Part shown: piece by piece, positions 1 to 64,000 of the stretch | Position numbering within the stretch: position 1 is the stretch's first letter | Layout: the number at the start of each line of letters is the position of its first letter | Assembly (NCBI GenBank): GCA_977020255.1 | Contig: CDROCS010000506.1 | Span: 3,348,001-3,412,000 of the forward strand | Length of the DNA stretch: 64,000 bases | Reading direction: 5' to 3' | From: Obrimoposthia wandeli | Lineage: Eukaryota | Position numbers and translations under genes: made by a program | The notes under the pieces: model-generated | What the model was told of the DNA's origin: nothing | The model's database searches: none | The model's input: only the letters and a program-made list of their open reading frames with translations

Positions 1-1402
1 ACATAATGCACCAGAATAAACGTAGCGAACGTTCTGGGTCTTGACCTTGTTCTAGTCCTTTGGTGCTTACTGCTGCAACAGTGTAAGCCGTCGCGTCAAG
101 GTGAGAGGCAAGGAACAACATCATCAATACAAAGTAAAATATAGATAATAGACCGCCAAATGGCAGGTTATTAATTAACTCAGCGATAGCATAATCCCCA
201 CTGACGGTGTTGAGCACTTCAGGTACGTTGATCACGCCAGAATTAAACATATCAATCGCATAACCACTTAGGCTACCGAAGAAGAACCAACAGCCACCAC
301 AGCCACCTGCGATCAGTCCAAGAATAACTTCACGGATAGTTCGGCCTTTAGAAATACGAGTAATAAATATCGCAACACCTGGCGTGTAAGTGATCCAATA
401 TAACCAGTAGAAAACAGTCCAATCTTTGTTAAAGGTCGCGTCATTCGTCGCATCAGTGAACAGACTCATTTCAATAAAATTACCGAAGGTTAAACCAACA
501 GTATTCACAAAAAAATCAATGATGAAGCTGGTATCACCTAAGATTAATACCACAACACCGAACACAAATGTCATACCACAAGCTGCATGTGCAATTTTCT
601 GTAGACCGTCACTAATACCGATATATGAACTGAGTGTAAATGTCAGCGTGACAAGTGCTAACAAGATCGCTTTCAGCATAAAGGTATTTTCAATACCAAA
701 TAACGATGCTAAGCCTGTTGATATTGTACCAATAGTGATTGTAGTGGTAAGAATTAAACCACCGAAAGTTGAAAACAAGAAGATTAAGTCAAGTGAACGA
801 CCAATGATCCGACTTGATTTACTGCCATTTTTTAAGCCTGTAATTGATGATACTAACGACGATAAATTAAGGCCTTTAGTTTTGTTAACATAAAAATGGT
901 AAGCCATGGTAATAGACGCTAACGCATAGATAGCCCAAGGCGTAAGACCCCAATGGAAGAACACATAAGATAAACTCTTACGTAATGCTTCATTGCTTTC
1001 AGGAGTAATATTAAGACCCGGCGTATTGTAGTAATAAGCCCATTCCATGAATGCCCAATACATGGTAGCTGACCCTAAACCGGCACAGATAAACATGAAG
1101 ATCCAGTTCATATTGGAATATTCTGGTTCACCTTCGCCTAGCTTGATCGTGCCGTACTTGCTCATTGCAATAAAAAGCACTACACATACACAGGTAAAAC
1201 CAAGTAACTGTACTAGCGATCCAATACTATCGGTTAGCCCACTAAACATACCTTTTGCAGCTTCTTGTGATGCGTCTGGAAATAGCATCAATAATAGAAT
1301 GGTTGCACACACAACGATCAAACTGACACTGATTAGGAATATATCATTCTGTGCAGAGGGGGATTGTGTGTGCTCATCATGTTGAGCTATATCTATTGTC
1401 AT
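1..1402 (-). CDS. BCCT family (betaine/carnitine/choline) transporter, 3' end beyond window start
   Basis: Not in ORF track (truncated). Manual translation from ATG at 1402 (AAGGT upstream): MTIDIAQHDEHTQSPSAQNDIFLISVSL..., continuous hydrophobic frame with HWGLTPWAIY, YWLYWITYTPGVAIFITRISKGRTIRE and RLFWCIM, BCCT-like motifs. Confidence 0.9.
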   Translation of the reverse strand, partial: MTIDIAQHDEHTQSPSAQNDIFLISVSLIVVCATILLLMLFPDASQEAAKGMFSGLTDSIGSLVQLLGFTCVCVVLFIAMSKYGTIKLGEGEPEYSNMNWIFMFICAGLGSATMYWAFMEWAYYYNTPGLNITPESNEALRKSLSYVFFHWGLTPWAIYALASITMAYHFYVNKTKGLNLSSLVSSITGLKNGSKSSRIIGRSLDLIFLFSTFGGLILTTTITIGTISTGLASLFGIENTFMLKAILLALVTLTFTLSSYIGISDGLQKIAHAACGMTFVFGVVVLILGDTSFIIDFFVNTVGLTFGNFIEMSLFTDATNDATFNKDWTVFYWLYWITYTPGVAIFITRISKGRTIREVILGLIAGGCGGCWFFFGSLSGYAIDMFNSGVINVPEVLNTVSGDYAIAELINNLPFGGLLSIFYFVLMMLFLASHLDATAYTVAAVSTKGLEQGQDPERSLRLFWCIM

Positions 1403-1547
1403 TATATATACCTTAATAATAAATAGTGATAAGTCACCTGCCATGGGATGACTATTAACGAAGAATCCTCGTAATCTGACGTGGATTTTCCCCTACCAAT
1501 TGAGTACTATCAAACAACTAAATATTATAGGGTTATAAGTAAGTGTT

Positions 1548-2468
1548 ATGCATAGTGTTAAAAGTGAACAACCCTTGTTGCGCGTACCCCATTTCTCTTG
1601 GTTTCAAGCATTTATTGTTGTGGCCAAAAAGCAGAGTTTTACCTTAGCAAGTTGTGAACTACATCTTTCTCAGCCAGCGATAAGTCAGCAAGTCGCGAAG
1701 CTAGAAACCTTACTTAATAGCAAATTATTCTTTCGAGATACGAAACAAGTGACATTGACGGAGGCGGGTGAAAAGTTATTAGCGCAAATAGAAGGACCGT
1801 TTAATAGCTTACTCAACGCAGTCGATATTTTTAAGCAAGAATCCTGCAGCTATCGGTTGAATATTGAGACCGAACCCGTGTTAAGCCGGGTATTAATTAG
1901 CCCTCAATTACCTCAGTTTTTGAGTTGTAATCCGGATATATTATTACGCCAAGCATTAACCACGCATCATTTTGATTTTATGCCAGAAACAGAATTAGCG
2001 ATTAAATGGGGTGATGGTAAATGGGATGGCTTTGATGCTCAATTTCTTTGTAGTCTTGATTATGTTCCGGTATGCTCACCTGAATACAGGGATAAGCTAG
2101 CGTTATCTAGTTTAGATAATCTGCACAGAGCAACATTGCTGCATGAACGTGATTATACAGATTGGATTTATTGGCTTAAATACTATCCGGAAGCAAACCT
2201 CAACATCCAAAAAGGACATGTCGCGGGTGAGTCGGATGTACTTATGTCTATGACCATGGCTGGGCTTGGTGTTTCGTTATGCGGTTATGAATTGATCAAG
2301 GAGCACTTAGATTCAAAAAGATTAGTTTTACCGTTTCCTGAATTAACAGTTCGCCACCATAAAGCGTATTATATTTTGACTCATAGCCATGCTGAACTGT
2401 CTCTTGCAGCTAAGAACTTTATTGCATTTTTACATGATATTGTGTTGATGAAAATACAGAATAATTAA
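1548..2468 (+). CDS. LysR family regulator (GcvA-like), divergent from BCCT
   Basis: HTH 'FIVVAKKQSFTLASCELHLSQPAISQQVAKLE', LysR substrate domain, 306 aa. Confidence 0.92.
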   Translation: MHSVKSEQPLLRVPHFSWFQAFIVVAKKQSFTLASCELHLSQPAISQQVAKLETLLNSKLFFRDTKQVTLTEAGEKLLAQIEGPFNSLLNAVDIFKQESCSYRLNIETEPVLSRVLISPQLPQFLSCNPDILLRQALTTHHFDFMPETELAIKWGDGKWDGFDAQFLCSLDYVPVCSPEYRDKLALSSLDNLHRATLLHERDYTDWIYWLKYYPEANLNIQKGHVAGESDVLMSMTMAGLGVSLCGYELIKEHLDSKRLVLPFPELTVRHHKAYYILTHSHAELSLAAKNFIAFLHDIVLMKIQNN

Positions 2469-2728
2469 AGTACCTTAATTGATATTTTACGAATACAACA
2501 AGACTCTGTATTAACGTTAAATAAGGTATCACCGCACGAGTGTAGAGTACGAACGTCGGCTTGTATTATCAGAGTTACTACAACAGGTACTGGGAACGAA
2601 GATATAGATAATAAAGTTTTATAGTTATTTGATGGTATGTATAACACTGTCTTTAATAGTGACTCGAATGTTTGACATTTGAACTCGAACATTGGGTTTC
2701 GTGTTTAACTTATAGCTTTATAAACATG

Positions 2729-2755
2729 AAACCTGAGTAGCGGCTACTCAGGTTT
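2729..2755. terminator. Likely bidirectional intrinsic terminator
   Basis: AAACCTGAGTAG-CGG-CTACTCAGGTTT perfect 12-bp stem between convergent genes. Confidence 0.8.
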
Positions 2756-2775
2756 TCTATTTAAATAAATGTATA

Positions 2776-2797
2776 ACGAATCAAATACGAATCAAAT
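2776..2797. repeat. 11-bp tandem duplication
   Basis: ACGAATCAAAT x2 just after the 3D-domain gene stop. Confidence 0.7.
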
Positions 2798-2814
2798 CAG
2801 TAGGGCGCTAGTCG

Positions 2815-3204
2815 CTACTTTTCTTCTTCTACAGTCCAATAGATAACAACTTCCTGCTTACCCCATTGTCTTGCTTTTTTAACATCGTTACCCATGTAGA
2901 TATCGATTTTCTTTTCCCAGCGCTTATTCATCTTATCCAGTACTAAGTAAGTGCCTTCAAAGCCTTCGATTCTCACTTCTTGATTGTGAGTAAGCCCCAT
3001 CTTGATTAGGTCTCTCGACACCGCAATAGACTTCATACCTGGTTCAAGGATATCACCCCAAGCTGCAAGGTTTGGCGTTGAATCTGTTTCGCCAACACTT
3101 GAGGTATATGCACTAGCCGTTACTTTTAGAGATTGCTCTTCGCCGCCGCAACCGAATAGTGAAGTGATAGCCAGTGCCGCGATAAGGTGGAATCGAATTT
3201 TCAT
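2815..3204 (-). CDS. 3D (Asp-Asp-Asp) domain lipoprotein
   Basis: Lipobox LFGC; 'VTASAYTS', 'IAVSRDL', 'VLDKM..KKIDIYM' typical of 3D domain. Confidence 0.85.
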   Translation of the reverse strand: MKIRFHLIAALAITSLFGCGGEEQSLKVTASAYTSSVGETDSTPNLAAWGDILEPGMKSIAVSRDLIKMGLTHNQEVRIEGFEGTYLVLDKMNKRWEKKIDIYMGNDVKKARQWGKQEVVIYWTVEEEK

Positions 3205-3362
3205 AATATTTTAGTCCTTTAATTTATTAGTTTTTATTATTATTTATTGATGGTTATTACTACGTTGTCATCAATATGCTGCTGATAAACAACATAATAT
3301 AGCGAGTGTACAGCACGGCTTTGTTTTTTCCACTCACTATATTATAACTGATTATTTATCAT

Positions 3363-4556
3363 TCATTGTGCGTAATTCACAGGGACAAAACGACTCAGTA
3401 TCAAAGATAAACAAGCAATCGCAGCACCTGCGTAAAACACTAACGAGGGATCATGTAACCAGATCAAACCGAAGATAACCGGAATAACCACGGCAGCAAT
3501 ATGATTAATCGAGAAACTCACGCCCATGCTACCGGCAATATCTTTCGGGTCAGCAATCTTTTGGAAATAGGTTTTCAGCGCAATCGCCATGGCAAAGAAC
3601 AGATGGTCAACAACATACAGCACGGCAGCAACTTCCGCTGTTTCTACCAAGGCATAACCCACAAATACAAAGATAAGACCTGTGTATTCAATTGTTAAAG
3701 CACGGCGCTCACCAACACGGCCAATCCAAGCGCCAATTTTAGGGCCTAAATACAGGTTGATGACATGGTTAAGCATGAACAAGGTAGTGATTTCAGCCAC
3801 CCCGTAACCAAACTTTTCAACCATTAAGAACCCGGCGAATACGACGAAGATTTGACGACGCGCACCAGACAGAAATGTCAGTAAATAATACAAGCTGTAG
3901 CGCTTACGTAAGATCAGCTTTTTGTGTTGTACTTCAACATGGCTGACTTCTGGTTTATGGGTCGCTAACCATGCTGTGATGGCTAAGCCGAGCAAACCAC
4001 AGATCATGTATACCGTAATGTAATCGGCTTCAAACACTGTAAATGCGAGCCAAATACCGGCAAAGGTAAAGAGGGCGGCAAAAGATTTAATCGCGAGTAG
4101 GCGGCCTAACTGGGCCGGAGCCTCGGCTTTACTAAACCATTGCAGACTTAACGATTGGTTGATGGTTTCGTAATAATGGAAACCCACAGACATCAATACA
4201 GTTGTGGCATACAAGCCATATACCGATGGGAAGAAGCCGGTTATCGCCACACCAATGCAGAGTAACGACAAGGCGATAATCGCAAATACCTGCTCGGTTA
4301 ATATCAGTAATACAAACGCGGCAGTGAAAGCCAGTAACCCTGGTATTTCTCTAATCGATTGTAGTGTGCCTATTTCAGCGCCAGTAAACGCGGCATTCTC
4401 GATAGCAAAGTTGTTTAACAGTGCATTCCAAGCCGAGAACGTCATGGTCATGACTATGCCTGCAAGGGCGAGAAACACAAATGGACTTTCTTTAGAAGGT
4501 AGTTTCGATCGTAGTTTAGATTGTGCTTTAGAGAATACTTTGGATTGCGATTTCAT
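3363..4556 (-). CDS. MFS transporter
   Basis: About 12 hydrophobic segments, 'IGAWIGRVGERRAL' MFS-like loop; N-terminus has SKxx periodic repeats. Confidence 0.9.
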   Translation of the reverse strand: MKSQSKVFSKAQSKLRSKLPSKESPFVFLALAGIVMTMTFSAWNALLNNFAIENAAFTGAEIGTLQSIREIPGLLAFTAAFVLLILTEQVFAIIALSLLCIGVAITGFFPSVYGLYATTVLMSVGFHYYETINQSLSLQWFSKAEAPAQLGRLLAIKSFAALFTFAGIWLAFTVFEADYITVYMICGLLGLAITAWLATHKPEVSHVEVQHKKLILRKRYSLYYLLTFLSGARRQIFVVFAGFLMVEKFGYGVAEITTLFMLNHVINLYLGPKIGAWIGRVGERRALTIEYTGLIFVFVGYALVETAEVAAVLYVVDHLFFAMAIALKTYFQKIADPKDIAGSMGVSFSINHIAAVVIPVIFGLIWLHDPSLVFYAGAAIACLSLILSRFVPVNYAQ

Positions 4557-4613
4557 TACATCGACTGCTAATTGACTGAGGGACGGTTAGATTAGCATTG
4601 TTAGTGGGTAAAT

Positions 4614-4646
4614 AAAAAGGCCATCACCTTGTAGTGATGACCTTTA
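4614..4646 (-). terminator. Intrinsic terminator of ygjJ-ygjK
   Basis: Minus strand AAAAGGTCATCAC-TACAAG-GTGATGGCCTTTTT. Confidence 0.75.
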
Positions 4647-4733
4647 TTATTAAAATAGCCTAGGGTAAATAACTGTTAATTAAACGCTATTTTAGCTGGT
4701 TAGTTAGGTAACTGTGCTTTGTCTACTTTACGT

Positions 4734-4776
4734 TATTTACCTATTTACCTATTTACCTATTTACCTATTTATCTAT
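4734..4776. repeat. 8-bp tandem repeat (VNTR-like)
   Basis: TATTTACC x4 plus TATTTATC, downstream of ygjK stop. Confidence 0.9.
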
Positions 4777-4808
4777 GTTAGCTATTAACTACTTTCTTAC
4801 TTAGCGGT

Positions 4809-7214
<2,406 letters not shown>

Positions 7215-7217
7215 TTA

Positions 7218-8327
<1,110 letters not shown>

Positions 8328-8401
8328 TTATTGGCAAGGGGGAATAAACACAGGGCTGCTAAGTTGATTACCTTGTGAATTCAAATGCAGTCTACAGTCA
8401 A

Positions 8402-8460
8402 ATTTAAGTTTTACTAATAAAGTTTTACTAAAGTGTGATCTGTTTTAGTAAAGTTACACT
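8402..8460. promoter_or_regulatory. Three candidate operator sites (AGTAAA-N2-TTTACT-like) upstream of ygjJ
   Basis: ATTTAAGTTTTACT (8402), AATAAAGTTTTACT (8416), AGTAAAGTTACACT (8447), with a TGTGA half-site at 8434. Confidence 0.45.
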
Positions 8461-8835
8461 AGGTTACAATTGGATTAAATAAGGGCTAAATGAAGGGGGT
8501 TTTAGAGTCGGGCGAAAGTTATATGGTTCGGTCGATAAGGTACTAGAATGATAAAGAGGTGGATTTATTTACAGGTGAAGCGATCTGGTAAGCGACATAG
8601 TAATGGCTAAGATCTTGGTCTTTAAAGGAATATAATAGGGTTGGGCAGTAAAGTTGGGGGGTTATTAAGATAAAACACCAAACCGAGCAAGCGTACTTGT
8701 GTATTAGGTGCTTATCTTAATATTGATATCTGCTTTTTATTTTTATTCTATTTTTATAAATAACTTTTATTATTAATAATAAATTATTTTTAGGCGCAGA
8801 TTATCATGTAGGTATGGGGTTCGATTTCTCTGCTT

Positions 8836-9138
8836 TTATTTAATGCTAACCGCTTTCGTGATCGCTTTAATTTTCTTGCTGATTTCACGGCGTTCTTTAG
8901 ATAATTCAGCACCTGTGATGATGTGGTCATCAACACGATCTTCGTAATCTGATTTCATGTTACCGATGATTTCAACAATTTCTGCTTGAGTCATTTCTGG
9001 CGAAAGATAATCAAGTAGGTTATCAAGTAGATCTACACGTTTTTGGTTATCACGGATCTTCTTCGCGTTATCTAGGATTTCACGTTTTAGCTTGTTTTTA
9101 CGACGAGCACTTTTTACTGCATCAAAAGCATTATTCAT
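8836..9138 (-). CDS. yeeX: DUF496 / UPF0265 protein YeeX
   Basis: '[29 protein letters not shown]' and 'DYEDRVDD...AELSKERR' match YeeX; start taken at MNNAF. Confidence 0.88.
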
Positions 9139-9362
9139 TAGTACACCCATATAGTCTGAAAGTTGAGAGACGTTATTAAAAGAAATCCTCTTTAATTTAG
9201 CAGGATAATGTCCTAAAAGCTCTGTGTTTTTGAGCTAATGAGGGTTGAGTTTAAAATTTTTGCACTAAATCAACAATGGTTATTTTATAAACCACGCGGT
9301 AAAAATAGCGCGTGTGGTATCATTAACAGACTTAGATTCAAATATTAATTGAAGGAATTACC

Positions 9363-9941
9363 ATGCAATATCAAGCTCTAACTCAGCAGTGGCCAGCGTT
9401 CTCTGACGCGATTTTAGCGTTTTCACAGCAGCTTGGTTTAGGTGAGGCAAGCAACTTAAAGTCGGACGCGTTATGGTGCGATCATGTGGCTTTACGCGTT
9501 AACGATATTGCCATTGCAACGTCTTTATTAGCGGAATTTAAACAACGTGGTGAAGTCATTTCTGACAGTATTATCAATGGCCGTCCGATATACATCATCG
9601 TATTAGATGAGCCTGTACAACTTGGTGATTGGAGCATTGATTGTGTGGAACTGCCGTTTCCAGGGAAACATTATCCACAACAAGGCTGGGAGCATATCGA
9701 GTTAGTACTGCCAGGAAATGCGACGACGATGGCTGAATTAGAGCAAGCTTTACGTATTGTTAGTCCTAATATTGATGCCGTGTTAGCCAGTGATAGCAGT
9801 ATTAAAATCAAACGTTCAGCGCCCCAAGCGGCAGGTGAAACATTAGCTAATCCGACGATCGCATTCAAACAAGGGGATATCTGTATTAAGGTACATAGTG
9901 CAGGTATTAAAGCTGTTGTTGCGAGTGAAACTGCGGCATAA
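9363..9941 (+). CDS. yecM: VOC family protein YecM
   Basis: 'DHVALRVN', 'INGRPI', 'CVELPFPG.K.YPQQGWEHIELV', 'NPTIA', 'IKVH'. Confidence 0.85.
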   Translation: MQYQALTQQWPAFSDAILAFSQQLGLGEASNLKSDALWCDHVALRVNDIAIATSLLAEFKQRGEVISDSIINGRPIYIIVLDEPVQLGDWSIDCVELPFPGKHYPQQGWEHIELVLPGNATTMAELEQALRIVSPNIDAVLASDSSIKIKRSAPQAAGETLANPTIAFKQGDICIKVHSAGIKAVVASETAA

Positions 9942-9998
9942 TAACTGCAATTGATAATCATTCGTAACAACTTAAGGGTGACGTGGTTTTATAGCATT

Positions 9999-11906
9999 AT
10001 GATAAAAACAACTTCTCAATCTCAACAGCAAAACGGTCAACAAGATCTGAAAAAATCATCATCACAATCATCAAAGCAAGTGTCTGACCAAGATGCTTCA
10101 CCGCATCATTCAGGGCCTCGAGGCAATCGGATCAGCTGGAAGTTGATCCGTGAACGGGTATTACGTCACAAGAAACCTTTGATCAGCGCGCATATTATTG
10201 CGGTATTTGCCACTTTAGTCAGTGTGCCAATTCCGTTGATGATGCCCTTGCTGGTGGATGAGGTTTTGCTCGAGAAACCCGGCGCTGCTGTGCAAGCAAT
10301 GCAAAACATGTTTCCAGAATCATGGTGGGGACCACAGTTATATATTTTAGCGATTCTTGGCTTGGTGGTGTGCCTGCGTCTATCCAGTCTTGTCTTGTCG
10401 GTTTGGCAAGCAAGGCAATTTACCATTATTGGTAAGCATTTAAGTTTCTATATTCGCGATAAATTGATGCACCATTTACCTTTGGTATCATTAACTGAAT
10501 ATGAAACGCAAGGCTCTGGTGCGATCAGCTCTCGTTGTATTACGGATGTGGAAACCATCGACAAATTCTTGGCTGAAACCTTGTCTAAGTTCCTTGTTAG
10601 TATGTTGACGATCCTCGGTACTGCGGCTATTTTATTATGGATTGATTGGCAGTTAGGATTGATTATCTTATTGCTTAATCCTGCGGTTATTTACTTTTCT
10701 CGCTCATTCGGTAAGCGAGTTAAAAACTTGAAAACCCGTGAAAATGCGGCGTTTGAAGCTTTCCAAGAAGCCTTGATTGATACCTTAGATGCAATTCAAC
10801 AGTTACGTACAGCGCAACGTGAAAAGCAATATTTTAGCCGCGTCATCGATGCTGCTGGTGAGTTACGTGATAGTGCCATTCAGTCACAATGGAAAACCGA
10901 TGCGGTTAACCGTTTAAGCTTTACTATTTTCCTTATTGGTTTCGAAGTGTTCCGCGCGATTGCGATGTTAATGGTGGTGTTTGCTGATTTAACTATCGGT
11001 CAGATCTTCGCAGTATTTGGTTATCTGTGGTTTATGATGGGTCCGGTGCAGGAGCTATTAAGTATTCAATATACTTACTTTGCGGCGTCAGCAGCATTGA
11101 AGCGTTTAAACAGTGTGTTTGAATTAACGCAAGAGCCACAACATCCCTGTGTCGTGGATCCGTTTGCGGATCAAAACGGCGTGAGTGTTGAATTTAAAGA
11201 CGTGTGCTTTGGCTATAACACTGAAAACAAAGTCATCCGTAATGTAAACTTAACCATTCCGAAAGGGAAGAAAGTGGCGATTGTGGCAGTCAGTGGTGGT
11301 GGTAAATCAACACTGGTACAGTTGTTATTAGGGCTATACGAGAAACAGCAAGGCGAGATCTTAATTAATGATGTGCCGCTGAATCAAGTTGGTTATGATA
11401 AAGTACGTGAGAACATTGCCACGGTATTACAGCAACCTATCTTGTTTAATACTTCTATTCGTGAGAATTTATCTATGGGTCATCAATTTAGCGATGATGA
11501 ACTGTGGAAAGCGCTGCAAGTTGCCGAAATGTCAGACACAATTCAGCAACTGGGGCATGGATTAGAGACCTTAGTCGGACGTAATGGTGTACGCCTTTCT
11601 GGTGGTCAACGTCAGCGTTTAGCCATTGCCAGAATGGTATTAAGTAAGCCACAAATGGTGGTGTTTGATGAAGCTACATCGGCACTCGATACCGAAACTG
11701 AGAGTCGTTTACATCATAATCTGAGTGAATTCTTACAAGACAGAACGACATTAATTATTGCCCATAGACTCAGCGCTATTAAACAGGCTGATTTGATCTA
11801 TGTGCTCGACGATGGCGAAATTAGCCAGTCAGGACAACATCATGAACTATTGCAGGTTGAAGGGCTTTATCAAACGTTGTACGGCCGCTTACAATCAACT
11901 CATTAA
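9999..11906 (+). CDS. ABC exporter, fused TMD-NBD
   Basis: TM domain, Walker A variant VSGGGKST, LSGGQRQR signature, FDEATSALD, IAHRLS. Start uncertain (ORF open from 9951). Confidence 0.92.
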   Translation: MIKTTSQSQQQNGQQDLKKSSSQSSKQVSDQDASPHHSGPRGNRISWKLIRERVLRHKKPLISAHIIAVFATLVSVPIPLMMPLLVDEVLLEKPGAAVQAMQNMFPESWWGPQLYILAILGLVVCLRLSSLVLSVWQARQFTIIGKHLSFYIRDKLMHHLPLVSLTEYETQGSGAISSRCITDVETIDKFLAETLSKFLVSMLTILGTAAILLWIDWQLGLIILLLNPAVIYFSRSFGKRVKNLKTRENAAFEAFQEALIDTLDAIQQLRTAQREKQYFSRVIDAAGELRDSAIQSQWKTDAVNRLSFTIFLIGFEVFRAIAMLMVVFADLTIGQIFAVFGYLWFMMGPVQELLSIQYTYFAASAALKRLNSVFELTQEPQHPCVVDPFADQNGVSVEFKDVCFGYNTENKVIRNVNLTIPKGKKVAIVAVSGGGKSTLVQLLLGLYEKQQGEILINDVPLNQVGYDKVRENIATVLQQPILFNTSIRENLSMGHQFSDDELWKALQVAEMSDTIQQLGHGLETLVGRNGVRLSGGQRQRLAIARMVLSKPQMVVFDEATSALDTETESRLHHNLSEFLQDRTTLIIAHRLSAIKQADLIYVLDDGEISQSGQHHELLQVEGLYQTLYGRLQSTH

Positions 11907-11925
11907 CCGTGAGGATAACCACGTT

Positions 11926-12324
11926 ATGAACAATGAAACAACTAAAACAGATGCCGAGTGGCAAGCACAATTAACCGATGAAGAGTTTTACGTATGCCGT
12001 AAAAAAGGTACTGAACATCCGTACACGGGCACGTTACTGAACAATAACGATGTGGGCGTATACAAGTGTAAGTGCTGCGGTAGCGAGTTATTTACCAGTG
12101 ACAGCAAGTTTAATTCGGGTTGCGGTTGGCCAAGTTTTGATAAAGAAATCAAAGACGGCGCAGTGATCTATACCGAAGATAACAGCTTAGCGATGCAACG
12201 TATTGAAGTGACGTGTAGTAATTGTGACTCGCATTTAGGCCATGTATTCCCTGATGGACCGACAGAAACAGGTCAGCGTTTTTGTATAAACTCTATTTCT
12301 ATGGATTTTAGCGGTAAAGAATAA
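11926..12324 (+). CDS. msrB: Peptide-methionine (R)-S-oxide reductase
   Basis: 'GTEHPYTG', CxxC pairs, 'GCGWPSF', 'HLGHVFPDGP', 'RFCINS'; GAGG upstream of ATG 11926. Confidence 0.96.
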   Translation: MNNETTKTDAEWQAQLTDEEFYVCRKKGTEHPYTGTLLNNNDVGVYKCKCCGSELFTSDSKFNSGCGWPSFDKEIKDGAVIYTEDNSLAMQRIEVTCSNCDSHLGHVFPDGPTETGQRFCINSISMDFSGKE

Positions 12325-12327
12325 ATC

Positions 12328-12400
12328 ATATACCTAAAGTGTTGTCAGGTGTTGCCATGTCATGTGTTCAATTCGATACCGAGCAATAATTTGGGTATAT
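12328..12400 (+). other. Long imperfect RNA hairpin in msrB-selO spacer
   Basis: ATATACCTAAAGTGTTG..GGTGTTG pairs with CGATACC..CAATAATTTGGGTATAT; most non-Watson-Crick pairs are G-U on the + strand. Confidence 0.5.
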
Positions 12401-12429
12401 TTATATTAAGCTAACAGTTAAGGAACACC

Positions 12430-13914
12430 GTGAGCAAAGCGATAAACCAAGACTGCATCGATGCGCTTGTATGCGATAACCATTATGCGAGCTTACCAGC
12501 GCATTTTTATAACAGACAAATGCCTGGTGGGATCAGTGATCCGAAAATGGTCAGCCTCAATCTACAAGTCATGGCGTTATTAGGCTTAGAGGATGTAGCA
12601 GCTGACAGCGATACGTTATTGCAGTTATGCTCGGGTAATTATCTACCAAACGATTTTGAACCACTGGCAATGAAATACACAGGTCATCAGTTTGGTCATT
12701 ACAATCCTGATTTAGGTGATGGTCGAGGTCTGTTGTTAGCGCAAGTTAAAACAGCTGATAACACAACGTGGGACCTGCATTTAAAAGGCGCAGGTAAGAC
12801 CCCTTACAGCCGTCAAGGTGATGGTCGTGCGGTATTGCGTTCAAGTATTCGAGAGTATTTATGCAGTGCTGCGATGCAAGGTCTTGGTATTCCAACGACG
12901 CAAGCATTAAGCGTGGTGGTCGGTAGTGATGCCGTGATGCGTGAGCAAGTGGAACAAGCCGCGATGGTTGTGCGTGTTGCCGAGTCTCATGTACGCTTTG
13001 GTCACTTTGAACACTTTTATTATACTCAGCGTTTAGACGATTTAAAGTTGATGCTGGATTATACGTTGACGCAGCATTTCCCTGATACCTTAACTGCTGA
13101 AGTACCTTACTTAGCATTTTATAAACAAGTCGTGACGACCACTGCAGAGTTAATGGCACATTGGCAAGCGGTTGGTTTTGTACACGGTGTAATGAATACC
13201 GATAACATGTCGATTTTGGGACAAACCTTTGATTATGGCCCGTTCGCATTCCAAGATGATTTTGATCCTGGTTATGTTTGTAACCATACCGACTATTCAG
13301 GTCGTTATGCCTTTAATCAGCAGCCGCAAGTAGGTTACTGGAACTTAATGGCGTTAGGTCGCTCGTTAACACCATTTATAGATATTGCGGCGTTGAATGA
13401 AACGTTAAAAACCTATGATGATATTTTCTTGGCTAAATTACGTCAGTTAATGCGCGCTAAATTGGGCTTACAACAAGTGCAAGATGGTGATGGTGAGCTG
13501 ATTAAAAATCTATTAGAAATATTAGCCGGTAGCAGTGTGGATTACAGCCACTTCTTCCGTATGTTAGGTGATTTCAATAGTGAAACCGGCGCGGTAAATA
13601 CAGCGATACGTGACCAATTTATCGACCGTGAAGCGTTTGATGGTTGGGCTGTGCAATATCAGCAGCGTTTAGTGTTGGAATCAAGTGCTGATGAGGCGCG
13701 TAAAATACGCATGAATCAAACGAACCCTAAGTATATTTTACGCAATTACTTAGCACAGCAAGCAATTGAACAAGCCGCAAATTATGATTACAGCTTAGTT
13801 AATGAATTAATGGCTGTGTTAGCTGATCCGTTTGCCGAACATCCCCTGTTCGAAAAGTTTGCAGCATTACCACCTGAGTGGGGACGTAAAATGGTGCTGA
13901 GCTGTTCGTCTTAG
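12430..13914 (+). CDS. selO: Protein adenylyltransferase SelO (YdiU)
   Basis: 'YTGHQFG', 'LGDGRG', 'LKGAGKTPYSRQGDGRAVLRSSIREY', 'HGVMNTDNMS', 'DYGPF', C-terminal SCSS. Confidence 0.95.
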   Translation: MSKAINQDCIDALVCDNHYASLPAHFYNRQMPGGISDPKMVSLNLQVMALLGLEDVAADSDTLLQLCSGNYLPNDFEPLAMKYTGHQFGHYNPDLGDGRGLLLAQVKTADNTTWDLHLKGAGKTPYSRQGDGRAVLRSSIREYLCSAAMQGLGIPTTQALSVVVGSDAVMREQVEQAAMVVRVAESHVRFGHFEHFYYTQRLDDLKLMLDYTLTQHFPDTLTAEVPYLAFYKQVVTTTAELMAHWQAVGFVHGVMNTDNMSILGQTFDYGPFAFQDDFDPGYVCNHTDYSGRYAFNQQPQVGYWNLMALGRSLTPFIDIAALNETLKTYDDIFLAKLRQLMRAKLGLQQVQDGDGELIKNLLEILAGSSVDYSHFFRMLGDFNSETGAVNTAIRDQFIDREAFDGWAVQYQQRLVLESSADEARKIRMNQTNPKYILRNYLAQQAIEQAANYDYSLVNELMAVLADPFAEHPLFEKFAALPPEWGRKMVLSCSS

Positions 13915-14232
13915 TCACTTGTAATTATGACTGCCGATATACGTGTATTGGCAGTACTAACCTCACTGTACTCCCTCGATATTGCGTTATTATTGTCCAC
14001 ATAGCTTTCGTTTAAATTATGAAACGAAAGAAAACACCCCTACATTGTTAGGTAACAGTCACAACTAAACATTCGTTTTAGTTACATAAAACAAATCTAA
14101 GGTAATATTTTCGTGCTGAGTATCATGCTCATATACGCGACTAGTTATATAATCGATTAGTTATATAAGCATGATGACTGTTAATTGATAACAGATATAG
14201 CATTCATTCTTGCCTATGATTTGGAACGTAAT

Positions 14233-16107
14233 ATGAAAATGAACAAGATAACCTTGAAAGCTCGATTGGTATTAACCGCTTCTATTGCTGTTTTTATTGG
14301 TGCTGGAGCTGTCGGGACAACAAGCTACTTTTCGTCTAAGCATAGAATTGAAAATGAGACTTTATCAAGAATCGAAAGTACGGCAAATTCATATAATAAA
14401 TCGCTAACTGATTGGTTGAATTCTAAATCAGATACCTTAAATAGCATGCCTGAAAAAACGCCATTAATGATGATCCGTAGTACCTTAAAAATAATCAAAA
14501 ATGCAGGCCGTTTTGAAAATGTATTTTTTGCTTATCCAGATGGTCAGCAGAAGAATGCGAATGATGTTGACCTGCCTGAAGGTAATAATGACCCGAGAGA
14601 ATGGGGTTGGTATAAAAATGCCTCTATGGATAAAATTTTTATGGATACGCCGACCGTTGCTGCGGCGACAGGGCATAGAGTCGTGTCGATGAGTAGAGCG
14701 ATGACATTTTATAATTCTTATATGGTGATAGGCGCGGATGTTAAAATTGATATTTTAATTTCTAATCTAGCGCAAATGCTTATCCCTGGAAACGGTAAAA
14801 TTTTTGTGGTTTCTAACCAAGGTAAAATCTTTGCAGATGTGAATACTGACCTTATTAATAAGCGCTTAACCGATATTTCGTTAGAAAATAAATATTTAAA
14901 TAACGCAGACCCTCAGCTTTATCATGACATTATTAATGGTGTCGACAGTACTGTATATGTTGCGCCAATTGAAGGTACAAACCTAAGAACTATTATCGTT
15001 ATTGATAGTGCAAGCATAACTCAAGATATTAGAGATAATGCCTTTGTACAATTATTTGCGGCATTAAGCGTGAGTTTAATTGTGTCTTTGTTTATGTTCT
15101 TATTTATTCAAAAATTATTAAATCCATTATTTGCGGTTACAAAATCGTTAAAAGAAATTGCGGCAGGAGGCGGTGACCTTACTCACCGCTTAGACGCGAG
15201 TAATGAAGATGAAATCGGCGAGTTGAGCCAAGCCTTTAATGATGTTGCTGAAAGTCAGCGTTCTTTAGTTGCGGAAGTAAAAAATCAAGCAACCATGCTT
15301 AAGTCTATGGCAGAAATAAGCAAAACTAAATCACATGAAAACAGTAACATCATCAAAGAACAACAAATTGAAGTTTCTATGGTCGCTACGGCCGTTAATG
15401 AAATGACGACTGCAACGGTTGAAATTGCGCGGAATGCCGAAGAGGCTGCCAATTCAGCGCAAGCTTCTTCTGAAAGTGCACAAAAAGGGATGGCTATCAT
15501 ATCTGGTTCTATCAAGTCGATCAGTAATCTATCAAGCGAGATAAAACAGACATCGAATGTAGTCGAAGAGTTAAATTCGCACGTATTAGAAATCAATAGC
15601 ATACTTGTCGCTATTCAAACGATAGCAGACCAGACGAATCTACTCGCGCTAAATGCTGCTATTGAAGCTGCGCGAGCAGGGGACGCAGGACGTGGTTTTG
15701 CTGTGGTCGCAGATGAAGTTCGTACACTTTCGCAAAAAACACATCGCTCTACTGGTGAGATCCAAAATACCATTCAAACACTGCAAGATATTGTTGGTAA
15801 AGCTACTGTACTGATGAAATCAAGTGAGAAATTAGCCTTATCTACCGTATCAGAATCCGATCTTGTCGCTGAATCGTTTAATGACATCAATGTGTCCATC
15901 CAGAAAATTTCTGATATGTCGACGCAGATAGCTACAGCTGTAGAGCAACAAACAGCGGTAACAGGTGAGATATCTGAAAACGTAAATAATATAAATAGTG
16001 TTTCTGATATTCTATCCGACAACTCGATCGATGCTAACGAACAGTCTAATGTACTTAATGCTGAAGCGAATAAGTTGTATGACAGCGTATCGATATATAC
16101 GGTTTAA
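14233..16107 (+). CDS. Methyl-accepting chemotaxis protein with dCache-like sensor
   Basis: TM1, periplasmic domain ('DPREWGWY'), TM2, HAMP, '[31 protein letters not shown]'. Confidence 0.95.
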
Positions 16108-16188
16108 TTATTGAAATATAATTAAGATAATAACTCGATATCTTGTACTATACGGGGACAGGTTTCATGATCTCTAGGATCCAGATAA

Positions 16189-16473
16189 ATGAATATAGAT
16201 AAAGCAAAAAAACGTATCGAAAAGTTAGTTAAAAGAGGCTTTAAAGGCTACCCAATGGTATCGATAGAGTACTTTGGTGCAACGCCTGAGACTGCAACTG
16301 AAGTTGTGATGACATTCACGTTAGAAGAAGGCGCAGCACCACAAGCGCAAAAGTTTTTAAGTAAAAGTGATGCGCGCGAAGACGAAACAATTCAATCAGT
16401 ATTAGTTAAAACCATCGAACGTACTGAAGCTAGCACTGTGGCGCAAGTTGACGGTGTGTCGATTATTAAGTAA
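16189..16473 (+). CDS. Small hypothetical protein
   Basis: 94-aa ORF with ordinary composition, followed by a terminator; no motif recognised. Confidence 0.7.
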   Translation: MNIDKAKKRIEKLVKRGFKGYPMVSIEYFGATPETATEVVMTFTLEEGAAPQAQKFLSKSDAREDETIQSVLVKTIERTEASTVAQVDGVSIIK

Positions 16474-16497
16474 TGCGATAACCACGACGTAAACAAG

Positions 16498-16530
16498 AAT
16501 CTGTAGGGGATATTTTCCCTACAGATTTTT
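16498..16530. terminator. Bidirectional intrinsic terminator
   Basis: AATCTGTAGGG-N8-CCCTACAGATT then T-run, between convergent genes. Confidence 0.85.
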
Positions 16531-16553
16531 TAGTTCGATATTTCGATAGATAG

Positions 16554-17066
16554 TTAAAAACTAAAGATGACACCAGTTGAGAACATTGCACTAAGATCAT
16601 AAGGTAAAAATGTTTTATCTCGGTCAATATAGTTAAGATCCGTACCTGCTCTGAAGGCAATATTATCCGTTACTGCAATAACCCAACTCGCCGAGATACT
16701 GACACCTGTCGCTTCTGAATATCTAATATCGTTACTCCCAAATCGTCTTTGCTTACCCTCATATTCGACCCAACCCGCTTCCAGTTGTAGTGACATTTTA
16801 GGTCTATTTACGAGCTGCTTTTGTGCCCCGATTCGATATGTTTTTAATCTGTCGTTATCAAGATATAAAAACTGTGCTGAAGTATGGCTGTAAGATAAAT
16901 AGACGGCATCCAAGCCGAAGGTATCGGTCAAACCTAGTTGTATGCCTGCACCTGAAATACCAGTCCCTTCATAGGGGCCAATTTTCATTTCTGGTGAAAT
17001 ATGTACCGTATTCGCCAGAACAGATGTTGAACTGAGCAGTAGTAACGGAATAAGTATCTTATGCAT
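16554..17066 (-). CDS. Small outer-membrane beta-barrel protein (hypothetical)
   Basis: Signal peptide ending VLA, about 8 amphipathic strands, C-terminal Phe (VIFSF). Confidence 0.65.
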   Translation of the reverse strand: MHKILIPLLLLSSTSVLANTVHISPEMKIGPYEGTGISGAGIQLGLTDTFGLDAVYLSYSHTSAQFLYLDNDRLKTYRIGAQKQLVNRPKMSLQLEAGWVEYEGKQRRFGSNDIRYSEATGVSISASWVIAVTDNIAFRAGTDLNYIDRDKTFLPYDLSAMFSTGVIFSF

Positions 17067-17144
17067 AGGATGCGCCTGTATTAAAAGAGTAATAATTTTT
17101 AGTTAATACTATTTTAATACTCGGCGCGGGGCTAAACGTTATGC

Positions 17145-17161
17145 CTTATCTGGCTGATAAG
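17145..17161. promoter_or_regulatory. Candidate LysR box (T-N11-A palindrome)
   Basis: CTTATC-TGGCT-GATAAG about 80 bp upstream of the OMP start. Confidence 0.45.
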
Positions 17162-17163
17162 CG

Positions 17164-18099
17164 TTACTTATGATTGAGCTGTAATTGTGTTTGAATTACA
17201 TCTGATATTAAGTCGTGAAGCCAGTTGAATAGGGCACTATTACGGTGTCTGGTATGGCAATAACTGTAAACGTCAATATAGAAAGCTTCACCTTGTATTT
17301 CTACATCGAGCGCGCGCAGGTTGGGATATTGCTGAATAGGGAAAAGATTAGAGTGGGGCAGGTACATGTCGGTATGTTGAATAATATCCAGTAATACCAT
17401 GATGAATTCAGAGCGAAAGCCGATTTTATATTCCAGACCGTGGGCTTTCATCGTCTCTGCAGCTAAGCTAAAACTCTCATTCCAACCGGGCGATATCATC
17501 GACGCAATTTCATAACCCGCATAATCATCTGGAGTAGTCAGTGAGTGCTTAATAGGATGAGATTCTCTGACCAGCACTTGGCCGCGTAAGGCTGCTAATT
17601 GCTTGCCATAAACTTCTGCCGGTGCGGGAATGTCATAATTAATGCCAAGGTATACATCGTCTTTTTGAATATCTTCAAGCGTAGAGCGTGACCAACTCAC
17701 CAATTCAATACTGGCATTGGGCGCTGATGCTTTAAGTGCTTGATAAAGCGAACCTGACAGACATGACAATACGATGGGAGATAGCGCTATTCTTAGTGAT
17801 GTATCGAGTGTTGCAGGATCAAAGTGTAAGCTGTGATTAATGCTGTTTGCTAAGCCATTTAAATGCGGTGCGATGGACGTCGCGAGGGTCTCTGAAAATG
17901 GCGTTGCTTTGAGTCCTGTTGGTACTTTAACAAACAGTTCATCATCAAAGTGATGGCGTAATTTAGTTAATGACTGACTAATCGCAGGCTGAGACACAAA
18001 CAATCGCTCAGATGCCTTTCTCATGTTGAGTTCTTGAGAAAGGATCAGAAAGACCTTTAATAAATTCAGATCTAATGTGTTATAGAGATCTTTTTTCAT
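17164..18099 (-). CDS. LysR family regulator
   Basis: 'LDLNLLKVF..ELNMRKASERLFVSQPAISQSLTKLR..F.DELFV'. Confidence 0.92.
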   Translation of the reverse strand: MKKDLYNTLDLNLLKVFLILSQELNMRKASERLFVSQPAISQSLTKLRHHFDDELFVKVPTGLKATPFSETLATSIAPHLNGLANSINHSLHFDPATLDTSLRIALSPIVLSCLSGSLYQALKASAPNASIELVSWSRSTLEDIQKDDVYLGINYDIPAPAEVYGKQLAALRGQVLVRESHPIKHSLTTPDDYAGYEIASMISPGWNESFSLAAETMKAHGLEYKIGFRSEFIMVLLDIIQHTDMYLPHSNLFPIQQYPNLRALDVEIQGEAFYIDVYSYCHTRHRNSALFNWLHDLISDVIQTQLQLNHK

Positions 18100-18303
18100 G
18101 CCTGTCTTGCCGCTAAAAAGGGAATGGTTTCCAGTCTAATCAAATTTGTATTAATAAGACAGTTATTAAGTGGATACTAGAAGGTATATTAAGTAAGAAG
18201 ATTAGAGGCAATGTAAGGACCGACCATCAAATGAACGGTCCTTAGTCGTTCGCTTACTGCAAAACATTACAATGGTTAATGAATGCCAGTGTTAAACGTA
18301 TAA

Positions 18304-19512
18304 TTAGTTAAGAAAACGGATCACATTCGGATTGAGTGTTGTTAATAATCGACTGCCAACTTGGGTATTATCTATCGTATCAATAATATCAACTCCAGGT
18401 GTAGCTGGGTTAATCATGCTAAGCCATAGAAATCCTTTTTTATCTAGGCCGAGGTAATTAATATGCTCATTACCTGTTCCTGCAACTTCGCTATTAATAA
18501 TGTCCCCTGTGGTTGGGTTGAATTCATAGAGTGTTGAGATCTCACCATATACAGGATAATAAGTTACTTCACCTGCATAAAAGTAACCTTTTTCTGCGGA
18601 TAGGATAACAGTCGCGTTGATTAGTTTACTGGTATTGTTTTCAATCTCTGCTGCCGTGAGTAGCGTTTTTAACGAAAAATCCGTTGGATTAATAACTTCT
18701 ATTGTACTCTTTGTTAATTGTTGTGGACCACCATAAGCATATATGTCGTGACTAGTGACATAAACGTTGCCATCAGGGCTTGTTGTTAGGCTGTTGCCGA
18801 GAGGATTTAACCCTTGTAGTAAGATCCCTTTGAGATTATCGCCTTGCACTGAATTAGTTTCAATCTCTTCATTTGTCACTGTATCAAAAACGGCAACATA
18901 AGCAGGATTAGCAGTAAAGTAATCAGATAAACGTTGCATGGTTATAAATAGTTTTCCCTGGCTGATAACGGCTGCAGCGGGACTCGGAGTACTGCTATTA
19001 TCAACGGGTATATAGGCGGATAGATCTATTTCGCCAATCTTAAAGCTAGCTGCATCTTCAGCATTTGGATTCACAATCCACACTTTAGCTGAACCATAAC
19101 GAATTAAATAAGCTTTGTTATCATTGGCAAAGACCAGGTTGTAAGGGTTACGACTAATAGAATCATTGCTGTCTTGAGTGGTAAATGACCAAGCAGTATT
19201 TTCATAATCTTGAGCAGCGTACTTATCTATAGTATCAATACCATAACGACCAATATGATAGATGTCGCCATTATTGGTTGTTAGAGTGTAATCAGACTTT
19301 GTTTTTCCGTAAAAGGGGCTGCTCACTTGCTGGCTAACGGGATCTAAGAACAGTACTTCAGAGCTTATATAACTCGGATCTACAGTCTGTACCACGGCGG
19401 ATGCAGCAGGTGTATGAATAAGTGGATTATCATCGGTATCACACCCTGACAGCAATGTAACACTGGCGACAATGGTAAGGGTGAGTAAGTGTTTTTTCAT
19501 TATAGTTAGCAT
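18304..19512 (-). CDS. Beta-propeller lipoprotein, YncE/BtuG-like
   Basis: Lipobox LSGC-DTDD; repeated blades such as 'NPYNLVFANDNKAYLIRYGSAKVWIVNP'; ATG abuts the TBDR stop (TAAATG). Confidence 0.7.
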   Translation of the reverse strand: MLTIMKKHLLTLTIVASVTLLSGCDTDDNPLIHTPAASAVVQTVDPSYISSEVLFLDPVSQQVSSPFYGKTKSDYTLTTNNGDIYHIGRYGIDTIDKYAAQDYENTAWSFTTQDSNDSISRNPYNLVFANDNKAYLIRYGSAKVWIVNPNAEDAASFKIGEIDLSAYIPVDNSSTPSPAAAVISQGKLFITMQRLSDYFTANPAYVAVFDTVTNEEIETNSVQGDNLKGILLQGLNPLGNSLTTSPDGNVYVTSHDIYAYGGPQQLTKSTIEVINPTDFSLKTLLTAAEIENNTSKLINATVILSAEKGYFYAGEVTYYPVYGEISTLYEFNPTTGDIINSEVAGTGNEHINYLGLDKKGFLWLSMINPATPGVDIIDTIDNTQVGSRLLTTLNPNVIRFLN

Positions 19513-21567
19513 TTATATTTCCTTTATTGCTATTTTAAATTGAATGTTGCGACCTTCTGCGGGTCTGTTGGCAAGATCTTGGTATCCATCATCAAATAGA
19601 TTGTTAATCGCTAAGTTGGCGGTAAATGTTCCCTGTTGCCAGCTAAGTTGTAAGTCTGTGGTAAAGCGATTTGCTGGGTTTTCAGCGTTACTGCCTGTAC
19701 TATTGAAAATATTGGCGCGATTAAAATAAAGCTCATTATCGATATTACTGTTGAGATTAACCCGCCAGCTTTCAGTGATGAAATAACGTATTGCCGCGCT
19801 ATACTGCTGATGATAAATACCGGGTAAGCGTTTGTTGTTATAGGCTACATATTCTGATTGGGTATTACTGTCGATAAGGTTTGCTTGTAGCACCAATGAC
19901 AGTGCGGTATTCACTTGGTAGTTAGCTTGTAACTCGAGGCCGGTTAGCTCTGCACTACTGACATTTCCGTAACTCCCCACGCTGCTTGAATTGAAAATAG
20001 CGACAATAGAATTGGTTAATTGTTGCTGATAGATAGTCCCTGTAAGAGATAAATTAGCGTAATTAACTGTGCTGCCTAGTGACAAGGTTTCTGCCTGTTC
20101 AGGTTGTAGACTGGGATTGCCTTTGAAGCTACCGCGATCGCCAAACATTTCAAATAAAGTAGGGGTACGTACACCTTTACTCCAGTTTATAAATGCCGAA
20201 AAATCAATGGTTTTTCCATTTATCGTGTTGAATTTATTGGGTTGATAAGTAATGCCGAATTCTTGGGTATCATAATCTTGAGTCGCCACATATTCACTCC
20301 CATTTTGATTTAATACTGAGTTAGTATTTTCTTCCTGTGATTGGCTGATTAATACATAAGGAATAAGTGCTAATTCAGCTATTGGCCATTCTAGTCGTGA
20401 GCCATAGTTAAGCTGTTGTTGACTGGCACTAACATCACAGCTGTTGTTACCTGTACACGGCGTCGCTTGACCTTTGTAGGTTGTTGTTGATTCAAATGTT
20501 TGCTGGTTGAAGTTGATGAATGGTGTTATGACTAAGTCGCCAGCATTCAATATCGGTTTAATACCTGCAAAGTTTTTTACGCTTTGATAGTTTCCGCGTT
20601 TTTTTGTGTCGCCGGTCGGTTGTTCTAAATAGATCTCATCAGTTATTTGCGTGTAGGCTTCAAACTCAATTTGTTCTAACCAAGCTTGTGATGATTGCCA
20701 GTTATGCAAATAACCGAATCGCCAACTATCACTGCTGATTTCACTGCTATTTTCAGGTGAGTTATTTTGGTAATTAGCCAGCTCTTTGCGCTGCTCGGTA
20801 TATTGCATATTAAAGCGCAGTAAATGCTGCCCAAGATATACTTCACTGTTGAGATGTAAGGCATTTTTTTCATAAGCATTATTGGCGAGATTTTCTTCTG
20901 TGGAAATAGAAGGATTTGTAAAATTCTGCGGCACTTGATAACGGTAGTTATTCTCACTCTGTACATGAGTGACCCCTGCGGCGAAACTACTATTGGCGAA
21001 CACTTTATTTGCCATTAAGTTCGCTTCGCGAAAACCAAATGAACCTGTCGCCAGGCTTATACGAGCGTTATCTTGTTGCGGGTTGTAAGTATTAATACGG
21101 ATAACGCCACCAATCGGCGTTGAACCTGTGCCGAGAGACTGACTTTTACTGATCTCAATGCTATCGATTTGTTCTGTCGGTAACTTATTAATATCAAAAC
21201 CGCCGAACTGACTGTCATTGATAAGCTGACCATCGATATACAATTGAACTTGTTTGCTACTTGAACCGCGGATAGATACGGAAGCTGGATTCCCTAGACC
21301 ACTTATCTTACGGATCTGAATACCGTTTACTTTTTGTAGTAGATCGCCGAGTGTTTGGGAAGAATGAATAAAGTCTTCACGATGCAATATCTGATAATTT
21401 GGAGTATCAAGGGCATTGATAACTGTGTCTTGAGTCGCAGTAACGACTGTTGTCTCAATGCCGTTTGGAAATGAACTTTTTTCTGTCGTATTCGCTGTTT
21501 GTGCGAAAGAAATTTGCAGTGGTAAAAAGCACAGCAAAAACAGAGGTGTTTTTTGTTGAAATAGCAT
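19513..21567 (-). CDS. btuB: TonB-dependent receptor, probable cobalamin transporter (BtuB-like)
   Basis: TonB box ETTVVTA, plug 'SVSIRGSSSKQVQLYIDG', barrel with 'NNLFD.GYQ'; preceded by a cobalamin riboswitch; ATG 21567 with GGGGA SD. Confidence 0.88.
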   Translation of the reverse strand: MLFQQKTPLFLLCFLPLQISFAQTANTTEKSSFPNGIETTVVTATQDTVINALDTPNYQILHREDFIHSSQTLGDLLQKVNGIQIRKISGLGNPASVSIRGSSSKQVQLYIDGQLINDSQFGGFDINKLPTEQIDSIEISKSQSLGTGSTPIGGVIRINTYNPQQDNARISLATGSFGFREANLMANKVFANSSFAAGVTHVQSENNYRYQVPQNFTNPSISTEENLANNAYEKNALHLNSEVYLGQHLLRFNMQYTEQRKELANYQNNSPENSSEISSDSWRFGYLHNWQSSQAWLEQIEFEAYTQITDEIYLEQPTGDTKKRGNYQSVKNFAGIKPILNAGDLVITPFINFNQQTFESTTTYKGQATPCTGNNSCDVSASQQQLNYGSRLEWPIAELALIPYVLISQSQEENTNSVLNQNGSEYVATQDYDTQEFGITYQPNKFNTINGKTIDFSAFINWSKGVRTPTLFEMFGDRGSFKGNPSLQPEQAETLSLGSTVNYANLSLTGTIYQQQLTNSIVAIFNSSSVGSYGNVSSAELTGLELQANYQVNTALSLVLQANLIDSNTQSEYVAYNNKRLPGIYHQQYSAAIRYFITESWRVNLNSNIDNELYFNRANIFNSTGSNAENPANRFTTDLQLSWQQGTFTANLAINNLFDDGYQDLANRPAEGRNIQFKIAIKEI

Positions 21568-21659
21568 GGGTTCCCCAATGATTTTGGGGATGGCAGAATA
21601 CAAAAAATACCGTCAGCGTGTTCATTGTCAAAAGGACTAAACAGAATAGGATTTTTCTA

Positions 21660-21810
21660 TTCCGCTATCGCCCTCCGCAATACGGTAATATTTCAATAGG
21701 CCGGTATCGGGCTTTCAACATGTTGTTGATTACCGTTGCGGGGGCAGCGTTGGTTTCACACCAAACTTCCCGTTTAACTCAATCCTTAATTACTTGATAA
21801 CAAGCTATTT
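21660..21810 (-). ncRNA. Cobalamin riboswitch, short (class II-like) form
   Basis: Minus strand: TTAAACGGGAAGTTTGGTGTGAAACCAACGCTGCCCCCGCAACGGTAA-short hairpin-AAGCCCGATACCGGCC; P1 AATAG/CTATT; downstream hairpin with GGAGG loop complementary to the CCCCC loop. Confidence 0.92.
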
Positions 21811-21912
21811 AATAGTGAGCACCTACTGTAAGTTGCGGCACTCTAATGATTGTTGAGTGTAAAATCAACGACATTAACGAATATTGAAGGCTATTGGATA
21901 AGTATTGTACGT

Positions 21913-22869
21913 TTAATCAACCATTATGGTACGACTAAGTACATTATTGAGTTTATCTTCGATTACTTTTTTAACAATCTCAGCGCTAAATTTATATAAC
22001 GGGACGTGGTGGTTTTTTTCAAGATAATAGAATGCATGATTGATTTTGTTCGGCAGCTTGTCATTCAGCCATTGTGGTTGGATGCATACCATGTCGTCAT
22101 CACAAACTGATGCGGATAATGTTTCTGTGAGTGCCAGAATATCAGAATGTTTGGCCAAGCAGTTAAGCACGGACATACTTGCTGAACGATATTTTAAATC
22201 GAATGACTTAAAATCACGAGACTGGAATAAGGATTCACTTTCAAGGGTATCAGGTAATAGACAGCCGCCCAGTGGATATTGATTAAATTCGGCTTGTTGC
22301 ATACCGCCTGTAACCCAAGGGTGATCTTTTCGAGCCACTACCATACCTTGGCTTTGGGTTAATGGAATACAGCGTATCGATTTTGGTGTGCTGATTGGAT
22401 CGAAATTCATCGCCATATGCACACGGCCCTCAATCATGTCTTTCATGGTGTTCTCTGTCCACGTAGTGACGTTTATTTTGGCATTAGGCAAAGATTCAAA
22501 CATGATTGAAGTAGTGAATTCGGTAGCAAAACTTTCTAGAAATACACTTGATACCGCTACCGTAAGCTCACCATGAAAATGCTCTGGTTCAAAATAACTT
22601 ACCGGTAATAATAAATCGTCAATCGCCTGAATATTTTCGCTTAAGCCTTCACTGATTAGGATCGCGCGTTGTGTTGGTGCTAATCCGTTGTTGGCTGAAT
22701 AAAATAAACGGTCACCAGTGAACGTGCGTAATTTGGCTAATGTTTGGCTGACAGCTGATTGCGTGACGCCTAATTTTTTCGCTGCAACAGTGGTGCTTTT
22801 AGCCTGATAAATAGCATTAAATATGCGCAGGTAATTGAGGTTTATTTTTTCATTATAAGTTTTATGCAT
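21913..22869 (-). CDS. LysR family regulator
   Basis: 'NLNYLRIF.AIYQ.KSTTVAAKKLGVTQSAVSQTLAKLR'. Confidence 0.9.
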   Translation of the reverse strand: MHKTYNEKINLNYLRIFNAIYQAKSTTVAAKKLGVTQSAVSQTLAKLRTFTGDRLFYSANNGLAPTQRAILISEGLSENIQAIDDLLLPVSYFEPEHFHGELTVAVSSVFLESFATEFTTSIMFESLPNAKINVTTWTENTMKDMIEGRVHMAMNFDPISTPKSIRCIPLTQSQGMVVARKDHPWVTGGMQQAEFNQYPLGGCLLPDTLESESLFQSRDFKSFDLKYRSASMSVLNCLAKHSDILALTETLSASVCDDDMVCIQPQWLNDKLPNKINHAFYYLEKNHHVPLYKFSAEIVKKVIEDKLNNVLSRTIMVD

Positions 22870-22898
22870 AAGTCTTTTCCATCACGGTGTTCGTGGTT

Positions 22899-22917
22899 TT
22901 ATTAGCATCGCTAATAG
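22899..22917. promoter_or_regulatory. Candidate LysR box in divergent promoter
   Basis: Perfect palindrome TATTAGC-ATC-GCTAATA (T-N11-A) between the LysR and OMP starts. Confidence 0.55.
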
Positions 22918-23002
22918 CGGCTATAAGTGGTATTAAATGCCTGCTTCATTCATATTCCCCACCAAGTTAATCGATTCGTTATATCGTTATTTGGAGAAAG
23001 TC

Positions 23003-23854
23003 ATGAGTATGAATAAAACGTTATTATCTTTAATCGCAGCTAGTGTGATCAGCGCTGCATGTAGTCCAAGTGTGTTCGCTAATGAGTCTCAGGAATCTCA
23101 GAATGTTCAGAAGAATCAGGAGTACCATGATGCCGACCCAAGAAACAGTAACTTCAGAGCCGCGGTATTTGCCAGTGACGCTGGTGAATTAAAGCTACTT
23201 GCTGGTGGCGGTGCTAGCGGCTTAACCAGTGATATATCGCAAACAATCGGTTTCGCTGAATATTACACTCAGTCTAACAATGCCCGAGTTCGCGCAGCTC
23301 ATTTCGACCGTTTTGGTGGCGCATACATGGATCTTTATCGTTTAGACGATGCTGCCGGTATGTACACTGCCGGTTATATGCTGCCGTTAGAAAGTGACGA
23401 TGGCACATTGTTTTTTCCTTCATTGAATTACACTTATATCGACTTTAAAACCGCAGACCTGTCCGAACTCGCTAATTCGAGCATGGCTGGTTCACCCTTA
23501 TCCGTGAGCGGTTTTTCAGTAAGTGATACTGATATTCAGCAAACACTGAAAGGTAATGATGCGCATCTTGGCTCCGTAAACCTGTATGCGGTTCATCCTT
23601 GGAACGAGACTCACTTCTCTGTATTCAATGTCAATCTTGGTTCATCATATTCAGGCGTTGATATGCAAGTGGCTAATATTATGTGGGTACAAGGTATTAA
23701 AACTCACGTTGCCGATAAGACCATTAACATCATGCTTGAAGTCAAATACGATGCGATGAAGATCCAAACAGAACAAAGCACAAAGTTATCATCTGATGGT
23801 GAAGAAAGATCAGAAGAAGTCACAGTCTCTGTCGGTGTTGATTATCGATTTTAA
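23003..23854 (+). CDS. Secreted, probable outer-membrane beta-barrel protein (hypothetical)
   Basis: GGAG RBS, signal peptide ending VFA, amphipathic strands, C-terminus 'VSVGVDYRF'. Confidence 0.6.
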   Translation: MSMNKTLLSLIAASVISAACSPSVFANESQESQNVQKNQEYHDADPRNSNFRAAVFASDAGELKLLAGGGASGLTSDISQTIGFAEYYTQSNNARVRAAHFDRFGGAYMDLYRLDDAAGMYTAGYMLPLESDDGTLFFPSLNYTYIDFKTADLSELANSSMAGSPLSVSGFSVSDTDIQQTLKGNDAHLGSVNLYAVHPWNETHFSVFNVNLGSSYSGVDMQVANIMWVQGIKTHVADKTINIMLEVKYDAMKIQTEQSTKLSSDGEERSEEVTVSVGVDYRF

Positions 23855-23980
23855 TAGTAGGTACATTTGCTAGTGCTATGTTTGCTAGCGTTGTATTTTG
23901 CTAGCAAGTCACAACATAAATTATGCAGTAATGATAAATGACATGAAGAAGGGATTAAGCAGTAGAATTACTGATTTTTG

Positions 23981-24772
23981 TTAGTCGCTGGAAATACCTA
24001 AACCGTTACGCAGCGCAAACTGGATCAGTTCAGCCGGTTTATCCAGTTCTAAAATATCTAACATACGATATTTATGCGATTCGATCGTGCGGGGGCTTAA
24101 GAACAACTTTTCTGCACATTGCTTGGCACTGTCACCTTGTGCTAGTAATGTCAGAACTGCACACTGCTTTTTACTCAACAGTAGTAATTTTTCATTTTCA
24201 TTTATATCTTGCTGTAAATTACGGGCAAGCGTTGAATGCTGCCAATAACATAACCACATTTCACACAAGAGCTTCAGGCGTTTCAAATCCTCATTACCTA
24301 ACGGCTGATCATTATCGCCAAATCGAGTGAAAGACAGTGCTCCCCATTGTTGACCAAACAATTGCAATGGAATAATACAATGCCAGCGCCCGCCTTGATC
24401 ATACAGCTTATTTAACACCGAACATTTATCTTTCTGCAATTCCTGTGCTGTAAAGCTGATCCAATCATGCTTAGTTTTTAATAACTTAAAGTAGTCCTGA
24501 TAATTGCCATCAATAAAATGCTGCTTAATTAATGGCGGGATACCTGCTTTTTCGACCGACTCGGTTTTACCATCATTAAGTAAGATCATCGAGTTAGGAA
24601 ACAGCGTAAGCCTATCAATATTAAACCAATCCAATGCATCCAATGATATTTCTTGCCAGAGTTGATTAAAATCTTTTGGCTTACTAGAAATCATCATCGC
24701 AGATTGATTCATCAGGAGTTGTTCAAAGTCATTATGAGTAGATGCTGGCATTCTTAGTTCCATGTTTAACAC
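23981..24772 (-). CDS. LuxR-type HTH regulator with GAF-like N-terminal domain
   Basis: C-terminal 'LSKKQCAVLTLLAQG.SAKQCAEKLFLSPRTIESHK'; no receiver DD motif; divergent from the sulfatase. Confidence 0.85.
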   Translation of the reverse strand: MLNMELRMPASTHNDFEQLLMNQSAMMISSKPKDFNQLWQEISLDALDWFNIDRLTLFPNSMILLNDGKTESVEKAGIPPLIKQHFIDGNYQDYFKLLKTKHDWISFTAQELQKDKCSVLNKLYDQGGRWHCIIPLQLFGQQWGALSFTRFGDNDQPLGNEDLKRLKLLCEMWLCYWQHSTLARNLQQDINENEKLLLLSKKQCAVLTLLAQGDSAKQCAEKLFLSPRTIESHKYRMLDILELDKPAELIQFALRNGLGISSD

Positions 24773-24883
24773 GCAAGCGCGAATGTAGAGGTTCTGGGAT
24801 AAAAGTACTAGCGTAAAAATACTGCAAAATAGACTTTGTGAGCTTGGATTAGGATTTCAGTGATGTAAATCAATTCACTATTT

Positions 24884-24912
24884 TATTCAGTAAATTTACT
24901 GCTTACTGAATA
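24884..24912. promoter_or_regulatory. Palindromic operator candidate upstream of sulfatase
   Basis: Perfect CAGTAAATTTACTG, overlapped by TATTCAGTAA...TTACTGAATA. Confidence 0.5.
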
Positions 24913-24982
24913 CCTTAGCATATGGAGAATAGCCGGTGATGATTTTATTCACAAATTAGTAAAACAATCACAGGACATTATT

Positions 24983-26563
24983 ATGTTTAAAAATAAGACG
25001 TTTTTGCAATTGTCGATAGGTGCTGTTCTTGCCTCGACTGCAACAGCAAGTTTTGCGACCACCGATGAAAGCCGTCCTAATATCTTAGCCATTTGGGGCG
25101 ATGATATTGGTATTGATAACATCAGTGCTTATACGCATGGACAAGCAGGTCATTTTACACCAAACATTGACCGTATCGCCAATGAAGGCGTGTTATTTAC
25201 CGATTACTATGGCGAGCAATCTTGTACTGCTGGTCGTGCTGCATTTATTACCGGTCAACATCCAATCCGTACTGGTCTTACTAAAGTAGGTATGCCGGGT
25301 TCTACCCAAGGTATGCGTCAAGAAGATCCAACGATTGCTGGTATGTTGAAAGACAAAGGTTATATGACTGGTCAGTTCGGTAAAAACCATTTAGGTGACC
25401 GCCCTGAACAGCTACCAACGGCTAATGGCTTTGACGAATTCTTTGGTAACTTATACCACCTTAATGCTGAAGAAGAGCCGGAACACGCAGATTACCCTAA
25501 AGGCGCTGGCTTTAAGAAACGTTTTGGCCCACGTGGTGTAATTCATTCTTATGCTGACGGCCGTACTGAAGATACTGGTGCGTTAACCAAGAAACGTATG
25601 GAAACAGTTGATGAAGAGTTCCTTGCTTCAGCACTTGATTTCATTGACCGTGCACACGAAGAAAAGAAACCTTTCTTTGTTTGGTTTAATGCCACGCGTA
25701 TGCACGTTTGGACGCATCTAAAAGAAGATAGCAAAGGTCTATCTAAGCGTGGCGGTTTATACGGCGACGGCATGGTAGAGCACGACAACATGGTTGGTGT
25801 GTTACTGGACAAATTAGATGATCTGAAAATCGCTGATAATACAGTTGTATTGTATACCACTGATAACGGCGCAGAAAAATGGTCTTGGCCAGATGGTGGT
25901 ACTTCACGCTTTAAAGGCGAGAAAAATACAACATGGGAAGGCGGTTTCCGTGTTCCAGCAATGGTACGTTGGCCAGCTAAGATCCCTGCGGGTCAAGTGG
26001 TTAATGAAATTGCAGCGCACAATGATTGGGCGACAACATTCCTTGCAGCAGCAGGCGAACCAACAATCGCAGCGGACCTGAAAAAAGGCACTAAGCTAAA
26101 TGGCAAAAAATATAAAGTACATTTAGATGGTTACAACTTATTACCAAAACTTATCGAAGGTAAGTCTACAACAGCTGATGATAATAAAGATTGGCCACGT
26201 AAAGCTTATGTTTATGGCACTGATAGTGGTGATGTTGCTGGTGTGCGTGTAGGTGATTGGAAGATCCTTTACTCGTACCAAGAGTGTCACGGTATTGAAG
26301 CGTGGCGTTGTCCGATGACTGAAGGTCGTTTGCCGTACATCTTCAACTTACGTCAAGACCCGTATGAATCAGCGTTTGATACTGCTGGTGCATATGAAAC
26401 TTGGATGGTTGAACATCTACCGTACATGTATATGGGCGCTGGTTATACTTTCCAGTGGTTAAATACCTTTAATGAATTCCCACCACGTCAAGTACCTGGT
26501 TCATTCTCAATCGATAAGATTGTAGAGAAAATGCAAATTTGGGAACGTGCGCAATACCAATAA
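24983..26563 (+). CDS. Arylsulfatase (Cys-type, exported)
   Basis: 'PNILAIWGDD', FGly motif SCTAGRA, 'GKNHLG', 'TDNG', signal peptide. Confidence 0.95.
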   Translation: MFKNKTFLQLSIGAVLASTATASFATTDESRPNILAIWGDDIGIDNISAYTHGQAGHFTPNIDRIANEGVLFTDYYGEQSCTAGRAAFITGQHPIRTGLTKVGMPGSTQGMRQEDPTIAGMLKDKGYMTGQFGKNHLGDRPEQLPTANGFDEFFGNLYHLNAEEEPEHADYPKGAGFKKRFGPRGVIHSYADGRTEDTGALTKKRMETVDEEFLASALDFIDRAHEEKKPFFVWFNATRMHVWTHLKEDSKGLSKRGGLYGDGMVEHDNMVGVLLDKLDDLKIADNTVVLYTTDNGAEKWSWPDGGTSRFKGEKNTTWEGGFRVPAMVRWPAKIPAGQVVNEIAAHNDWATTFLAAAGEPTIAADLKKGTKLNGKKYKVHLDGYNLLPKLIEGKSTTADDNKDWPRKAYVYGTDSGDVAGVRVGDWKILYSYQECHGIEAWRCPMTEGRLPYIFNLRQDPYESAFDTAGAYETWMVEHLPYMYMGAGYTFQWLNTFNEFPPRQVPGSFSIDKIVEKMQIWERAQYQ

Positions 26564-26676
26564 TCATGACTAATTGATTATGCACAAGTAACGAGCTGCT
26601 TAGGTAGCTCGTTACTACAAACTAAGGAGAGTTTGCTACTACCTACACCACAGCATCGATAATTAAGTGAGATAAC

Positions 26677-28008
26677 ATGACTAACAATCTACAAACCATG
26701 ACAGATAAGCTAACAGCTAAAAAAGACGTGAACATGTACAACCCGCATCAGCCGACTAAGCGCATGAACATCATGACTAAGCCAACAGGTTCAACGTGTA
26801 ACATTGATTGCCAATATTGCTATTACCTCAGTAAAGAAGAACTGCTGGGTGATAAAGATGGCTGTAAACCCGTCATGAAAGACGAGATGTTAGAAGATTA
26901 TATTCGCACTTATATCGAGCAACAAAACCATTCAGAAATTGTTTTCCATTGGCAAGGTGGCGAACCGACATTACTGGGTGTTAACTATTTTAGAGACGTC
27001 GTGCGCTTGCAAAAAAAATACGCACCAAAGAATGTAACTATCGAAAACAACATGCAAACCAACGGCATTTTACTCAATGACGAATGGGGCAAGTTCTTAG
27101 CAAAGAATAACTTCATGGTCGGTATTAGCATTGATGGACCAGAAATGCTCCACAATACCTACCGTGTAAACAGAGCAGGGCGAGGCACGTTTAAGCAAAC
27201 GTTTGCCGGCATTAAGATCCTGCACAAATACAACATCAATTTTGCCACGCTAACGTGTGTTAACAACTTAACCGGTGATAACGCATTAGAGATATATCGT
27301 TTTTTACGCGATGAAGTTAAATCTAAACAAATGCAATTTATTCCGATTGTAGAACCAAAAAGCTTTAAAACGACCGCACCACAACATTGGAAGAATGAAG
27401 AAGTCATATTCCAAGGCATGCCTGAAATAGATCCAAGTCACCCAAACTCTGTCGTTGAAAGCTGGTGTGTATCACCGTCGCAATGGGGCAAGTTCCTGTG
27501 TACGGTATTTGATGAATGGTTAGACAACGATATTGGCCAAATCAATGTGCCGTATTTTGAAGCCAGTATCGAAGCGTGGATGGGACGTGTAAACCCATTA
27601 TGCACCCTTGCTCCTATGTGTGGCAAAGGTCTGGCTATCGAAGCCAATGGCGACGTATTCTCGTGCGATCACTACGTTTACCCTGAATATAAGCTCGGTA
27701 ACATCAAAGATAAAGCGCTAGAAGATATGCAATTTTCAGCAGGACAAGAAAAGTTTGGTCGTGCTAAAGAAGCGACGTTACCAAATCAATGTCGAAAATG
27801 TGAATATCAGTTTGCGTGTTATGGCGAATGTCCTAAAAACCGTTTCATCAAAACAATTGATGGTGAATCAGGTTTAAATTACCTGTGTGGTGGTTGGAAG
27901 CAATTCTTCAGTCATATCGACCAATACATCATGATGATCGTAGTGAGCATGGGTTATAACGTGCATAAAAAGATTAACGCCGACGCCATGAAAATTAAAT
28001 TTAAATAA
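26677..28008 (+). CDS. Anaerobic sulfatase maturase (radical SAM, anSME)
   Basis: CNIDCQYC, 'WQGGEPTL', 'QTNG', 'GISIDG', SPASM cysteines; start uncertain. Confidence 0.95.
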   Translation: MTNNLQTMTDKLTAKKDVNMYNPHQPTKRMNIMTKPTGSTCNIDCQYCYYLSKEELLGDKDGCKPVMKDEMLEDYIRTYIEQQNHSEIVFHWQGGEPTLLGVNYFRDVVRLQKKYAPKNVTIENNMQTNGILLNDEWGKFLAKNNFMVGISIDGPEMLHNTYRVNRAGRGTFKQTFAGIKILHKYNINFATLTCVNNLTGDNALEIYRFLRDEVKSKQMQFIPIVEPKSFKTTAPQHWKNEEVIFQGMPEIDPSHPNSVVESWCVSPSQWGKFLCTVFDEWLDNDIGQINVPYFEASIEAWMGRVNPLCTLAPMCGKGLAIEANGDVFSCDHYVYPEYKLGNIKDKALEDMQFSAGQEKFGRAKEATLPNQCRKCEYQFACYGECPKNRFIKTIDGESGLNYLCGGWKQFFSHIDQYIMMIVVSMGYNVHKKINADAMKIKFK

Positions 28009-28019
28009 AGGTACACGCA

Positions 28020-28682
28020 ATGAAAAAAATACTCATTACAGCGCTATTCAGTGTCGCGAGCCTATCCTTGGTTGGCTGCTCAAGTGTGGCTTCATTATTT
28101 CAAGAACGTGAGCATATTACTGACCAAGCAAGTACTGTTCAAACAGCGGCGATAACAGCAGAAGTGGTTAGCATTAAGGAAGAATCGAGCTACTTCCCTA
28201 ATGACATAGTACAGCCGTTAATCGATCGGTCATTTGCGACGATGGCGCTAGAATATAAAATGTACGCAACGTATTTCAATATATGTCAAAAAGCACCAGA
28301 TGACGCAGTATGTGAAGAACCGTATAAAACAGCAATGACACGCTACAAACAAGCTAAAGCAAATCATGACGTATTAAGCCTGTTGTGGACTTCTGATTTG
28401 CAAGACATTGAGATCCCGCCAGCAGCAATGAATGAGCTAGGTGAATTATTGGTTAAACTTGGTTATTTGTCTCTTGATGAAGCCCAAGAAGGTAACGAAT
28501 CCCAAGAACGTAGCAAAGGGCTGGAAAGTAATCAAAGCGGTGAATTTACTGTAGCGCAAATAAGCCAAGCTGCTTATGCTTGGATGCAAGATAAGGGCTT
28601 GCCAAAGACAGACACTATCTTGTTATTACATGAAGTATTAGTGAAGTCTGACGTGCTTAAATTAAGTAGCAAGGAACATTAA
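28020..28682 (+). CDS. Hypothetical lipoprotein
   Basis: Lipobox LVGC; C-terminal segment resembles a peptidoglycan-binding helix bundle. Confidence 0.65.
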   Translation: MKKILITALFSVASLSLVGCSSVASLFQEREHITDQASTVQTAAITAEVVSIKEESSYFPNDIVQPLIDRSFATMALEYKMYATYFNICQKAPDDAVCEEPYKTAMTRYKQAKANHDVLSLLWTSDLQDIEIPPAAMNELGELLVKLGYLSLDEAQEGNESQERSKGLESNQSGEFTVAQISQAAYAWMQDKGLPKTDTILLLHEVLVKSDVLKLSSKEH

Positions 28683-28687
28683 AAATA

Positions 28688-29710
28688 ATGAAATATGCTT
28701 TTCATCAAATAACTAAAATGTCAGCTCGGGCCATCATGGCTGTAATGCAATTGGTTGCTAGCTTATGTATTGTATTATTACCAATGCATGTCAGCGCGAC
28801 TGAATTTGACAGCGTAACCTTGTCTGAAATTTCACAAAATAAAGACGCGCCAATCCAGCAGCGTGTTGCTGCGACAATGGAATTAGGTAATATCAGCGAT
28901 CAAAATTCGATCATTGCCATTGGCCGAGCAACGCGCGATGACGCGATTGCATTAAGACGAGCGGCTATTTTTGCGGTCGAACATTGGCAGCATTCAGCGC
29001 GTTGGGACATTATATCGCCACTATTGAATGATGCTGTAGAAAGCGTGCGATTTGAAGCTGCATTAGCCGTTGTTACTTTATGGCCTCTTTTGAATGAGGG
29101 CCAGCGACAAGTGCTCGGTGAACAAATTGAAGCATATATGTTGGCACTGCCAAATGATGATGCGGCATTGGTACAGCGCGCCTATTTATATCGTGTTCGT
29201 GGTGATTACGAACAAGCTGAGATAGTGTTTACAGTGTTATTGAATCGCAATATGGATCATGATGATAACCGTATTTATTTAGAATATGTAGAGTTATTAA
29301 AAGCCACCGACAGAAACCCGCAAGCAATCACCTTACTTGAAGAGGTAGTGCAAACCCAGAATACTCAACAAGGTGTTGCCAGTAGTGAATTGTATTTTAG
29401 CTTAGGTTTAGCGCACTATCGTGAAAAGAACAGCAGTGCAGCAATCGAAAATATTAAACTTGCTCATGAATTAAATAGCCAGGATGCACAAGTCAGTTAT
29501 ACCTTGGCCTTATTGATTAAAGCACAAGAGCCTATGGCGGCTATTGAACTGTTGTCACAGGCTTATCAAGTAAATCCGCAACCTACATATTTGTACAGTT
29601 TGTGCGAGTTACAATTACAGCAAGGTATTGATGCGAATAGGTGTTTAAGTGATTTACGTTTGTTAATTCCAGCACAGATCGTTGATGATTTAGTCCTGTC
29701 AGTTAAGTAG
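28688..29710 (+). CDS. HEAT-repeat plus TPR protein, exported
   Basis: 'PLLND.VESVRFEAALA' HEAT-like; 'LYFSLGLAHYR', 'YTLALL' TPR-like. Confidence 0.75.
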   Translation: MKYAFHQITKMSARAIMAVMQLVASLCIVLLPMHVSATEFDSVTLSEISQNKDAPIQQRVAATMELGNISDQNSIIAIGRATRDDAIALRRAAIFAVEHWQHSARWDIISPLLNDAVESVRFEAALAVVTLWPLLNEGQRQVLGEQIEAYMLALPNDDAALVQRAYLYRVRGDYEQAEIVFTVLLNRNMDHDDNRIYLEYVELLKATDRNPQAITLLEEVVQTQNTQQGVASSELYFSLGLAHYREKNSSAAIENIKLAHELNSQDAQVSYTLALLIKAQEPMAAIELLSQAYQVNPQPTYLYSLCELQLQQGIDANRCLSDLRLLIPAQIVDDLVLSVK

Positions 29711-29752
29711 TTATCCTGTCGGTTAAGTTATTATCTTGTCAGTGAATAGTTA
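29694..29752. repeat. Degenerate 20-bp tandem repeat x3 spanning a stop codon
   Basis: TCCTGTCAGTTAAGTAGTTA / TCCTGTCGGTTAAGTTATTA / TCTTGTCAGTGAATAGTTA. Confidence 0.75.
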
Positions 29753-29834
29753 CCCTCGATTGTCCTATTCATCTTATGTTCAGTGTTGATATGTATAATA
29801 ATATTCATTTAAACTGTACTCCCCGAGAATAGTA

Positions 29835-31085
29835 ATGAACCTTGTTATGAAAAAATATAAATTACGCTTAAGTTTGATGATCACCGCGTTTATCCTAATC
29901 TATGGTGCAGCGCTGATAGGGTTTGAAAATACACCTGAGGATCCTCATTATTTGACGGCTGACACGCTGCCTGCATTTCAACAAGCGGATTTTGATCTTT
30001 ATTTACAAGAAACAGAGGATTGGTTGCGTGCTAACCGAGTGTTTGATTCGGCAGATGAAGATAAAGAAATTAAAGCCAACCTACCTTACGAGATAAAACC
30101 AGAAAACCCCAATGGCCAAGGAGTATTATTAGTACATGGACTTGGAGACTCCCCTTTTTCATTTATTGATATAGCAGAGCATCTCGCGCAGCAGGGTTAT
30201 TTGGTTCGCACTGTATTGTTGCCCGGTCATGGCAGTAAAGTGGGTGATTTGATATTACCTACGCTCGCTGATTGGCAAGGGGTTGTTGCGCATCATACGC
30301 AATTACTCAAGCAAGACGTTGATCAAGTTTGGCTTGGCGGCTTCTCTACGGGGGCTAATCTAGTGACATCACAAGCGATTAACGATGATGAGATCGCGGG
30401 GTTATTATTATTTGCGCCCGCATTTAAATCGGGTACTTTTGCCGCTGCTTTAGCGCCTGCGGTAAGTCACTTTATGACTTGGGCTGATCGCGATCCTGAA
30501 GATAACTATACGCGATACAATTCATTACCGATGAATGCTGCCGCTGTTTATTATCAAACGTCAGAAATTGTGCGTGATGATCTAGAAGAAGCTGGTTATG
30601 ACAAACCGGTATTTATGATGATGAGTGAAGGCGAACATGTGATTGATAAGGGTTATGCGCAGAGCGTGTTTAGTGAAATGATGACCAATAGCAGTAACAA
30701 GTTAGTGTGGAAAGGGGAAGTACAGCCCGATGATACCCGCGCAGTTCGTTTTAGTATGGATTTACCACAGCAGAGAATATCGAATGGTTCGCATGTAGGT
30801 TTGTTATTTTCGCCGCTAAACCCTGTTTATGGTCCTAATGGGGAAATTACAATGTGTGATAATGGTCAAGACGAAGCTGACGAAGCTAAATGCAAAGCGG
30901 GTGAAGAGGTATGGTATGCGGCTTATGGTTATCAAGAGCCAGGTAAGATCTATGCAAGACTCAGCTGGAATCCTTATTTTGCAGAGAGTATGAGTGTGCT
31001 TGATGAGGTGATGCAACAAAGTACCCAGAAATCATCAGAGACATTAGCGGATCTTTTTGTTGAACCGACTACTTTAAGTATGTAA
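29835..31085 (+). CDS. Alpha/beta hydrolase (esterase/lipase-like)
   Basis: 'VLLVHGLGDSP', 'LPGHG', nucleophile elbow GFSTG. Confidence 0.85.
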   Translation: MNLVMKKYKLRLSLMITAFILIYGAALIGFENTPEDPHYLTADTLPAFQQADFDLYLQETEDWLRANRVFDSADEDKEIKANLPYEIKPENPNGQGVLLVHGLGDSPFSFIDIAEHLAQQGYLVRTVLLPGHGSKVGDLILPTLADWQGVVAHHTQLLKQDVDQVWLGGFSTGANLVTSQAINDDEIAGLLLFAPAFKSGTFAAALAPAVSHFMTWADRDPEDNYTRYNSLPMNAAAVYYQTSEIVRDDLEEAGYDKPVFMMMSEGEHVIDKGYAQSVFSEMMTNSSNKLVWKGEVQPDDTRAVRFSMDLPQQRISNGSHVGLLFSPLNPVYGPNGEITMCDNGQDEADEAKCKAGEEVWYAAYGYQEPGKIYARLSWNPYFAESMSVLDEVMQQSTQKSSETLADLFVEPTTLSM

Positions 31086-31106
31086 TTAATTTAAGTATGT
31101 AATTAA
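31073..31106. repeat. Exact 17-bp tandem duplication spanning a stop codon
   Basis: TTTAAGTATGTAATTAA x2. Confidence 0.9.
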
Positions 31107-31249
31107 ATTGAAAACCTATGGTTCGTCGGATAAATTCTTATTGTTTTCGCTCTATAGTTGATTTTATTTAACAAATCGTTATCTTATACAAAAATCATAA
31201 AATATGATTAACCGTTTTATTTTGCAGTATTAGGTAGCAGAAATTAATT

Positions 31250-31804
31250 ATGTATAAGAATAAGGGATTTACGCTTATAGAATTGGTTATCGTGATCATC
31301 GTACTTGGTATTCTTGCCGCGGTTGCGATACCTCGATTTATCAATATTCAGCAGGATGCTCGAATAGCCGCGATTAAAGGTATTGCGGGTAATTTCAGTT
31401 TTGTCGTCGACCAAGTCAATTATGCCGCGATCATGCAAGGTCTTGATGACCAAACAGGAGTTAAAGTTGATGTCGGTGGTGTTGCTATCAATACTTATTA
31501 TGGTAAACCACAAGAAATTTGGGATGCAAGATTAGCAGAGCTGATGAATAATAATATGCATTATCTAGGTAATGGCTATCATAATTCAGCGGTGTTAGAT
31601 GAGGTATGCTCACAAGCGTCGGTATGTGTTGTGGATCAAACCCCTGCGGGTAGTGTCACAGGTGGTTATACTCAAGGCTGGGGCATGCTTTTTGTACCTC
31701 AAGGTAAGTCAGTCAGAGATCAGTGTTATGCATTTTATGCATTTAAGGTTGCTGGTGGCGCTATCGCATACAGTGAAGTATCAACTGTTGAAGATGGCTG
31801 TTAA
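31250..31804 (+). CDS. Type IV pilin (MshA-like), orphan
   Basis: Prepilin motif [26 protein letters not shown]; C-terminal cysteines. Confidence 0.88.
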
Positions 31805-31830
31805 TAGTCCTTCTTTAATTATAGAAACAA

Positions 31831-31863
31831 AAAGGGGAGAAACAGTTGCTGTTTCTCCCCTTT
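31831..31863. terminator. Bidirectional intrinsic terminator
   Basis: AAAGGGGAGAAACAG-TTG-CTGTTTCTCCCCTTT perfect 15-bp stem. Confidence 0.9.
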
Positions 31864-31895
31864 GGTTTATTTTCTGCTAGCTAATGGCTATTTAC

Positions 31896-32459
31896 TTAAA
31901 AGTGAATGCCGTTCTCTAGTGAACTGATACGTGCTAATGACAGCGTATCAATGCCTTTATCTGCTAGCATTTTCGCGCCAGCTTGGAATGACTTCTCAAA
32001 CAAGATACCCACGCCAACTAATGTTGCGCTAGTCTGTGCCAGAATTTCTAACGTACCTTCAACTGCATTACCGTGTGCTAATACATCATCAATAAATAAT
32101 ACGCGGTCATTGTCATTAATGTGTTCAACGTTACAGTTCAATTCGTATGACGAGTTTTTAGTAAAGCTAAATACATTAGTTGTTAATACGTTTTCAGGAT
32201 CTAACATGCTACGTTTTTTCTTCATGACGACTAATGGTACATTCAGTTTTAACGCCACTAACGTCGAAATAGCAATGCCGCCACTTTCGATAGTAAGGAT
32301 ACGGTCAATTTTAGCGTCTTGAAAGTGGATCGCTAATTGCGATGCACACCAGTCTAAAATTTGAATATCAATTTGCTTAGTCAAAAAGCTACTTGCGTCT
32401 AGGGCTACGTTGTTAACTGATTTACCGTGCTCTAAAATCGCTTTTTCTAATAAGTTCAT
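31896..32459 (-). CDS. xpt: Xanthine phosphoribosyltransferase-like (Bacillus Xpt type)
   Basis: 'LTIESGGI', 'FSFTK', PRPP motif 'LFIDDVLAHG', 'EKSFQ.G', 'SLARI.SLE.G'. Confidence 0.88.
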   Translation of the reverse strand: MNLLEKAILEHGKSVNNVALDASSFLTKQIDIQILDWCASQLAIHFQDAKIDRILTIESGGIAISTLVALKLNVPLVVMKKKRSMLDPENVLTTNVFSFTKNSSYELNCNVEHINDNDRVLFIDDVLAHGNAVEGTLEILAQTSATLVGVGILFEKSFQAGAKMLADKGIDTLSLARISSLENGIHF

Positions 32460-32474
32460 GTGTTCGTCCCTAAA

Positions 32475-33800
32475 TTATGAAAGTGCTAAATAAACAATAA
32501 ATAGTAGTGCTAGTGAGTAAATAATCGGATGTACTTTTTTGCCATCACCTTGCACTAACATTACGAAACAGTAGCTGATGAAACCCATTGCCATACCGTT
32601 GGCTGGCGAGAAGGTTAACAAGCTAAATACCATGATAAAGAATACTGGAATTGCAGATTCTTTTTTGTCCCAGTTAATCATCGCTAAGTTCTTAATCATG
32701 TAGATACCGATTACAACTAGTGCAGGTGCAACAATCGCCGTGGTAAAGATTGAGAACACAGGGAACAAGAACATAGAGATTAAGAACAGCGCCGCAACCG
32801 TGATTGCACTGATACCTGTTTTTGCACCCAATGATGAGGCAACCGCAGATTCAGAATAAGCTGTAATTGATGTAGTTCCTAATACCGTACCTATGATAGT
32901 ACCACCTGAATCGGCAATTAATGCAGATTTAGCGTTTGGCACTTTACCGTCTTTACCGATAATACCGGCATCACGTCCGACACCAACAATAGTACTTAGG
33001 CCATCGAAGAAATCGACAATAAAGAAGATAATAACCAAGAAGATTAAGTCACTCATTTTTGGCATTGTCAGTTGCGACAAGTCAAAGATAGCACCAAAGG
33101 TAGGCGCTAAGCTTGGCGGCATAGAGAATACTTCAGTTGGAATGGTTATCAAGTTACTACCAAGGAAGTGGTCGCTCAAAAGACTTAAAATAATAGATGA
33201 GATAAACGAAATAACAGTCGCTAGTTTCATATCGCGAACTAAACAACCAATAGCAATAAAGATACTGACCAGTGCAATGAACACTTTCGGGTCGTACACA
33301 TCGCCCATGCTCACCAGAATAAACGGGTTGCTAACGATGATACCGGCATTTTTAAGGCCTAAAAATGAAACGAACAAGCCCAGACCAACAGCAATACCGA
33401 GTTTTAAATCTTCAGGTATGGCTTCAATCATCACCTTACGAGCAGGTGTTAAGCTTAAAATTAAATACAGACAACCAGAAAGGAAAATAGCAAATAGTGC
33501 TTCATGCCAAAGTAACGAGATACCGCCGCCTAATAAGATAGCCTTAAAAAAGCCATTCATCGACATGCCGGGGGCTAACATAATAGGGTATTTAGAAAAC
33601 GCACCCATAATGAATGTAGCAATCGCTGCAGACAGTGCGGTAGCTGTAAATACTGAGCCTTTGTCTATCCCTTCGATGCTTCCTAAAATTGCCGGATTCA
33701 CTGCTAAGATATAACTCATCGCTAAAAAGGTAATTAAACCCGCGTAGATTTCATTTTTTAGAGTTGCGCCACGCGCAGACAGGAGGAAGTACTTGTCCAT
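32475..33800 (-). CDS. NCS2 purine permease (AzgA/PbuG type)
   Basis: 'EIYAGLITFLAMSYILAVNPAIL', 'LAPGMSMN.FF', 'GTTSITAYSES'; ATG 33800 with GGATG upstream. Confidence 0.92.
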   Translation of the reverse strand: MDKYFLLSARGATLKNEIYAGLITFLAMSYILAVNPAILGSIEGIDKGSVFTATALSAAIATFIMGAFSKYPIMLAPGMSMNGFFKAILLGGGISLLWHEALFAIFLSGCLYLILSLTPARKVMIEAIPEDLKLGIAVGLGLFVSFLGLKNAGIIVSNPFILVSMGDVYDPKVFIALVSIFIAIGCLVRDMKLATVISFISSIILSLLSDHFLGSNLITIPTEVFSMPPSLAPTFGAIFDLSQLTMPKMSDLIFLVIIFFIVDFFDGLSTIVGVGRDAGIIGKDGKVPNAKSALIADSGGTIIGTVLGTTSITAYSESAVASSLGAKTGISAITVAALFLISMFLFPVFSIFTTAIVAPALVVIGIYMIKNLAMINWDKKESAIPVFFIMVFSLLTFSPANGMAMGFISYCFVMLVQGDGKKVHPIIYSLALLFIVYLALS

Positions 33801-33907
33801 TAATAAACATCCATTACTATTAAGTTGGTTGATTTTAAATGACAATATTCCGAAGTATAACCTTGGGTAGGGGAACTATACCTAAAAAAGGTACAATTAT
33901 CCTGCTT

Positions 33908-33976
33908 CATTGTAGGTCTGAAATTTACGGTTTCAGAGTAGAGACTTAAGGCCCATATTGCCAAAATTATACAACG
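33908..33976 (-). ncRNA. Purine riboswitch, guanine type (C74) with atypical features
   Basis: CGUUGUA-UAA-UUUUGGC-AAUAUGG-GCCUUAA-GUCUCUAC-UCUGAAA-CCGUAAA-UUUCAGA-CC-UACAAUG; L2 GG and L3 CC kissing bases present; upstream of permease-xpt. Confidence 0.88.
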
Positions 33977-33994
33977 TCACATTGCTTGCGGGGC

Positions 33995-34022
33995 ATGTTA
34001 AAGATGTTGACGCGGTTGTCAA
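33995..34022 (-). promoter_or_regulatory. Sigma70 promoter for the riboswitch leader
   Basis: TTGACA-N16-TAACAT, predicted start about 12 nt before P1. Confidence 0.7.
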
Positions 34023-34365
34023 TTTTTTTGTGTGGCAGCAATATTCAAAACCCGTAGATAACTCGCGGGTTCGCTGCTGCTATTATTATGTAGGACTACT
34101 ACTTATAGGGCTTTGAGGCTTTTTATCTCGCTAACAAGGTAATACTGAATTATTTTTATACTTTCTTTATATTACTGACTCGGTGGTCAATGTTTGAACA
34201 GTTGCATAATATACTTTATCGTATTATTTTTGCGTGAAAAGTAACGTAATCGTTGCTGATTTACGCTTAGTGGTATGGAAATGTAGAATAAGGGCAGGTA
34301 ATAACAGATGTACTAGAAAAATACTGAGAAATCGGTGTTAACAATAAAGTTAGAAAGCTTAAAAC

Positions 34366-34393
34366 GAAAAATGGCGAGCCGAGGCTCACCATA
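34366..34393 (-). terminator. Intrinsic terminator of phasin gene
   Basis: Minus strand ATGGTGAGCC-TC-GGCTCGCCAT-TTTT. Confidence 0.7.
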
Positions 34394-34474
34394 TCTATTC
34401 ATACTGCTATTAATAGGCAGGTATCAATATCTACATTTAAGATTCAGTGATTACACTGAGTACCTTAATGCGTC

Positions 34475-34825
34475 TTATTTTTTAAGTTCAGCGATTGCTT
34501 TCGTTAATTCGTCAACTTTAGCGTTTAACGCGTCAACTTTAGTGCTATCAACACCAGAGATCTTAGTGAACACTTGGTTTACACGTGTTTCTAAAACGTC
34601 AGTAGAGATTTTTTTGTCAGACAATTTTTCTTTTGCTGTTTCTTCAATCTTAGTGCCTTTAGCAACTAATTCTTCGAATAATGTTGAAGATTTGTCTGAT
34701 ACTTTGTTCGCTTCATCAATGCTTTTACCGTATGCACCAAGACCTGCTAACCAAATATTTTTAGCAATTTCGTCTTTGCTGCTCCAAAGTTTCTTCGCTG
34801 TATCAACTACGTTTAATTGTGTCAT
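34475..34825 (-). CDS. Phasin-family (PHA granule-associated) protein
   Basis: 'AKNIWLAGLGAYGK...LFEELV.KG' resembles PhaF/PhaI-type phasins. Confidence 0.75.
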   Translation of the reverse strand: MTQLNVVDTAKKLWSSKDEIAKNIWLAGLGAYGKSIDEANKVSDKSSTLFEELVAKGTKIEETAKEKLSDKKISTDVLETRVNQVFTKISGVDSTKVDALNAKVDELTKAIAELKK

Positions 34826-35193
34826 GGTTTTATCCTTTCAGGGTGCGTTTCGATTTGTTGAAGCCAGAATAGGGTTTTAAATTAGAAAATGCATACAAAT
34901 TATGGATTAACTTTTATAGAAAAATAAAGATTCATTTAGAATGGATTTTCAGCTTATCTGTGTTTAAATTTAATCGGGACTACTGCAGTAATATGTGGCT
35001 AGGCTGCTGCTACTTTTGTCCGCATTCATTATGGCAAGTTACTAATTGAGCAGCTATCTTTCTATTTATAATCATATATTGTTTTTTATGACCAGTTATG
35101 TTGTTTTAACTAAAATTTAATTATATTCAATATCTCCTTTTTAAGGATGGCGACTATAATCAAGCAGACATAAATTCAATTGAGAGGCTAACC

Positions 35194-35529
35194 GTGGAAT
35201 TTCATATAGTAACTAAAGATGGTTTGGCAATTATTGCTCGCATAAAGCACGAGATTAGCTTTATTCGAGCTTGTAATTACACGCAAGCAAATTTAGATAT
35301 CTTACACACAGCTTCTTTTAATTTAGATTCTGCAGCGGACTTATTACATTACGCTAACGAACTGGCATTAAATAATAATATTGCTGCTGCAGGCGAAAAA
35401 GTGCTGATTGCCAGTGATGCGATCAAACATGTCCAGTCAATGTTATCGCGTCAATTTGATGCTGAGATAGATTGTGGCGAGAAACCTTGGTTCAAGGCAG
35501 TGAAAGAGAGTATTGGTATCTGTGCTTAG
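35194..35529 (+). CDS. Hypothetical helical protein
   Basis: 111-aa ORF, GTG start with GAGG RBS; no motif recognised. Confidence 0.5.
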   Translation: MEFHIVTKDGLAIIARIKHEISFIRACNYTQANLDILHTASFNLDSAADLLHYANELALNNNIAAAGEKVLIASDAIKHVQSMLSRQFDAEIDCGEKPWFKAVKESIGICA

Positions 35530-35733
35530 CAATAATCGACTTAATTTAGACCTAAATTAGATTGTTTTTTCTATTTTTAAATCATGCATTTGAGCTATTC
35601 ATCATAGTTTTAATCAAAAACACCCTGCAATGTAAGTGAATGTAAGCGCCCTCCGTTATTAAGCAATTATTCCATGTTACTGTACCTCGCGTAAGTGAGG
35701 GTAATATAGCTAATAGGGAATAAAGGTTATACG

Positions 35734-36621
35734 ATGGATTTTATGAATGACTACGCTAGACTGCACAAGAACATCATCGATCTTATTGAACAAGACGCCG
35801 AGTATGGTTTTTACATCGTCGACCAAGGCTTAACTTTTACCAGTGTGTTTCAACCTATTTTCGACCGCGAACATAATATCTATGGTGTCGAGGCGCTCGC
35901 CAGAATTTTTGATGCCAATGGCACACCGATTAACCCCCATGATTACTTTGAATCTATCCGCCATGATGACGAGTCCAGCGCAATTGCCACGTTAACGTGT
36001 GCCATTATTCATATGTTAAACTTTTCTTATTCCTGCCATTCCGATAAAAAACTCTTCATTAATGTTACCCCTGTTATATTTGAGATCCTGTCTAATCATG
36101 ACGTTGCGGTTGATACTTTAGTCAGAGGGTTAAAGAAGATCGGCCTATCTCCAGCGCAATTAGTGTATGAAATTATTGAATTTGAAGGGCGTAATCTCGA
36201 GTCGGTATTAAACGGCATCCAGAAACTTGCAGGTTTCGGTATCGAAGTGGCGATTGATGATTATGGTAGTGCTTATTCGACTGAAGAAAGAGTCAGAAGT
36301 GTTAAACCTGATTATTTGAAAATAGATAAAAGTATTGTCGATTTACTGGCGGCATTCAAGTACAGCAAGTTTCATCATGCAGTGAGCCTTGGGCATTTGA
36401 TTAAGGCGCAGACTATTGCTGAAGGCATTGAGACTAAAGAAGTGCTTGAGCGTTGTATAGCATCGGGAGCTGATTATTTTCAGGGTTATTATTTGGCAAG
36501 ACCACAAAGATTAAGTATTTTAGCAAGACCACAAAGATTAGACATTTTGACAAGACCAGAGATATTAGAAAGTGTAGCCAGACCACAAACATTAGAAAGT
36601 GTCGTTAGGCCACAGAAGTAA
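35734..36621 (+). CDS. Stand-alone EAL c-di-GMP phosphodiesterase
   Basis: EAL, FINV, YEIIE, IDDYG, LKIDKS, AEGIE and FQGYYLARP all present. Confidence 0.92.
   Translation: MDFMNDYARLHKNIIDLIEQDAEYGFYIVDQGLTFTSVFQPIFDREHNIYGVEALARIFDANGTPINPHDYFESIRHDDESSAIATLTCAIIHMLNFSYSCHSDKKLFINVTPVIFEILSNHDVAVDTLVRGLKKIGLSPAQLVYEIIEFEGRNLESVLNGIQKLAGFGIEVAIDDYGSAYSTEERVRSVKPDYLKIDKSIVDLLAAFKYSKFHHAVSLGHLIKAQTIAEGIETKEVLERCIASGADYFQGYYLARPQRLSILARPQRLDILTRPEILESVARPQTLESVVRPQK
36493..36621 (+). repeat. In-frame 27-bp tandem repeat x5 at EAL C-terminus
   Basis: LARPQRLSI-LARPQRLDI-LTRPEILES-VARPQTLES-VVRPQK. Confidence 0.9.
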
Positions 36622-36692
36622 TAGTGTTTAGCTAACGTACTGATAGGTGAATGTTGGCCAGCGATGATTGCATTGCTGGCCAACATTGGTTT

Positions 36693-39600
36693 TTACACTT
36701 CTTTATGGCGCTCAGTTAAGCCAAAGTCATCTAAGATGCCGTAGAAGGCTGGTAAGATTAAGATGACCAAGAGGGTTGATGCAAGTAGACCAAAGATCAA
36801 AGCAACAACCAGTGGGATAATGACCTGTGCTTGAATACTTTGCTCAAGTAATATCGGCATCAGACCCGCTGCTGTTGTCGCTGTAGTAATCAAGATTGCG
36901 CGAATACGGTTAGTTGTTGCATGGATAGCTGCTTGCCTAATATCATTACTTTTCTCTAAGTTTTCCTTGATGAACTGCACCAGTAAGATGGAGTTATTGA
37001 CCACGATCCCTGCTAACGATGTAAAGCCTAACATTGACGGCATCGTCAGATCGTAATTCAACATGAAGTGACCCCAGAATACGCCGATAAGCGCGAGTGG
37101 GATAGCTAACATCACTATGATAGGTTCTACATAACTGCGGAACTGAAAGCTTAGGATCGCAAACACAACAAACAAACCTATCGAGAAACTCTTCACCATC
37201 GAATTGCCTGTTTCAGCTGTTGATTCGACTTCACCACCTAAGCGTACTTCAATACCTGGGTATTTCTGTGTCAGTGTCGGCACAAAGTCTTTTTGCATGC
37301 CAGCCATTAGCTCGACGGTATTGGCTTGTTCTTTATCGATATCGCCTTTTAATGACATAGTGCGAATGTTATTAATACGGTTTAACTGACTGACACCACG
37401 GCCCCATTCCACTTTTACAATACTGGCCAGAGGGACTTGGCTACCATCAGCAAGGGTAAACGGGAAGTCTTCATAATAAGCTAGATCAGAACGATATTCT
37501 TCTGCCAATCTCACATCTAGTTCGACATTTTCACTGCCAATTTGTAACTCATCAACCGTGATACCAAAGAACGCGGCGCGCAGTTGCATAGCAATATCTT
37601 GTCCTGTGACGCCAAAGGTTTCAGCTCCGGGTAATAACGACATACGCAGTTCGGGTTTACCATCTCGTAGATTAGTAATGATGTTACTTACGCCGTTAAA
37701 CTGGGCAAGGTATTGCGCGAGTTCATTACCGGCATCTTTTAAAGTTTGAATGTCAGGATGGCTTAATTCAATATCAATCGCACGGCCAGCCGGACCAATA
37801 GCTGGTTCACGGACGATGAGGTTAGTGACCCCAGGAATAATACCAATCTCTTGTTGCAGACTTGTCATGTAATCGGCCATACGTGTATTACGTTTTTCCG
37901 ATGTCAGCAAATCAATAAATATAGTCGCTACATGTTCGCCGCTTTCCCCTGCATCGGGATTTGTACCACTCTGCACCGTAATATATTTGAGTAGTGATTC
38001 ATTATCTGGTTGGTCATTAAACTTGGCACTGGTGACTTTAATATCCTGAGTAATACGAGCCACGACTTTATCGGTTTTTGCTAGCGGTGTGCCAGGTGGC
38101 ATAAGCACGGTTATCTGTACCCAGTCGCCTTCTACTTCAGGAAAGGCTGAAAAGCGTAACATGCCACTTGAGGCTAGAGATATAGTACCGATGAATAAGG
38201 CAATAACACCGGCTGTCACCATATAACGGCGATCGACAACGGTGCCAATGATTTTGGGTAAAATGTTAAACTGAAAATGCTCAAATTTCTTATTGAAACG
38301 GCCTTTAAAGCTGTTTTCTGCCACACGGTCATCGTTATCTTTAACTGACGAGTATAAGTGATGCGGCAAGATTAAAAATGCCTCGACCAAAGACACACTT
38401 AAGGTGATGACTAAGGTTATCGGGATCACTTTCAACACTTCGCCCATGTCACCTTCAAGAAAGGCCAGTGAACCAAAAATAGCGACTGTGGTTAAGAAAG
38501 ACGAAAATACGCCGTTTTTAACGCGGTTAACCCCTTTAACAATACCCGCGAGTTTGTCTTCGGTTTTTGATAATTCATGAGCGACACTTTCGGACAATAC
38601 AATGGCGTCATCCATCAACAAACCAATCGCCACGAGCAGTGCAACCATCGACATGAGGTTTAAGCTAATTCCGACTAATGACAGTACATACATACTGGCA
38701 AGGAAGGACACAGGTAAGCCCATGGCAACCCAAATAGCATAACGCCACGGGAAGAATAACCACATCACTAAGAATACTAAGATGAAACCCTGCCAACCAT
38801 TGGATAGCAGCAGATCAAGACGGTCTTTGGCGACTGATGCCATGTCCTTGGTGAGCGAGAATTCGACACTGTCAGGAGTCTTTAACTTTTCATCAACGAT
38901 AAATTGCTGCACTTCTTCCAACACATTGAGTGAATCATCGGCTTTCGATTTTTTGATATCGAGCATGGTGCCTTGCTTACCATTAACCGTTATTTTCGAC
39001 TCGTCTAATTCAAAACGTTGGGTGATTGTTGCTATGTCTTTTAATTGGATTTTACTGCCATCTTCGTTACTCAATACGATGATTTCGCCGAGTTCACGCG
39101 GCGTATAACGCTGGGCATCGAAACGTAATAATATCGTGCTGCTTGGGGTATTTAAATTACCACTGGGCATCTTCACATTTTGTTTAGCAATTTGGTTTGC
39201 GACATCTTGTACTGACACATTCAATTGGCGGAGCGCGACTAAATCAAGTTCGACACGTAATTGTGGATCCGAGAAACCATTGATCTCAACTTGGGCAATG
39301 CCTTTTAAGCGTTTTAGACGGCGCTTCACATCTTCGGCATAGAGCTTGAGATCTTGTTTGTCCATGTCACTGTAAATCACCAGACTGACCACATCATCAT
39401 AAGTCATCAGTTCTTTGACTATGCTGGTTTCAGCCTCTTCTGGAAATTGGTCAATAGCATCCATTTCGGTTTTAATATCGGCAATGAACGTTGTGCCATT
39501 ACCATCATGACTCATTTCAGCTGTGGTCACTGCGATACCTTCACTGGCACTACAGGTGAGTTTCTTTAGATTGTTAATACCATCAAGGGCATCTTCAATG

Positions 39601-39791
39601 GGTAAACAAATCGCTTGTTCGACATCTTCAGGGCTTGCGCCAGGATAGGGCACGCTGATCTGCGCGATAGTGACGGAAAAGTCGGGGAATGTTTCGCGCT
39701 TCATATCAGGGATAGTGATCGCGCCTAATGCCAGAAACATCACCATGACTAAGTTGGCAGCCGTTGGGTGTTTGGTAAAGAACTTGATCAT
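36693..39791 (-). CDS. RND efflux permease (AcrB family)
   Basis: 1032 aa, 'GLLMDDAIV', 'GIVVNNSILLV', 'RIRAILITT'. Confidence 0.93.
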   Translation of the reverse strand: MIKFFTKHPTAANLVMVMFLALGAITIPDMKRETFPDFSVTIAQISVPYPGASPEDVEQAICLPIEDALDGINNLKKLTCSASEGIAVTTAEMSHDGNGTTFIADIKTEMDAIDQFPEEAETSIVKELMTYDDVVSLVIYSDMDKQDLKLYAEDVKRRLKRLKGIAQVEINGFSDPQLRVELDLVALRQLNVSVQDVANQIAKQNVKMPSGNLNTPSSTILLRFDAQRYTPRELGEIIVLSNEDGSKIQLKDIATITQRFELDESKITVNGKQGTMLDIKKSKADDSLNVLEEVQQFIVDEKLKTPDSVEFSLTKDMASVAKDRLDLLLSNGWQGFILVFLVMWLFFPWRYAIWVAMGLPVSFLASMYVLSLVGISLNLMSMVALLVAIGLLMDDAIVLSESVAHELSKTEDKLAGIVKGVNRVKNGVFSSFLTTVAIFGSLAFLEGDMGEVLKVIPITLVITLSVSLVEAFLILPHHLYSSVKDNDDRVAENSFKGRFNKKFEHFQFNILPKIIGTVVDRRYMVTAGVIALFIGTISLASSGMLRFSAFPEVEGDWVQITVLMPPGTPLAKTDKVVARITQDIKVTSAKFNDQPDNESLLKYITVQSGTNPDAGESGEHVATIFIDLLTSEKRNTRMADYMTSLQQEIGIIPGVTNLIVREPAIGPAGRAIDIELSHPDIQTLKDAGNELAQYLAQFNGVSNIITNLRDGKPELRMSLLPGAETFGVTGQDIAMQLRAAFFGITVDELQIGSENVELDVRLAEEYRSDLAYYEDFPFTLADGSQVPLASIVKVEWGRGVSQLNRINNIRTMSLKGDIDKEQANTVELMAGMQKDFVPTLTQKYPGIEVRLGGEVESTAETGNSMVKSFSIGLFVVFAILSFQFRSYVEPIIVMLAIPLALIGVFWGHFMLNYDLTMPSMLGFTSLAGIVVNNSILLVQFIKENLEKSNDIRQAAIHATTNRIRAILITTATTAAGLMPILLEQSIQAQVIIPLVVALIFGLLASTLLVILILPAFYGILDDFGLTERHKEV

Positions 39792-39793
39792 GA

Positions 39794-41152
39794 TTATTTA
39801 TCCTCTGTCCATACTACTGGCGTCAGCTTTAAGCCATTCGCCACCGGGATAATATCGGATAATACAATTTGCTGACCGGCTTTCAGGACTCTTGTATCCA
39901 GGGCGTTAGCGTTTAGATCTTTGGCTTTAATCGCTGCAACTTGATCGCGGATAAACAGTACTTCAACTTCTTGTAATTGCAGTCTATTATCGTCATCGAC
40001 TAGATATAAGCGGTTGTTATGCAGTGCTTGTAATGGCACGGTTAAGTGCTGCTGCATTTGGCCGTTAACGGTTACTTCAACAAACATACCCGAGATAATA
40101 GGGCTGTCAGTTGGATCGTTACGTTTAATGAATTCAAGGAAATCAAAGTCAGCTTCTACCACTAATCCTGCAGTCCCTAAACGAGCATCAATTTCACCTA
40201 AAATCCGGGTTACTTTACCTTGCCAATGCGTTTCTGATGACGAGTTGCGTAAGGTGATTTGTGCCGTTAAGTTGGCAATGGCAATATCGGGCACAGCATT
40301 GAGGTTATCTAATACATAGCGGTCTTGCTTTAAGCTGTGTATCAAGCGGCTGAGTTGGCTGGTGGGCATTTTTGCTTCGACTTCTAACTTTGATACATCA
40401 TGTGCCAACATCAGGCTAGTACCAACAGACACAAACTGTTGCAGTTCGGCGCTAACATCAATAATACGACCATTAAATGGCATGGTAATAATGGTGTTTT
40501 CTAAATCCAACTGCGCTTGATCAACTTGGCTCTGTGCTTGGGCTATTTGTGCTTCTAGGGCTTTTTGACGCGCTGGTAGTTGGTTTACTTGGGCTTTTAA
40601 ATCATTTAGCTGTAGTTGAGTGTTGTATAGCACGCGTTCTTGTTGTTCTAAACTCGACGCTGATATGGTGCCTTTTTTGTTTAATTTGATATTACGCTGG
40701 TATTCTTTTTCTTCTAAAGCGAGGGTTTTCTTTTCGACTTGGTATGAACGTGTCAGACGTTGTTCTTCAATATCGAGTTTTTCAACTTCAGAGTTTATAT
40801 TGTCTAAGTTAGCTTGTGCGGTGATGAGGTTTAACTGATAAGAAGCGGGGTCAATACGCAGTAGTTCTACGCCTGCATTAATAAAGGTACCACGCTGTAA
40901 ACGTTCATTTTTGTAAATCACTTTACCGCTGACTTCGGTGATCCCTTGCCACTTATTTTTAGCCACAACATTGCCATAACCTTTTACTGCTGGGGCGATA
41001 TACTGCGTTTGTATCTGGCTGACGTAAACGCTTTGTGCTGGCTCAATCACTTCTAATACAACGTCCTTTTTCATGATGGCATTATTGATCGCCATGATAC
41101 CTAACCCTGTTGCAACGCCGATAGGTAGCCACAGTAGTTTAGATTTCTTCAT
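39794..41152 (-). CDS. RND periplasmic adaptor (MFP)
   Basis: 'EVSGKV', coiled coil, 'ITMPFNGRI', adjacent to RND gene. Confidence 0.92.
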   Translation of the reverse strand: MKKSKLLWLPIGVATGLGIMAINNAIMKKDVVLEVIEPAQSVYVSQIQTQYIAPAVKGYGNVVAKNKWQGITEVSGKVIYKNERLQRGTFINAGVELLRIDPASYQLNLITAQANLDNINSEVEKLDIEEQRLTRSYQVEKKTLALEEKEYQRNIKLNKKGTISASSLEQQERVLYNTQLQLNDLKAQVNQLPARQKALEAQIAQAQSQVDQAQLDLENTIITMPFNGRIIDVSAELQQFVSVGTSLMLAHDVSKLEVEAKMPTSQLSRLIHSLKQDRYVLDNLNAVPDIAIANLTAQITLRNSSSETHWQGKVTRILGEIDARLGTAGLVVEADFDFLEFIKRNDPTDSPIISGMFVEVTVNGQMQQHLTVPLQALHNNRLYLVDDDNRLQLQEVEVLFIRDQVAAIKAKDLNANALDTRVLKAGQQIVLSDIIPVANGLKLTPVVWTEDK

Positions 41153-41831
41153 TGTATTGCTCCGTAGTGATTGAGTTGACTAATAAAGTGAAATTTTGTT
41201 GTGCTAGCTGACGGTAAAATTGCGTGTCGATAGCTGTTGTAGTTAATTGTTGGATCAAAGGTTTAAATGCACAAGGGAAGATGCATAAACTGAGCATTTG
41301 TACGGTTAATATTTCCGGGTCAAGCTCGGGTTTTATATCCCCTTTTGTTTGTAATTTGATGAACATGCTTTTAATTAATTTGAAAGATTGTTGTGGGCCT
41401 TCTTGAATGATATGCGCTTTAATTTGCGGATTATCATTGCTGGTCATGTTACGTCTGACGATATTGTGTAAGCTTTTATTTTCTTGCATGGTGGTGTAGT
41501 AAAGCGAAAAAATATCATGTAGGTGCTGTACTTGTGGTTTGGCGACATAACGTTTAAAAATATCTAACATTGGCTGACGGTATTGCGACATGGCAGCGTG
41601 AAATAAACCTTCTTTATTTTGAAAGTAATAACGGATCATCGCTGGAGTGGTGTTGGCTGCCGCAGCCACCTTACGGGTGCTGACTTGGTTATATTCATGT
41701 TTGGCAAAGAGATCAAATGCCACTGTCATTAGATGTTGGCGAATATTGGTGTCGGAAGATTTTGTTGGTCTGCCGATATTACGAACTTCGATTTCGCCGT
41801 TGTTATCATCTTCAGCATCATTGTGATCCAT
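41139..41831 (-). CDS. TetR family regulator
   Basis: 'GRP', 'VSTRKVAAAA.TTPAMIRYYFQNKEGL'; overlaps the MFP start. Confidence 0.9.
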   Translation of the reverse strand: MDHNDAEDDNNGEIEVRNIGRPTKSSDTNIRQHLMTVAFDLFAKHEYNQVSTRKVAAAANTTPAMIRYYFQNKEGLFHAAMSQYRQPMLDIFKRYVAKPQVQHLHDIFSLYYTTMQENKSLHNIVRRNMTSNDNPQIKAHIIQEGPQQSFKLIKSMFIKLQTKGDIKPELDPEILTVQMLSLCIFPCAFKPLIQQLTTTAIDTQFYRQLAQQNFTLLVNSITTEQYNEEI

Positions 41832-41983
41832 GTCTATACCATCATTAATTAATCAATTGGATAATTCTGAACCTGTTTAGCTAAATTATCCAGATGATTA
41901 ATTTTCCATTTTTGCCATTTTGGATAAATTAGGTAATATGAAATATTTAAATGAAACTTAAGCATAAAATAGTGGAGCACAAG

Positions 41984-42517
41984 ATGTCGAATAGCGTTTT
42001 TATAGCAACAAGTTTAGATGGATTTATCGCAGACAAGCAAGGCAGTGTGGATTGGTTACACATGATCCCAAATCCAGATGGTGATGACATGGGTTACGAA
42101 GCATTTGTTGAGCGTATTGATGCCATGGTGATGGGACGTAATACACTAGACATGGTATTAAGTTTTGGCGTTGACTGGCCGTATACAAAACCGGTATTTG
42201 TATTAAGTAATACCTTAACATCGGTACCTGAGGGTTATGAGGATAAAATATTCTTGCTCAAAGGTGACATTAAAGATGTTGTTGAACATATCAATGGCCT
42301 AGGTTTTAAGCGCTTGTATATTGATGGTGGCGTAACTATTCAACAGTTCATGCAATCGGATATGATTGATGAGTTAATTCTTACCACTATCCCTGTTGTA
42401 CTCGGTGGCGGTTCTCGTTTGTTTGGCGATCTTGATGCAGCGGTTAATTTTAAATTGCTTAAAAGCGAAGTGCTTTTAGACACTATTGTACAAAATCAAT
42501 TTGTTCGAGCTCGCTAA
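41984..42517 (+). CDS. Dihydrofolate reductase family (RibD C-terminal-like) protein
   Basis: 'IATSLDGFIA', 'MGRNT', 'YIDGG.TIQ.F', 'IPVVLGGG'; GGAG RBS before MSNS. Confidence 0.88.
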   Translation: MSNSVFIATSLDGFIADKQGSVDWLHMIPNPDGDDMGYEAFVERIDAMVMGRNTLDMVLSFGVDWPYTKPVFVLSNTLTSVPEGYEDKIFLLKGDIKDVVEHINGLGFKRLYIDGGVTIQQFMQSDMIDELILTTIPVVLGGGSRLFGDLDAAVNFKLLKSEVLLDTIVQNQFVRAR

Positions 42518-42594
42518 GCTATATTAGATAGAGCCATATTAGATAGAGCTATATTAAAACCAAATTGAAACAGGAGCTTGGTTACGATCAGTGA

Positions 42595-42957
42595 TTACTG
42601 ATTTAAGCCGAGCTGCTTTTGCAGCGTCTTCGTTAATCCTAATGACACGATGCGATAAGACTCTTTAAGGTAATAGCTTAACTCCTCATCCGTCTCTATT
42701 TTGCTTTCGCAGTGCTGGATCCATTTCATGCCACGGGAAGCAAAGTAGGGGGCTGGTTTATAACCGGCGAGATCACTTAAAAAATCAAAGTTAAGCTCTG
42801 ACGTTTTAAAAGTGAATGCTGGTTGTTTATCTTTGCCTAATCCACCAATTGCAAACACCTTGCCGCCAATCTTCCAAACATGGGCATTGTTCCATTGCAT
42901 GACATAGGTTGTCGCTGATAGTGATCCGCAAAATTTATTGAATTCATCGTAAGTCAT
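42595..42957 (-). CDS. MmcQ/YjbR family protein
   Basis: 'VWKIGGKVFA', 'PAPYFA...KWI', 'ESY..V'. Confidence 0.85.
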   Translation of the reverse strand: MTYDEFNKFCGSLSATTYVMQWNNAHVWKIGGKVFAIGGLGKDKQPAFTFKTSELNFDFLSDLAGYKPAPYFASRGMKWIQHCESKIETDEELSYYLKESYRIVSLGLTKTLQKQLGLNQ

Positions 42958-43161
42958 CGATAATGCCTTGTTGTTAGGTTATAAGTATAGCCGCCACTAC
43001 ACTATACATCATAAACTAACTGGACTCGTTTTTACCAAGTTGTAATCAGATCCAGGTTGTAATGTTGTAGCCACATTCCGCGCTGTACGAGTGAGGTTTT
43101 GTTCTGCTTCAAAGCCGAGTTAATGATCCACAAATCAAGACATATTCTATTGTTGAATCAC

Positions 43162-44526
43162 CTAGCCAATAGCAAGTTTAGTTTCTGCGTAGCGCAGTTT
43201 TTTGGTTCTTGGACTTGCCAGAAAATAGGCGAGTGTTAATGGCCCTAAACGTCCCATAAACATCATGAAAATGATAATGAATTCACCGGATTCGGAGAGA
43301 TTGCCCGTTAAACCACGGGACAAACCGACGGTCCCCAAAGCGGAAACTGCTTCAAACACAATATCAATCATCGGGGCATCCTCACTGAGCAACAGAGCAA
43401 AAATGGCGAGCCAAGTGATGCCTACTGATATCATTGTAAGGGCCAGAGCTTTACTTACTGTGTCTTTCGCAATTTCACGTTTAAATACGTAGACAGACTC
43501 GTCACGGCGTAAATAACTATATGTCGCCATAATCAGTAGCATAAACGTAACGACTTTAATCCCGCTTGCTGTACTCGACGAACCGCCACCAATGAACATT
43601 AATACCAGCATTATCGTTGTCGTTGCATCCTCAAGTTGGTCAATCGCCAAGGTGTTAAAGCCTGCGGTTCGGGGACTGACAGCCTGAAACCAAGAAGCTA
43701 ACCATTTCCCTAGTTCACTGAGTGGCGCTAACGTATTTGGATTATTGTATTCAATCAAATAGATGGCAATAACGGCAAACGCATTGATAAATAGGGTGCC
43801 TGTAATCATCATTCGACTATAAACAGTTAAACGTGACCAGCGTCGATTGCGGCGTAGGTCAGTCCAGACCGAAAATCCAAGACCGCCGATAATGAGTAGC
43901 CCTGTGATCGTCAAGTTAACAACAGGATCGGCGACATAAGGCATCAAGCTATCGGCGCTCAAAGCAAAACCAGCATTGTTAAATGCACTGATGGTATAGA
44001 AGAATCCATGGAATAAGCTAGTCGTCCAGCCCAGTTCTCCACTCCAGTACACCGACAGAATAACCATGCCGACCAGCTCTACGCATAACGAAAAGACTAA
44101 TACCGACTTGGCTGTGGATACTAATGTCGAGGTATCAGTTTGGTTAAAGGCTTCTTTTGCCACTGTGCGTTGTAAAAATCCGATTTTTCCACCCAGTGCA
44201 ATCAAGGTGACAATAGCGAACGTCATTAACCCCAGACCGCCGCATTGAATCAATAGCGCAATAATGGTTTGACCAAATGGCGTGAATGCGGTGCCTGTAT
44301 CGACCACAACGAGACCTGTGACGGTTACCGCCGATGTTGCGGTAAAAAAACTTTGCAACCAAGAGATAGGTGTTAGTGTTGCCATCGGTAATTTCAGTAA
44401 ACAAGTTCCAAGCAGAATCAAGAGTGCAAAACTGCCACTTAAGATCAGCGGTGGTGCACCAAGTAACTTTTTACCCGCTTTGGGCTTACGCTCAATAGGC
44501 GAGATTGAAGGGTGCCATAACACCAT
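43162..44526 (-). CDS. ktrB: Ktr/Trk potassium channel membrane subunit
   Basis: Filter motifs 'SAVTVTGL', 'SAFNNAGF', 'RTAGFN', 'SALGTVGLS'. Confidence 0.92.
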   Translation of the reverse strand: MVLWHPSISPIERKPKAGKKLLGAPPLILSGSFALLILLGTCLLKLPMATLTPISWLQSFFTATSAVTVTGLVVVDTGTAFTPFGQTIIALLIQCGGLGLMTFAIVTLIALGGKIGFLQRTVAKEAFNQTDTSTLVSTAKSVLVFSLCVELVGMVILSVYWSGELGWTTSLFHGFFYTISAFNNAGFALSADSLMPYVADPVVNLTITGLLIIGGLGFSVWTDLRRNRRWSRLTVYSRMMITGTLFINAFAVIAIYLIEYNNPNTLAPLSELGKWLASWFQAVSPRTAGFNTLAIDQLEDATTTIMLVLMFIGGGSSSTASGIKVVTFMLLIMATYSYLRRDESVYVFKREIAKDTVSKALALTMISVGITWLAIFALLLSEDAPMIDIVFEAVSALGTVGLSRGLTGNLSESGEFIIIFMMFMGRLGPLTLAYFLASPRTKKLRYAETKLAIG

Positions 44527-44527
44527 G

Positions 44528-45181
44528 TTAAACCAACTTCGGAGCGATGAATTTTAGCTCTGAGCGTGTGCCACACAGTAATAATATGTCATTCTCGTGT
44601 AATACAAAGTTATCATCAATATGAGTGAAAACAGCCTGTTCTCGGTTAACTAAAACGGCAGTCACTTTACTTCGACTGTGATCAAGGACGTGTGAGATTG
44701 GTTTATCATGCAGTGTTGGTTTTATGTGAATTTCGACTACATAAAATCCATTACCTATGGATAGATAGTTATTCACCATCGGATAATTAAGCGCTTGAGC
44801 GACACGAATACCCATTTCTTCTTCTGGATGGATTATCCGTGATACCCCGAGTTTGGATACTATCGTATGGTGTGCTTTCGTACTTGCTTTAACCCAGATA
44901 TTTTTTACGCCAAGATTCTTTAATGCTAGCGTGCAAAGGAGGCTTGACTGCATGTCTTTCCCTATCGCAACCAACACGGCTTCACTGTCGGCGAGATCTA
45001 ATTCACTTAGTACGCTTTCATCGGTGGCGTCACAGATAACCGCTTGAGTCAGCTCTTCTACGTATTTATCAACAATTTTAGGTTCAGTGTCGACTCCTGT
45101 TACTGTATGGCCAAGATGAATTAATTCCAAACTGGCTGATATGCCAAACCTTCCTAAACCAATAACTGTAAAATGAGCCAT
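44528..45181 (-). CDS. ktrA: Ktr RCK regulatory subunit
   Basis: 'VIGLGRFG', 'VLVAIG', 'IIHPEEEMG.RVA'; start at MAHF. Confidence 0.92.
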   Translation of the reverse strand: MAHFTVIGLGRFGISASLELIHLGHTVTGVDTEPKIVDKYVEELTQAVICDATDESVLSELDLADSEAVLVAIGKDMQSSLLCTLALKNLGVKNIWVKASTKAHHTIVSKLGVSRIIHPEEEMGIRVAQALNYPMVNNYLSIGNGFYVVEIHIKPTLHDKPISHVLDHSRSKVTAVLVNREQAVFTHIDDNFVLHENDILLLCGTRSELKFIAPKLV

Positions 45182-45328
45182 AGTGACTGCCTTTTCTATT
45201 TTTAAAAAGTGATAAAGAATGTTGTTTTTAAAAAGTAATAAAGAGATATTATTTAAAAAGATGATAAATAAGTAGCTGCAAGCGCCGCTAAGTATCGCCA
45301 TGTTCCGTCAATGAAACGTGTTTTAGGA

Positions 45329-46027
45329 TTAGTGATGTCTAGAATTACCTGATATTAATCGATAACCCAGTCCTGACTCTGTCTTTATGAGTTGTTGTAG
45401 GTCGGCGCTGTCGCTTAGCTTTTTACGCAGCTGACTCACTAAAATACGCAAGTAATGAGTATCATCGCGATGCGTGTGTCCCCAAATATCCTCTAACAAC
45501 GTCGTTTGTTTCACGAGTTTTCCTGGCTGCTTCATGAGTTTTTCGACGAACGCGAATTCCTTTTTAGTTAAGCCTATCTCTTCACTATCCAGCCATACTT
45601 GGTTAGTGCTTTTCTGTAATTGAAGTCGGCCACAGACGAGTATATCTGAGCAAGGTGTGTCATCGACCAAATCACGAACCAGTACTTTAATGCGTACGAT
45701 CAGCTCTTTAATGCCAAACGGTTTACTCAAATAATCATTTGCTCCGGCTTCTAATAGGCGTACTTTTTCCGCTTCCTGATCTCTTGCCGTTAGGATAAGC
45801 ACAGGTGTTTTTACAGTTTGACGAATAGACTGCAAAAATTGAGTGCCATCTCCATCAGGCAGTCCTAAATCAAGCACAATAATATGTGGTTGTTCTTGAT
45901 GGAAAATATCCAACGCTGAGCTAATCGATGTTGCACCAATATAGTCGAAACCTTCCGCTGCCAATGAGATACGAATAAAAGTATGAATTTGTGGTTCATC
46001 ATCGACGAGCAATACTTTATAAGCCAT
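45329..46027 (-). CDS. OmpR-family response regulator, KdpE-like
   Basis: 'VDDEPQI', 'LDLGLPDGDG', 'DYLSKPF', 'HYLRILVSQLRKKL'. Confidence 0.92.
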   Translation of the reverse strand: MAYKVLLVDDEPQIHTFIRISLAAEGFDYIGATSISSALDIFHQEQPHIIVLDLGLPDGDGTQFLQSIRQTVKTPVLILTARDQEAEKVRLLEAGANDYLSKPFGIKELIVRIKVLVRDLVDDTPCSDILVCGRLQLQKSTNQVWLDSEEIGLTKKEFAFVEKLMKQPGKLVKQTTLLEDIWGHTHRDDTHYLRILVSQLRKKLSDSADLQQLIKTESGLGYRLISGNSRHH

Positions 46028-47059
46028 TTATAGATCCCCCTTAGTGATGGGTAAACATATACGAATGAGACAGCCATGCGTGACTGGGATCGCCTCTACA
46101 CTACCGTTATGAGCGGTCAAAATACCTTTCGCGACGGCTAAACCCAAGCCGGTGCCACTATCATTATTTTTGTGTGCATTCTCGCTATAAAACAAATCAA
46201 AAATATGAGCCGCTTGCTCTGTTGTGAGTCCTTCGCCTTCATCTTGAATATCTAACATTATCTTATTATCAGCTTGGTAGACGTTGATATTGACCAGGTT
46301 GTTTGCAGGGGTGTAACGAAGCGCATTATCTAATACATTAAAGATAGCCTGTTCAATCAAGGAACTGCTTATTTGCAGTGTGGGTAATGGCGTTGCGGCG
46401 ATGAGCTTGATGCGTTGCTGTGATTCAGGAAAGCGCTCGATAGTTTGGTTCACGACGTTTAAGATGGAATCGGCACTTGTATTGAATTTGAGAGCACCAT
46501 GCTGCAGCTTAGTTGCTTGTAGCAGATTTTCTATGTATTGATGCAATCGATGGCTTTCTGCTGTCGCGCTGTCTAACAATTCTATTTTATCGCTTTCGCT
46601 GAGTTTCCCCATGTATTCTTTCAAAGTAGTCAGCGTGCCGATGATAGTGGCTAATGGCGTGCGTAAATCATGTGAAACCGAGAGTAGGATGCTGTTTCTA
46701 AGCTGAGCTTGTTTTAATTCATTTTTCTGACGTTGATAATGCTCAGCTAATTGACTCACCGTCAGAGCCACAATAATAAAAACCAGCAGATTAACGATAT
46801 CGTCCATGTGCAGCATCTGTAATGAATAACGTGGTGTCGTAAATAAGAAATTGAAGCTCAGGGCTTCGAAGGTAGCTGCAAAATAAGCAAACTTCGCGTT
46901 ACACCGTAAGGCCACGATCACCACGGCTAATTGCAAGATAAGCAATACAGCAATCGTTGCACCGAACAGCAGATCTATGACCACGCTACTTAATAGCGCA
47001 CTCATTAATATAACGAATGTGAAGAACATGAGGTTAGAACGAGAATTCTTGAACATCAT
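46028..47059 (-). CDS. Sensor histidine kinase, minimal KdpD-like
   Basis: 4-TM block with 'NFLFTTPRYSL', H-box SHDLRTPL, 'NVLDNALRY', 'GTGLGL'; 343 aa. Confidence 0.9.
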   Translation of the reverse strand: MMFKNSRSNLMFFTFVILMSALLSSVVIDLLFGATIAVLLILQLAVVIVALRCNAKFAYFAATFEALSFNFLFTTPRYSLQMLHMDDIVNLLVFIIVALTVSQLAEHYQRQKNELKQAQLRNSILLSVSHDLRTPLATIIGTLTTLKEYMGKLSESDKIELLDSATAESHRLHQYIENLLQATKLQHGALKFNTSADSILNVVNQTIERFPESQQRIKLIAATPLPTLQISSSLIEQAIFNVLDNALRYTPANNLVNINVYQADNKIMLDIQDEGEGLTTEQAAHIFDLFYSENAHKNNDSGTGLGLAVAKGILTAHNGSVEAIPVTHGCLIRICLPITKGDL

Positions 47060-47286
47060 ACAAACAGGCCATTAAAGAATGATTTGTAATTACTGTAGCA
47101 AATTAGTCTCAGTTGTTCGCGTAAAGAAAACGTAAAATTAGTGGTTACTTATGGCATAAATCGAACAGTACAAGGTGTGTTCATTCTGTTTTGCAGTAAT
47201 TAATTATCGTTTATCGATAATTAATTGTTGATAATCGTTACTTTGTACTTTAGTATCCAGTTATCTACTCAACAGGATTACTAATT

Positions 47287-47835
47287 ATGTCCAAGATTCA
47301 AAAGCAAAGCCGTCGTGCACGTATATTTTTTCAAAGTCTTTTTGTGCTAACTCCAATAGCGGTATGTTATTACTGGTTAACGGTTGAAACGTCATATGAT
47401 TTTCTTACATCATTCGGCATTATTCAGGTCACTCACAACATTGACAGTTACACACAATTACCGCTAACGTTAACAACGCGAATATTAGCCGCCATCGCCA
47501 GCTTATTTTTATGCAGCATCATTATGTATGCGCTTAAGGTACTGATTAATTTATTCCGCAGCTACGAACGTAATGAGATTTTCACACTTGATAATGTGAT
47601 GAGTTATCAAAAGTTAGGTCACAGCTTATTCTATTGGGTTGGTGCTTCTGTGGTTTACGGTGCATTGATGTCGGTTATCTTGTCGTTTAATAACCCTCCA
47701 GGTGATCGCATGCTGGCAATTGGATTTGTCGGTGTAGATTTTTTAACATTAGTACTTGGCTTTATTATCTTGATTATTTCATGGGTGATGAAAGAAGGTT
47801 ATATTCTTGCCGATGAAAACGACCATACAATTTAA
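47287..47835 (+). CDS. DUF2975-like membrane protein
   Basis: 4 TM, 'EIFTLDNV', C-terminal 'MKEG..LADENDHTI', followed by an HTH gene. Confidence 0.8.
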   Translation: MSKIQKQSRRARIFFQSLFVLTPIAVCYYWLTVETSYDFLTSFGIIQVTHNIDSYTQLPLTLTTRILAAIASLFLCSIIMYALKVLINLFRSYERNEIFTLDNVMSYQKLGHSLFYWVGASVVYGALMSVILSFNNPPGDRMLAIGFVGVDFLTLVLGFIILIISWVMKEGYILADENDHTI

Positions 47836-47844
47836 GGAGCTGGG

Positions 47845-48072
47845 ATGACTATTTGTATTAATTTAGATGTGATGATGGCGAAGCGAAAAATGCGCTTAAA
47901 ACATCTCGCTCAAGAAGTTGGCATTACAGAAGCAAACCTCTCGATTTTAAAAAACGGCAAAGCGAAAGCGGTTCGGTTATCGACACTTGATAAACTTTGT
48001 GAAGTACTTGATTGTCAGCCCGGCGACATTCTAGAGTTTGAAGTTAACCAAAATGAAGGTGACGAGAGCTAG
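47845..48072 (+). CDS. Cro/C1-type HTH regulator (YozG-like)
   Basis: 'LA..VGITEANLSILK.GKAKAVRLSTL.KLC..LDCQPGDIL'. Confidence 0.88.
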   Translation: MTICINLDVMMAKRKMRLKHLAQEVGITEANLSILKNGKAKAVRLSTLDKLCEVLDCQPGDILEFEVNQNEGDES

Positions 48073-48158
48073 CATTAGTGTAGATAATTTGGTTTGTAGG
48101 GATTGGACTTACAAACCAAATAATTCTTAGTGTTTACCAGTTTTCTAGCGCTTTTTTG

Positions 48159-48746
48159 TTAAAGCATCGGCACAATTGAAAATACCAACAAGCCCGCCAT
48201 GCTGTAATTAAACAGTTTAATGCGGTGTGGTGCTTGTAAGCCGCTTTGTAATTTCTTCCCCGCGGCTGTCCACAAACCAACAGACGGCACAGTGATAAGC
48301 GCAAATACCAGCGATACCAGTAAGATATCTTGTAGCTCAGTAGAGGCTGCATAGACACTAATTGCAGTCAGTACCATAGTCCAGGCTTTTGGGTTTACCC
48401 ATTGAAAGCTCGCGGCTGACAGAAATGACATCGGTTTATAATCAGATGCAGTACTGCTCATGGATTTGCTGGTGGCGATCTTAATCGCTAAATACAGCAG
48501 ATAAAAAATACTAACAATGCGTAAACCTTGCTGCACTGCTGGGTAGCTACTGAATAACCCCATCAAGCCAAAACCAACCAATATCACCATCAGACTGAAA
48601 CCAAAAATAATGCCTAACATGTGTGGGATCGTGCGCATAAAGCCAACATTGGCACCGGATGTCATCAACATAATATTGTTTGGTCCAGGTGAAACGGTTG
48701 AAACCAGGGCGAAGGTCATAAGTGCTATAAGTTGTTGATATTCCAT
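48159..48746 (-). CDS. LysE/RhtB family exporter
   Basis: 'SPGPNNIML', 'YLLYLAIKI', 'FQWVNPKAW'; start at MEYQ. Confidence 0.9.
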   Translation of the reverse strand: MEYQQLIALMTFALVSTVSPGPNNIMLMTSGANVGFMRTIPHMLGIIFGFSLMVILVGFGLMGLFSSYPAVQQGLRIVSIFYLLYLAIKIATSKSMSSTASDYKPMSFLSAASFQWVNPKAWTMVLTAISVYAASTELQDILLVSLVFALITVPSVGLWTAAGKKLQSGLQAPHRIKLFNYSMAGLLVFSIVPML

Positions 48747-48945
48747 TTTATACTCGCATTGTCGTGATGATGTAGTGTTGCAACAATAGTTCTCTACTGA
48801 TGCCGAACTTAAGTGTGTGTAGTGCCATTGTGATGTCGTTGTAATGTCGTTGTAATGTAATACCGTTGTATATAGTTGTATTTTAAATAACAATGCGGTA
48901 AATTTTGTACCTATATTTGCTCAGATTGATGAAAATTCACAAGGA

Positions 48946-49398
48946 ATGGTTGCTATGGATAGATTTGACGACAGGATATTGCGTGAGCTTAAATTAAACG
49001 GCAGATTGTCCAATGTGGAGCTTGCTGAACGTATCGGATTATCAGCATCTGCCACACTCCGCCGTGTGCAAGAATTAGAACGCAGTGATGTTATCCAAGG
49101 CTATCGTGCAGTGTTTAATGCCAAAAAACTGGGTATCGGCTTTATTGCTTATGTCACGATTGGTTTATCGAGCCACAGTAAGGCATCACAACGCAGTTTC
49201 GAAGACAGTATTATGGAGGCAAGCCAAGTGACAGAGTGCCATAACGTCACGGGCTCTAGTGAATATTTACTGCGAGTGGAGACGGAAGATTTAACGTCTT
49301 ACAAACGCTTTCATTCAGGTGTACTTGGCGAGATCCCACAGGTCTATTCAATCACAACCTTGGTGGTAATGGACACACCAAAAGATGAGCGGACCTAA
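48946..49398 (+). CDS. Lrp/AsnC family regulator, divergent from LysE
   Basis: 'D.RIL.EL..NGRLSN.ELAERIGLS.SA.LRRV', 'ECHNVTG..EYLL'. Confidence 0.93.
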   Translation: MVAMDRFDDRILRELKLNGRLSNVELAERIGLSASATLRRVQELERSDVIQGYRAVFNAKKLGIGFIAYVTIGLSSHSKASQRSFEDSIMEASQVTECHNVTGSSEYLLRVETEDLTSYKRFHSGVLGEIPQVYSITTLVVMDTPKDERT

Positions 49399-49517
49399 GA
49401 GACTTGATCTGCAATAATATTGTTTATATTGTCCATTTTATTTACTGTCAATCCGATAAATAGCTGTGATATTGTGTTGAAACGTATTTGAACACTCGTT
49501 TATTTATTGGAATTTGA

Positions 49518-50447
49518 ATGCTCGGAAATCATTATTACTATTCAGCTAGCCATTCTCAAGAAAGCCGTGATTACACTGTTAATAAAGCCAATTGTATTGC
49601 GCTTGTGGTCGAAGGTGGTGGTCAGAAAGGTATTTTCACTGCGGGCGTATTAGATGCTTTTCTTCAAGAAAAATTTAACCCATTCTCATTATTAATCGGT
49701 ACATCTGCAGGCGCATTGAATCTTGCCTCCTATATTTGTGGGCAGCATAAGCACGCTTATCGGGTGATCACTGAAGCCACCATGGACAAACAATTTTTTA
49801 ATATGCGTTCTTTTCTATTCGATCATAAAGGTCTGGATATCGATTGGTTACTTGAGCAAACCAAAACTACGATACCGCTCGATTGGCATAGTGGTAATGC
49901 AAATATGAAAAATCGTGAAGTTCTGGTGACAGCGACTCAAGATAATAATAATCAGGTCGATTACTTTGATTTAGCTGACTCGGGCTGGGAATTGGCTTTA
50001 AAAGCCAGTTGTTCTATACCCGGTATTCACAATACACCTGCGATCTTAGATAAATACCATTGGTTAGACGGTGGTGTTCAGGCGCCGATCCCGTTAGAGG
50101 AAGTATACCGACAGGGTTATAAGCATATTGTTGTGATCAGAACAGCCCCGCCAGAGATAAAATATGAGCATCCATTTTTAGCTAAGTTAACGCCACATAT
50201 TAAAAATGCAAAAACTAAAAAGCTTGTTAATAACTTAATTGACCATGAAGCATCCTACGGTAAAGCCCAGCTGTTTTTAGATAATCCGCCAAAAGATGTG
50301 TCTATATATGAATTGCACCCGGCAAGGTTATTAAAATCCAACTTGATAGGCAGTAAAAAGACATCACTTGATGAAGATTATCAGCAAGGGCTCCATTGCG
50401 GTCAGCGGTTTTTAAACTCTTTTCAAGGGCTAGATATGTATCAATGA
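49518..50447 (+). CDS. Patatin-like phospholipase
   Basis: GGGQKG, GTSAG, DGG motifs. Confidence 0.9.
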   Translation: MLGNHYYYSASHSQESRDYTVNKANCIALVVEGGGQKGIFTAGVLDAFLQEKFNPFSLLIGTSAGALNLASYICGQHKHAYRVITEATMDKQFFNMRSFLFDHKGLDIDWLLEQTKTTIPLDWHSGNANMKNREVLVTATQDNNNQVDYFDLADSGWELALKASCSIPGIHNTPAILDKYHWLDGGVQAPIPLEEVYRQGYKHIVVIRTAPPEIKYEHPFLAKLTPHIKNAKTKKLVNNLIDHEASYGKAQLFLDNPPKDVSIYELHPARLLKSNLIGSKKTSLDEDYQQGLHCGQRFLNSFQGLDMYQ

Positions 50448-50617
50448 GTGACACATTAGACATGGCAAAGGTACGAATTTAATCATTACAAATAATTATC
50501 AAAACCATAAAATATCATAATTTTATTATCGAAATGTTTTTCTATACACTGCTGTTATCGACACCAAGCAGGCCGAAAGGGCTTGCTTAACGTCTACAAA
50601 TTAACAGGAATGACAAC

Positions 50618-51718
50618 ATGAAAAACGCACTATTTCAAGCAATTCAACTTGGTAAAATTACGTTAAAAAACCGGATCGTAATGCCACCAATGACGCGTTC
50701 TCGTGCGAGTCAACCTGGTAATGTAGCGAATCAAATGATGGCTGAATATTACGCCCAGCGTGCTTCAGCCGGTCTTATTATTGCTGAAGGCACACAAATA
50801 TCTCCTATGGGTCAAGGTTATGCTTGGACACCGGGTATCTATTCTGCCGCGCAAATTGAGGGTTGGAAAAAAGTAACGGATGCGGTACACGCTAAAGACG
50901 GCGCTATCTTTGCGCAACTTTGGCATGTAGGTCGCGTAACACATCCAGATAACATTGGCGGTATGCAACCGATATCTTCTTCAGCGATGAAAGCTGAAAA
51001 TGTAAAAGTATTCATTGATAACGGCACTGATGAACCGGGCTTTGTCGATGTAGTTGAACCGCGCGAGATGACTAAAACAGACATTAAACATGTTGTTGCT
51101 GAATATCGTCAAGCGGCATTAAACGCGATTGAAGCTGGTTTTGATGGTATTGAATTACACGCGGCGAATGGTTATTTGATTAATCAGTTTATTGATTCTG
51201 AAGCGAATAACCGCACCGATGAATACGGTGGTTGCATTGAAAACCGTTTACGATTTATGAGTGAAGTGATTGCTGCAATGGCTGACGCGATTGGCGCTGA
51301 CCGTATTGGTGTACGTCTTGCACCGTTTACTTCATTAAATGGCACTGTGGATGCGACTCCTGTGGAAAGTTATACCTCTGCGGCAGCTGTGTTAAATAAC
51401 CACAGGGTTGCTTATATCCATATTGCTGAGGTCGATTGGGATGATGCACCTGAAACACCTGTCGCATTTAAATTGTCTGTACGCGCGGTGTATCACGGTG
51501 TGATTATCTATGCAGGTCGTTATAACGATGAAAAAGGCGCTAAAGCGATTCAATCTGGGATCATGGATATGGTTGGTTTTGGCCGTCCTTTTATCGCCAA
51601 CCCTGATCTACCAAATCGCATTAAAAATAACTACCCATTGGCAACGCACAACCCTGAAACCTTGTTTGGTGGTGCAGAAGCTGGTCTTATCGATTACCCT
51701 GAATACACGGCGAGTTAA
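50618..51718 (+). CDS. nemA: Alkene reductase (old yellow enzyme, NemA-like)
   Basis: 'PPMTRSRA', 'QLWHVGR', 'ELHAANGYL', 'NNRTDEYGG', 'FGRPFIANPDL'. Confidence 0.9.
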   Translation: MKNALFQAIQLGKITLKNRIVMPPMTRSRASQPGNVANQMMAEYYAQRASAGLIIAEGTQISPMGQGYAWTPGIYSAAQIEGWKKVTDAVHAKDGAIFAQLWHVGRVTHPDNIGGMQPISSSAMKAENVKVFIDNGTDEPGFVDVVEPREMTKTDIKHVVAEYRQAALNAIEAGFDGIELHAANGYLINQFIDSEANNRTDEYGGCIENRLRFMSEVIAAMADAIGADRIGVRLAPFTSLNGTVDATPVESYTSAAAVLNNHRVAYIHIAEVDWDDAPETPVAFKLSVRAVYHGVIIYAGRYNDEKGAKAIQSGIMDMVGFGRPFIANPDLPNRIKNNYPLATHNPETLFGGAEAGLIDYPEYTAS

Positions 51719-51774
51719 CTCTTACTGTTAGCGATAAGAATACGCTGCTAAAGATATTGTAGTTAAAACAGATG

Positions 51775-51810
51775 AAGGCGAGGCAATAGCGATATTGTGC
51801 TCGCCTTTAT
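51775..51810 (+). terminator. Probable terminator after nemA
   Basis: AAGGCGAG..CAATA-GCGA-TATTG..CTCGCCTT followed by TAT. Confidence 0.65.
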
Positions 51811-52290
51811 TGGTTTACATCCCGCCACCTTAAAAATGTACCCAATCTATATTTGTATTGTATTTATATTTTAACTTTATTGTTCTGAGTTGTAGCGTGT
51901 AAAACAAAATCCTGCGCGAGTACATTTATTTAACATTTATTTTACTTTTATTGAAAAGTGAGATGTTACAAGGTGTTTTATTTAAGCTCTTGATTTTAAT
52001 ATATTTGTTTTGTTCTTGTCGGTTTTTACACTATGGAGTATACCTATTTTTAGTTTTTAAGTCCGTTATTTGCATTTCACTTTGTTGCAACTTGGTTCTA
52101 ATATTGTGTACAGTATTTAGCGTTGTAGTTTTATAACCGTTTTCACTATCACGATGATGACAGTCCTGATGACTTTATTTATGGTAGTGATATGACAGCG
52201 TTATGACGGTAGCAGACTTACAAATGGGCAATGTTAATCTTAGTTAAAACTTTGATTTAAAAACTATTATCAGATTGAGTTGAGGTAGGT

Positions 52291-53730
52291 ATGAACATGG
52301 AAGGCAATAACAGTGATTTGTTGTATGGACTACACGATCGCCCCGAACCACTAAAAGCGTTGTTTGCTGCTTTTCAGCATATTTTAGCCAGTTTTGTGGG
52401 CATCACTACGCCAGCGTTGATTATTGGCGGTGTACTTGGATTAGGCAGTGAATTACCTTATCTGATTTCCATGGCGTTATTTGTGTCAGGAGTCGGTACT
52501 TTTTTACAAGCTAGACGTTTCGGACCGGTTGGTTCAGGTCTGCTTTGTGTACAAGGTACGAGTTTTGCGTTTTTAAGCGCGGTATTGGCTGCTGGTTTTA
52601 TTGTTAAAAACCGTGGCGGTAGTCCAGAAGATATTTTAGCGATGATCTTTGGTGTCTGTTTTGTTGCCTCTTTTGTGGAAATCGCACTGAGCCGTGTTAT
52701 CCATAAGCTACAGCATATTATTACTCCTGTGGTTACTGGTATTGTGATTACCACGATTGGCCTATCTTTGATTAAAGTGGGTATGACCGATATCGCAGGT
52801 GGTTTTGGCAATGAACATATTGGCGATTCAAAATACCTTATTGTCGGTGCGATCACCTTAAGTACCATCATCCTCATTAACCGTTCAAGTAATCAGGTTT
52901 TACGTCTTTCTGGCATCATGATAGGTATGGTAGTTGGTTATATTGCGGCTTATTTCATGGGCATGGTTAACAATGAAATTGCAGATGTACCTGTTATTTC
53001 GGTACCGTCGCCGTTTAAATATGGTTTTGATTTTGAGCTGGCAGCGTTTATCCCTGTGGCCATCATTTCTATTGTCACCGCTATCGAAACAACGGGTGAT
53101 CTAACCGCTAACTCTATGGTGTCTAATGAACCGACACGTGGACCTATTTATATCGAACGTATCAAAGGTGGTGTGTTAGGTGATGGTATTAACTCTTGCT
53201 TAGCGTCTATTTTTGGTAGTTTTCCAATGTCGACCTTTAGCCAAAACAACGGTGTTATTCAGTTAACCGGTGTCGCAAGTCGCTATGTTGCTTTTTATAT
53301 TGGCGGCCTGTTTGTGTTATTGGGCTTGTTTCCGGTTATTGGTGCGGTATTACAAACATTACCTAAACCGGTATTAGGCGGTGCAACGCTGGTGATGTTT
53401 GGTACTGTTGCTTCTGCGGGTATTCGTATTTTAGCCACCGCCGATCTCGACCGTCGTGATTTGCTTATCATGGCTGTTTCGTTTGGTCTTGGCCTTGGTG
53501 TTGTCGCTGTACCTGAAGTAACAAGTTCATTTTCACCTTTGTTTAAGAGCATCTTTAGTTCTTCTGTTACCGTGTCTGGGTTGTCCGCTATTTTGATGAG
53601 CTTGATCTTGCCATGTAAACGTAAAATCACAGAAGATGAGGCTACATCAAAAGCAACATCAGATGTGAAGTCAGATGTGAAGTCAAAAGTGAAATCAAAG
53701 GTGCCTGAGCAAAAAAGTGTAACTGTGTAA
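52291..53730 (+). CDS. NCS2/NAT xanthine permease (XanQ/XanP-like)
   Basis: 'QHILA', 'QGTSF', 'ETTGD', NAT motif 'TFSQNNGVIQLTGVASR'. Confidence 0.93.
   Translation: MNMEGNNSDLLYGLHDRPEPLKALFAAFQHILASFVGITTPALIIGGVLGLGSELPYLISMALFVSGVGTFLQARRFGPVGSGLLCVQGTSFAFLSAVLAAGFIVKNRGGSPEDILAMIFGVCFVASFVEIALSRVIHKLQHIITPVVTGIVITTIGLSLIKVGMTDIAGGFGNEHIGDSKYLIVGAITLSTIILINRSSNQVLRLSGIMIGMVVGYIAAYFMGMVNNEIADVPVISVPSPFKYGFDFELAAFIPVAIISIVTAIETTGDLTANSMVSNEPTRGPIYIERIKGGVLGDGINSCLASIFGSFPMSTFSQNNGVIQLTGVASRYVAFYIGGLFVLLGLFPVIGAVLQTLPKPVLGGATLVMFGTVASAGIRILATADLDRRDLLIMAVSFGLGLGVVAVPEVTSSFSPLFKSIFSSSVTVSGLSAILMSLILPCKRKITEDEATSKATSDVKSDVKSKVKSKVPEQKSVTV
53647..53706 (+). repeat. In-frame 12-bp repeats in permease tail
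   Basis: TCAGATGTGAAG x2 with degenerate flanks (SKAT-SDVK-SDVK-SKVK-SKVP). Confidence 0.7.
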
Positions 53731-53984
53731 CAGTCAGTTTTGTAGGTAATGTAATAGCTAGCGTAAGCATTGACTTTACCCCTATATTTTGTTGTTATTG
53801 CTTTAATCAGGTAGCGTTTGTACGTTACTTGGTTAACTGGAGGCTAGATTAAATAGCCGTGATTTTAAATCAACTGATTGTGTACCTTTCCGGTTTGTGC
53901 ACTTTTGGCTCCTACATCCGGGTTTGATGAATTAAGACTTTGTGGTCTTTATTATTTTTTAAATCCTGACAATTAGGAGCTTAT

Positions 53985-55337
53985 ATGCAAGTTAAATCAT
54001 TGCGCCTGTGGATCAAGAATCCACTCGACTGTTTAGATCCCGCTTATGCTGGCGGTATTGTTATTCAAGACGACATTATCGTTGAACTCGTTCGTGCTGG
54101 CGCAGAGCCAGTTAACCCTGTTGCTGATATTGTTGATGCTAGTCAGCATGTGCTGATCCCCGGTTTAATTAACAGTCACCACCATTTCTACCAAACCCTG
54201 ACTCGCGCTTTTCCTGCGGCATTAAACAAAGAATTATTCCCTTGGTTACAAAGCTTATATCCAGTGTGGGCGAAATTAACGCCGGAAATGATCGCCACTT
54301 CAACACAAATTGCCTTAAGTGAATTATTACTGTCGGGTTGTACCACAGCCAGTGATCACCACTATTTATTTCCTGATGGCCTTGAACATGCAATCGACAT
54401 TCAAGTTGAACAAGCCAAAAAACTCGGTATTCGCGTACATTTAACCCGAGGTTCAATGAGCTTAGGCGAAGATCAAGGTGGATTACCACCGCGCACAACG
54501 ATTCAAACTGATCGCGAAATTTTAGATGACAGTCAGCGCTTAATTAAGGAATACCATCAATACGAAGATGGTGCGATGACCCGTATTGCACTCGCGCCTT
54601 GTTCGCCGTTTTCGGTGAGTGAAGAGTTGATGACTGCGACCGGTGATTTAGCCCGTGAACACAATGTGCGTTTGCATACTCACTTAGCTGAAACCCATGA
54701 CGAAACTGACTTCTGCATAAAAATGTTTGGCGTAAGGCCTGTTGATTACCTTGAACGTGTCGGTTGGTTAAACGACCGCACCTGGTTAGCGCATGGTATT
54801 CATTTTAATGATGAAGAAATAACGCGATTAGGTGGTGCTGGTGTTGGTGTTTGTCACTGCCCATCATCAAATATGATCTTAGCGTCGGGACAATGTCCGA
54901 CATTAGCACTGCAAGCCGCGGGTAGCCCTGTCGGTTTAGGCGTTGATGGTTCGGCGTCGAATGATGGTTCTAACATGATAGGTGAAGTTCGCCAGGCGTT
55001 GTTATTACAGCGACTGCGCTATGGTGCGAGTGAAATTACCCATCAAAAAGCCTTTGAATGGGCGACAAAAGGTTCTGCAGGTTGCTTAGGACGTGATGAT
55101 ATTGGCGAGATAGCCGTGGGTAAACAAGCCGATATAGCCTTGTTTAAACTCGATGAAATTCGTTTTGCTGGCGCAGGTACACCGGTTGCTGCCTTATTGC
55201 TGTGTGGTGCGACGAAAGCCGATAAAGTCATGGTTGCCGGTAAATGGCGAGTACTTGATGGTGAAATCGTGGGGCTGGATCTAAACCAATTGATGGCAAA
55301 GCAGATCATGCTGGCTACCCAGTTAGCTAACGCTTAG
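53985..55337 (+). CDS. 8-oxoguanine deaminase-like amidohydrolase
   Basis: 'PGLINSHHHFYQTLTR', 'DHHY', 'APCSPFSV', 'HTHLAET', 'HCPSSNM', 'GVDGSASND'. Confidence 0.86.
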   Translation: MQVKSLRLWIKNPLDCLDPAYAGGIVIQDDIIVELVRAGAEPVNPVADIVDASQHVLIPGLINSHHHFYQTLTRAFPAALNKELFPWLQSLYPVWAKLTPEMIATSTQIALSELLLSGCTTASDHHYLFPDGLEHAIDIQVEQAKKLGIRVHLTRGSMSLGEDQGGLPPRTTIQTDREILDDSQRLIKEYHQYEDGAMTRIALAPCSPFSVSEELMTATGDLAREHNVRLHTHLAETHDETDFCIKMFGVRPVDYLERVGWLNDRTWLAHGIHFNDEEITRLGGAGVGVCHCPSSNMILASGQCPTLALQAAGSPVGLGVDGSASNDGSNMIGEVRQALLLQRLRYGASEITHQKAFEWATKGSAGCLGRDDIGEIAVGKQADIALFKLDEIRFAGAGTPVAALLLCGATKADKVMVAGKWRVLDGEIVGLDLNQLMAKQIMLATQLANA

Positions 55338-55359
55338 TTTAATCGCTAGAGCTATATTG

Positions 55360-55407
55360 CTAGAACTAGAACTAGAACTAGAACTATAACTATAACTATA
55401 ACTATAT
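55360..55407. repeat. Compound 6-bp microsatellite
   Basis: CTAGAA x4, CTATAA x3, CTATAT. Confidence 0.9.
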
Positions 55408-55449
55408 CTACAACCTCTAACTTAGACCCACCATTATTCCACTTCAGAG

Positions 55450-55475
55450 CGTCACCATATTGGTGACGTTTTTTT
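55450..55475 (+). terminator. Intrinsic terminator
   Basis: CGTCACCA-TAT-TGGTGACG followed by T7. Confidence 0.85.
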
Positions 55476-55535
55476 ACTTTAAGCTCACAATTATCAAACA
55501 AATAGATAGCTATTAATTATTTTATGATTATTTAT

Positions 55536-55562
55536 TAATGTTTCCCCAATTAGTGCCGATAC
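55536..55562 (+). promoter_or_regulatory. Sigma28 (FliA) promoter
   Basis: TAATGTTT-N11-GCCGATAC vs consensus TAAAGTTT-N11-GCCGATAA; upstream of an MCP. Confidence 0.75.
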
Positions 55563-55761
55563 GCTACACCATGTGTCATTGATGGATTATTCAGAACATT
55601 CTCATTATTAGGACGTAATAAATAGAGAATGAAGAACACAGCTAGGGTTATGTTGTTAATTTAAAACATATTCTAAAGTTGTTAGACACTACTGCGGTTA
55701 ATATTATGGATGTTAATTTTCAGCAGGTAATCTCTAATCTATCTAATTGTGGAATAAAATA

Positions 55762-57672
55762 ATGGTAAAAAATTTAGGATTCAAAAAAGTCATCATATTG
55801 TCGGTAATAATCTTACTGACCGCTATTTTACTGGTTTCAAATATAATTTCTTATAATATAATTAAATCTAAGACCATTGAAGATGTGAATCTGCTGTCGA
55901 GTTCAATAGTAAATTACGAAGCCAATAAAATTGAAGATTGGTTTACAGCAAAAACGGATGCGCTTAATGCGATGTCCCAAAAGTATAAGTCAGATAGCCT
56001 GGGTGACGATTACGTTACCATTGCGAGACTTATAAAAGAAACGAGTGGTTTTGCCAGCGTCTTTTTCTCATTCGATGATGGTGCCTCGTACTCTACCGCC
56101 CAAAATTCAGATTGGGTAAATGGCGTTGCTATTACAGGTCGTTATGACGCGCGTAAACGCCCTTGGTATGTCAAAGGTAAGAACACGACAACGTTAGATG
56201 TTACCGATGTTTATAATGCGAGAAGCACGGGTCTTCCGGTTATTTCAGTGGTGCGTAATCTTAATAACGGTGTGCTGTTAGGTAATATTGGTTTAGAAAT
56301 TCTTGAAGAAACCGTTAAAAATGTCGACTACCCTGGTTCTGTTACTGCCATTATGGATAGTGATGGTAATGCATTAGCGTCAAATTCAATGGCATTGAAA
56401 ACAGGTGTTAACTTTTCTGATATCGGTATGGGTAACGTTAAAATAGCGATGCTAAATGAGCATGCTAATACAACGAGTTATACTGTCGGTGGTGTCGATA
56501 AATTAGCATTTACGCAAGAAATAACCCTTATTAATGGCAAGCGCTGGTATTTATTTATTGGTGTTGATAAATCAGTGGCTTATGCAGAAGTGGATGAAGC
56601 ACTAGAAACGTCGATTGTGGTTTCTATTATTATGCTCGCTGTTGGTTTATTTTTGACTATCACAGTGCTGAATATAGCCTATCGTCCAATCGTATCACTG
56701 AAAGAAGTAGTGATGGATTTATCTAAAGGTAATGGTGATTTAACACGCCGTTTACCGGTAGAGAGTAGCGATGACCTCGGTGATATTTCCGCAGGTATTA
56801 ATATCTTTATTACCAATCTGCAAACTCTGATGTTAGAGATCGATAACTCTTCACAGCATATTTCTGAAAGTGTAGGTAAGTTAGAACAGCAAACGACAAT
56901 GAACAATCAAGTATTGGCTGCGCATTCCATTGAAACGGACCAAATTGCAGCAGCAGTCGAAGAGATGAGCGCCACTGCAAATGATGTTGCTAGTAATGCT
57001 GAAGAAGCGTCACAATTTACCGATGCAATGAATAAACAGGTTGATACGTCGAAAGTGACAGTGACCTCGACCACATCAACGGTATCTCAGTTGGTTGAAG
57101 ATGTAGAAAGTTCATCAAAAAGTATCCAAGATATTGAAAAAGATACACAAGCCATTACTAAAGTACTTAATGTGATTGGTGAGATTGCGGAACAAACAAA
57201 TCTACTGGCACTTAATGCAGCAATTGAAGCAGCGCGAGCGGGTGAACAAGGGCGTGGTTTTGCTGTTGTTGCCGATGAGGTGCGTGCACTTGCAGCCAGA
57301 ACACAAGTGAGTACGGCTGAAATTAAAGAGACGTTAGATGCATTAACGGCAGGTTCAAGTTCAGCTATTGCAGCGATGAATATGACCCAAGCAACTTGCC
57401 AACAAGCTGCTGAAAACACTTATGCTGTAGCGACTGATTTGGATCATATTGCTAGTTCTGTTACGCAAATTAATGATTTAAACACGCAAATTGCAACCGC
57501 TGCCGAGGAGCAAAGTAGTGTGTCGCTTGAAGTAACGCGTAACATGACAGCGATCCGTGAAATGGCGCAAGAGTTAGCGATAAATGGTCAATCTACTGCA
57601 CAAGAATCGGTAAACGTAGCTGTCGCAAACGAACAGCTAAAATCAATCGTAGGACAGTTTAAACTAAGATAA
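55762..57672 (+). CDS. Methyl-accepting chemotaxis protein, dCache_1 (copy A)
   Basis: 'YDARKRPWY' sensor, HAMP, MCP signalling hairpin. Confidence 0.95.
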
Positions 57673-57731
57673 CCTTTCATCTTGTTAAATTAGATTTAAT
57701 AAAAAGCAATCAAAAGTAATAAAACGTAATC

Positions 57732-57767
57732 AAAAGCCATTAAGTGTTAATACTTAATGGCTTTTTG
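57732..57767 (+). terminator. Intrinsic terminator (copy A)
   Basis: AAAAGCCATTAAGT-GTTAAT-ACTTAATGGCTTTT. Confidence 0.85.
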
Positions 57768-57828
57768 CATTTTAAATGCGCAATTACTAAGTAAATGGAT
57801 CGTCATTAATTATTTTATGATCTTTTAT

Positions 57829-57855
57829 TAATGTTTCCAACAACGACGCCGATAC
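57829..57855 (+). promoter_or_regulatory. Sigma28 (FliA) promoter, duplicated
   Basis: TAATGTTT-N11-GCCGATAC; boxes identical to copy A, spacer diverged. Confidence 0.75.
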
Positions 57856-58013
57856 ACTGTGGGTGTCATTGATGGATTATTGAGAACATTCTTATTACTA
57901 GGAAGTGATAACAGGGAATGAAAGACGTAAAGAGTATCAATTTAAACAATTCGACTCTGCGTTGGTTAGGCACGACAGTTACCCACTGATCTATCTAATT
58001 ATGGAATTAAATA

Positions 58014-59924
58014 ATGCTAAAAAACTTAGGTTTCAAAAGACTTATCATATTGTCAGTCATCACGTTATTGACCGCTATTTTACTCGTTTCAAATATAATC
58101 TCTTATAACATCATTAAATCTAAAACCATTGAAGATGTGAACTTGCTGTCTACTTCAATCGTTAGCTATGAAGCCAATAAAATTGAAAATTGGTTTACCG
58201 AAAAAACCAAAGCGTTAAATGTGATCAACCAAAAATATAAGTCTAATAGCCTAGGTGACGATTACGTTACTATCGCGCGATTAGTAAAAGAAACTAATGG
58301 TTTTGGTGGTGTGTTTTTTGCTTTTGATGATGGTGTTACTTACTCCACGGCACAAGACTCAAGCTGGGTTAATGGCGTCGCGATCACCGAGCGTTATGAC
58401 TCGCGTCAACGTCCTTGGTATAGCTTAGGTAAAAACGCTGCAACATTCGATATTTCTGATGTGTATAACGATGCTGGTACAGGTCTGCCGGTTATCTCTC
58501 TTGTGCGTAACATGGGGAATGGTGTGTTATTGGGTGATATTGATTTAAGTATCCTCGAAGAAACCGTCAAAAATGTTAACTACCCAGGTTCAGTTACCGC
58601 GATCATGGATAGCGATGGTGATGCATTAGCCTCTAATTCAGCGACATTGAGAACAGGCGTCAACTTCAATGATGTAGGTATGGGCAATGTGAAAACCGGT
58701 ATGTTAAGTGGCCGCTTAAACACAACGGCTTATAGCTTAGATGGCGTTGATAAACTTGCCTTTACTCAAGAGATCACCCTGATTAATGGCAAAAGTTGGT
58801 ATTTATTCATTGGTGTTGATAAATCAGTGGCTTATGCCGAAGTTGATGAGGCGCTAGAAACGTCGATTGTAGTTTCTATTATTATGCTCGCTGTAGGTCT
58901 ATTTTTGACTATTACGGTATTGAATATTGTTTATCGTCCGATCATCTCATTGAAAGAAGTGGTGACTGATTTATCTAAAGGTAATGGTGATTTAACTCGT
59001 CGCTTACCGATAGAGAGTAACGATGACCTTGGTGATATTTCCGCTGGTATTAATACTTTCATTGCGAATTTGCAAACACTGATGTTAGAGATAGATAATT
59101 CTTCACAACATATTTCTGAAAGTGTGGGCAAGTTAGAGCAACAAACCACAACGAACAATCAAGTATTAGAAGCACATTCTATTGAAACTGACCAAATTGC
59201 AGCGGCAGTAGAAGAAATGAGTGCCACTGCAAATGATGTAGCGAGTAATGCTGAAGAAGCGTCGCAATTTACCGATGCCATGAATAAGCAGGTAGGTACG
59301 TCGAAGGTAACGGTAAACACAACAACGACAACTGTATCTAAGTTAGTTGAAAATGTGGAAAGTTCATCAAAAAGTATTCAAGACATTGAGAACGACACCC
59401 AAGCCATTACCAAAGTACTTAATGTTATTGGTGCTATTGCAGAGCAAACTAACTTACTAGCGCTTAACGCGGCAATTGAAGCAGCGAGAGCGGGCGAACA
59501 AGGTCGTGGTTTTGCTGTTGTAGCTGACGAAGTTCGAGCACTGGCGGCGAGAACACAAGTGAGTACGGCGGAAATTAAAGAAACGTTGGATGCTTTAACT
59601 GCAGGTTCAAGTTCAGCTATTTTAGCGATGAATATGACCCAAGCAACCTGTCAACAAGCGGCTGAAAGTACTTATGCAGTGGCTGATGATTTGGACCATA
59701 TTGCGACTTCTGTTATGCAAATTAATGATTTAAATACGCAAATTGCTACTGCAGCTGAAGAGCAGAGTAGTGTGTCGCTAGAAGTGACGCGCAACATGAC
59801 TGCAATCCGTGAAATGGCGCAAGAGTTAGCGATCAATGGTCAATCTACCGCGCAAGAGTCGGTAAACGTGGCAGTCGCTAACGATCAGCTTAAATCAATC
59901 GTAGGGCAGTTTAAACTAAGATAA
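58014..59924 (+). CDS. Methyl-accepting chemotaxis protein, dCache_1 amino-acid type (copy B)
   Basis: '[18 protein letters not shown]' complete amino-acid-binding motif; signalling domain nearly identical to copy A. Confidence 0.95.
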
Positions 59925-59946
59925 TTTGGTTTTACCGAATTGAATT

Positions 59947-59986
59947 AAAAAAAAGCCATTAAGTGTCATTACTTAATGGCTTTTTT
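59947..59986. terminator. Bidirectional terminator (copy B / dcu)
   Basis: AAAAAAGCCATTAAGT-GTCATT-ACTTAATGGCTTTTTT. Confidence 0.88.
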
Positions 59987-60001
59987 ATTAACTGGAGCTT
60001 C

Positions 60002-61330
60002 TTAACCAATCACAATTTGTCCTAACACATAACCAACCAAACAAGCAGAAACAACCCCGATTAAACCCACCGCCATGAACGAATGGTTGAAGTAGTACTT
60101 ACCAATTTTAGTGGTACCCGAGTTATCAAAGTTCACGGTCGCAATATCTGACGGATAGTTGGGAATAAAGAAGTAACCATATACCGCAGGCATTAAACCG
60201 ATTACCAAGGCTGGTTCGAGTCCCAGTGCTAAGCCGACTGGTAACATCATCCGTGCTGTTGCCGCTTGTGAATTCACTACCACAGAGACGATAAACAGGG
60301 CTAATGCAAACGTCCAAGGGTGCAAGGTCACCATATCAACAATACCAGCCCTGAATTGTGGCATCGCGTATTGGAAATAAGTATCTGACATCCAAGCGAT
60401 ACCAAAAATAGCAATGGCAGCAACCATACCCGATTTGAATACCACGCCATTAGGCACATCGCGTGGATCTGTTTTGGTCGCCAACAAGATCACACCACCA
60501 AACGCTAGCATCATCATTTGGATCACTACTGACATTTTAATGGGCGCAGCACCTTCGCTGATCGTTCTAATCTCAGGGAACATGGCAATCACGACGATAG
60601 ACACAATAGCACCTAAGAAGATAAGTACTGCGTTACGCGCTTTAGTCGGTAACTTTTCATCTAACGAGGTTGATGTGGTGTTTAAGATCTTTTCACGCCA
60701 AATTGGGTCTTTTAAGCGTGCTTGGTATTCCTCATCATCGTCTAATTCTTTACCGCGGCGTAAGCTATACAAGGCTAGCATCAAGGTACCAAATAGCGTC
60801 GACGGCACAGTCACCATCAAGATCGACAGTAGGGTAATAGATGAATCGATATCTACGAGTTGCGCTAAATAGAATACCACTGCCGCCGAGAGTGGCGATG
60901 CGGTGATCCCTATTTGCGAGGCGACAGATGCTGCAGCCATTGGACGTTCGGGACGAATACCATTTTTAAGGGCGACATCACCAATGATTGGCATAATTGA
61001 ATATACCGCATGACCAGTACCCAGCAAGAATGTCATGGTATAGGTAACAAAAGGAGCAATTAGCGTCACCCGTTTTGGATTTGTTCTTAAAATACGCTCG
61101 GCAATTTGCAGCATATATTTAAGCCCGCCAGCCGCTTCGAGAATTGAAGCACAGGTAACCACCGCCAAGATAATCAGCATCACAGTGACAGGGGGCGAAG
61201 TCGGCGGCATTTTGAAGATAAACACTTCAATTACCAAGCCGATCCCAGAGACAACCCCTAACCCTATGCCACCATATCGAGAACCGATGTAGAGCACGAC
61301 CAATAAAAATAGAAATTCAAAATACAACAT
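60002..61330 (-). CDS. Anaerobic C4-dicarboxylate transporter (DcuA/DcuB family)
   Basis: 'GSRYGGIGLG', 'GIRPERPMAAASVASQ.GITASP.SAA', 'FIPNYPSD', 'GTTKIGKY.FNHSF'. Confidence 0.92.
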   Translation of the reverse strand: MLYFEFLFLLVVLYIGSRYGGIGLGVVSGIGLVIEVFIFKMPPTSPPVTVMLIILAVVTCASILEAAGGLKYMLQIAERILRTNPKRVTLIAPFVTYTMTFLLGTGHAVYSIMPIIGDVALKNGIRPERPMAAASVASQIGITASPLSAAVVFYLAQLVDIDSSITLLSILMVTVPSTLFGTLMLALYSLRRGKELDDDEEYQARLKDPIWREKILNTTSTSLDEKLPTKARNAVLIFLGAIVSIVVIAMFPEIRTISEGAAPIKMSVVIQMMMLAFGGVILLATKTDPRDVPNGVVFKSGMVAAIAIFGIAWMSDTYFQYAMPQFRAGIVDMVTLHPWTFALALFIVSVVVNSQAATARMMLPVGLALGLEPALVIGLMPAVYGYFFIPNYPSDIATVNFDNSGTTKIGKYYFNHSFMAVGLIGVVSACLVGYVLGQIVIG

Positions 61331-61673
61331 AACACCACCATCTATATAACTTTATGGGTAGTAGGGTATCTTTTAAACAAAGTCGTTAAATTGAACTATT
61401 ACTCAGTTAGAGCAGAAGAGGTCATTAATTAATGCGCGATTGATATGGAATAAGTTTTTGATAAATAATGTAATTATCAATCAAGAATGTGAACGTCAAC
61501 TTAGATTTTATTTCATCACAGTTAACAGCAGCTTGATTTAGCGGTACCAGCGTATTTGAGTATTGGAAAAATCACCGCGGAGAGTGTTCCACATCAAAGC
61601 ATTTTTCACTGCCTTTGTTAGATTGATGACTGAAATTAAATTATGTAGTTCAGAGATCTTTACGAGGCCACCT

Positions 61674-64000
61674 ATGATAAACGTTACATTTAACGGACAG
61701 CAATTTACCGTCAATGCCCAGCAAACCCTGCTTGAAGTCGCTACCGACTGTGATATTGACATTCCCTCATTGTGTGGCTTGAATAAAAGCGGCGAGAAAG
61801 TGCCGTGTGATCTCTGTGTTGTCGATATCGAAGGGCAAGGTATTCAGCGTGCTTGTGAAATACAAGTTGCCGAAGGCATGGCGGTAACTACTGCCTCTGA
61901 CACCTTATCGTCATTACGTCAGCAGTCGCTTAACCGCATTCTTTCAGATCACTATGCCGATTGTGAAGCGCCTTGTCAGACGGCGTGTCCTGCGGGCGTT
62001 GATATTCAATCTTACCTGTATCATATTTCTCAAAACGACCACGCTAAAGCGGTTGAAGTGATCAAACGTACTTTACCTATGCCACTGTCGATTGGCCGTG
62101 TGTGTCCGGCATTTTGTGAAACCGAATGTCGTCGTGGTTTGGTCGATGAACCGCTCGCCATTCGTCAATTGAAACGTCATGCTGCCGATATCGATTTAGC
62201 AGCACAAGAACAATACGTACCAGTAAAAAAACCGGGGCGAGGTGAATCTATTGCCATTGTTGGTAGTGGCCCTGGTGGCTTAACCTGTGGTTATTACCTG
62301 ACTAATGAAGGTTATGACGTGACGGTATTTGAATCTATGCCGGATGCAGGAGGGTGGTTACGTTATGGTATTCCTGAGTACCGCTTACCTAAAGCCATTC
62401 TGGCGAAAGAAATTGAGATCATGTGCCGTAACGGCATGCAGTTGCTGACCAACAAAAAATTGGGGCGTGATTTTAGCCTGACAGAACTGACTCAAGACTA
62501 TGATGCCGTGTGTTTAGCGGTTGGCGCATCACAAGCGGTCGACATGCAATACACGGGTAGTGACTTGGATGGTTGCTATCTGGGCGTTGATTACCTTAAA
62601 GATTACGTCACCGATGGTCACTACACCACAGGTAAGAAAGTGGCTGTGATTGGCGGTGGTAATACCGCGATTGACTGCGCGCGAACTGCTGTACGTGATG
62701 GCGCTGATACGACGTTGATTTACCGACGAACTCGCGCTGAAATGCCTGCGGAAGATTATGAAATTCTGGAAGCGGAACATGAAGGGGTTAAATTCCACTT
62801 TCTCACTAATCCAGTAGAAAACATGGCCGATGAAAATGGCCGAGTACACGAAGTAAAATTAGAGAAAATGGCCTTAGGTGAACCCGATGCATCAGGTCGC
62901 CGCCGCCCAGAACAAACCGGTGAATACTTTACCGAAGCCTTTGATACAGTGATTGCCGCTGTATCGCAAAAGCCTGATTTAAGCTTCATGGAGCAAGAAA
63001 CCTTAGACTTGCCGTTAACGCGTTGGAATACCCAAGATGCCAATGAAGATACTATGTATTCGGGCGTGGGCAATGTATTTAGTATTGGCGATTTCCGCCG
63101 CGGCCCAGCAACTGCGATTGAAGCCGTTGCCGATGGGCGTATTGCCGCAGAAGCGATTGATCGTTACTTTGATGGTGATATGGAAAATATCCCAGTTAAA
63201 CAATTCAATTCGAAGAAAGCCCCTAAGTTAAAACAGGTCGATACGGCGCAATTTGACAGTATTAAACAGGTCATGCGTTCTGTCATGCCAGAGTTGAGTC
63301 CACAAGCTCGTGAGTTAAGCTTTGCTGAAGTTGAAACTGGTTTTGATAATGATGAAGCAAAGCGTGAAGCAGCGCGTTGTTTAGAATGTGGTTGTCAGGC
63401 CAATACCGACTGCCAATTACGTGATTTTGCGACTGACTACAAGGTCGCTGATGCCGATATTTATACCAAGGAAAGTAAAGAAAGTTGTCAGAAGTTTGCT
63501 GTAGATGACAGCTCCGAGTTTATCGTCTTTGATGCCAACCGTTGTATTAGCTGTGGCCAATGTGTTGATGCTTGTAACGAACAGGCGGTACATGGTGTGC
63601 TGAATTTCATGAAAAATGATGACGGAAAGTCAGCTGACCGTCCTGCATGTCGCCCTGGTTTTGAGCGTGGTTTTAGTATGGGTGATTCAGACTGCGTGCA
63701 ATGTGGACGTTGTGTGCAAGTGTGTCCGACGGGGGCATTGGTTGATAGCCGAGACAAATCCCAAGGCCGTATTGAAATGCTAAAACCAGTCGATACCATT
63801 TGCACTTATTGTGGTGTCGGCTGCAAGTTAACTATGTTTGTTGATGAAAGTCAGAATAAGATCCGTTATGTGCAAGGCGTGAAAGATTCACCAGTAAACC
63901 AAGGTATGTTATGTGTGAAAGGGCGCTTTGGCTTTGATTTTGTTAGTAGCAGCGAGCGCCTTACTACGCCATTAATTCGTAAAGATGGCGTACTCCAACC
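61674..64000 (+). CDS. fdhF: Formate dehydrogenase alpha-like molybdoenzyme fused to [2Fe-2S] and GltD-like FAD/NAD(P)H modules (partial)
   Basis: Not in ORF track (truncated). Manual translation from ATG 61674 (GAGG RBS): IPSLC..CDLC, CQTACP, GRVCPAFCE, GSGPGG, GGGNTA, YRRT, CISCGQC, CVQCGRC, CTYCGVGC..LCVKGRFG. Confidence 0.85.
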   Translation, partial: MINVTFNGQQFTVNAQQTLLEVATDCDIDIPSLCGLNKSGEKVPCDLCVVDIEGQGIQRACEIQVAEGMAVTTASDTLSSLRQQSLNRILSDHYADCEAPCQTACPAGVDIQSYLYHISQNDHAKAVEVIKRTLPMPLSIGRVCPAFCETECRRGLVDEPLAIRQLKRHAADIDLAAQEQYVPVKKPGRGESIAIVGSGPGGLTCGYYLTNEGYDVTVFESMPDAGGWLRYGIPEYRLPKAILAKEIEIMCRNGMQLLTNKKLGRDFSLTELTQDYDAVCLAVGASQAVDMQYTGSDLDGCYLGVDYLKDYVTDGHYTTGKKVAVIGGGNTAIDCARTAVRDGADTTLIYRRTRAEMPAEDYEILEAEHEGVKFHFLTNPVENMADENGRVHEVKLEKMALGEPDASGRRRPEQTGEYFTEAFDTVIAAVSQKPDLSFMEQETLDLPLTRWNTQDANEDTMYSGVGNVFSIGDFRRGPATAIEAVADGRIAAEAIDRYFDGDMENIPVKQFNSKKAPKLKQVDTAQFDSIKQVMRSVMPELSPQARELSFAEVETGFDNDEAKREAARCLECGCQANTDCQLRDFATDYKVADADIYTKESKESCQKFAVDDSSEFIVFDANRCISCGQCVDACNEQAVHGVLNFMKNDDGKSADRPACRPGFERGFSMGDSDCVQCGRCVQVCPTGALVDSRDKSQGRIEMLKPVDTICTYCGVGCKLTMFVDESQNKIRYVQGVKDSPVNQGMLCVKGRFGFDFVSSSERLTTPLIRKDGVLQ

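Follow-up and report, generated by a model that had tools for sequence, protein, structure and literature searches.

A widespread gene pair of BtuG-like propeller lipoprotein and BtuB-like receptor, linked to vitamin B12, in marine Proteobacteria

Vitamin B12 is found in seawater at picomolar concentrations, and most marine microbes and algae rely on scavenging it; the textbook proteobacterial route for its uptake is BtuB alone plus BtuFCD. The locus described here lies in a 64-kb stretch of DNA, which was analysed as a whole and is referred to as the window, and raises the question of whether a gammaproteobacterium captures corrinoids with an additional lipoprotein of the BtuG type. High-affinity surface capture by BtuG is regarded as an adaptation of gut Bacteroidota, and the literature consulted, from the papers of 2018 to a review of 2026, places BtuG solely in that phylum (PMC6143338, 10.1101/2023.03.17.533168, PMC13616437). 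The preliminary description of the locus likewise knew of no account of such a system in this lineage.

The gammaproteobacterial host proposed in that description can be narrowed to Moritella, as the TrkH protein is 96% identical to that of Moritella sp. JT01 and 86-87% identical to those of Shewanella and Vibrio. On the minus strand, a cobalamin riboswitch is followed by the gene of a TonB-dependent receptor and then by that of a 402-aa lipoprotein (Table 1). The ORF coordinates confirm the reported junction, in which the receptor TAA directly touches the lipoprotein ATG, and this stop-start contact suggests that the two genes are translationally coupled. A GC-rich hairpin located 60 nt past the lipoprotein stop codon was not called by the terminator scan and may mark where the operon ends. 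The GC content, 0.40 in the operon and 0.41 in its surroundings, gives no hint of a recent horizontal arrival. Among the sequencing runs, X19, presumed rather than known to be RNA, yielded three small contigs over the leader and the lipoprotein gene, and the RNA runs X22-X24 contained no reads of this organism.

Table 1. Coordinates of the features in the window
Feature	Position	Strand	Basis or remark
GC-rich hairpin, 9 bp, no T-run	18214..18244	minus	read directly from sequence
Lipoprotein, 402 aa, predicted seven-bladed beta-propeller, BtuG-like fold	18304..19512	minus	translation and AF2 model
Blade 3, residues 122-149	19066..19149	minus	most conserved blade; aligns in register with BtuG
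Lipoprotein signal peptide	19441..19512	minus	lipobox LLSG-C24, Cys codon 19441-19443
BtuB-like TonB-dependent receptor, 684 aa	19513..21567	minus	Pfam Plug 3.1e-16, barrel 5.4e-25
Hairpin UCCCCAA/UUGGGGA	21572..21590	minus	RNA fold of 21560-21700
Hairpin and T-rich tail, candidate terminator	21640..21666	minus	terminator-like site in consensus scan, 10 pairs
Cobalamin riboswitch aptamer	21685..21820	minus	Rfam RF00174, 52.8 bits, E 2.6e-10

A cobalamin riboswitch had been claimed ahead of the receptor, and the aptamer indeed scores above the RF00174 gathering score of 31.5 bits, spans the full model (1-189) and lies 117 nt 5' of the receptor ATG on the same strand. It is a short form, in which 8 nt stand where the Rfam model has a peripheral region of 62 positions. 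Two hairpins separate it from the coding sequence. The distal one, which is also part of the leader's minimum-free-energy structure (z -2.8), may act as the terminator of the expression platform; the proximal one sequesters the Shine-Dalgarno sequence, 5 nt 5' of the ATG at 21567, and may likewise be used for regulation. At high cellular cobalamin the vitamin would be bound by the aptamer, and the leader would then stop expression via the terminator-like hairpin, the hairpin hiding the ribosome-binding site, or both; at low cobalamin the receptor and the lipoprotein would be produced together.

The receptor ORF is open to a TTG at 21603 (19513-21603), and its true start is likely the ATG at 21567, as annotated in relatives that are 94% identical. 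Its domains are Plug and TonB_dep_Rec_b-barrel, and its N-terminus consists of a signal peptide followed by the TonB-box-like sequence ETTVVTA; the TonB box of E. coli BtuB is DTLVVTA. The best NCBIfam matches are BtuB models, far under their cut-offs (88.4 bits against 599.7 for TIGR01779 and 79.5 against 836 for NF007926), and the receptor is therefore not an equivalog of enterobacterial BtuB. When the profile of the receptor family was compared with the PDB, the first match was BtuB1 of Bacteroides thetaiotaomicron over the full length (1.4e-41), followed by E. coli BtuB (1.8e-37) and by BtuB3 and BtuB2 (e-34 to e-32); BtuBs account for 10 of the 11 best matches, and Cir comes next at e-30. 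The single sequence has XusA (9gbc_A) as its best PDB match, with 4.8e-15. For the structural model (pLDDT 78.5), the best VIA matches (Z from 35.6 to 34.8) are BtuB of E. coli together with BtuB1 and BtuB3 of B. thetaiotaomicron, by small margins over other receptors. The 22-strand barrel with its plug, the TonB-box-like sequence and the riboswitch control are all shared with BtuB. Among the references, E. coli BtuB has 594 residues and BtuB1-3 of B. thetaiotaomicron have about 690-713; by its length and full-length alignment the receptor resembles the lid-bearing Bacteroides BtuB1. These comparisons support a BtuB-like receptor in the broad sense, the nearest solved relatives being B12 transporters.

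The lipoprotein was compared with BtuG1, BtuG2 and BtuG3 of B. thetaiotaomicron (PF16819, DUF5074; PDB 3DSM, 8BMX, 8BLW, 8P97). Its AlphaFold2 model (pLDDT 86, pTM 0.86) contains 28 strands in seven blades of four each, and its C-terminal strand closes the propeller against the N-terminal strands; this bears out the earlier count of about seven blades. A Foldseek comparison with BtuG had been suggested beforehand, and BtuG1/2/3 chains fill ranks 1 to 15 of that search (E 1.5e-12 to 2e-10, TM 0.61-0.66 on the query and 0.72-0.78 on the target). They also occupy VIA ranks 1 to 11, with Z 29.2-32.4, rmsd 2.6-3.0 and 307-318 residues aligned. In an exhaustive VIA search of 48,161 PDB representatives, carried out independently of Foldseek, the BtuG clusters are ranks 1-3 (Z 32.4, 32.0 and 29.9) and the next fold has Z 27.6. 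Other seven-bladed propellers also score high, at Z 23-27, so that the BtuG margin amounts to 2-5 Z units. The model thus supports a seven-bladed propeller whose nearest solved relatives are BtuG1, BtuG2 and BtuG3.

The propellers that score close to BtuG include those of the lactonase and cycloisomerase (lactonising) type, with Z 26-27.6, and in one tandem member of the family the second propeller also matches Pfam Lactonase (1.5e-06). A protein that takes part in B12 acquisition as something other than a simple binder, either a corrinoid-remodelling or corrinoid-releasing enzyme or a receptor for proteins or particles that carry B12, would be in keeping with these resemblances. Nevertheless, BtuG chains come first by every structural and sequence measure, the window protein matches no Pfam family and no enzyme family of NCBIfam, and a propeller gene so strictly paired with the receptor gene, and touching it stop to start, points to a stoichiometric partner, all of which makes an enzyme or carrier receptor improbable.

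At the level of sequence the relation to BtuG is distant, with an identity of only 11-16%. The window protein has no match to DUF5074 (PF16819) at E<=0.1 and 40 of its close relatives have none at E<=1; the sole near-match is the second propeller of the tandem member P0142, with 23.8 bits against a cut-off of 27.2. Genuine BtuG3-like proteins, in contrast, all carry PF16819, and by the Pfam test the window lipoprotein is not a DUF5074 member. Searches of PDB sequences with the single sequence and with profile A1 returned no BtuG match. With the more diverse profile A2, nine of the ten best matches were BtuG-type chains (YncE family/surface layer), at weak E-values of 0.017-0.18, and all the BtuG matches fall on blade 3. 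This is the exact blade that the preliminary description had singled out as BtuG-like, and it holds, in register, a motif common to the family and BtuG, P-x4-F-x4-KAY ... IVNP. Ten of the 24 nearly invariant columns of the family lie within residues 122-167; placed from strand order alone, the conserved residues are found on both propeller faces. BLASTP aligned a BtuG3-like protein collinearly over 158 residues (E 0.002), and a BtuG3 HMM placed 240 family members ahead of every one of 788 unrelated ORFs. The hhalign comparison of A2 with a BtuG3-only alignment, built from the best 120 matches listed and narrow (at least 76% identity), gave a probability of 38%, out of register. Sequence similarity to BtuG is marginal and appears limited to one or two blades.

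The lipoprotein belongs to a family of about 1,750 clusters at 50% identity, and all 150 matches listed in a search of representatives are strong members. The family has no Pfam model and no paper on it was found; database entries label its members 'cadherin repeat domain-containing protein' or 'hypothetical'. They occur in Moritella, Colwellia, Pseudoalteromonas, Paraglaciecola, Psychrobium, Catenovulum and sulfate-reducing Desulfobacterota, and the 49 related loci that were compared come from Alteromonadales, other Gammaproteobacteria and Desulfobacterota. The receptor and propeller genes are adjacent in 47 of them, the receptor gene directly preceding that of the propeller in 46 and following it in one, a recurrence which rules out chance adjacency. 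In the BtuG3-like locus used for comparison the order is reversed, with the propeller preceding the receptor; the BtuG comparison loci (L053-L132) are bacterial contigs from gut metagenomes.

The preliminary description had also suggested a survey of co-occurrence with riboswitches. An Rfam cobalamin riboswitch lies upstream on the same strand in 38 of the 49 loci, and seven other testable loci have btuD-btuC-btuR-btuF directly upstream of the pair, so that a link to B12, through either a riboswitch or a btuDC-btuR-btuF operon, is present in all 45 loci with enough upstream sequence. In two loci (L002 and L007) a sub-threshold riboswitch precedes btuD, and in two others (L039 and L048) the propeller gene itself is directly 3' of a riboswitch. 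A role of the pair in B12 acquisition is well supported; its control by a cobalamin riboswitch, here and across the family, is supported. One apparent fusion of a propeller with BtuF (P0235) contains an internal signal peptide and was treated as two genes run together rather than as a Rosetta-stone fusion.

The domain architecture of the family departs from that of BtuG. The window protein is about 40 residues longer, its host is a proteobacterium instead of a member of the Bacteroidota, and most relatives have an added N-terminal cadherin/Ig domain, some being without a lipid anchor. This extra domain, of about 90 residues, was found in 76 of 116 homologues, with a cadherin or Big_9 Pfam match in some, and elsewhere in the family there are PKD, SLH or dockerin domains. 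Of 120 close homologues, 116 have a lipobox, the residue at +2 being G in 60, N in 26, D in 19 and S in 9. In roughly a quarter of the more distant representatives, chiefly those of the Desulfobacterota type, the signal peptide is an ordinary one (type I) and the lipobox is missing; the relatives in Desulfobacterota are no lipoproteins.

In the window protein the lipidated Cys24 is directly followed by a D/N-rich linker, DTDDN. Both the lipobox Cys and the acidic residues, a feature shared with BtuG, can be read in the translation as had been claimed. The accompanying idea of an acidic export signal fared less well: to our knowledge, such a patch is not recognised as a signal for export in Gammaproteobacteria, the Asp at +2 is confined to the clade of the window protein (19 of 116 homologues), and the lipoprotein export signal and machinery of Bacteroidota are not to be assumed for Moritella. 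In E. coli, Asp at +2 is an inner-membrane retention (Lol-avoidance) signal, by which the Moritella-clade protein might be held in the inner membrane and act there, for instance by standing in for BtuF as a tethered protein. This would fit the earlier remark that btuFCD is missing, which stands for the window, where BLAST with Colwellia BtuD, BtuC, BtuR and BtuF found no counterpart; the absence is, however, peculiar to the Moritella genome, as Colwellia relatives have btuD-btuC-btuR-btuF within the operon and BtuF thus co-occurs with the family. Moreover, the +2 residue varies, an orthologue with 78% identity having Asn, and the partner gene always encodes an outer-membrane receptor. The E. 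coli rule is not valid throughout Gammaproteobacteria, and pullulanase is an Asp +2 lipoprotein which nevertheless becomes surface-bound via type II secretion. Retention in the inner membrane is accordingly very improbable.

A periplasmic position deserves more weight. In Proteobacteria, lipoproteins sorted by the Lol system are as a rule turned towards the periplasm, neither a Slam-like nor any other surface-export gene was observed beside the pair, and the members with type-I signal peptides could be soluble. A propeller on the inner leaflet of the outer membrane, or free in the periplasm in non-lipidated relatives, might bind corrinoids and take B12 from the receptor, delivering it to BtuF or holding it in reserve, and such an arrangement also fits the B12 linkage and the fold. 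On the other hand, it would be redundant with BtuF, which in Colwellia loci belongs to the operon, and we know of no periplasmic lipoprotein partner for the inner face of a TonB-dependent receptor. The nearest structural relatives act on the outer face of BtuB (PMC10404256), and the cadherin, Big_9, PKD, SLH and dockerin modules of relatives are typical of extracellular proteins. Both these modules and the presence of BtuF, a periplasmic binder already at hand, hint at an outward-facing propeller, and a periplasmic one appears rather unlikely.

Other known systems place the pair in context. The XusA-XusB system of Bacteroides also joins a propeller lipoprotein to a TonB-dependent transporter (10.1101/2023.03.17.533168); however, it imports siderophores and XusB is a DUF4374 protein, while the B12 riboswitch and btu operon indicate corrinoids for the present family, and XusB matches the propeller structure less closely (Z 25.6-26.3) than BtuG does. 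A precedent in marine Alteromonadales is Pseudoalteromonas distincta, which has a SusC/D-like pair of transporter and Bacteroidota-type lid lipoprotein, the latter with acidic residues after the lipobox Cys (PMC13000452). That lipoprotein has a helical SusD fold and a glycan substrate, is rare (31 of 4,681 genomes) and was likely acquired by recent transfer (PMC13000452), whereas the propeller family is large and divergent, and the operon in the window has the GC content of its surroundings. Like BtuF, the propeller is an accessory protein of the B12 pathway and shares an operon with it in Colwellia relatives, but the folds are unrelated (BtuF is Peripla_BP_2) and the propeller accompanies BtuF without replacing it. 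With BtuG, the best structural match, the lipoprotein has in common the seven-bladed propeller and a gene beside that of a BtuB-type receptor under a cobalamin riboswitch.

By analogy with BtuG, we infer that the lipoprotein is exposed on the surface, contacts the receptor as a lid and binds corrinoids, and we give a probability of roughly 60% to the view that the two Moritella genes form a B12-repressed module of the BtuB-BtuG type for acquiring corrinoids. The propeller would be tethered to the outer membrane through the lipidated Cys24 and the flexible acidic linker, facing outward on or beside the extracellular loops of the receptor, and may hold corrinoids in its central cavity. The receptor would then take them over for TonB-driven import, in the way that BtuB receives them from BtuG in Bacteroides, and the inner membrane would be crossed by means of BtuFCD encoded elsewhere in the genome. 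The chances are about even that the family as a whole is exposed on the surface of marine Gammaproteobacteria and Desulfobacterota, where its members capture corrinoids as lids, or as tethered receptors, on BtuB-type transporters.

A BtuG-like/receptor gene pair is widespread, and unnamed, in marine Proteobacteria. If the proposed function is true, lid-assisted B12 piracy would be no speciality of Bacteroidota, and the pairing of BtuB with BtuG would either be of ancient origin or have been swapped between phyla long ago. Proteobacteria would need a route of their own to place the lipoprotein on the cell surface, which raises the question of how they expose lipoproteins there. Competition for corrinoids, in sediments as in the ocean, would be modelled differently, and a large database family would gain a name and a testable function. 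As BtuG2 already does, the family may also serve as a source of new corrinoid-binding reagents.

The window belongs to Moritella: its TrkH shares 96% identity with the Moritella sp. JT01 protein, against 86-87% for Shewanella and Vibrio. The preliminary description of this DNA had reported a cobalamin riboswitch before a TonB-dependent receptor whose TAA abuts the ATG of a propeller lipoprotein with acidic residues after its lipidated cysteine, and no btuFCD in the locus, and every detail of that sequence observation was confirmed. The aptamer lies well above the Rfam gathering score, the ATG of the lipoprotein gene directly adjoins the TAA of the receptor, and BLAST with Colwellia proteins returned no counterpart of BtuD, BtuC, BtuR or BtuF in the 64-kb window. 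LysR-family regulator genes are found on both flanks of the pair; the metagenomic relatives at 94% identity share the upstream one but have different downstream neighbours, namely a further TonB-dependent receptor, a DUF4154 protein and a GGDEF protein. A purine riboswitch with an associated ORF is also present in the window.

Features of the B12 locus and other elements of the window
Feature	Position	Strand	Detail
Cobalamin riboswitch aptamer, complete	21685-21820	-	Rfam 52.8 bits (gathering score 31.5), E 2.6e-10
Terminator-like hairpin in leader	21666-21640	-	terminator scan and RNA fold
Hairpin pairing Shine-Dalgarno GGGGA with upstream UCCCC	21590-21572	-	RNA fold and sequence
Receptor ORF	19513-21603	-	3' of riboswitch, same strand; Plug and TonB-dependent barrel domains
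Receptor C-terminus	19513-19548	-	...KIAIKEI
Lipoprotein ORF	18304-19512	-	second gene 3' of riboswitch, same strand
LysR-family regulator gene	17164-18099	-	flank of the pair
LysR-family regulator gene	21913-22869	-	flank of the pair
Purine riboswitch aptamer	33893-33994	-	68.9 bits (gathering score 37)
456-aa ORF	32475-33845		downstream of purine riboswitch; no strong NCBIfam match

The leader between the aptamer and the receptor ATG spans 117 nt and contains two hairpins, both of which presumably act in regulation. The aptamer itself is short (136 nt), the 62-position peripheral region of the Rfam model having shrunk to 8 nt. Short cobalamin aptamers (120-175 nt) also occur in Alteromonadales loci, e.g. 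L006, L010, L017 and L031, and longer ones of 205-230 nt in Desulfobacterota and other loci, e.g. L037, L042 and L046. The short form may be a class lacking the peripheral extension, and the aptamer class could have a bearing on the corrinoid recognised.

A word search recovered 399 homologues of the lipoprotein, chiefly from Colwellia, Psychrobium, Pseudoalteromonas, Paraglaciecola and relatives, named in databases, where at all, 'cadherin repeat domain-containing protein'. The family is large and without a Pfam model: an exhaustive profile search with a cut-off of E<=0.001 counted 1,753 clusters (50% identity), of which 426 scored E<=1e-30. Among species-representative genomes, a scan turned up 49 loci, some of them from Catenovulum, Oleiphilus, unclassified Gammaproteobacteria and Desulfobacteraceae. 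Of the 49, 46 have a homologous receptor as the immediate upstream neighbour on the same strand, and in 29 of these 46 its stop codon abuts the propeller start codon, as in the window. The order is reversed in L039, and in L048 the two genes are convergent. A survey for cobalamin riboswitches, proposed in the preliminary description, located one upstream on the same strand in 38/49 loci (Rfam, gathering threshold). The remaining 11 comprise four without upstream sequence and seven from Colwellia, all seven of which carry btuD-btuC-btuR-btuF (ABC ATPase, FecCD, corrinoid adenosyltransferase and Peripla_BP_2, respectively) directly upstream in the same orientation, with a sub-threshold riboswitch before btuD wherever the contig extends far enough. 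All 45 testable loci are thus tied to B12. Moreover, the propeller gene is the first after the riboswitch in L039 and L048, so its tie to B12 is independent of the receptor.

Several further features of these loci were recorded. The six-gene operon btuD-btuC-btuR-btuF-receptor-propeller is found in Colwellia L001, L002, L003, L004, L007, L008, L028 and L035 (about 1-7200 in each), with weak or sub-threshold riboswitches before btuD in L003 (31.8 bits), L002 (28.1) and L007 (AdoCbl-II, 28.5). In Colwellia, an ORF of about 446 aa, conserved at 60-66% identity between loci and without Pfam match, is transcribed convergently towards the propeller gene (L001:6638-7978, L003:7174-8517, L004, L007, L008, L045). 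In L048, from a Deltaproteobacteria MAG, receptor and propeller each have their own cobalamin riboswitch and are each broken into two ORFs (L048:5602-10046), possibly through frameshifts or as pseudogenes. The relative P0235 (L133:1290-3434), an apparent 714-aa fusion of a propeller with a BtuF-type protein (Peripla_BP_2), was rejected as such, because an internal signal-peptide-like stretch indicates that two adjacent genes were probably merged by a missing stop codon.

The best NCBIfam matches of the receptor are two BtuB equivalog models, at 88 bits (cut-off 600) and 80 bits (cut-off 836), scores far too low for BtuB equivalog status. Translation from the ATG at 21567, the start in gene calls of the 94%-identical metagenomic relatives, gives a 684-aa protein in which a normal signal peptide precedes ETTVVTA, a motif resembling the BtuB TonB box. 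Among PDB sequences, the profile built from 23 receptors of related loci (A3) matched B. thetaiotaomicron BtuB1 best (1.4e-41, full length), followed by E. coli BtuB (1.8e-37), XusA, and then BtuB3 and BtuB2 (e-34 to e-32); Cir stood below at e-30 and all others at e-21 or worse. The receptor model (pLDDT 78.5) aligns best to E. coli BtuB and B. theta BtuB1 and BtuB3 (Z 35.6-34.8), with other receptors close behind; 574-584 residues are aligned with the Bacteroides BtuBs, whereas about 525 are with E. coli BtuB. The receptor is a BtuB-like transporter whose size matches the larger, lid-bearing BtuBs of Bacteroides. Its final residue is Ile; outer-membrane barrels usually end in an aromatic residue. 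There is strong support for a role of receptor and propeller in B12-regulated corrinoid acquisition.

No Pfam or NCBIfam family matches the lipoprotein. AlphaFold2, run on a 40-sequence family alignment (A1), produced a model with pLDDT 86 and pTM 0.86, disordered only in the signal peptide and linker, whose 28 strands form seven four-stranded blades, in agreement with the roughly seven first described. Residues invariant across the family include D74, N122, R138, Y139, Q193, R194, D210, N236, Y310 and W363. In the Foldseek comparison with BtuG structures that had been suggested, BtuG1, BtuG2 and BtuG3 chains filled PDB ranks 1-15 (E 1.5e-12 to 2e-10). VIA-align on that list gave the first 11 ranks to BtuG entries (Z 29.2-32.4, rmsd 2.6-3.0 Å, 307-318 residues, 12-16% identity), the first non-BtuG fold scoring Z 27.6. 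An exhaustive, Foldseek-independent VIA search of 48,161 PDB representatives placed the three BtuG clusters first to third (Z 32.4, 32.0 and 29.9), followed by a fungal lactonising enzyme (Z 27.6); a non-binding or enzymatic role for the propeller seems improbable. Since seven-bladed propellers score highly as a class, the margin for BtuG amounts to 2-5 Z units, which is consistent, though short of overwhelming.

PF16819 (DUF5074) was checked as the BtuG family with BtuG3-like genes from gut metagenome contigs, and is present in every BtuG3-like homologue among the matches listed. BtuG and the window propeller share fold and B12-locus setting, whereas PF16819 is matched neither by the latter nor by 40 relatives, which by the Pfam test places it outside DUF5074. 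When 24 diverse members were combined in a profile (A2) and compared with 177,635 PDB sequences, BtuG-type chains made up nine of the top ten matches (E 0.017-0.18), all on one blade (family 123-156, BtuG3 about 97-152) with the common pattern P-x4-F-x4-KAY ... IVNP; the blade originally quoted as BtuG-like is this same one, and the likeness holds, weakly. With the window protein as query, BLASTP against a BtuG3-like protein was collinear over 158 residues, from signal peptide to shared blade (E 0.002, single comparison). When an unfiltered BtuG3 HMM was run on 320 family proteins and 788 unrelated same-locus ORFs, 240 family proteins ranked ahead of the best-scoring decoy (E 1.3), and two blades were covered in several alignments; hhalign against a narrow BtuG3 alignment gave 38% probability with blades shifted. 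Overall, the sequence signal appears weak, reciprocal and in register, and the family and BtuG are probably very remote homologues. One relative, P0142 (752 aa), is a tandem of a family propeller (residues 3-386) and a second propeller with weak matches to DUF5074 (2.7e-05, below cut-off) and Lactonase.

The lipoprotein begins with the signal LLSG-C24 followed by DTDDN, the acidic stretch initially noted. A lipobox is present in 116/120 close homologues, with Gly (60), Asn (26), Asp (19) or Ser (9) at +2; the following residues are rich in D/S/N, and positions +2 to +6 hold two or three acidic residues in 55 of the 116. From this tally Asp at +2 is particular to the Moritella clade, and a 78%-identical orthologue has Asn; retention in the inner membrane is very unlikely. 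In two thirds of homologues an inserted domain of about 90 residues separates anchor from propeller, matched in part of the members by cadherin or Big_9 models, and more distant members bear PKD, SLH or dockerin modules; all these modules are usual in extracellular proteins. Desulfobacterota-type relatives (L037, L039, L043, L044, L046) have an ordinary signal peptide without lipobox Cys, and the neighbourhood of the pair showed no surface-export component. Weighed against these last two points, the extracellular-type modules make an outward orientation likelier, though not established, and a corrinoid binder facing the periplasm is the less likely arrangement. The same acidic-residue argument, likewise without direct proof, was made for a SusC/D-like pair in Pseudoalteromonas (PMC13000452). 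At the C-terminus, the Desulfobacterota-type relatives are also extended by about 100-130 residues without Pfam match.

BtuG homologues have been stated to be Bacteroidetes-only (Wexler et al. 2018, PMC6143338), BtuBG complexes presented as a Bacteroides feature (Abellon-Ruiz et al. 2023, PMC10404256), and lids assigned to Bacteroidota except for one unrelated family (Price 2023, 10.1101/2023.03.17.533168); a September 2026 review places BtuG across gut Bacteroidota and, in Pseudomonadota, only BtuJ (PMC13616437). Searches on marine BtuG, DUF5074 and Colwellia B12/TonB/lipoprotein, with subscription journals outside their coverage, found no description of the present family. The propeller is likened to BtuG in its working, yet stands outside DUF5074 by sequence test. 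With a probability of roughly 0.6, it would face outward and bind corrinoid as the partner of the receptor, in the fashion of BtuG.

What the first reader, a model, noticed from the sequence alone, without database searches (positions are those of the whole stretch)
33800..34022. Purine riboswitch with non-canonical core in a gammaproteobacterium
Seen: a complete purine aptamer 12 nt downstream of a TTGACA-N16-TAACAT promoter. U22, U47, U51 and C74 fit guanine recognition, but P3 has 7 bp instead of the usual 6, position 73 is C rather than A, and P2 has two U-U mismatches. Downstream AUUGUA can pair with the P1 3' strand (UACAAU), a candidate switching helix; I see no clear U-tailed terminator. 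Known: purine riboswitches are mostly Firmicute and sparse in gammaproteobacteria, and small core variants can change ligand (xanthine, 2'-dG, 8-oxoG classes). Inference: a possible specificity variant, or an acquired Firmicute-like riboswitch-permease-xpt module.
Basis: partly seen in the sequence, partly recalled or inferred. Interest (0 to 1): 0.72.

Follow-up and report, generated by a model that had tools for sequence, protein, structure and literature searches.

The report
Ordinary guanine riboswitch in Moritella
A standard guanine-sensing RNA switch sits in front of a purine-uptake and salvage operon in a cold-water marine bacterium (Moritella), and its one unusual core base is a natural variant that published mutagenesis found harmless, so the finding is real but ordinary.

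Summary
A complete purine aptamer (RF00167, 68.9 bits against a cut-off of 37) lies on the minus strand at 33994-33893. It sits behind a conserved TTGACA/TAACAT promoter and ahead of an NCS2 purine permease and xpt. The organism is Moritella.

The "non-canonical core" is overstated:
- The 7-bp P3 is the Rfam consensus length.
- U22, U47, U51 and C74 are all canonical, and J2/3 and J3/1 carry no insertions or deletions.
- The only core change is A73C. Position 73 is one of the least conserved core positions, and published A73C mutants of B. subtilis xpt bind ligand about as well as wild type.
- C73 also occurs in unrelated metagenomic aptamers, one of them upstream of purD-purK.

The aptamer is identical in all Moritella genomes examined, although 47% of third-codon sites in the permease gene vary. 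It is therefore under selection and is not a relic.

Relatives of the permease in Psychromonas, Shewanella, Vibrio, Ferrimonas and others carry aptamers too, so there is no sign of recent transfer from Firmicutes.

The likely mechanism is a translational OFF switch, which is inferred, not shown. A 21-bp long-range anti-aptamer helix competes with P1/P2, and forming the aptamer makes the start region harder to open.

The parts
33995..34022 (-). Sigma-70-type promoter, TTGACA-N16-TAACAT
   Evidence: scores it 10 of 12. The -35 hexamer is invariant, and a -10-like hexamer sits at the same spacing in Moritella, Psychromonas and Shewanella hanedai leaders. The other Moritella genomes read TAAGAT at the -10.
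33961..33985 (-). 5' arm of the long-range anti-aptamer helix: conserved 5' leader, P1 5' strand, J1/2 and P2 5' strand
   Evidence: It is paired in the MFE structure of the whole leader. Duplex energy is -25.3 kcal/mol against -13.0 +/- 2.8 for shuffles, and 0 of 1000 shuffles reach it. There are no variable sites in 9 Moritella leaders.
33907..33977 (-). Purine (guanine-type, C74) aptamer, P1 to P1. The Rfam hit spans 33893-33994.
   Evidence: RF00167, 68.9 bits, no indels. The isolated aptamer folds as the three-way junction. It has 0 variable columns of 71 across 9 Moritella leaders, while 47.5% of third-codon positions in the permease gene vary.
33874..33898 (-). P4 hairpin (10 bp, U5 loop) between the aptamer and the switch block.
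   Evidence: -9.4 kcal/mol, and present in both the free and the aptamer-forced folds. One pair runs U-A, U-G, C-G among Moritella genomes and is never C-A.
33842..33866 (-). Switch block: 3' arm of the anti-aptamer helix. In the aptamer-formed fold, part of it pairs with codons 2-6 instead.
   Evidence: The block is conserved across Moritella, Psychromonas and S. hanedai. Blocks with the equivalent complementarity but different sequences exist in the Vibrio, Shewanella and Ferrimonas leaders. Swap control p = 5e-4.
33785..33841 (-). Translation-initiation region: weak UGG-type Shine-Dalgarno, ATG at 33800-33798 and the first codons
   Evidence: ATG-GAC-AAG is conserved as the start in all relatives of this subgroup. 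The upstream in-frame TTG at 33845 is interrupted by stop codons in Psychromonas. The cost of opening this region rises from 10.2 to 13.7 kcal/mol when the aptamer is forced.
32475..33800 (-). NCS2-family purine permease, 441 aa
   Evidence: Pfam PF00860, 83.8 bits. The nearest Atlas clusters are named NCS2 or guanine permease. It is 99% identical to Moritella dasanensis.
31896..32459 (-). xpt, xanthine phosphoribosyltransferase, 187 aa
   Evidence: NCBIfam NF006671, 191 bits (cut-off 177), and TIGR01744, 170.9 bits. It matches B. subtilis Xpt structures 2fxv and 1y0b at 130 bits.
31831..31863 (-). Intrinsic terminator that ends the operon (15-bp stem, bidirectional)

Best explanation
This is a functional, conventional guanine-class (guanine-I) purine riboswitch of Moritella. 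It is transcribed from its own sigma-70 promoter and controls a two-gene salvage operon: an NCS2 purine permease and xanthine phosphoribosyltransferase.

The aptamer most likely binds guanine, hypoxanthine or xanthine through the canonical U22/U47/U51/C74 pocket. C73 is a genus-fixed, functionally mild substitution at one of the least constrained core positions.

Proposed mechanism (inferred, not shown): a translational OFF switch.
- Without ligand, the 5' leader, the P1 5' strand, J1/2 and the P2 5' strand (33985-33961) pair with a conserved block about 100 nt downstream (33866-33842). This breaks P1 and P2 and leaves the start region only weakly structured.
- With ligand, the aptamer holds its 5' half. 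The released block pairs with the first codons (UUGUC with GACAA, GGAA with UUCC) and extends the hairpin that holds the weak Shine-Dalgarno and the AUG. Initiation, and with it expression of the permease and xpt, falls.
For: Identity:
- RF00167 at 68.9 bits with no indels, and all ligand-contact bases canonical.
- The isolated aptamer folds as the three-way junction.
- Downstream lie an NCS2 permease and xpt, which is over its curated cut-off.

Selection:
- The aptamer and the 5' leader have 0 variable sites in 9 Moritella leaders, against 47.5% variable third-codon positions in the permease gene.

C73 is benign:
- Position 73 is only about 90% conserved among 89 guanine aptamers, and xpt A73C binds 2-aminopurine better than wild type (PMC2018637).
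- A73C costs only about 2-fold in affinity (PMC6847200).
- C73 recurs in unrelated metagenomic aptamers. One scores 90.8 bits, has a 7-bp P3 and lies upstream of purD-purK.

Family context:
- 71 of 81 permease leaders carry an aptamer motif: A73 in 62, C73 in 6 (all Moritella) and G73 in 3.
- The Rfam model confirms 17 of 20 sampled loci.

Mechanism:
- The whole-leader MFE (-49.3 kcal/mol, z -2.96) adopts the anti-aptamer helix.
- That duplex is -25.3 kcal/mol, and 0 of 1000 shuffles reach it.
- Equivalent complementarity with different sequences exists in other clades, with swap-control p = 5e-4.
- Forcing the aptamer raises the cost of opening the start region by 3.5 kcal/mol here. The mean over 70 leaders is +2.7, with 61 of 70 above +1 and none below -1.
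- With shuffled linkers the effect vanishes: 0.19 against 3.15 kcal/mol, Wilcoxon p = 2e-6.
Against: No binding or expression data exist for this RNA, and ligand identity is inferred from sequence alone.

- The effect of A73C was measured in the B. subtilis xpt context. PMC2018637 stresses that the effects of position 73 depend on context.
- Mean unpaired probability of the start region did not differ between the two states, and the AUG itself was predicted more open in the aptamer-forced state in the Moritella group.
- The duplex between the switch block and the start region is not better than shuffles.
- Only UUGUC/GACAA is conserved across genera, and GACAA is also constrained by coding.
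- Within the Moritella subgroup the anti-aptamer helix shows conservation rather than clear compensatory change. Its swap-control rank is mediocre when J1/2 and P2 are left out.
- The leaders compared are related to one another, so the p-values are optimistic.
Confidence: 0.85

Rival explanations
1. Specificity variant. C73, perhaps together with the tandem U.U pairs in P2, retunes the pocket so that the natural ligand is not guanine. It could be mainly xanthine or hypoxanthine, or another purine derivative. Alternatively the changes retune affinity for life at low temperature.
For: C73 is fixed in every Moritella genome examined and absent from the sister genera. Position 73 stacks directly beside the ligand plane as part of the U22-A52.A73 water-mediated triple (PMC2018637, PMC6847200). 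The effects of position 73 depend on context. The operon encodes a xanthine-specific PRT.
Against: All four ligand-contacting bases are canonical, and J2/3 and J3/1 carry no insertion or deletion. The defining marks of the xanthine-II, guanine-II, 2'-dG-II and 8-oxoG classes are absent. A73C changes xpt affinity 2-fold or less in either direction. The gene context is the classical guanine-riboswitch one. Ordinary guanine-I aptamers already bind hypoxanthine and xanthine within about 10-fold (PMC9295807).
Confidence: 0.07
2. The riboswitch-permease-xpt module was recently acquired from a Firmicute.
For: Purine riboswitches are ubiquitous in Firmicutes and occur in only one or two proteobacterial lineages, which has been read as horizontal transfer (PMC3766115). 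xpt passes its cut-off in only 11 of 151 sampled genomes of the order. This aptamer scores closer to the Firmicute-dominated Rfam consensus than the Vibrio-type aptamers do (68.9 against 42-58 bits).
Against: The permease with an upstream aptamer is present across seven gammaproteobacterial genera at 65-99% identity. The permease-xpt pair is also found in Psychromonas, S. hanedai, Ferrimonas and Aliagarivorans. GC content of 0.39-0.40 matches the flanks. Xpt matches B. subtilis Xpt only at 130 bits over 183 residues. The expression platform is of the translational, terminator-less kind shared with the other gammaproteobacterial leaders.
Confidence: 0.05
3. The aptamer is conventional but regulation is not translational. 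Candidates are the reader's P1-3'-strand/AUUGUA helix followed by CC-U6 acting as a weak terminator or switching helix, Rho-dependent termination, or control of mRNA decay.
For: UACAAU and AUUGUA are complementary and are followed by CC and a run of six U. The Shine-Dalgarno is weak, so coupling of transcription and translation could matter. The mean-accessibility measure did not show occlusion of the start region.
Against: The helix is absent in Psychromonas. The scan finds no terminator. The C/G ratio of the leader is about 1.0-1.3, which is not rut-like. The opening-energy coupling is specific to the natural linker.
Confidence: 0.2
4. Decayed relic: the mismatches in P2 and the C73 change mark a dying aptamer that no longer binds ligand.
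For: There are two adjacent U.U mismatches in P2 and an A.A at the outer end of P1. The score is lower than that of the two adenine-type aptamers of the same genus (about 78-79 bits).
Against: There are zero substitutions over 88 nt in 9 Moritella leaders, against 47.5% variable synonymous-type sites. L2 and L3 match the consensus exactly. The sister genera also have two non-Watson-Crick positions in P2. Genuinely degraded aptamers look different: some Vibrio copies are truncated at the 5' end.
Confidence: 0.02

Closest known systems
Bacillus subtilis xpt-pbuX guanine riboswitch (guanine-I; PDB 4FE5/1U8D)
   Same: The same three-way junction and the same U22/U47/U51/C74 pocket. L2 and L3 fit the family consensus. 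It also controls xpt plus a purine permease, with OFF logic.
   Different: - C73 in place of A73.
- P3 has 7 paired positions, as the Rfam consensus does. From my own recollection of the crystallised xpt and add constructs, those have 6.
- C48, which PMC2018637 also lists for B. subtilis pbuG.
- Tandem U.U in P2.
- Gene order is permease then xpt.
- There is no intrinsic terminator. The expression platform appears to be translational, with a long-range anti-aptamer helix.
Vibrio vulnificus add adenine riboswitch
   Same: It is a purine-family aptamer in a marine gammaproteobacterium that acts on translation, not through a terminator. An alternative apo fold involves the 5' part of the aptamer (PMC5605240 abstract). 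Moritella itself carries two such U74 aptamers upstream of adenosine-deaminase-family genes.
   Different: The add switch has U74 (adenine) and ON logic: ligand frees the Shine-Dalgarno. This element has C74 and predicted OFF logic, and its competing strand lies about 100 nt downstream.
Vibrio/Shewanella/Ferrimonas-type guanine aptamers upstream of the related permease genes
   Same: The same permease family (65-69% identity), C74, the same position in the leader, and a downstream block complementary to the 5' side of the aptamer.
   Different: Those have A73 (G73 in three), a 6-bp P3, J1/2 UAU, shorter and divergent L2/L3, lower Rfam scores (42-58 bits), GTG starts with a clear AAGG Shine-Dalgarno, and usually no xpt downstream.
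Guanine-riboswitch variant classes: xanthine-II, guanine-II, 2'-dG-I/II, the guanosine/2'-dG variant and 8-oxoG
   Same: The same three-stem scaffold. Like them, this RNA departs from the consensus in a junction strand.
   Different: Those classes are defined by changes at ligand-contacting positions or by junction indels. Xanthine-II has G51 with a 2-nt J2/3 insertion, guanine-II a 1-nt J2/3 insertion, 2'-dG-II a 2-nt J3/1 insertion, and 8-oxoG a deleted U47. They also have atypical gene associations and are confined to Firmicutes (PMC9295807, PMC6847200, PMC10556655). None of these marks is present here.

Membership tests
Purine riboswitch RF00167, guanine-I class | Covariance-model score at or above the Rfam gathering score | tested here: met
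   68.9 bits against 37, E 5e-10, full model 1-102 with no indels.
Purine riboswitch RF00167, guanine-I class | Three-way junction of P1, P2 and P3, with L2 and L3 able to form the loop-loop interaction | tested here: met
   P1 has 7 bp, P2 has 5 Watson-Crick pairs plus tandem U.U, and P3 has 7 bp. L2 (AAUAUGG) and L3 (CCGUAAA) are identical to the consensus. The junction is the MFE fold of the isolated aptamer. Formation of the tertiary contact itself was not testable.
Purine riboswitch RF00167, guanine-I class | Ligand-contact bases U22, U47, U51 and C74, with C74 specifying guanine-type ligands over adenine | tested here: met
   J1/2 is UAA, J2/3 is GUCUCUAC and J3/1 is CC.
Purine riboswitch RF00167, guanine-I class | A73 in the U22-A52.A73 triple (about 90% conserved) | tested here: not met
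   C73 here. This is not a strictly defining feature: natural G73 exists, and xpt A73C retains binding (PMC2018637; PMC6847200). C73 also occurs in other natural aptamers.
Purine riboswitch RF00167, guanine-I class | Location in the 5' leader of purine transport, salvage or biosynthesis genes | tested here: met
   An NCS2 permease followed by xpt, 107 nt downstream of P1.
Purine riboswitch RF00167, guanine-I class | Selective binding of guanine/hypoxanthine/xanthine and ligand-dependent control of expression | not testable with these tools
   This needs in-line probing or ITC, and reporter assays.
Adenine riboswitch | U74 | tested here: not met
   C74. The other two Moritella purine aptamers do have U74.
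Xanthine-II / guanine-II variants | G51 (xanthine-II) and a 1-2 nt insertion in J2/3, plus J3/1 changes; Firmicutes only | tested here: not met
   J2/3 has exactly 8 nt with U51. Class definitions are from PMC9295807.
2'-dG-II riboswitch | A two-nucleotide insertion in J3/1 | tested here: not met
   J3/1 has 2 nt, CC. The class definition is from PMC6847200.
8-oxoguanine riboswitch | Deletion of U47 and association with 8-oxoG deaminase genes | tested here: not met
   U47 is present and the downstream genes are a permease and xpt. The class definition is from PMC10556655.

The most novel reading that the evidence does not exclude
The genus-fixed C73, together with the tandem U.U pairs in P2, is an adaptive retuning of a guanine-I aptamer. 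It would either shift preference among guanine, hypoxanthine and xanthine to suit an xpt-centred salvage operon, or weaken the fold so that the switch stays reversible at the near-freezing temperatures where Moritella grows. It would work together with a long-range anti-aptamer helix that defines a so far uncharacterised translational OFF platform for guanine riboswitches in marine gammaproteobacteria.
Probability: 0.1. Interest if true: 0.45.

Novelty: new member of a known kind. Interest (0 to 1): 0.14.

Why it matters
It matters little for riboswitch classification. This is a textbook guanine-class aptamer in a classical gene context, and the supposed oddities are either the family consensus (7-bp P3) or a substitution already shown to be tolerated (A73C).

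Two things have modest value:
- It is a clean natural example of C73 held fixed by strong purifying selection across a genus.
- The comparison of about 70 leaders suggests a shared, terminator-less OFF platform for guanine riboswitches in marine gammaproteobacteria. It is built on a long-range anti-aptamer helix and could be tested at the bench. Studied guanine riboswitches are mostly transcriptional and from Firmicutes.

Tried and rejected
1. It is worth only -2.7 kcal/mol, a U-to-C change breaks it in 4 Moritella genomes, and it is absent in Psychromonas. The same bases form the better-supported P4 hairpin.

2. Intrinsic terminator in the leader. None was found.

3. Rho loading site. The C/G ratio of the leader is about 1.0-1.3, so there is no support for one.

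4. Mean unpaired probability of the start region as a read-out. It did not separate the two states, and for the Moritella group the AUG came out more open in the aptamer-forced state. I replaced it with opening energies and a shuffled-linker control.

5. Duplex between the switch block and the start region, tested against shuffles. It was not significant. In that run the start codons of the Vibrio group were also misplaced, because the tblastn match starts downstream of their true GTG starts.

6. Metagenome pattern scan for C73 aptamers. Most of the 80 listed matches were chance hits. Five were real aptamers: one was Moritella itself and four were unrelated.

7. The supplementary alignment of PMC2018637 is not held. 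The identity of position 73 in the natural variant CP-guaB could therefore not be read, and I make no claim about it.

8. No phylogeny against Firmicute permease or xpt sequences was built. The large protein searches were not used, because the proteins are not of unknown family. The genome-contig scan returned only close relatives.

9. The search of earlier findings by words returned nothing on purine riboswitches.
Full report
**What is there.**
- The Rfam scan of the whole window gives one Purine hit (RF00167) at 33994-33893: 68.9 bits against a gathering score of 37, E 5e-10. It covers model positions 1-102 with no insertion or deletion.
- Reading the alignment together with the sequence gives the following anatomy:
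  - P1 is 33976-33970 paired with 33914-33908 (7 bp, with an A.A at the outer model position).
  - J1/2 is UAA.
  - P2 is U-A, U-A, U.U, U.U, G-C, G-C, C-G.
  - L2 is AAUAUGG.
  - J2/3 is GUCUCUAC.
  - P3 is seven Watson-Crick pairs.
  - L3 is CCGUAAA.
  - J3/1 is CC.
- In xpt numbering, U22, U47, U51 and C74 are therefore present, position 48 is C and position 73 is C.
- The promoter scan finds TTGACA-N16-TAACAT at 34022-33995 and no terminator-like site between the aptamer and the start codon.
- Downstream on the same strand are three things:
  - a 441-aa NCS2 permease (33800-32475; Pfam PF00860; Atlas neighbours named NCS2 or guanine permease);
  - an 18-nt gap later, xpt (32459-31896; NF006671 at 191 bits, over its cut-off of 177);
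  - a strong 15-bp terminator at 31863-31831.
The only slips are that P1 starts 18 nt, not 12 nt, after the -10 hexamer, and that the strand was not stated.

**Whose genome.**
- The permease is 99% identical to that of Moritella dasanensis and 95-97% identical to other Moritella.
- The window sits on a contig of more than 3.4 Mb inside a 1.35-Gb, 6912-contig assembly.

**Are the "non-canonical" features unusual?**
- P3 length:
  - The Rfam consensus itself has seven paired columns in P3, and this sequence fits them without gaps.
  - Aptamers with a 6-bp P3 give hits of 100 nt in place of 102. These are the two adenine-type aptamers of Moritella and the Vibrio-type guanine aptamers.
  - A metagenomic aptamer with a 7-bp P3 scores 90.8 bits. 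Both lengths are normal.
- P2 mismatches:
  - The closest relatives (Psychromonas, Shewanella hanedai) also have two non-Watson-Crick positions in P2: C.A at 26.44 and U.U at 27.43.
  - Moritella has U.U at 27.43 and 28.42. Both groups keep five Watson-Crick pairs.
- C48: PMC2018637 finds every base but G at position 48 and names B. subtilis pbuG as a natural C48 aptamer.
- C73 is the one real departure from the core consensus:
  - Mulhbacher and Lafontaine aligned 89 guanine aptamers. They found positions 24, 48 and 73 to be the least conserved core positions, with position 73 at about 90%.
  - In B. subtilis xpt, A73G and A73U abolished 2-aminopurine binding, but A73C gave higher affinity than wild type.
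  - Matyjasik and Batey cite a 2-fold loss of ligand affinity for xpt A73C.
  - My metagenome pattern scan, once chance hits were filtered out, recovered four further natural aptamers with C73 and C74 from unrelated sequences.
  - The best of these (90.8 bits) lies upstream of purD and purK, a classical guanine-riboswitch target.

**Known variant classes.** None of their marks is present.

| Class | Defining mark | Source | Here |
|---|---|---|---|
| Xanthine-II | G51 and a 2-nt J2/3 insertion | PMC9295807, | J2/3 has 8 nt with U51 |
| Guanine-II | 1-nt J2/3 insertion | PMC9295807, | no insertion |
| 2'-dG-II | 2-nt J3/1 insertion | PMC6847200, | J3/1 has 2 nt |
| 8-oxoG | deleted U47, 8-oxoG deaminase genes | PMC10556655, | U47 present; permease and xpt downstream |

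**Is it functional?**
- Nine distinct Moritella leaders were compared: the window, five loci from species genomes and three more taken from complete genomes.
- They have no variable site in the 71-nt aptamer or in the 17 nt before it.
- The linker has 6 variable columns of 41.
- In the five Moritella copies whose permease gene is complete, 47.5% of third-codon positions vary.
- This is strong purifying selection. C73 and the tandem U.U pairs are part of a maintained RNA and are not signs of decay.
- Genuinely degraded copies look different. Three Vibrio loci have lost the 5' half of the aptamer, and six have a PurR-box-like palindrome and no aptamer.

**Distribution and the transfer idea.**
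- The genome scan with the permease returned 80 loci from Moritella, Psychromonas, Shewanella, Vibrio, Ferrimonas, Photobacterium and Aliagarivorans.
- 71 of the 81 leaders (window included) carry a recognisable aptamer: A73 in 62, C73 in 6 (all Moritella) and G73 in 3.
- The Rfam model confirmed 17 of 20 sampled loci.
- xpt follows the permease in 15 loci, from Moritella, Psychromonas, S. hanedai, Ferrimonas, Aliagarivorans and one record labelled Marinobacter nauticus.
- In a sample of 151 genomes of the order:
  - 21 have at least one purine riboswitch;
  - 11 have xpt over its cut-off;
  - each Moritella genome in the sample has three purine aptamers.
- In M. dasanensis the two aptamers other than this one are U74 types upstream of adenosine-deaminase-family genes.
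- GC content of the operon (0.39-0.40) matches its flanks.
- Xpt is only distantly similar to B. subtilis Xpt (130 bits).
- Sun et al. did read the patchy proteobacterial distribution of purine riboswitches as possible horizontal transfer.
  - That would be an old event.
  - Nothing here points to a recent Firmicute origin, and I built no inter-phylum tree.

**How it probably works (inferred).**
  - UACAAU (P1 3' strand) paired with AUUGUA is worth -2.7 kcal/mol.
  - A U-to-C change mismatches it in four Moritella genomes, and it is missing in Psychromonas.
  - The same AUUGUA is the 5' arm of a 10-bp hairpin, P4 (33898-33874, -9.4 kcal/mol).
- The anti-aptamer helix:
  - The minimum-energy fold of the whole leader (-49.3 kcal/mol, z -2.96) does not contain P1 or P2.
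  - Instead 33985-33961 (5' leader, P1 5' strand, J1/2, P2 5' strand) pairs with 33866-33842 over 7+2+12 bp.
  - That duplex is -25.3 kcal/mol against -13.0 +/- 2.8 for shuffles of either arm, and 0 of 1000 shuffles reach it.
  - Both arms are conserved across Moritella, Psychromonas and S. hanedai, including the leader bases upstream of P1 that the aptamer itself does not need.
  - The Vibrio, Shewanella, Ferrimonas and Aliagarivorans leaders have quite different sequences, yet each has a downstream block complementary to its own 5' flank and P1 5' strand.
  - Own-partner duplexes beat cross-clade ones (mean -14.1 against -11.7 kcal/mol, permutation p = 5e-4).
- The aptamer-formed state:
  - When the aptamer is forced, part of the released block pairs with codons 2-6 (UUGUC with GACAA, GGAA with UUCC).
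  - This extends the hairpin that already holds the weak UGG Shine-Dalgarno and the AUG.
- Opening energy of the start region (positions -18 to +15):

| Measure | Value |
|---|---|
| This window, free ensemble | 10.2 kcal/mol |
| This window, aptamer forced | 13.7 kcal/mol |
| Mean rise over 70 distinct leaders | +2.7 kcal/mol |
| Leaders with a rise above +1 | 61 of 70 |
| Leaders with a change below -1 | 0 of 70 |
| 22 representatives, natural linker | 3.15 kcal/mol |
| 22 representatives, shuffled linker | 0.19 kcal/mol (Wilcoxon p = 2e-6) |

- Together this points to a translational OFF switch, which fits the salvage function and the lack of a terminator.
- Caveats:
  - Mean unpaired probabilities did not separate the two states, and the AUG itself looked more open in the forced state in the Moritella group.
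  - The duplex between the block and the start region is not better than shuffles.
  - The leaders are phylogenetically related.
  - Everything rests on nearest-neighbour thermodynamics.
- I put about 0.55 on this mechanism and 0.85 on the identity claim.
- A Rho route has no particular support: the C/G ratio of the leader is about 1.0-1.3.

**Verdict.**
- This is a real, selected, conventional guanine-class purine riboswitch controlling a permease-xpt operon in Moritella.
- It is a new member of a known kind, of low interest.
- The only mildly new element is the inferred expression platform, shared by related leaders in marine gammaproteobacteria.

Noticed in passing
window 21685-21820 (-): Cobalamin riboswitch, RF00174, 52.8 bits.
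   Followed up: no
L024, L035, L069, L071, L077, L082 (Vibrio loci), about 150-250 nt upstream of the permease start: These related permease genes have no purine aptamer. In its place they carry a GCAAACGTTTGC palindrome that looks like a PurR operator, so an RNA sensor seems to have been swapped for a protein repressor site within one gene family. Many Vibrio leaders that do keep the aptamer also begin with a GCAAACG half-site just upstream of P1, which hints at dual control.
   Followed up: no
L026, L030, L034 (Vibrio atlanticus / splendidus group): The aptamer has lost its 5' half (P1 5' strand, J1/2, P2). J2/3, P3 and the P1 3' strand remain, and unrelated sequence is joined upstream. These look like true relics.
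   Followed up: no
L015 (Shewanella hanedai) compared with L079-L087 (other Shewanella): The S. hanedai permease is 89% identical to that of Moritella, with the Moritella-type aptamer and xpt. Other Shewanella are 66% identical, with the other aptamer type. This suggests exchange of the whole module among cold-water gammaproteobacteria.
   Followed up: partly
L089:1536-1600 (+) and L093 (-), Moritella dasanensis; similar copies in L001-L006 of the window's assembly: M. dasanensis has two further purine aptamers, both adenine-type (A73, U74, 6-bp P3, 77-79 bits). Each lies upstream of an adenosine-deaminase-family gene (HxHxDG or HxHxEG N-terminal motif).
   Followed up: partly
G000 as a whole; C2102:9667-9768 (L008): The assembly holding the window has 1.35 Gb in 6912 contigs, and the window lies on a Moritella-like contig of more than 3.4 Mb. 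A second contig carries an identical copy of this aptamer region. Six other contigs carry adenine-type aptamers, so several related bacteria or duplicate contigs seem to be present.
   Followed up: no
window 33995-34000 (-): The -10 hexamer reads TAACAT in this genome. It reads TAAGAT in all eight other Moritella leaders compared.
   Followed up: no
L184:8384-8480 (+) and L190:911-1008 (-), metagenome contigs: Two C73/C74 purine aptamers (about 56 bits each) lie in atypical contexts. One is upstream of a LytTR-domain protein and an MgtE-family transporter. The other is next to a weak HNH-like ORF.
   Followed up: no
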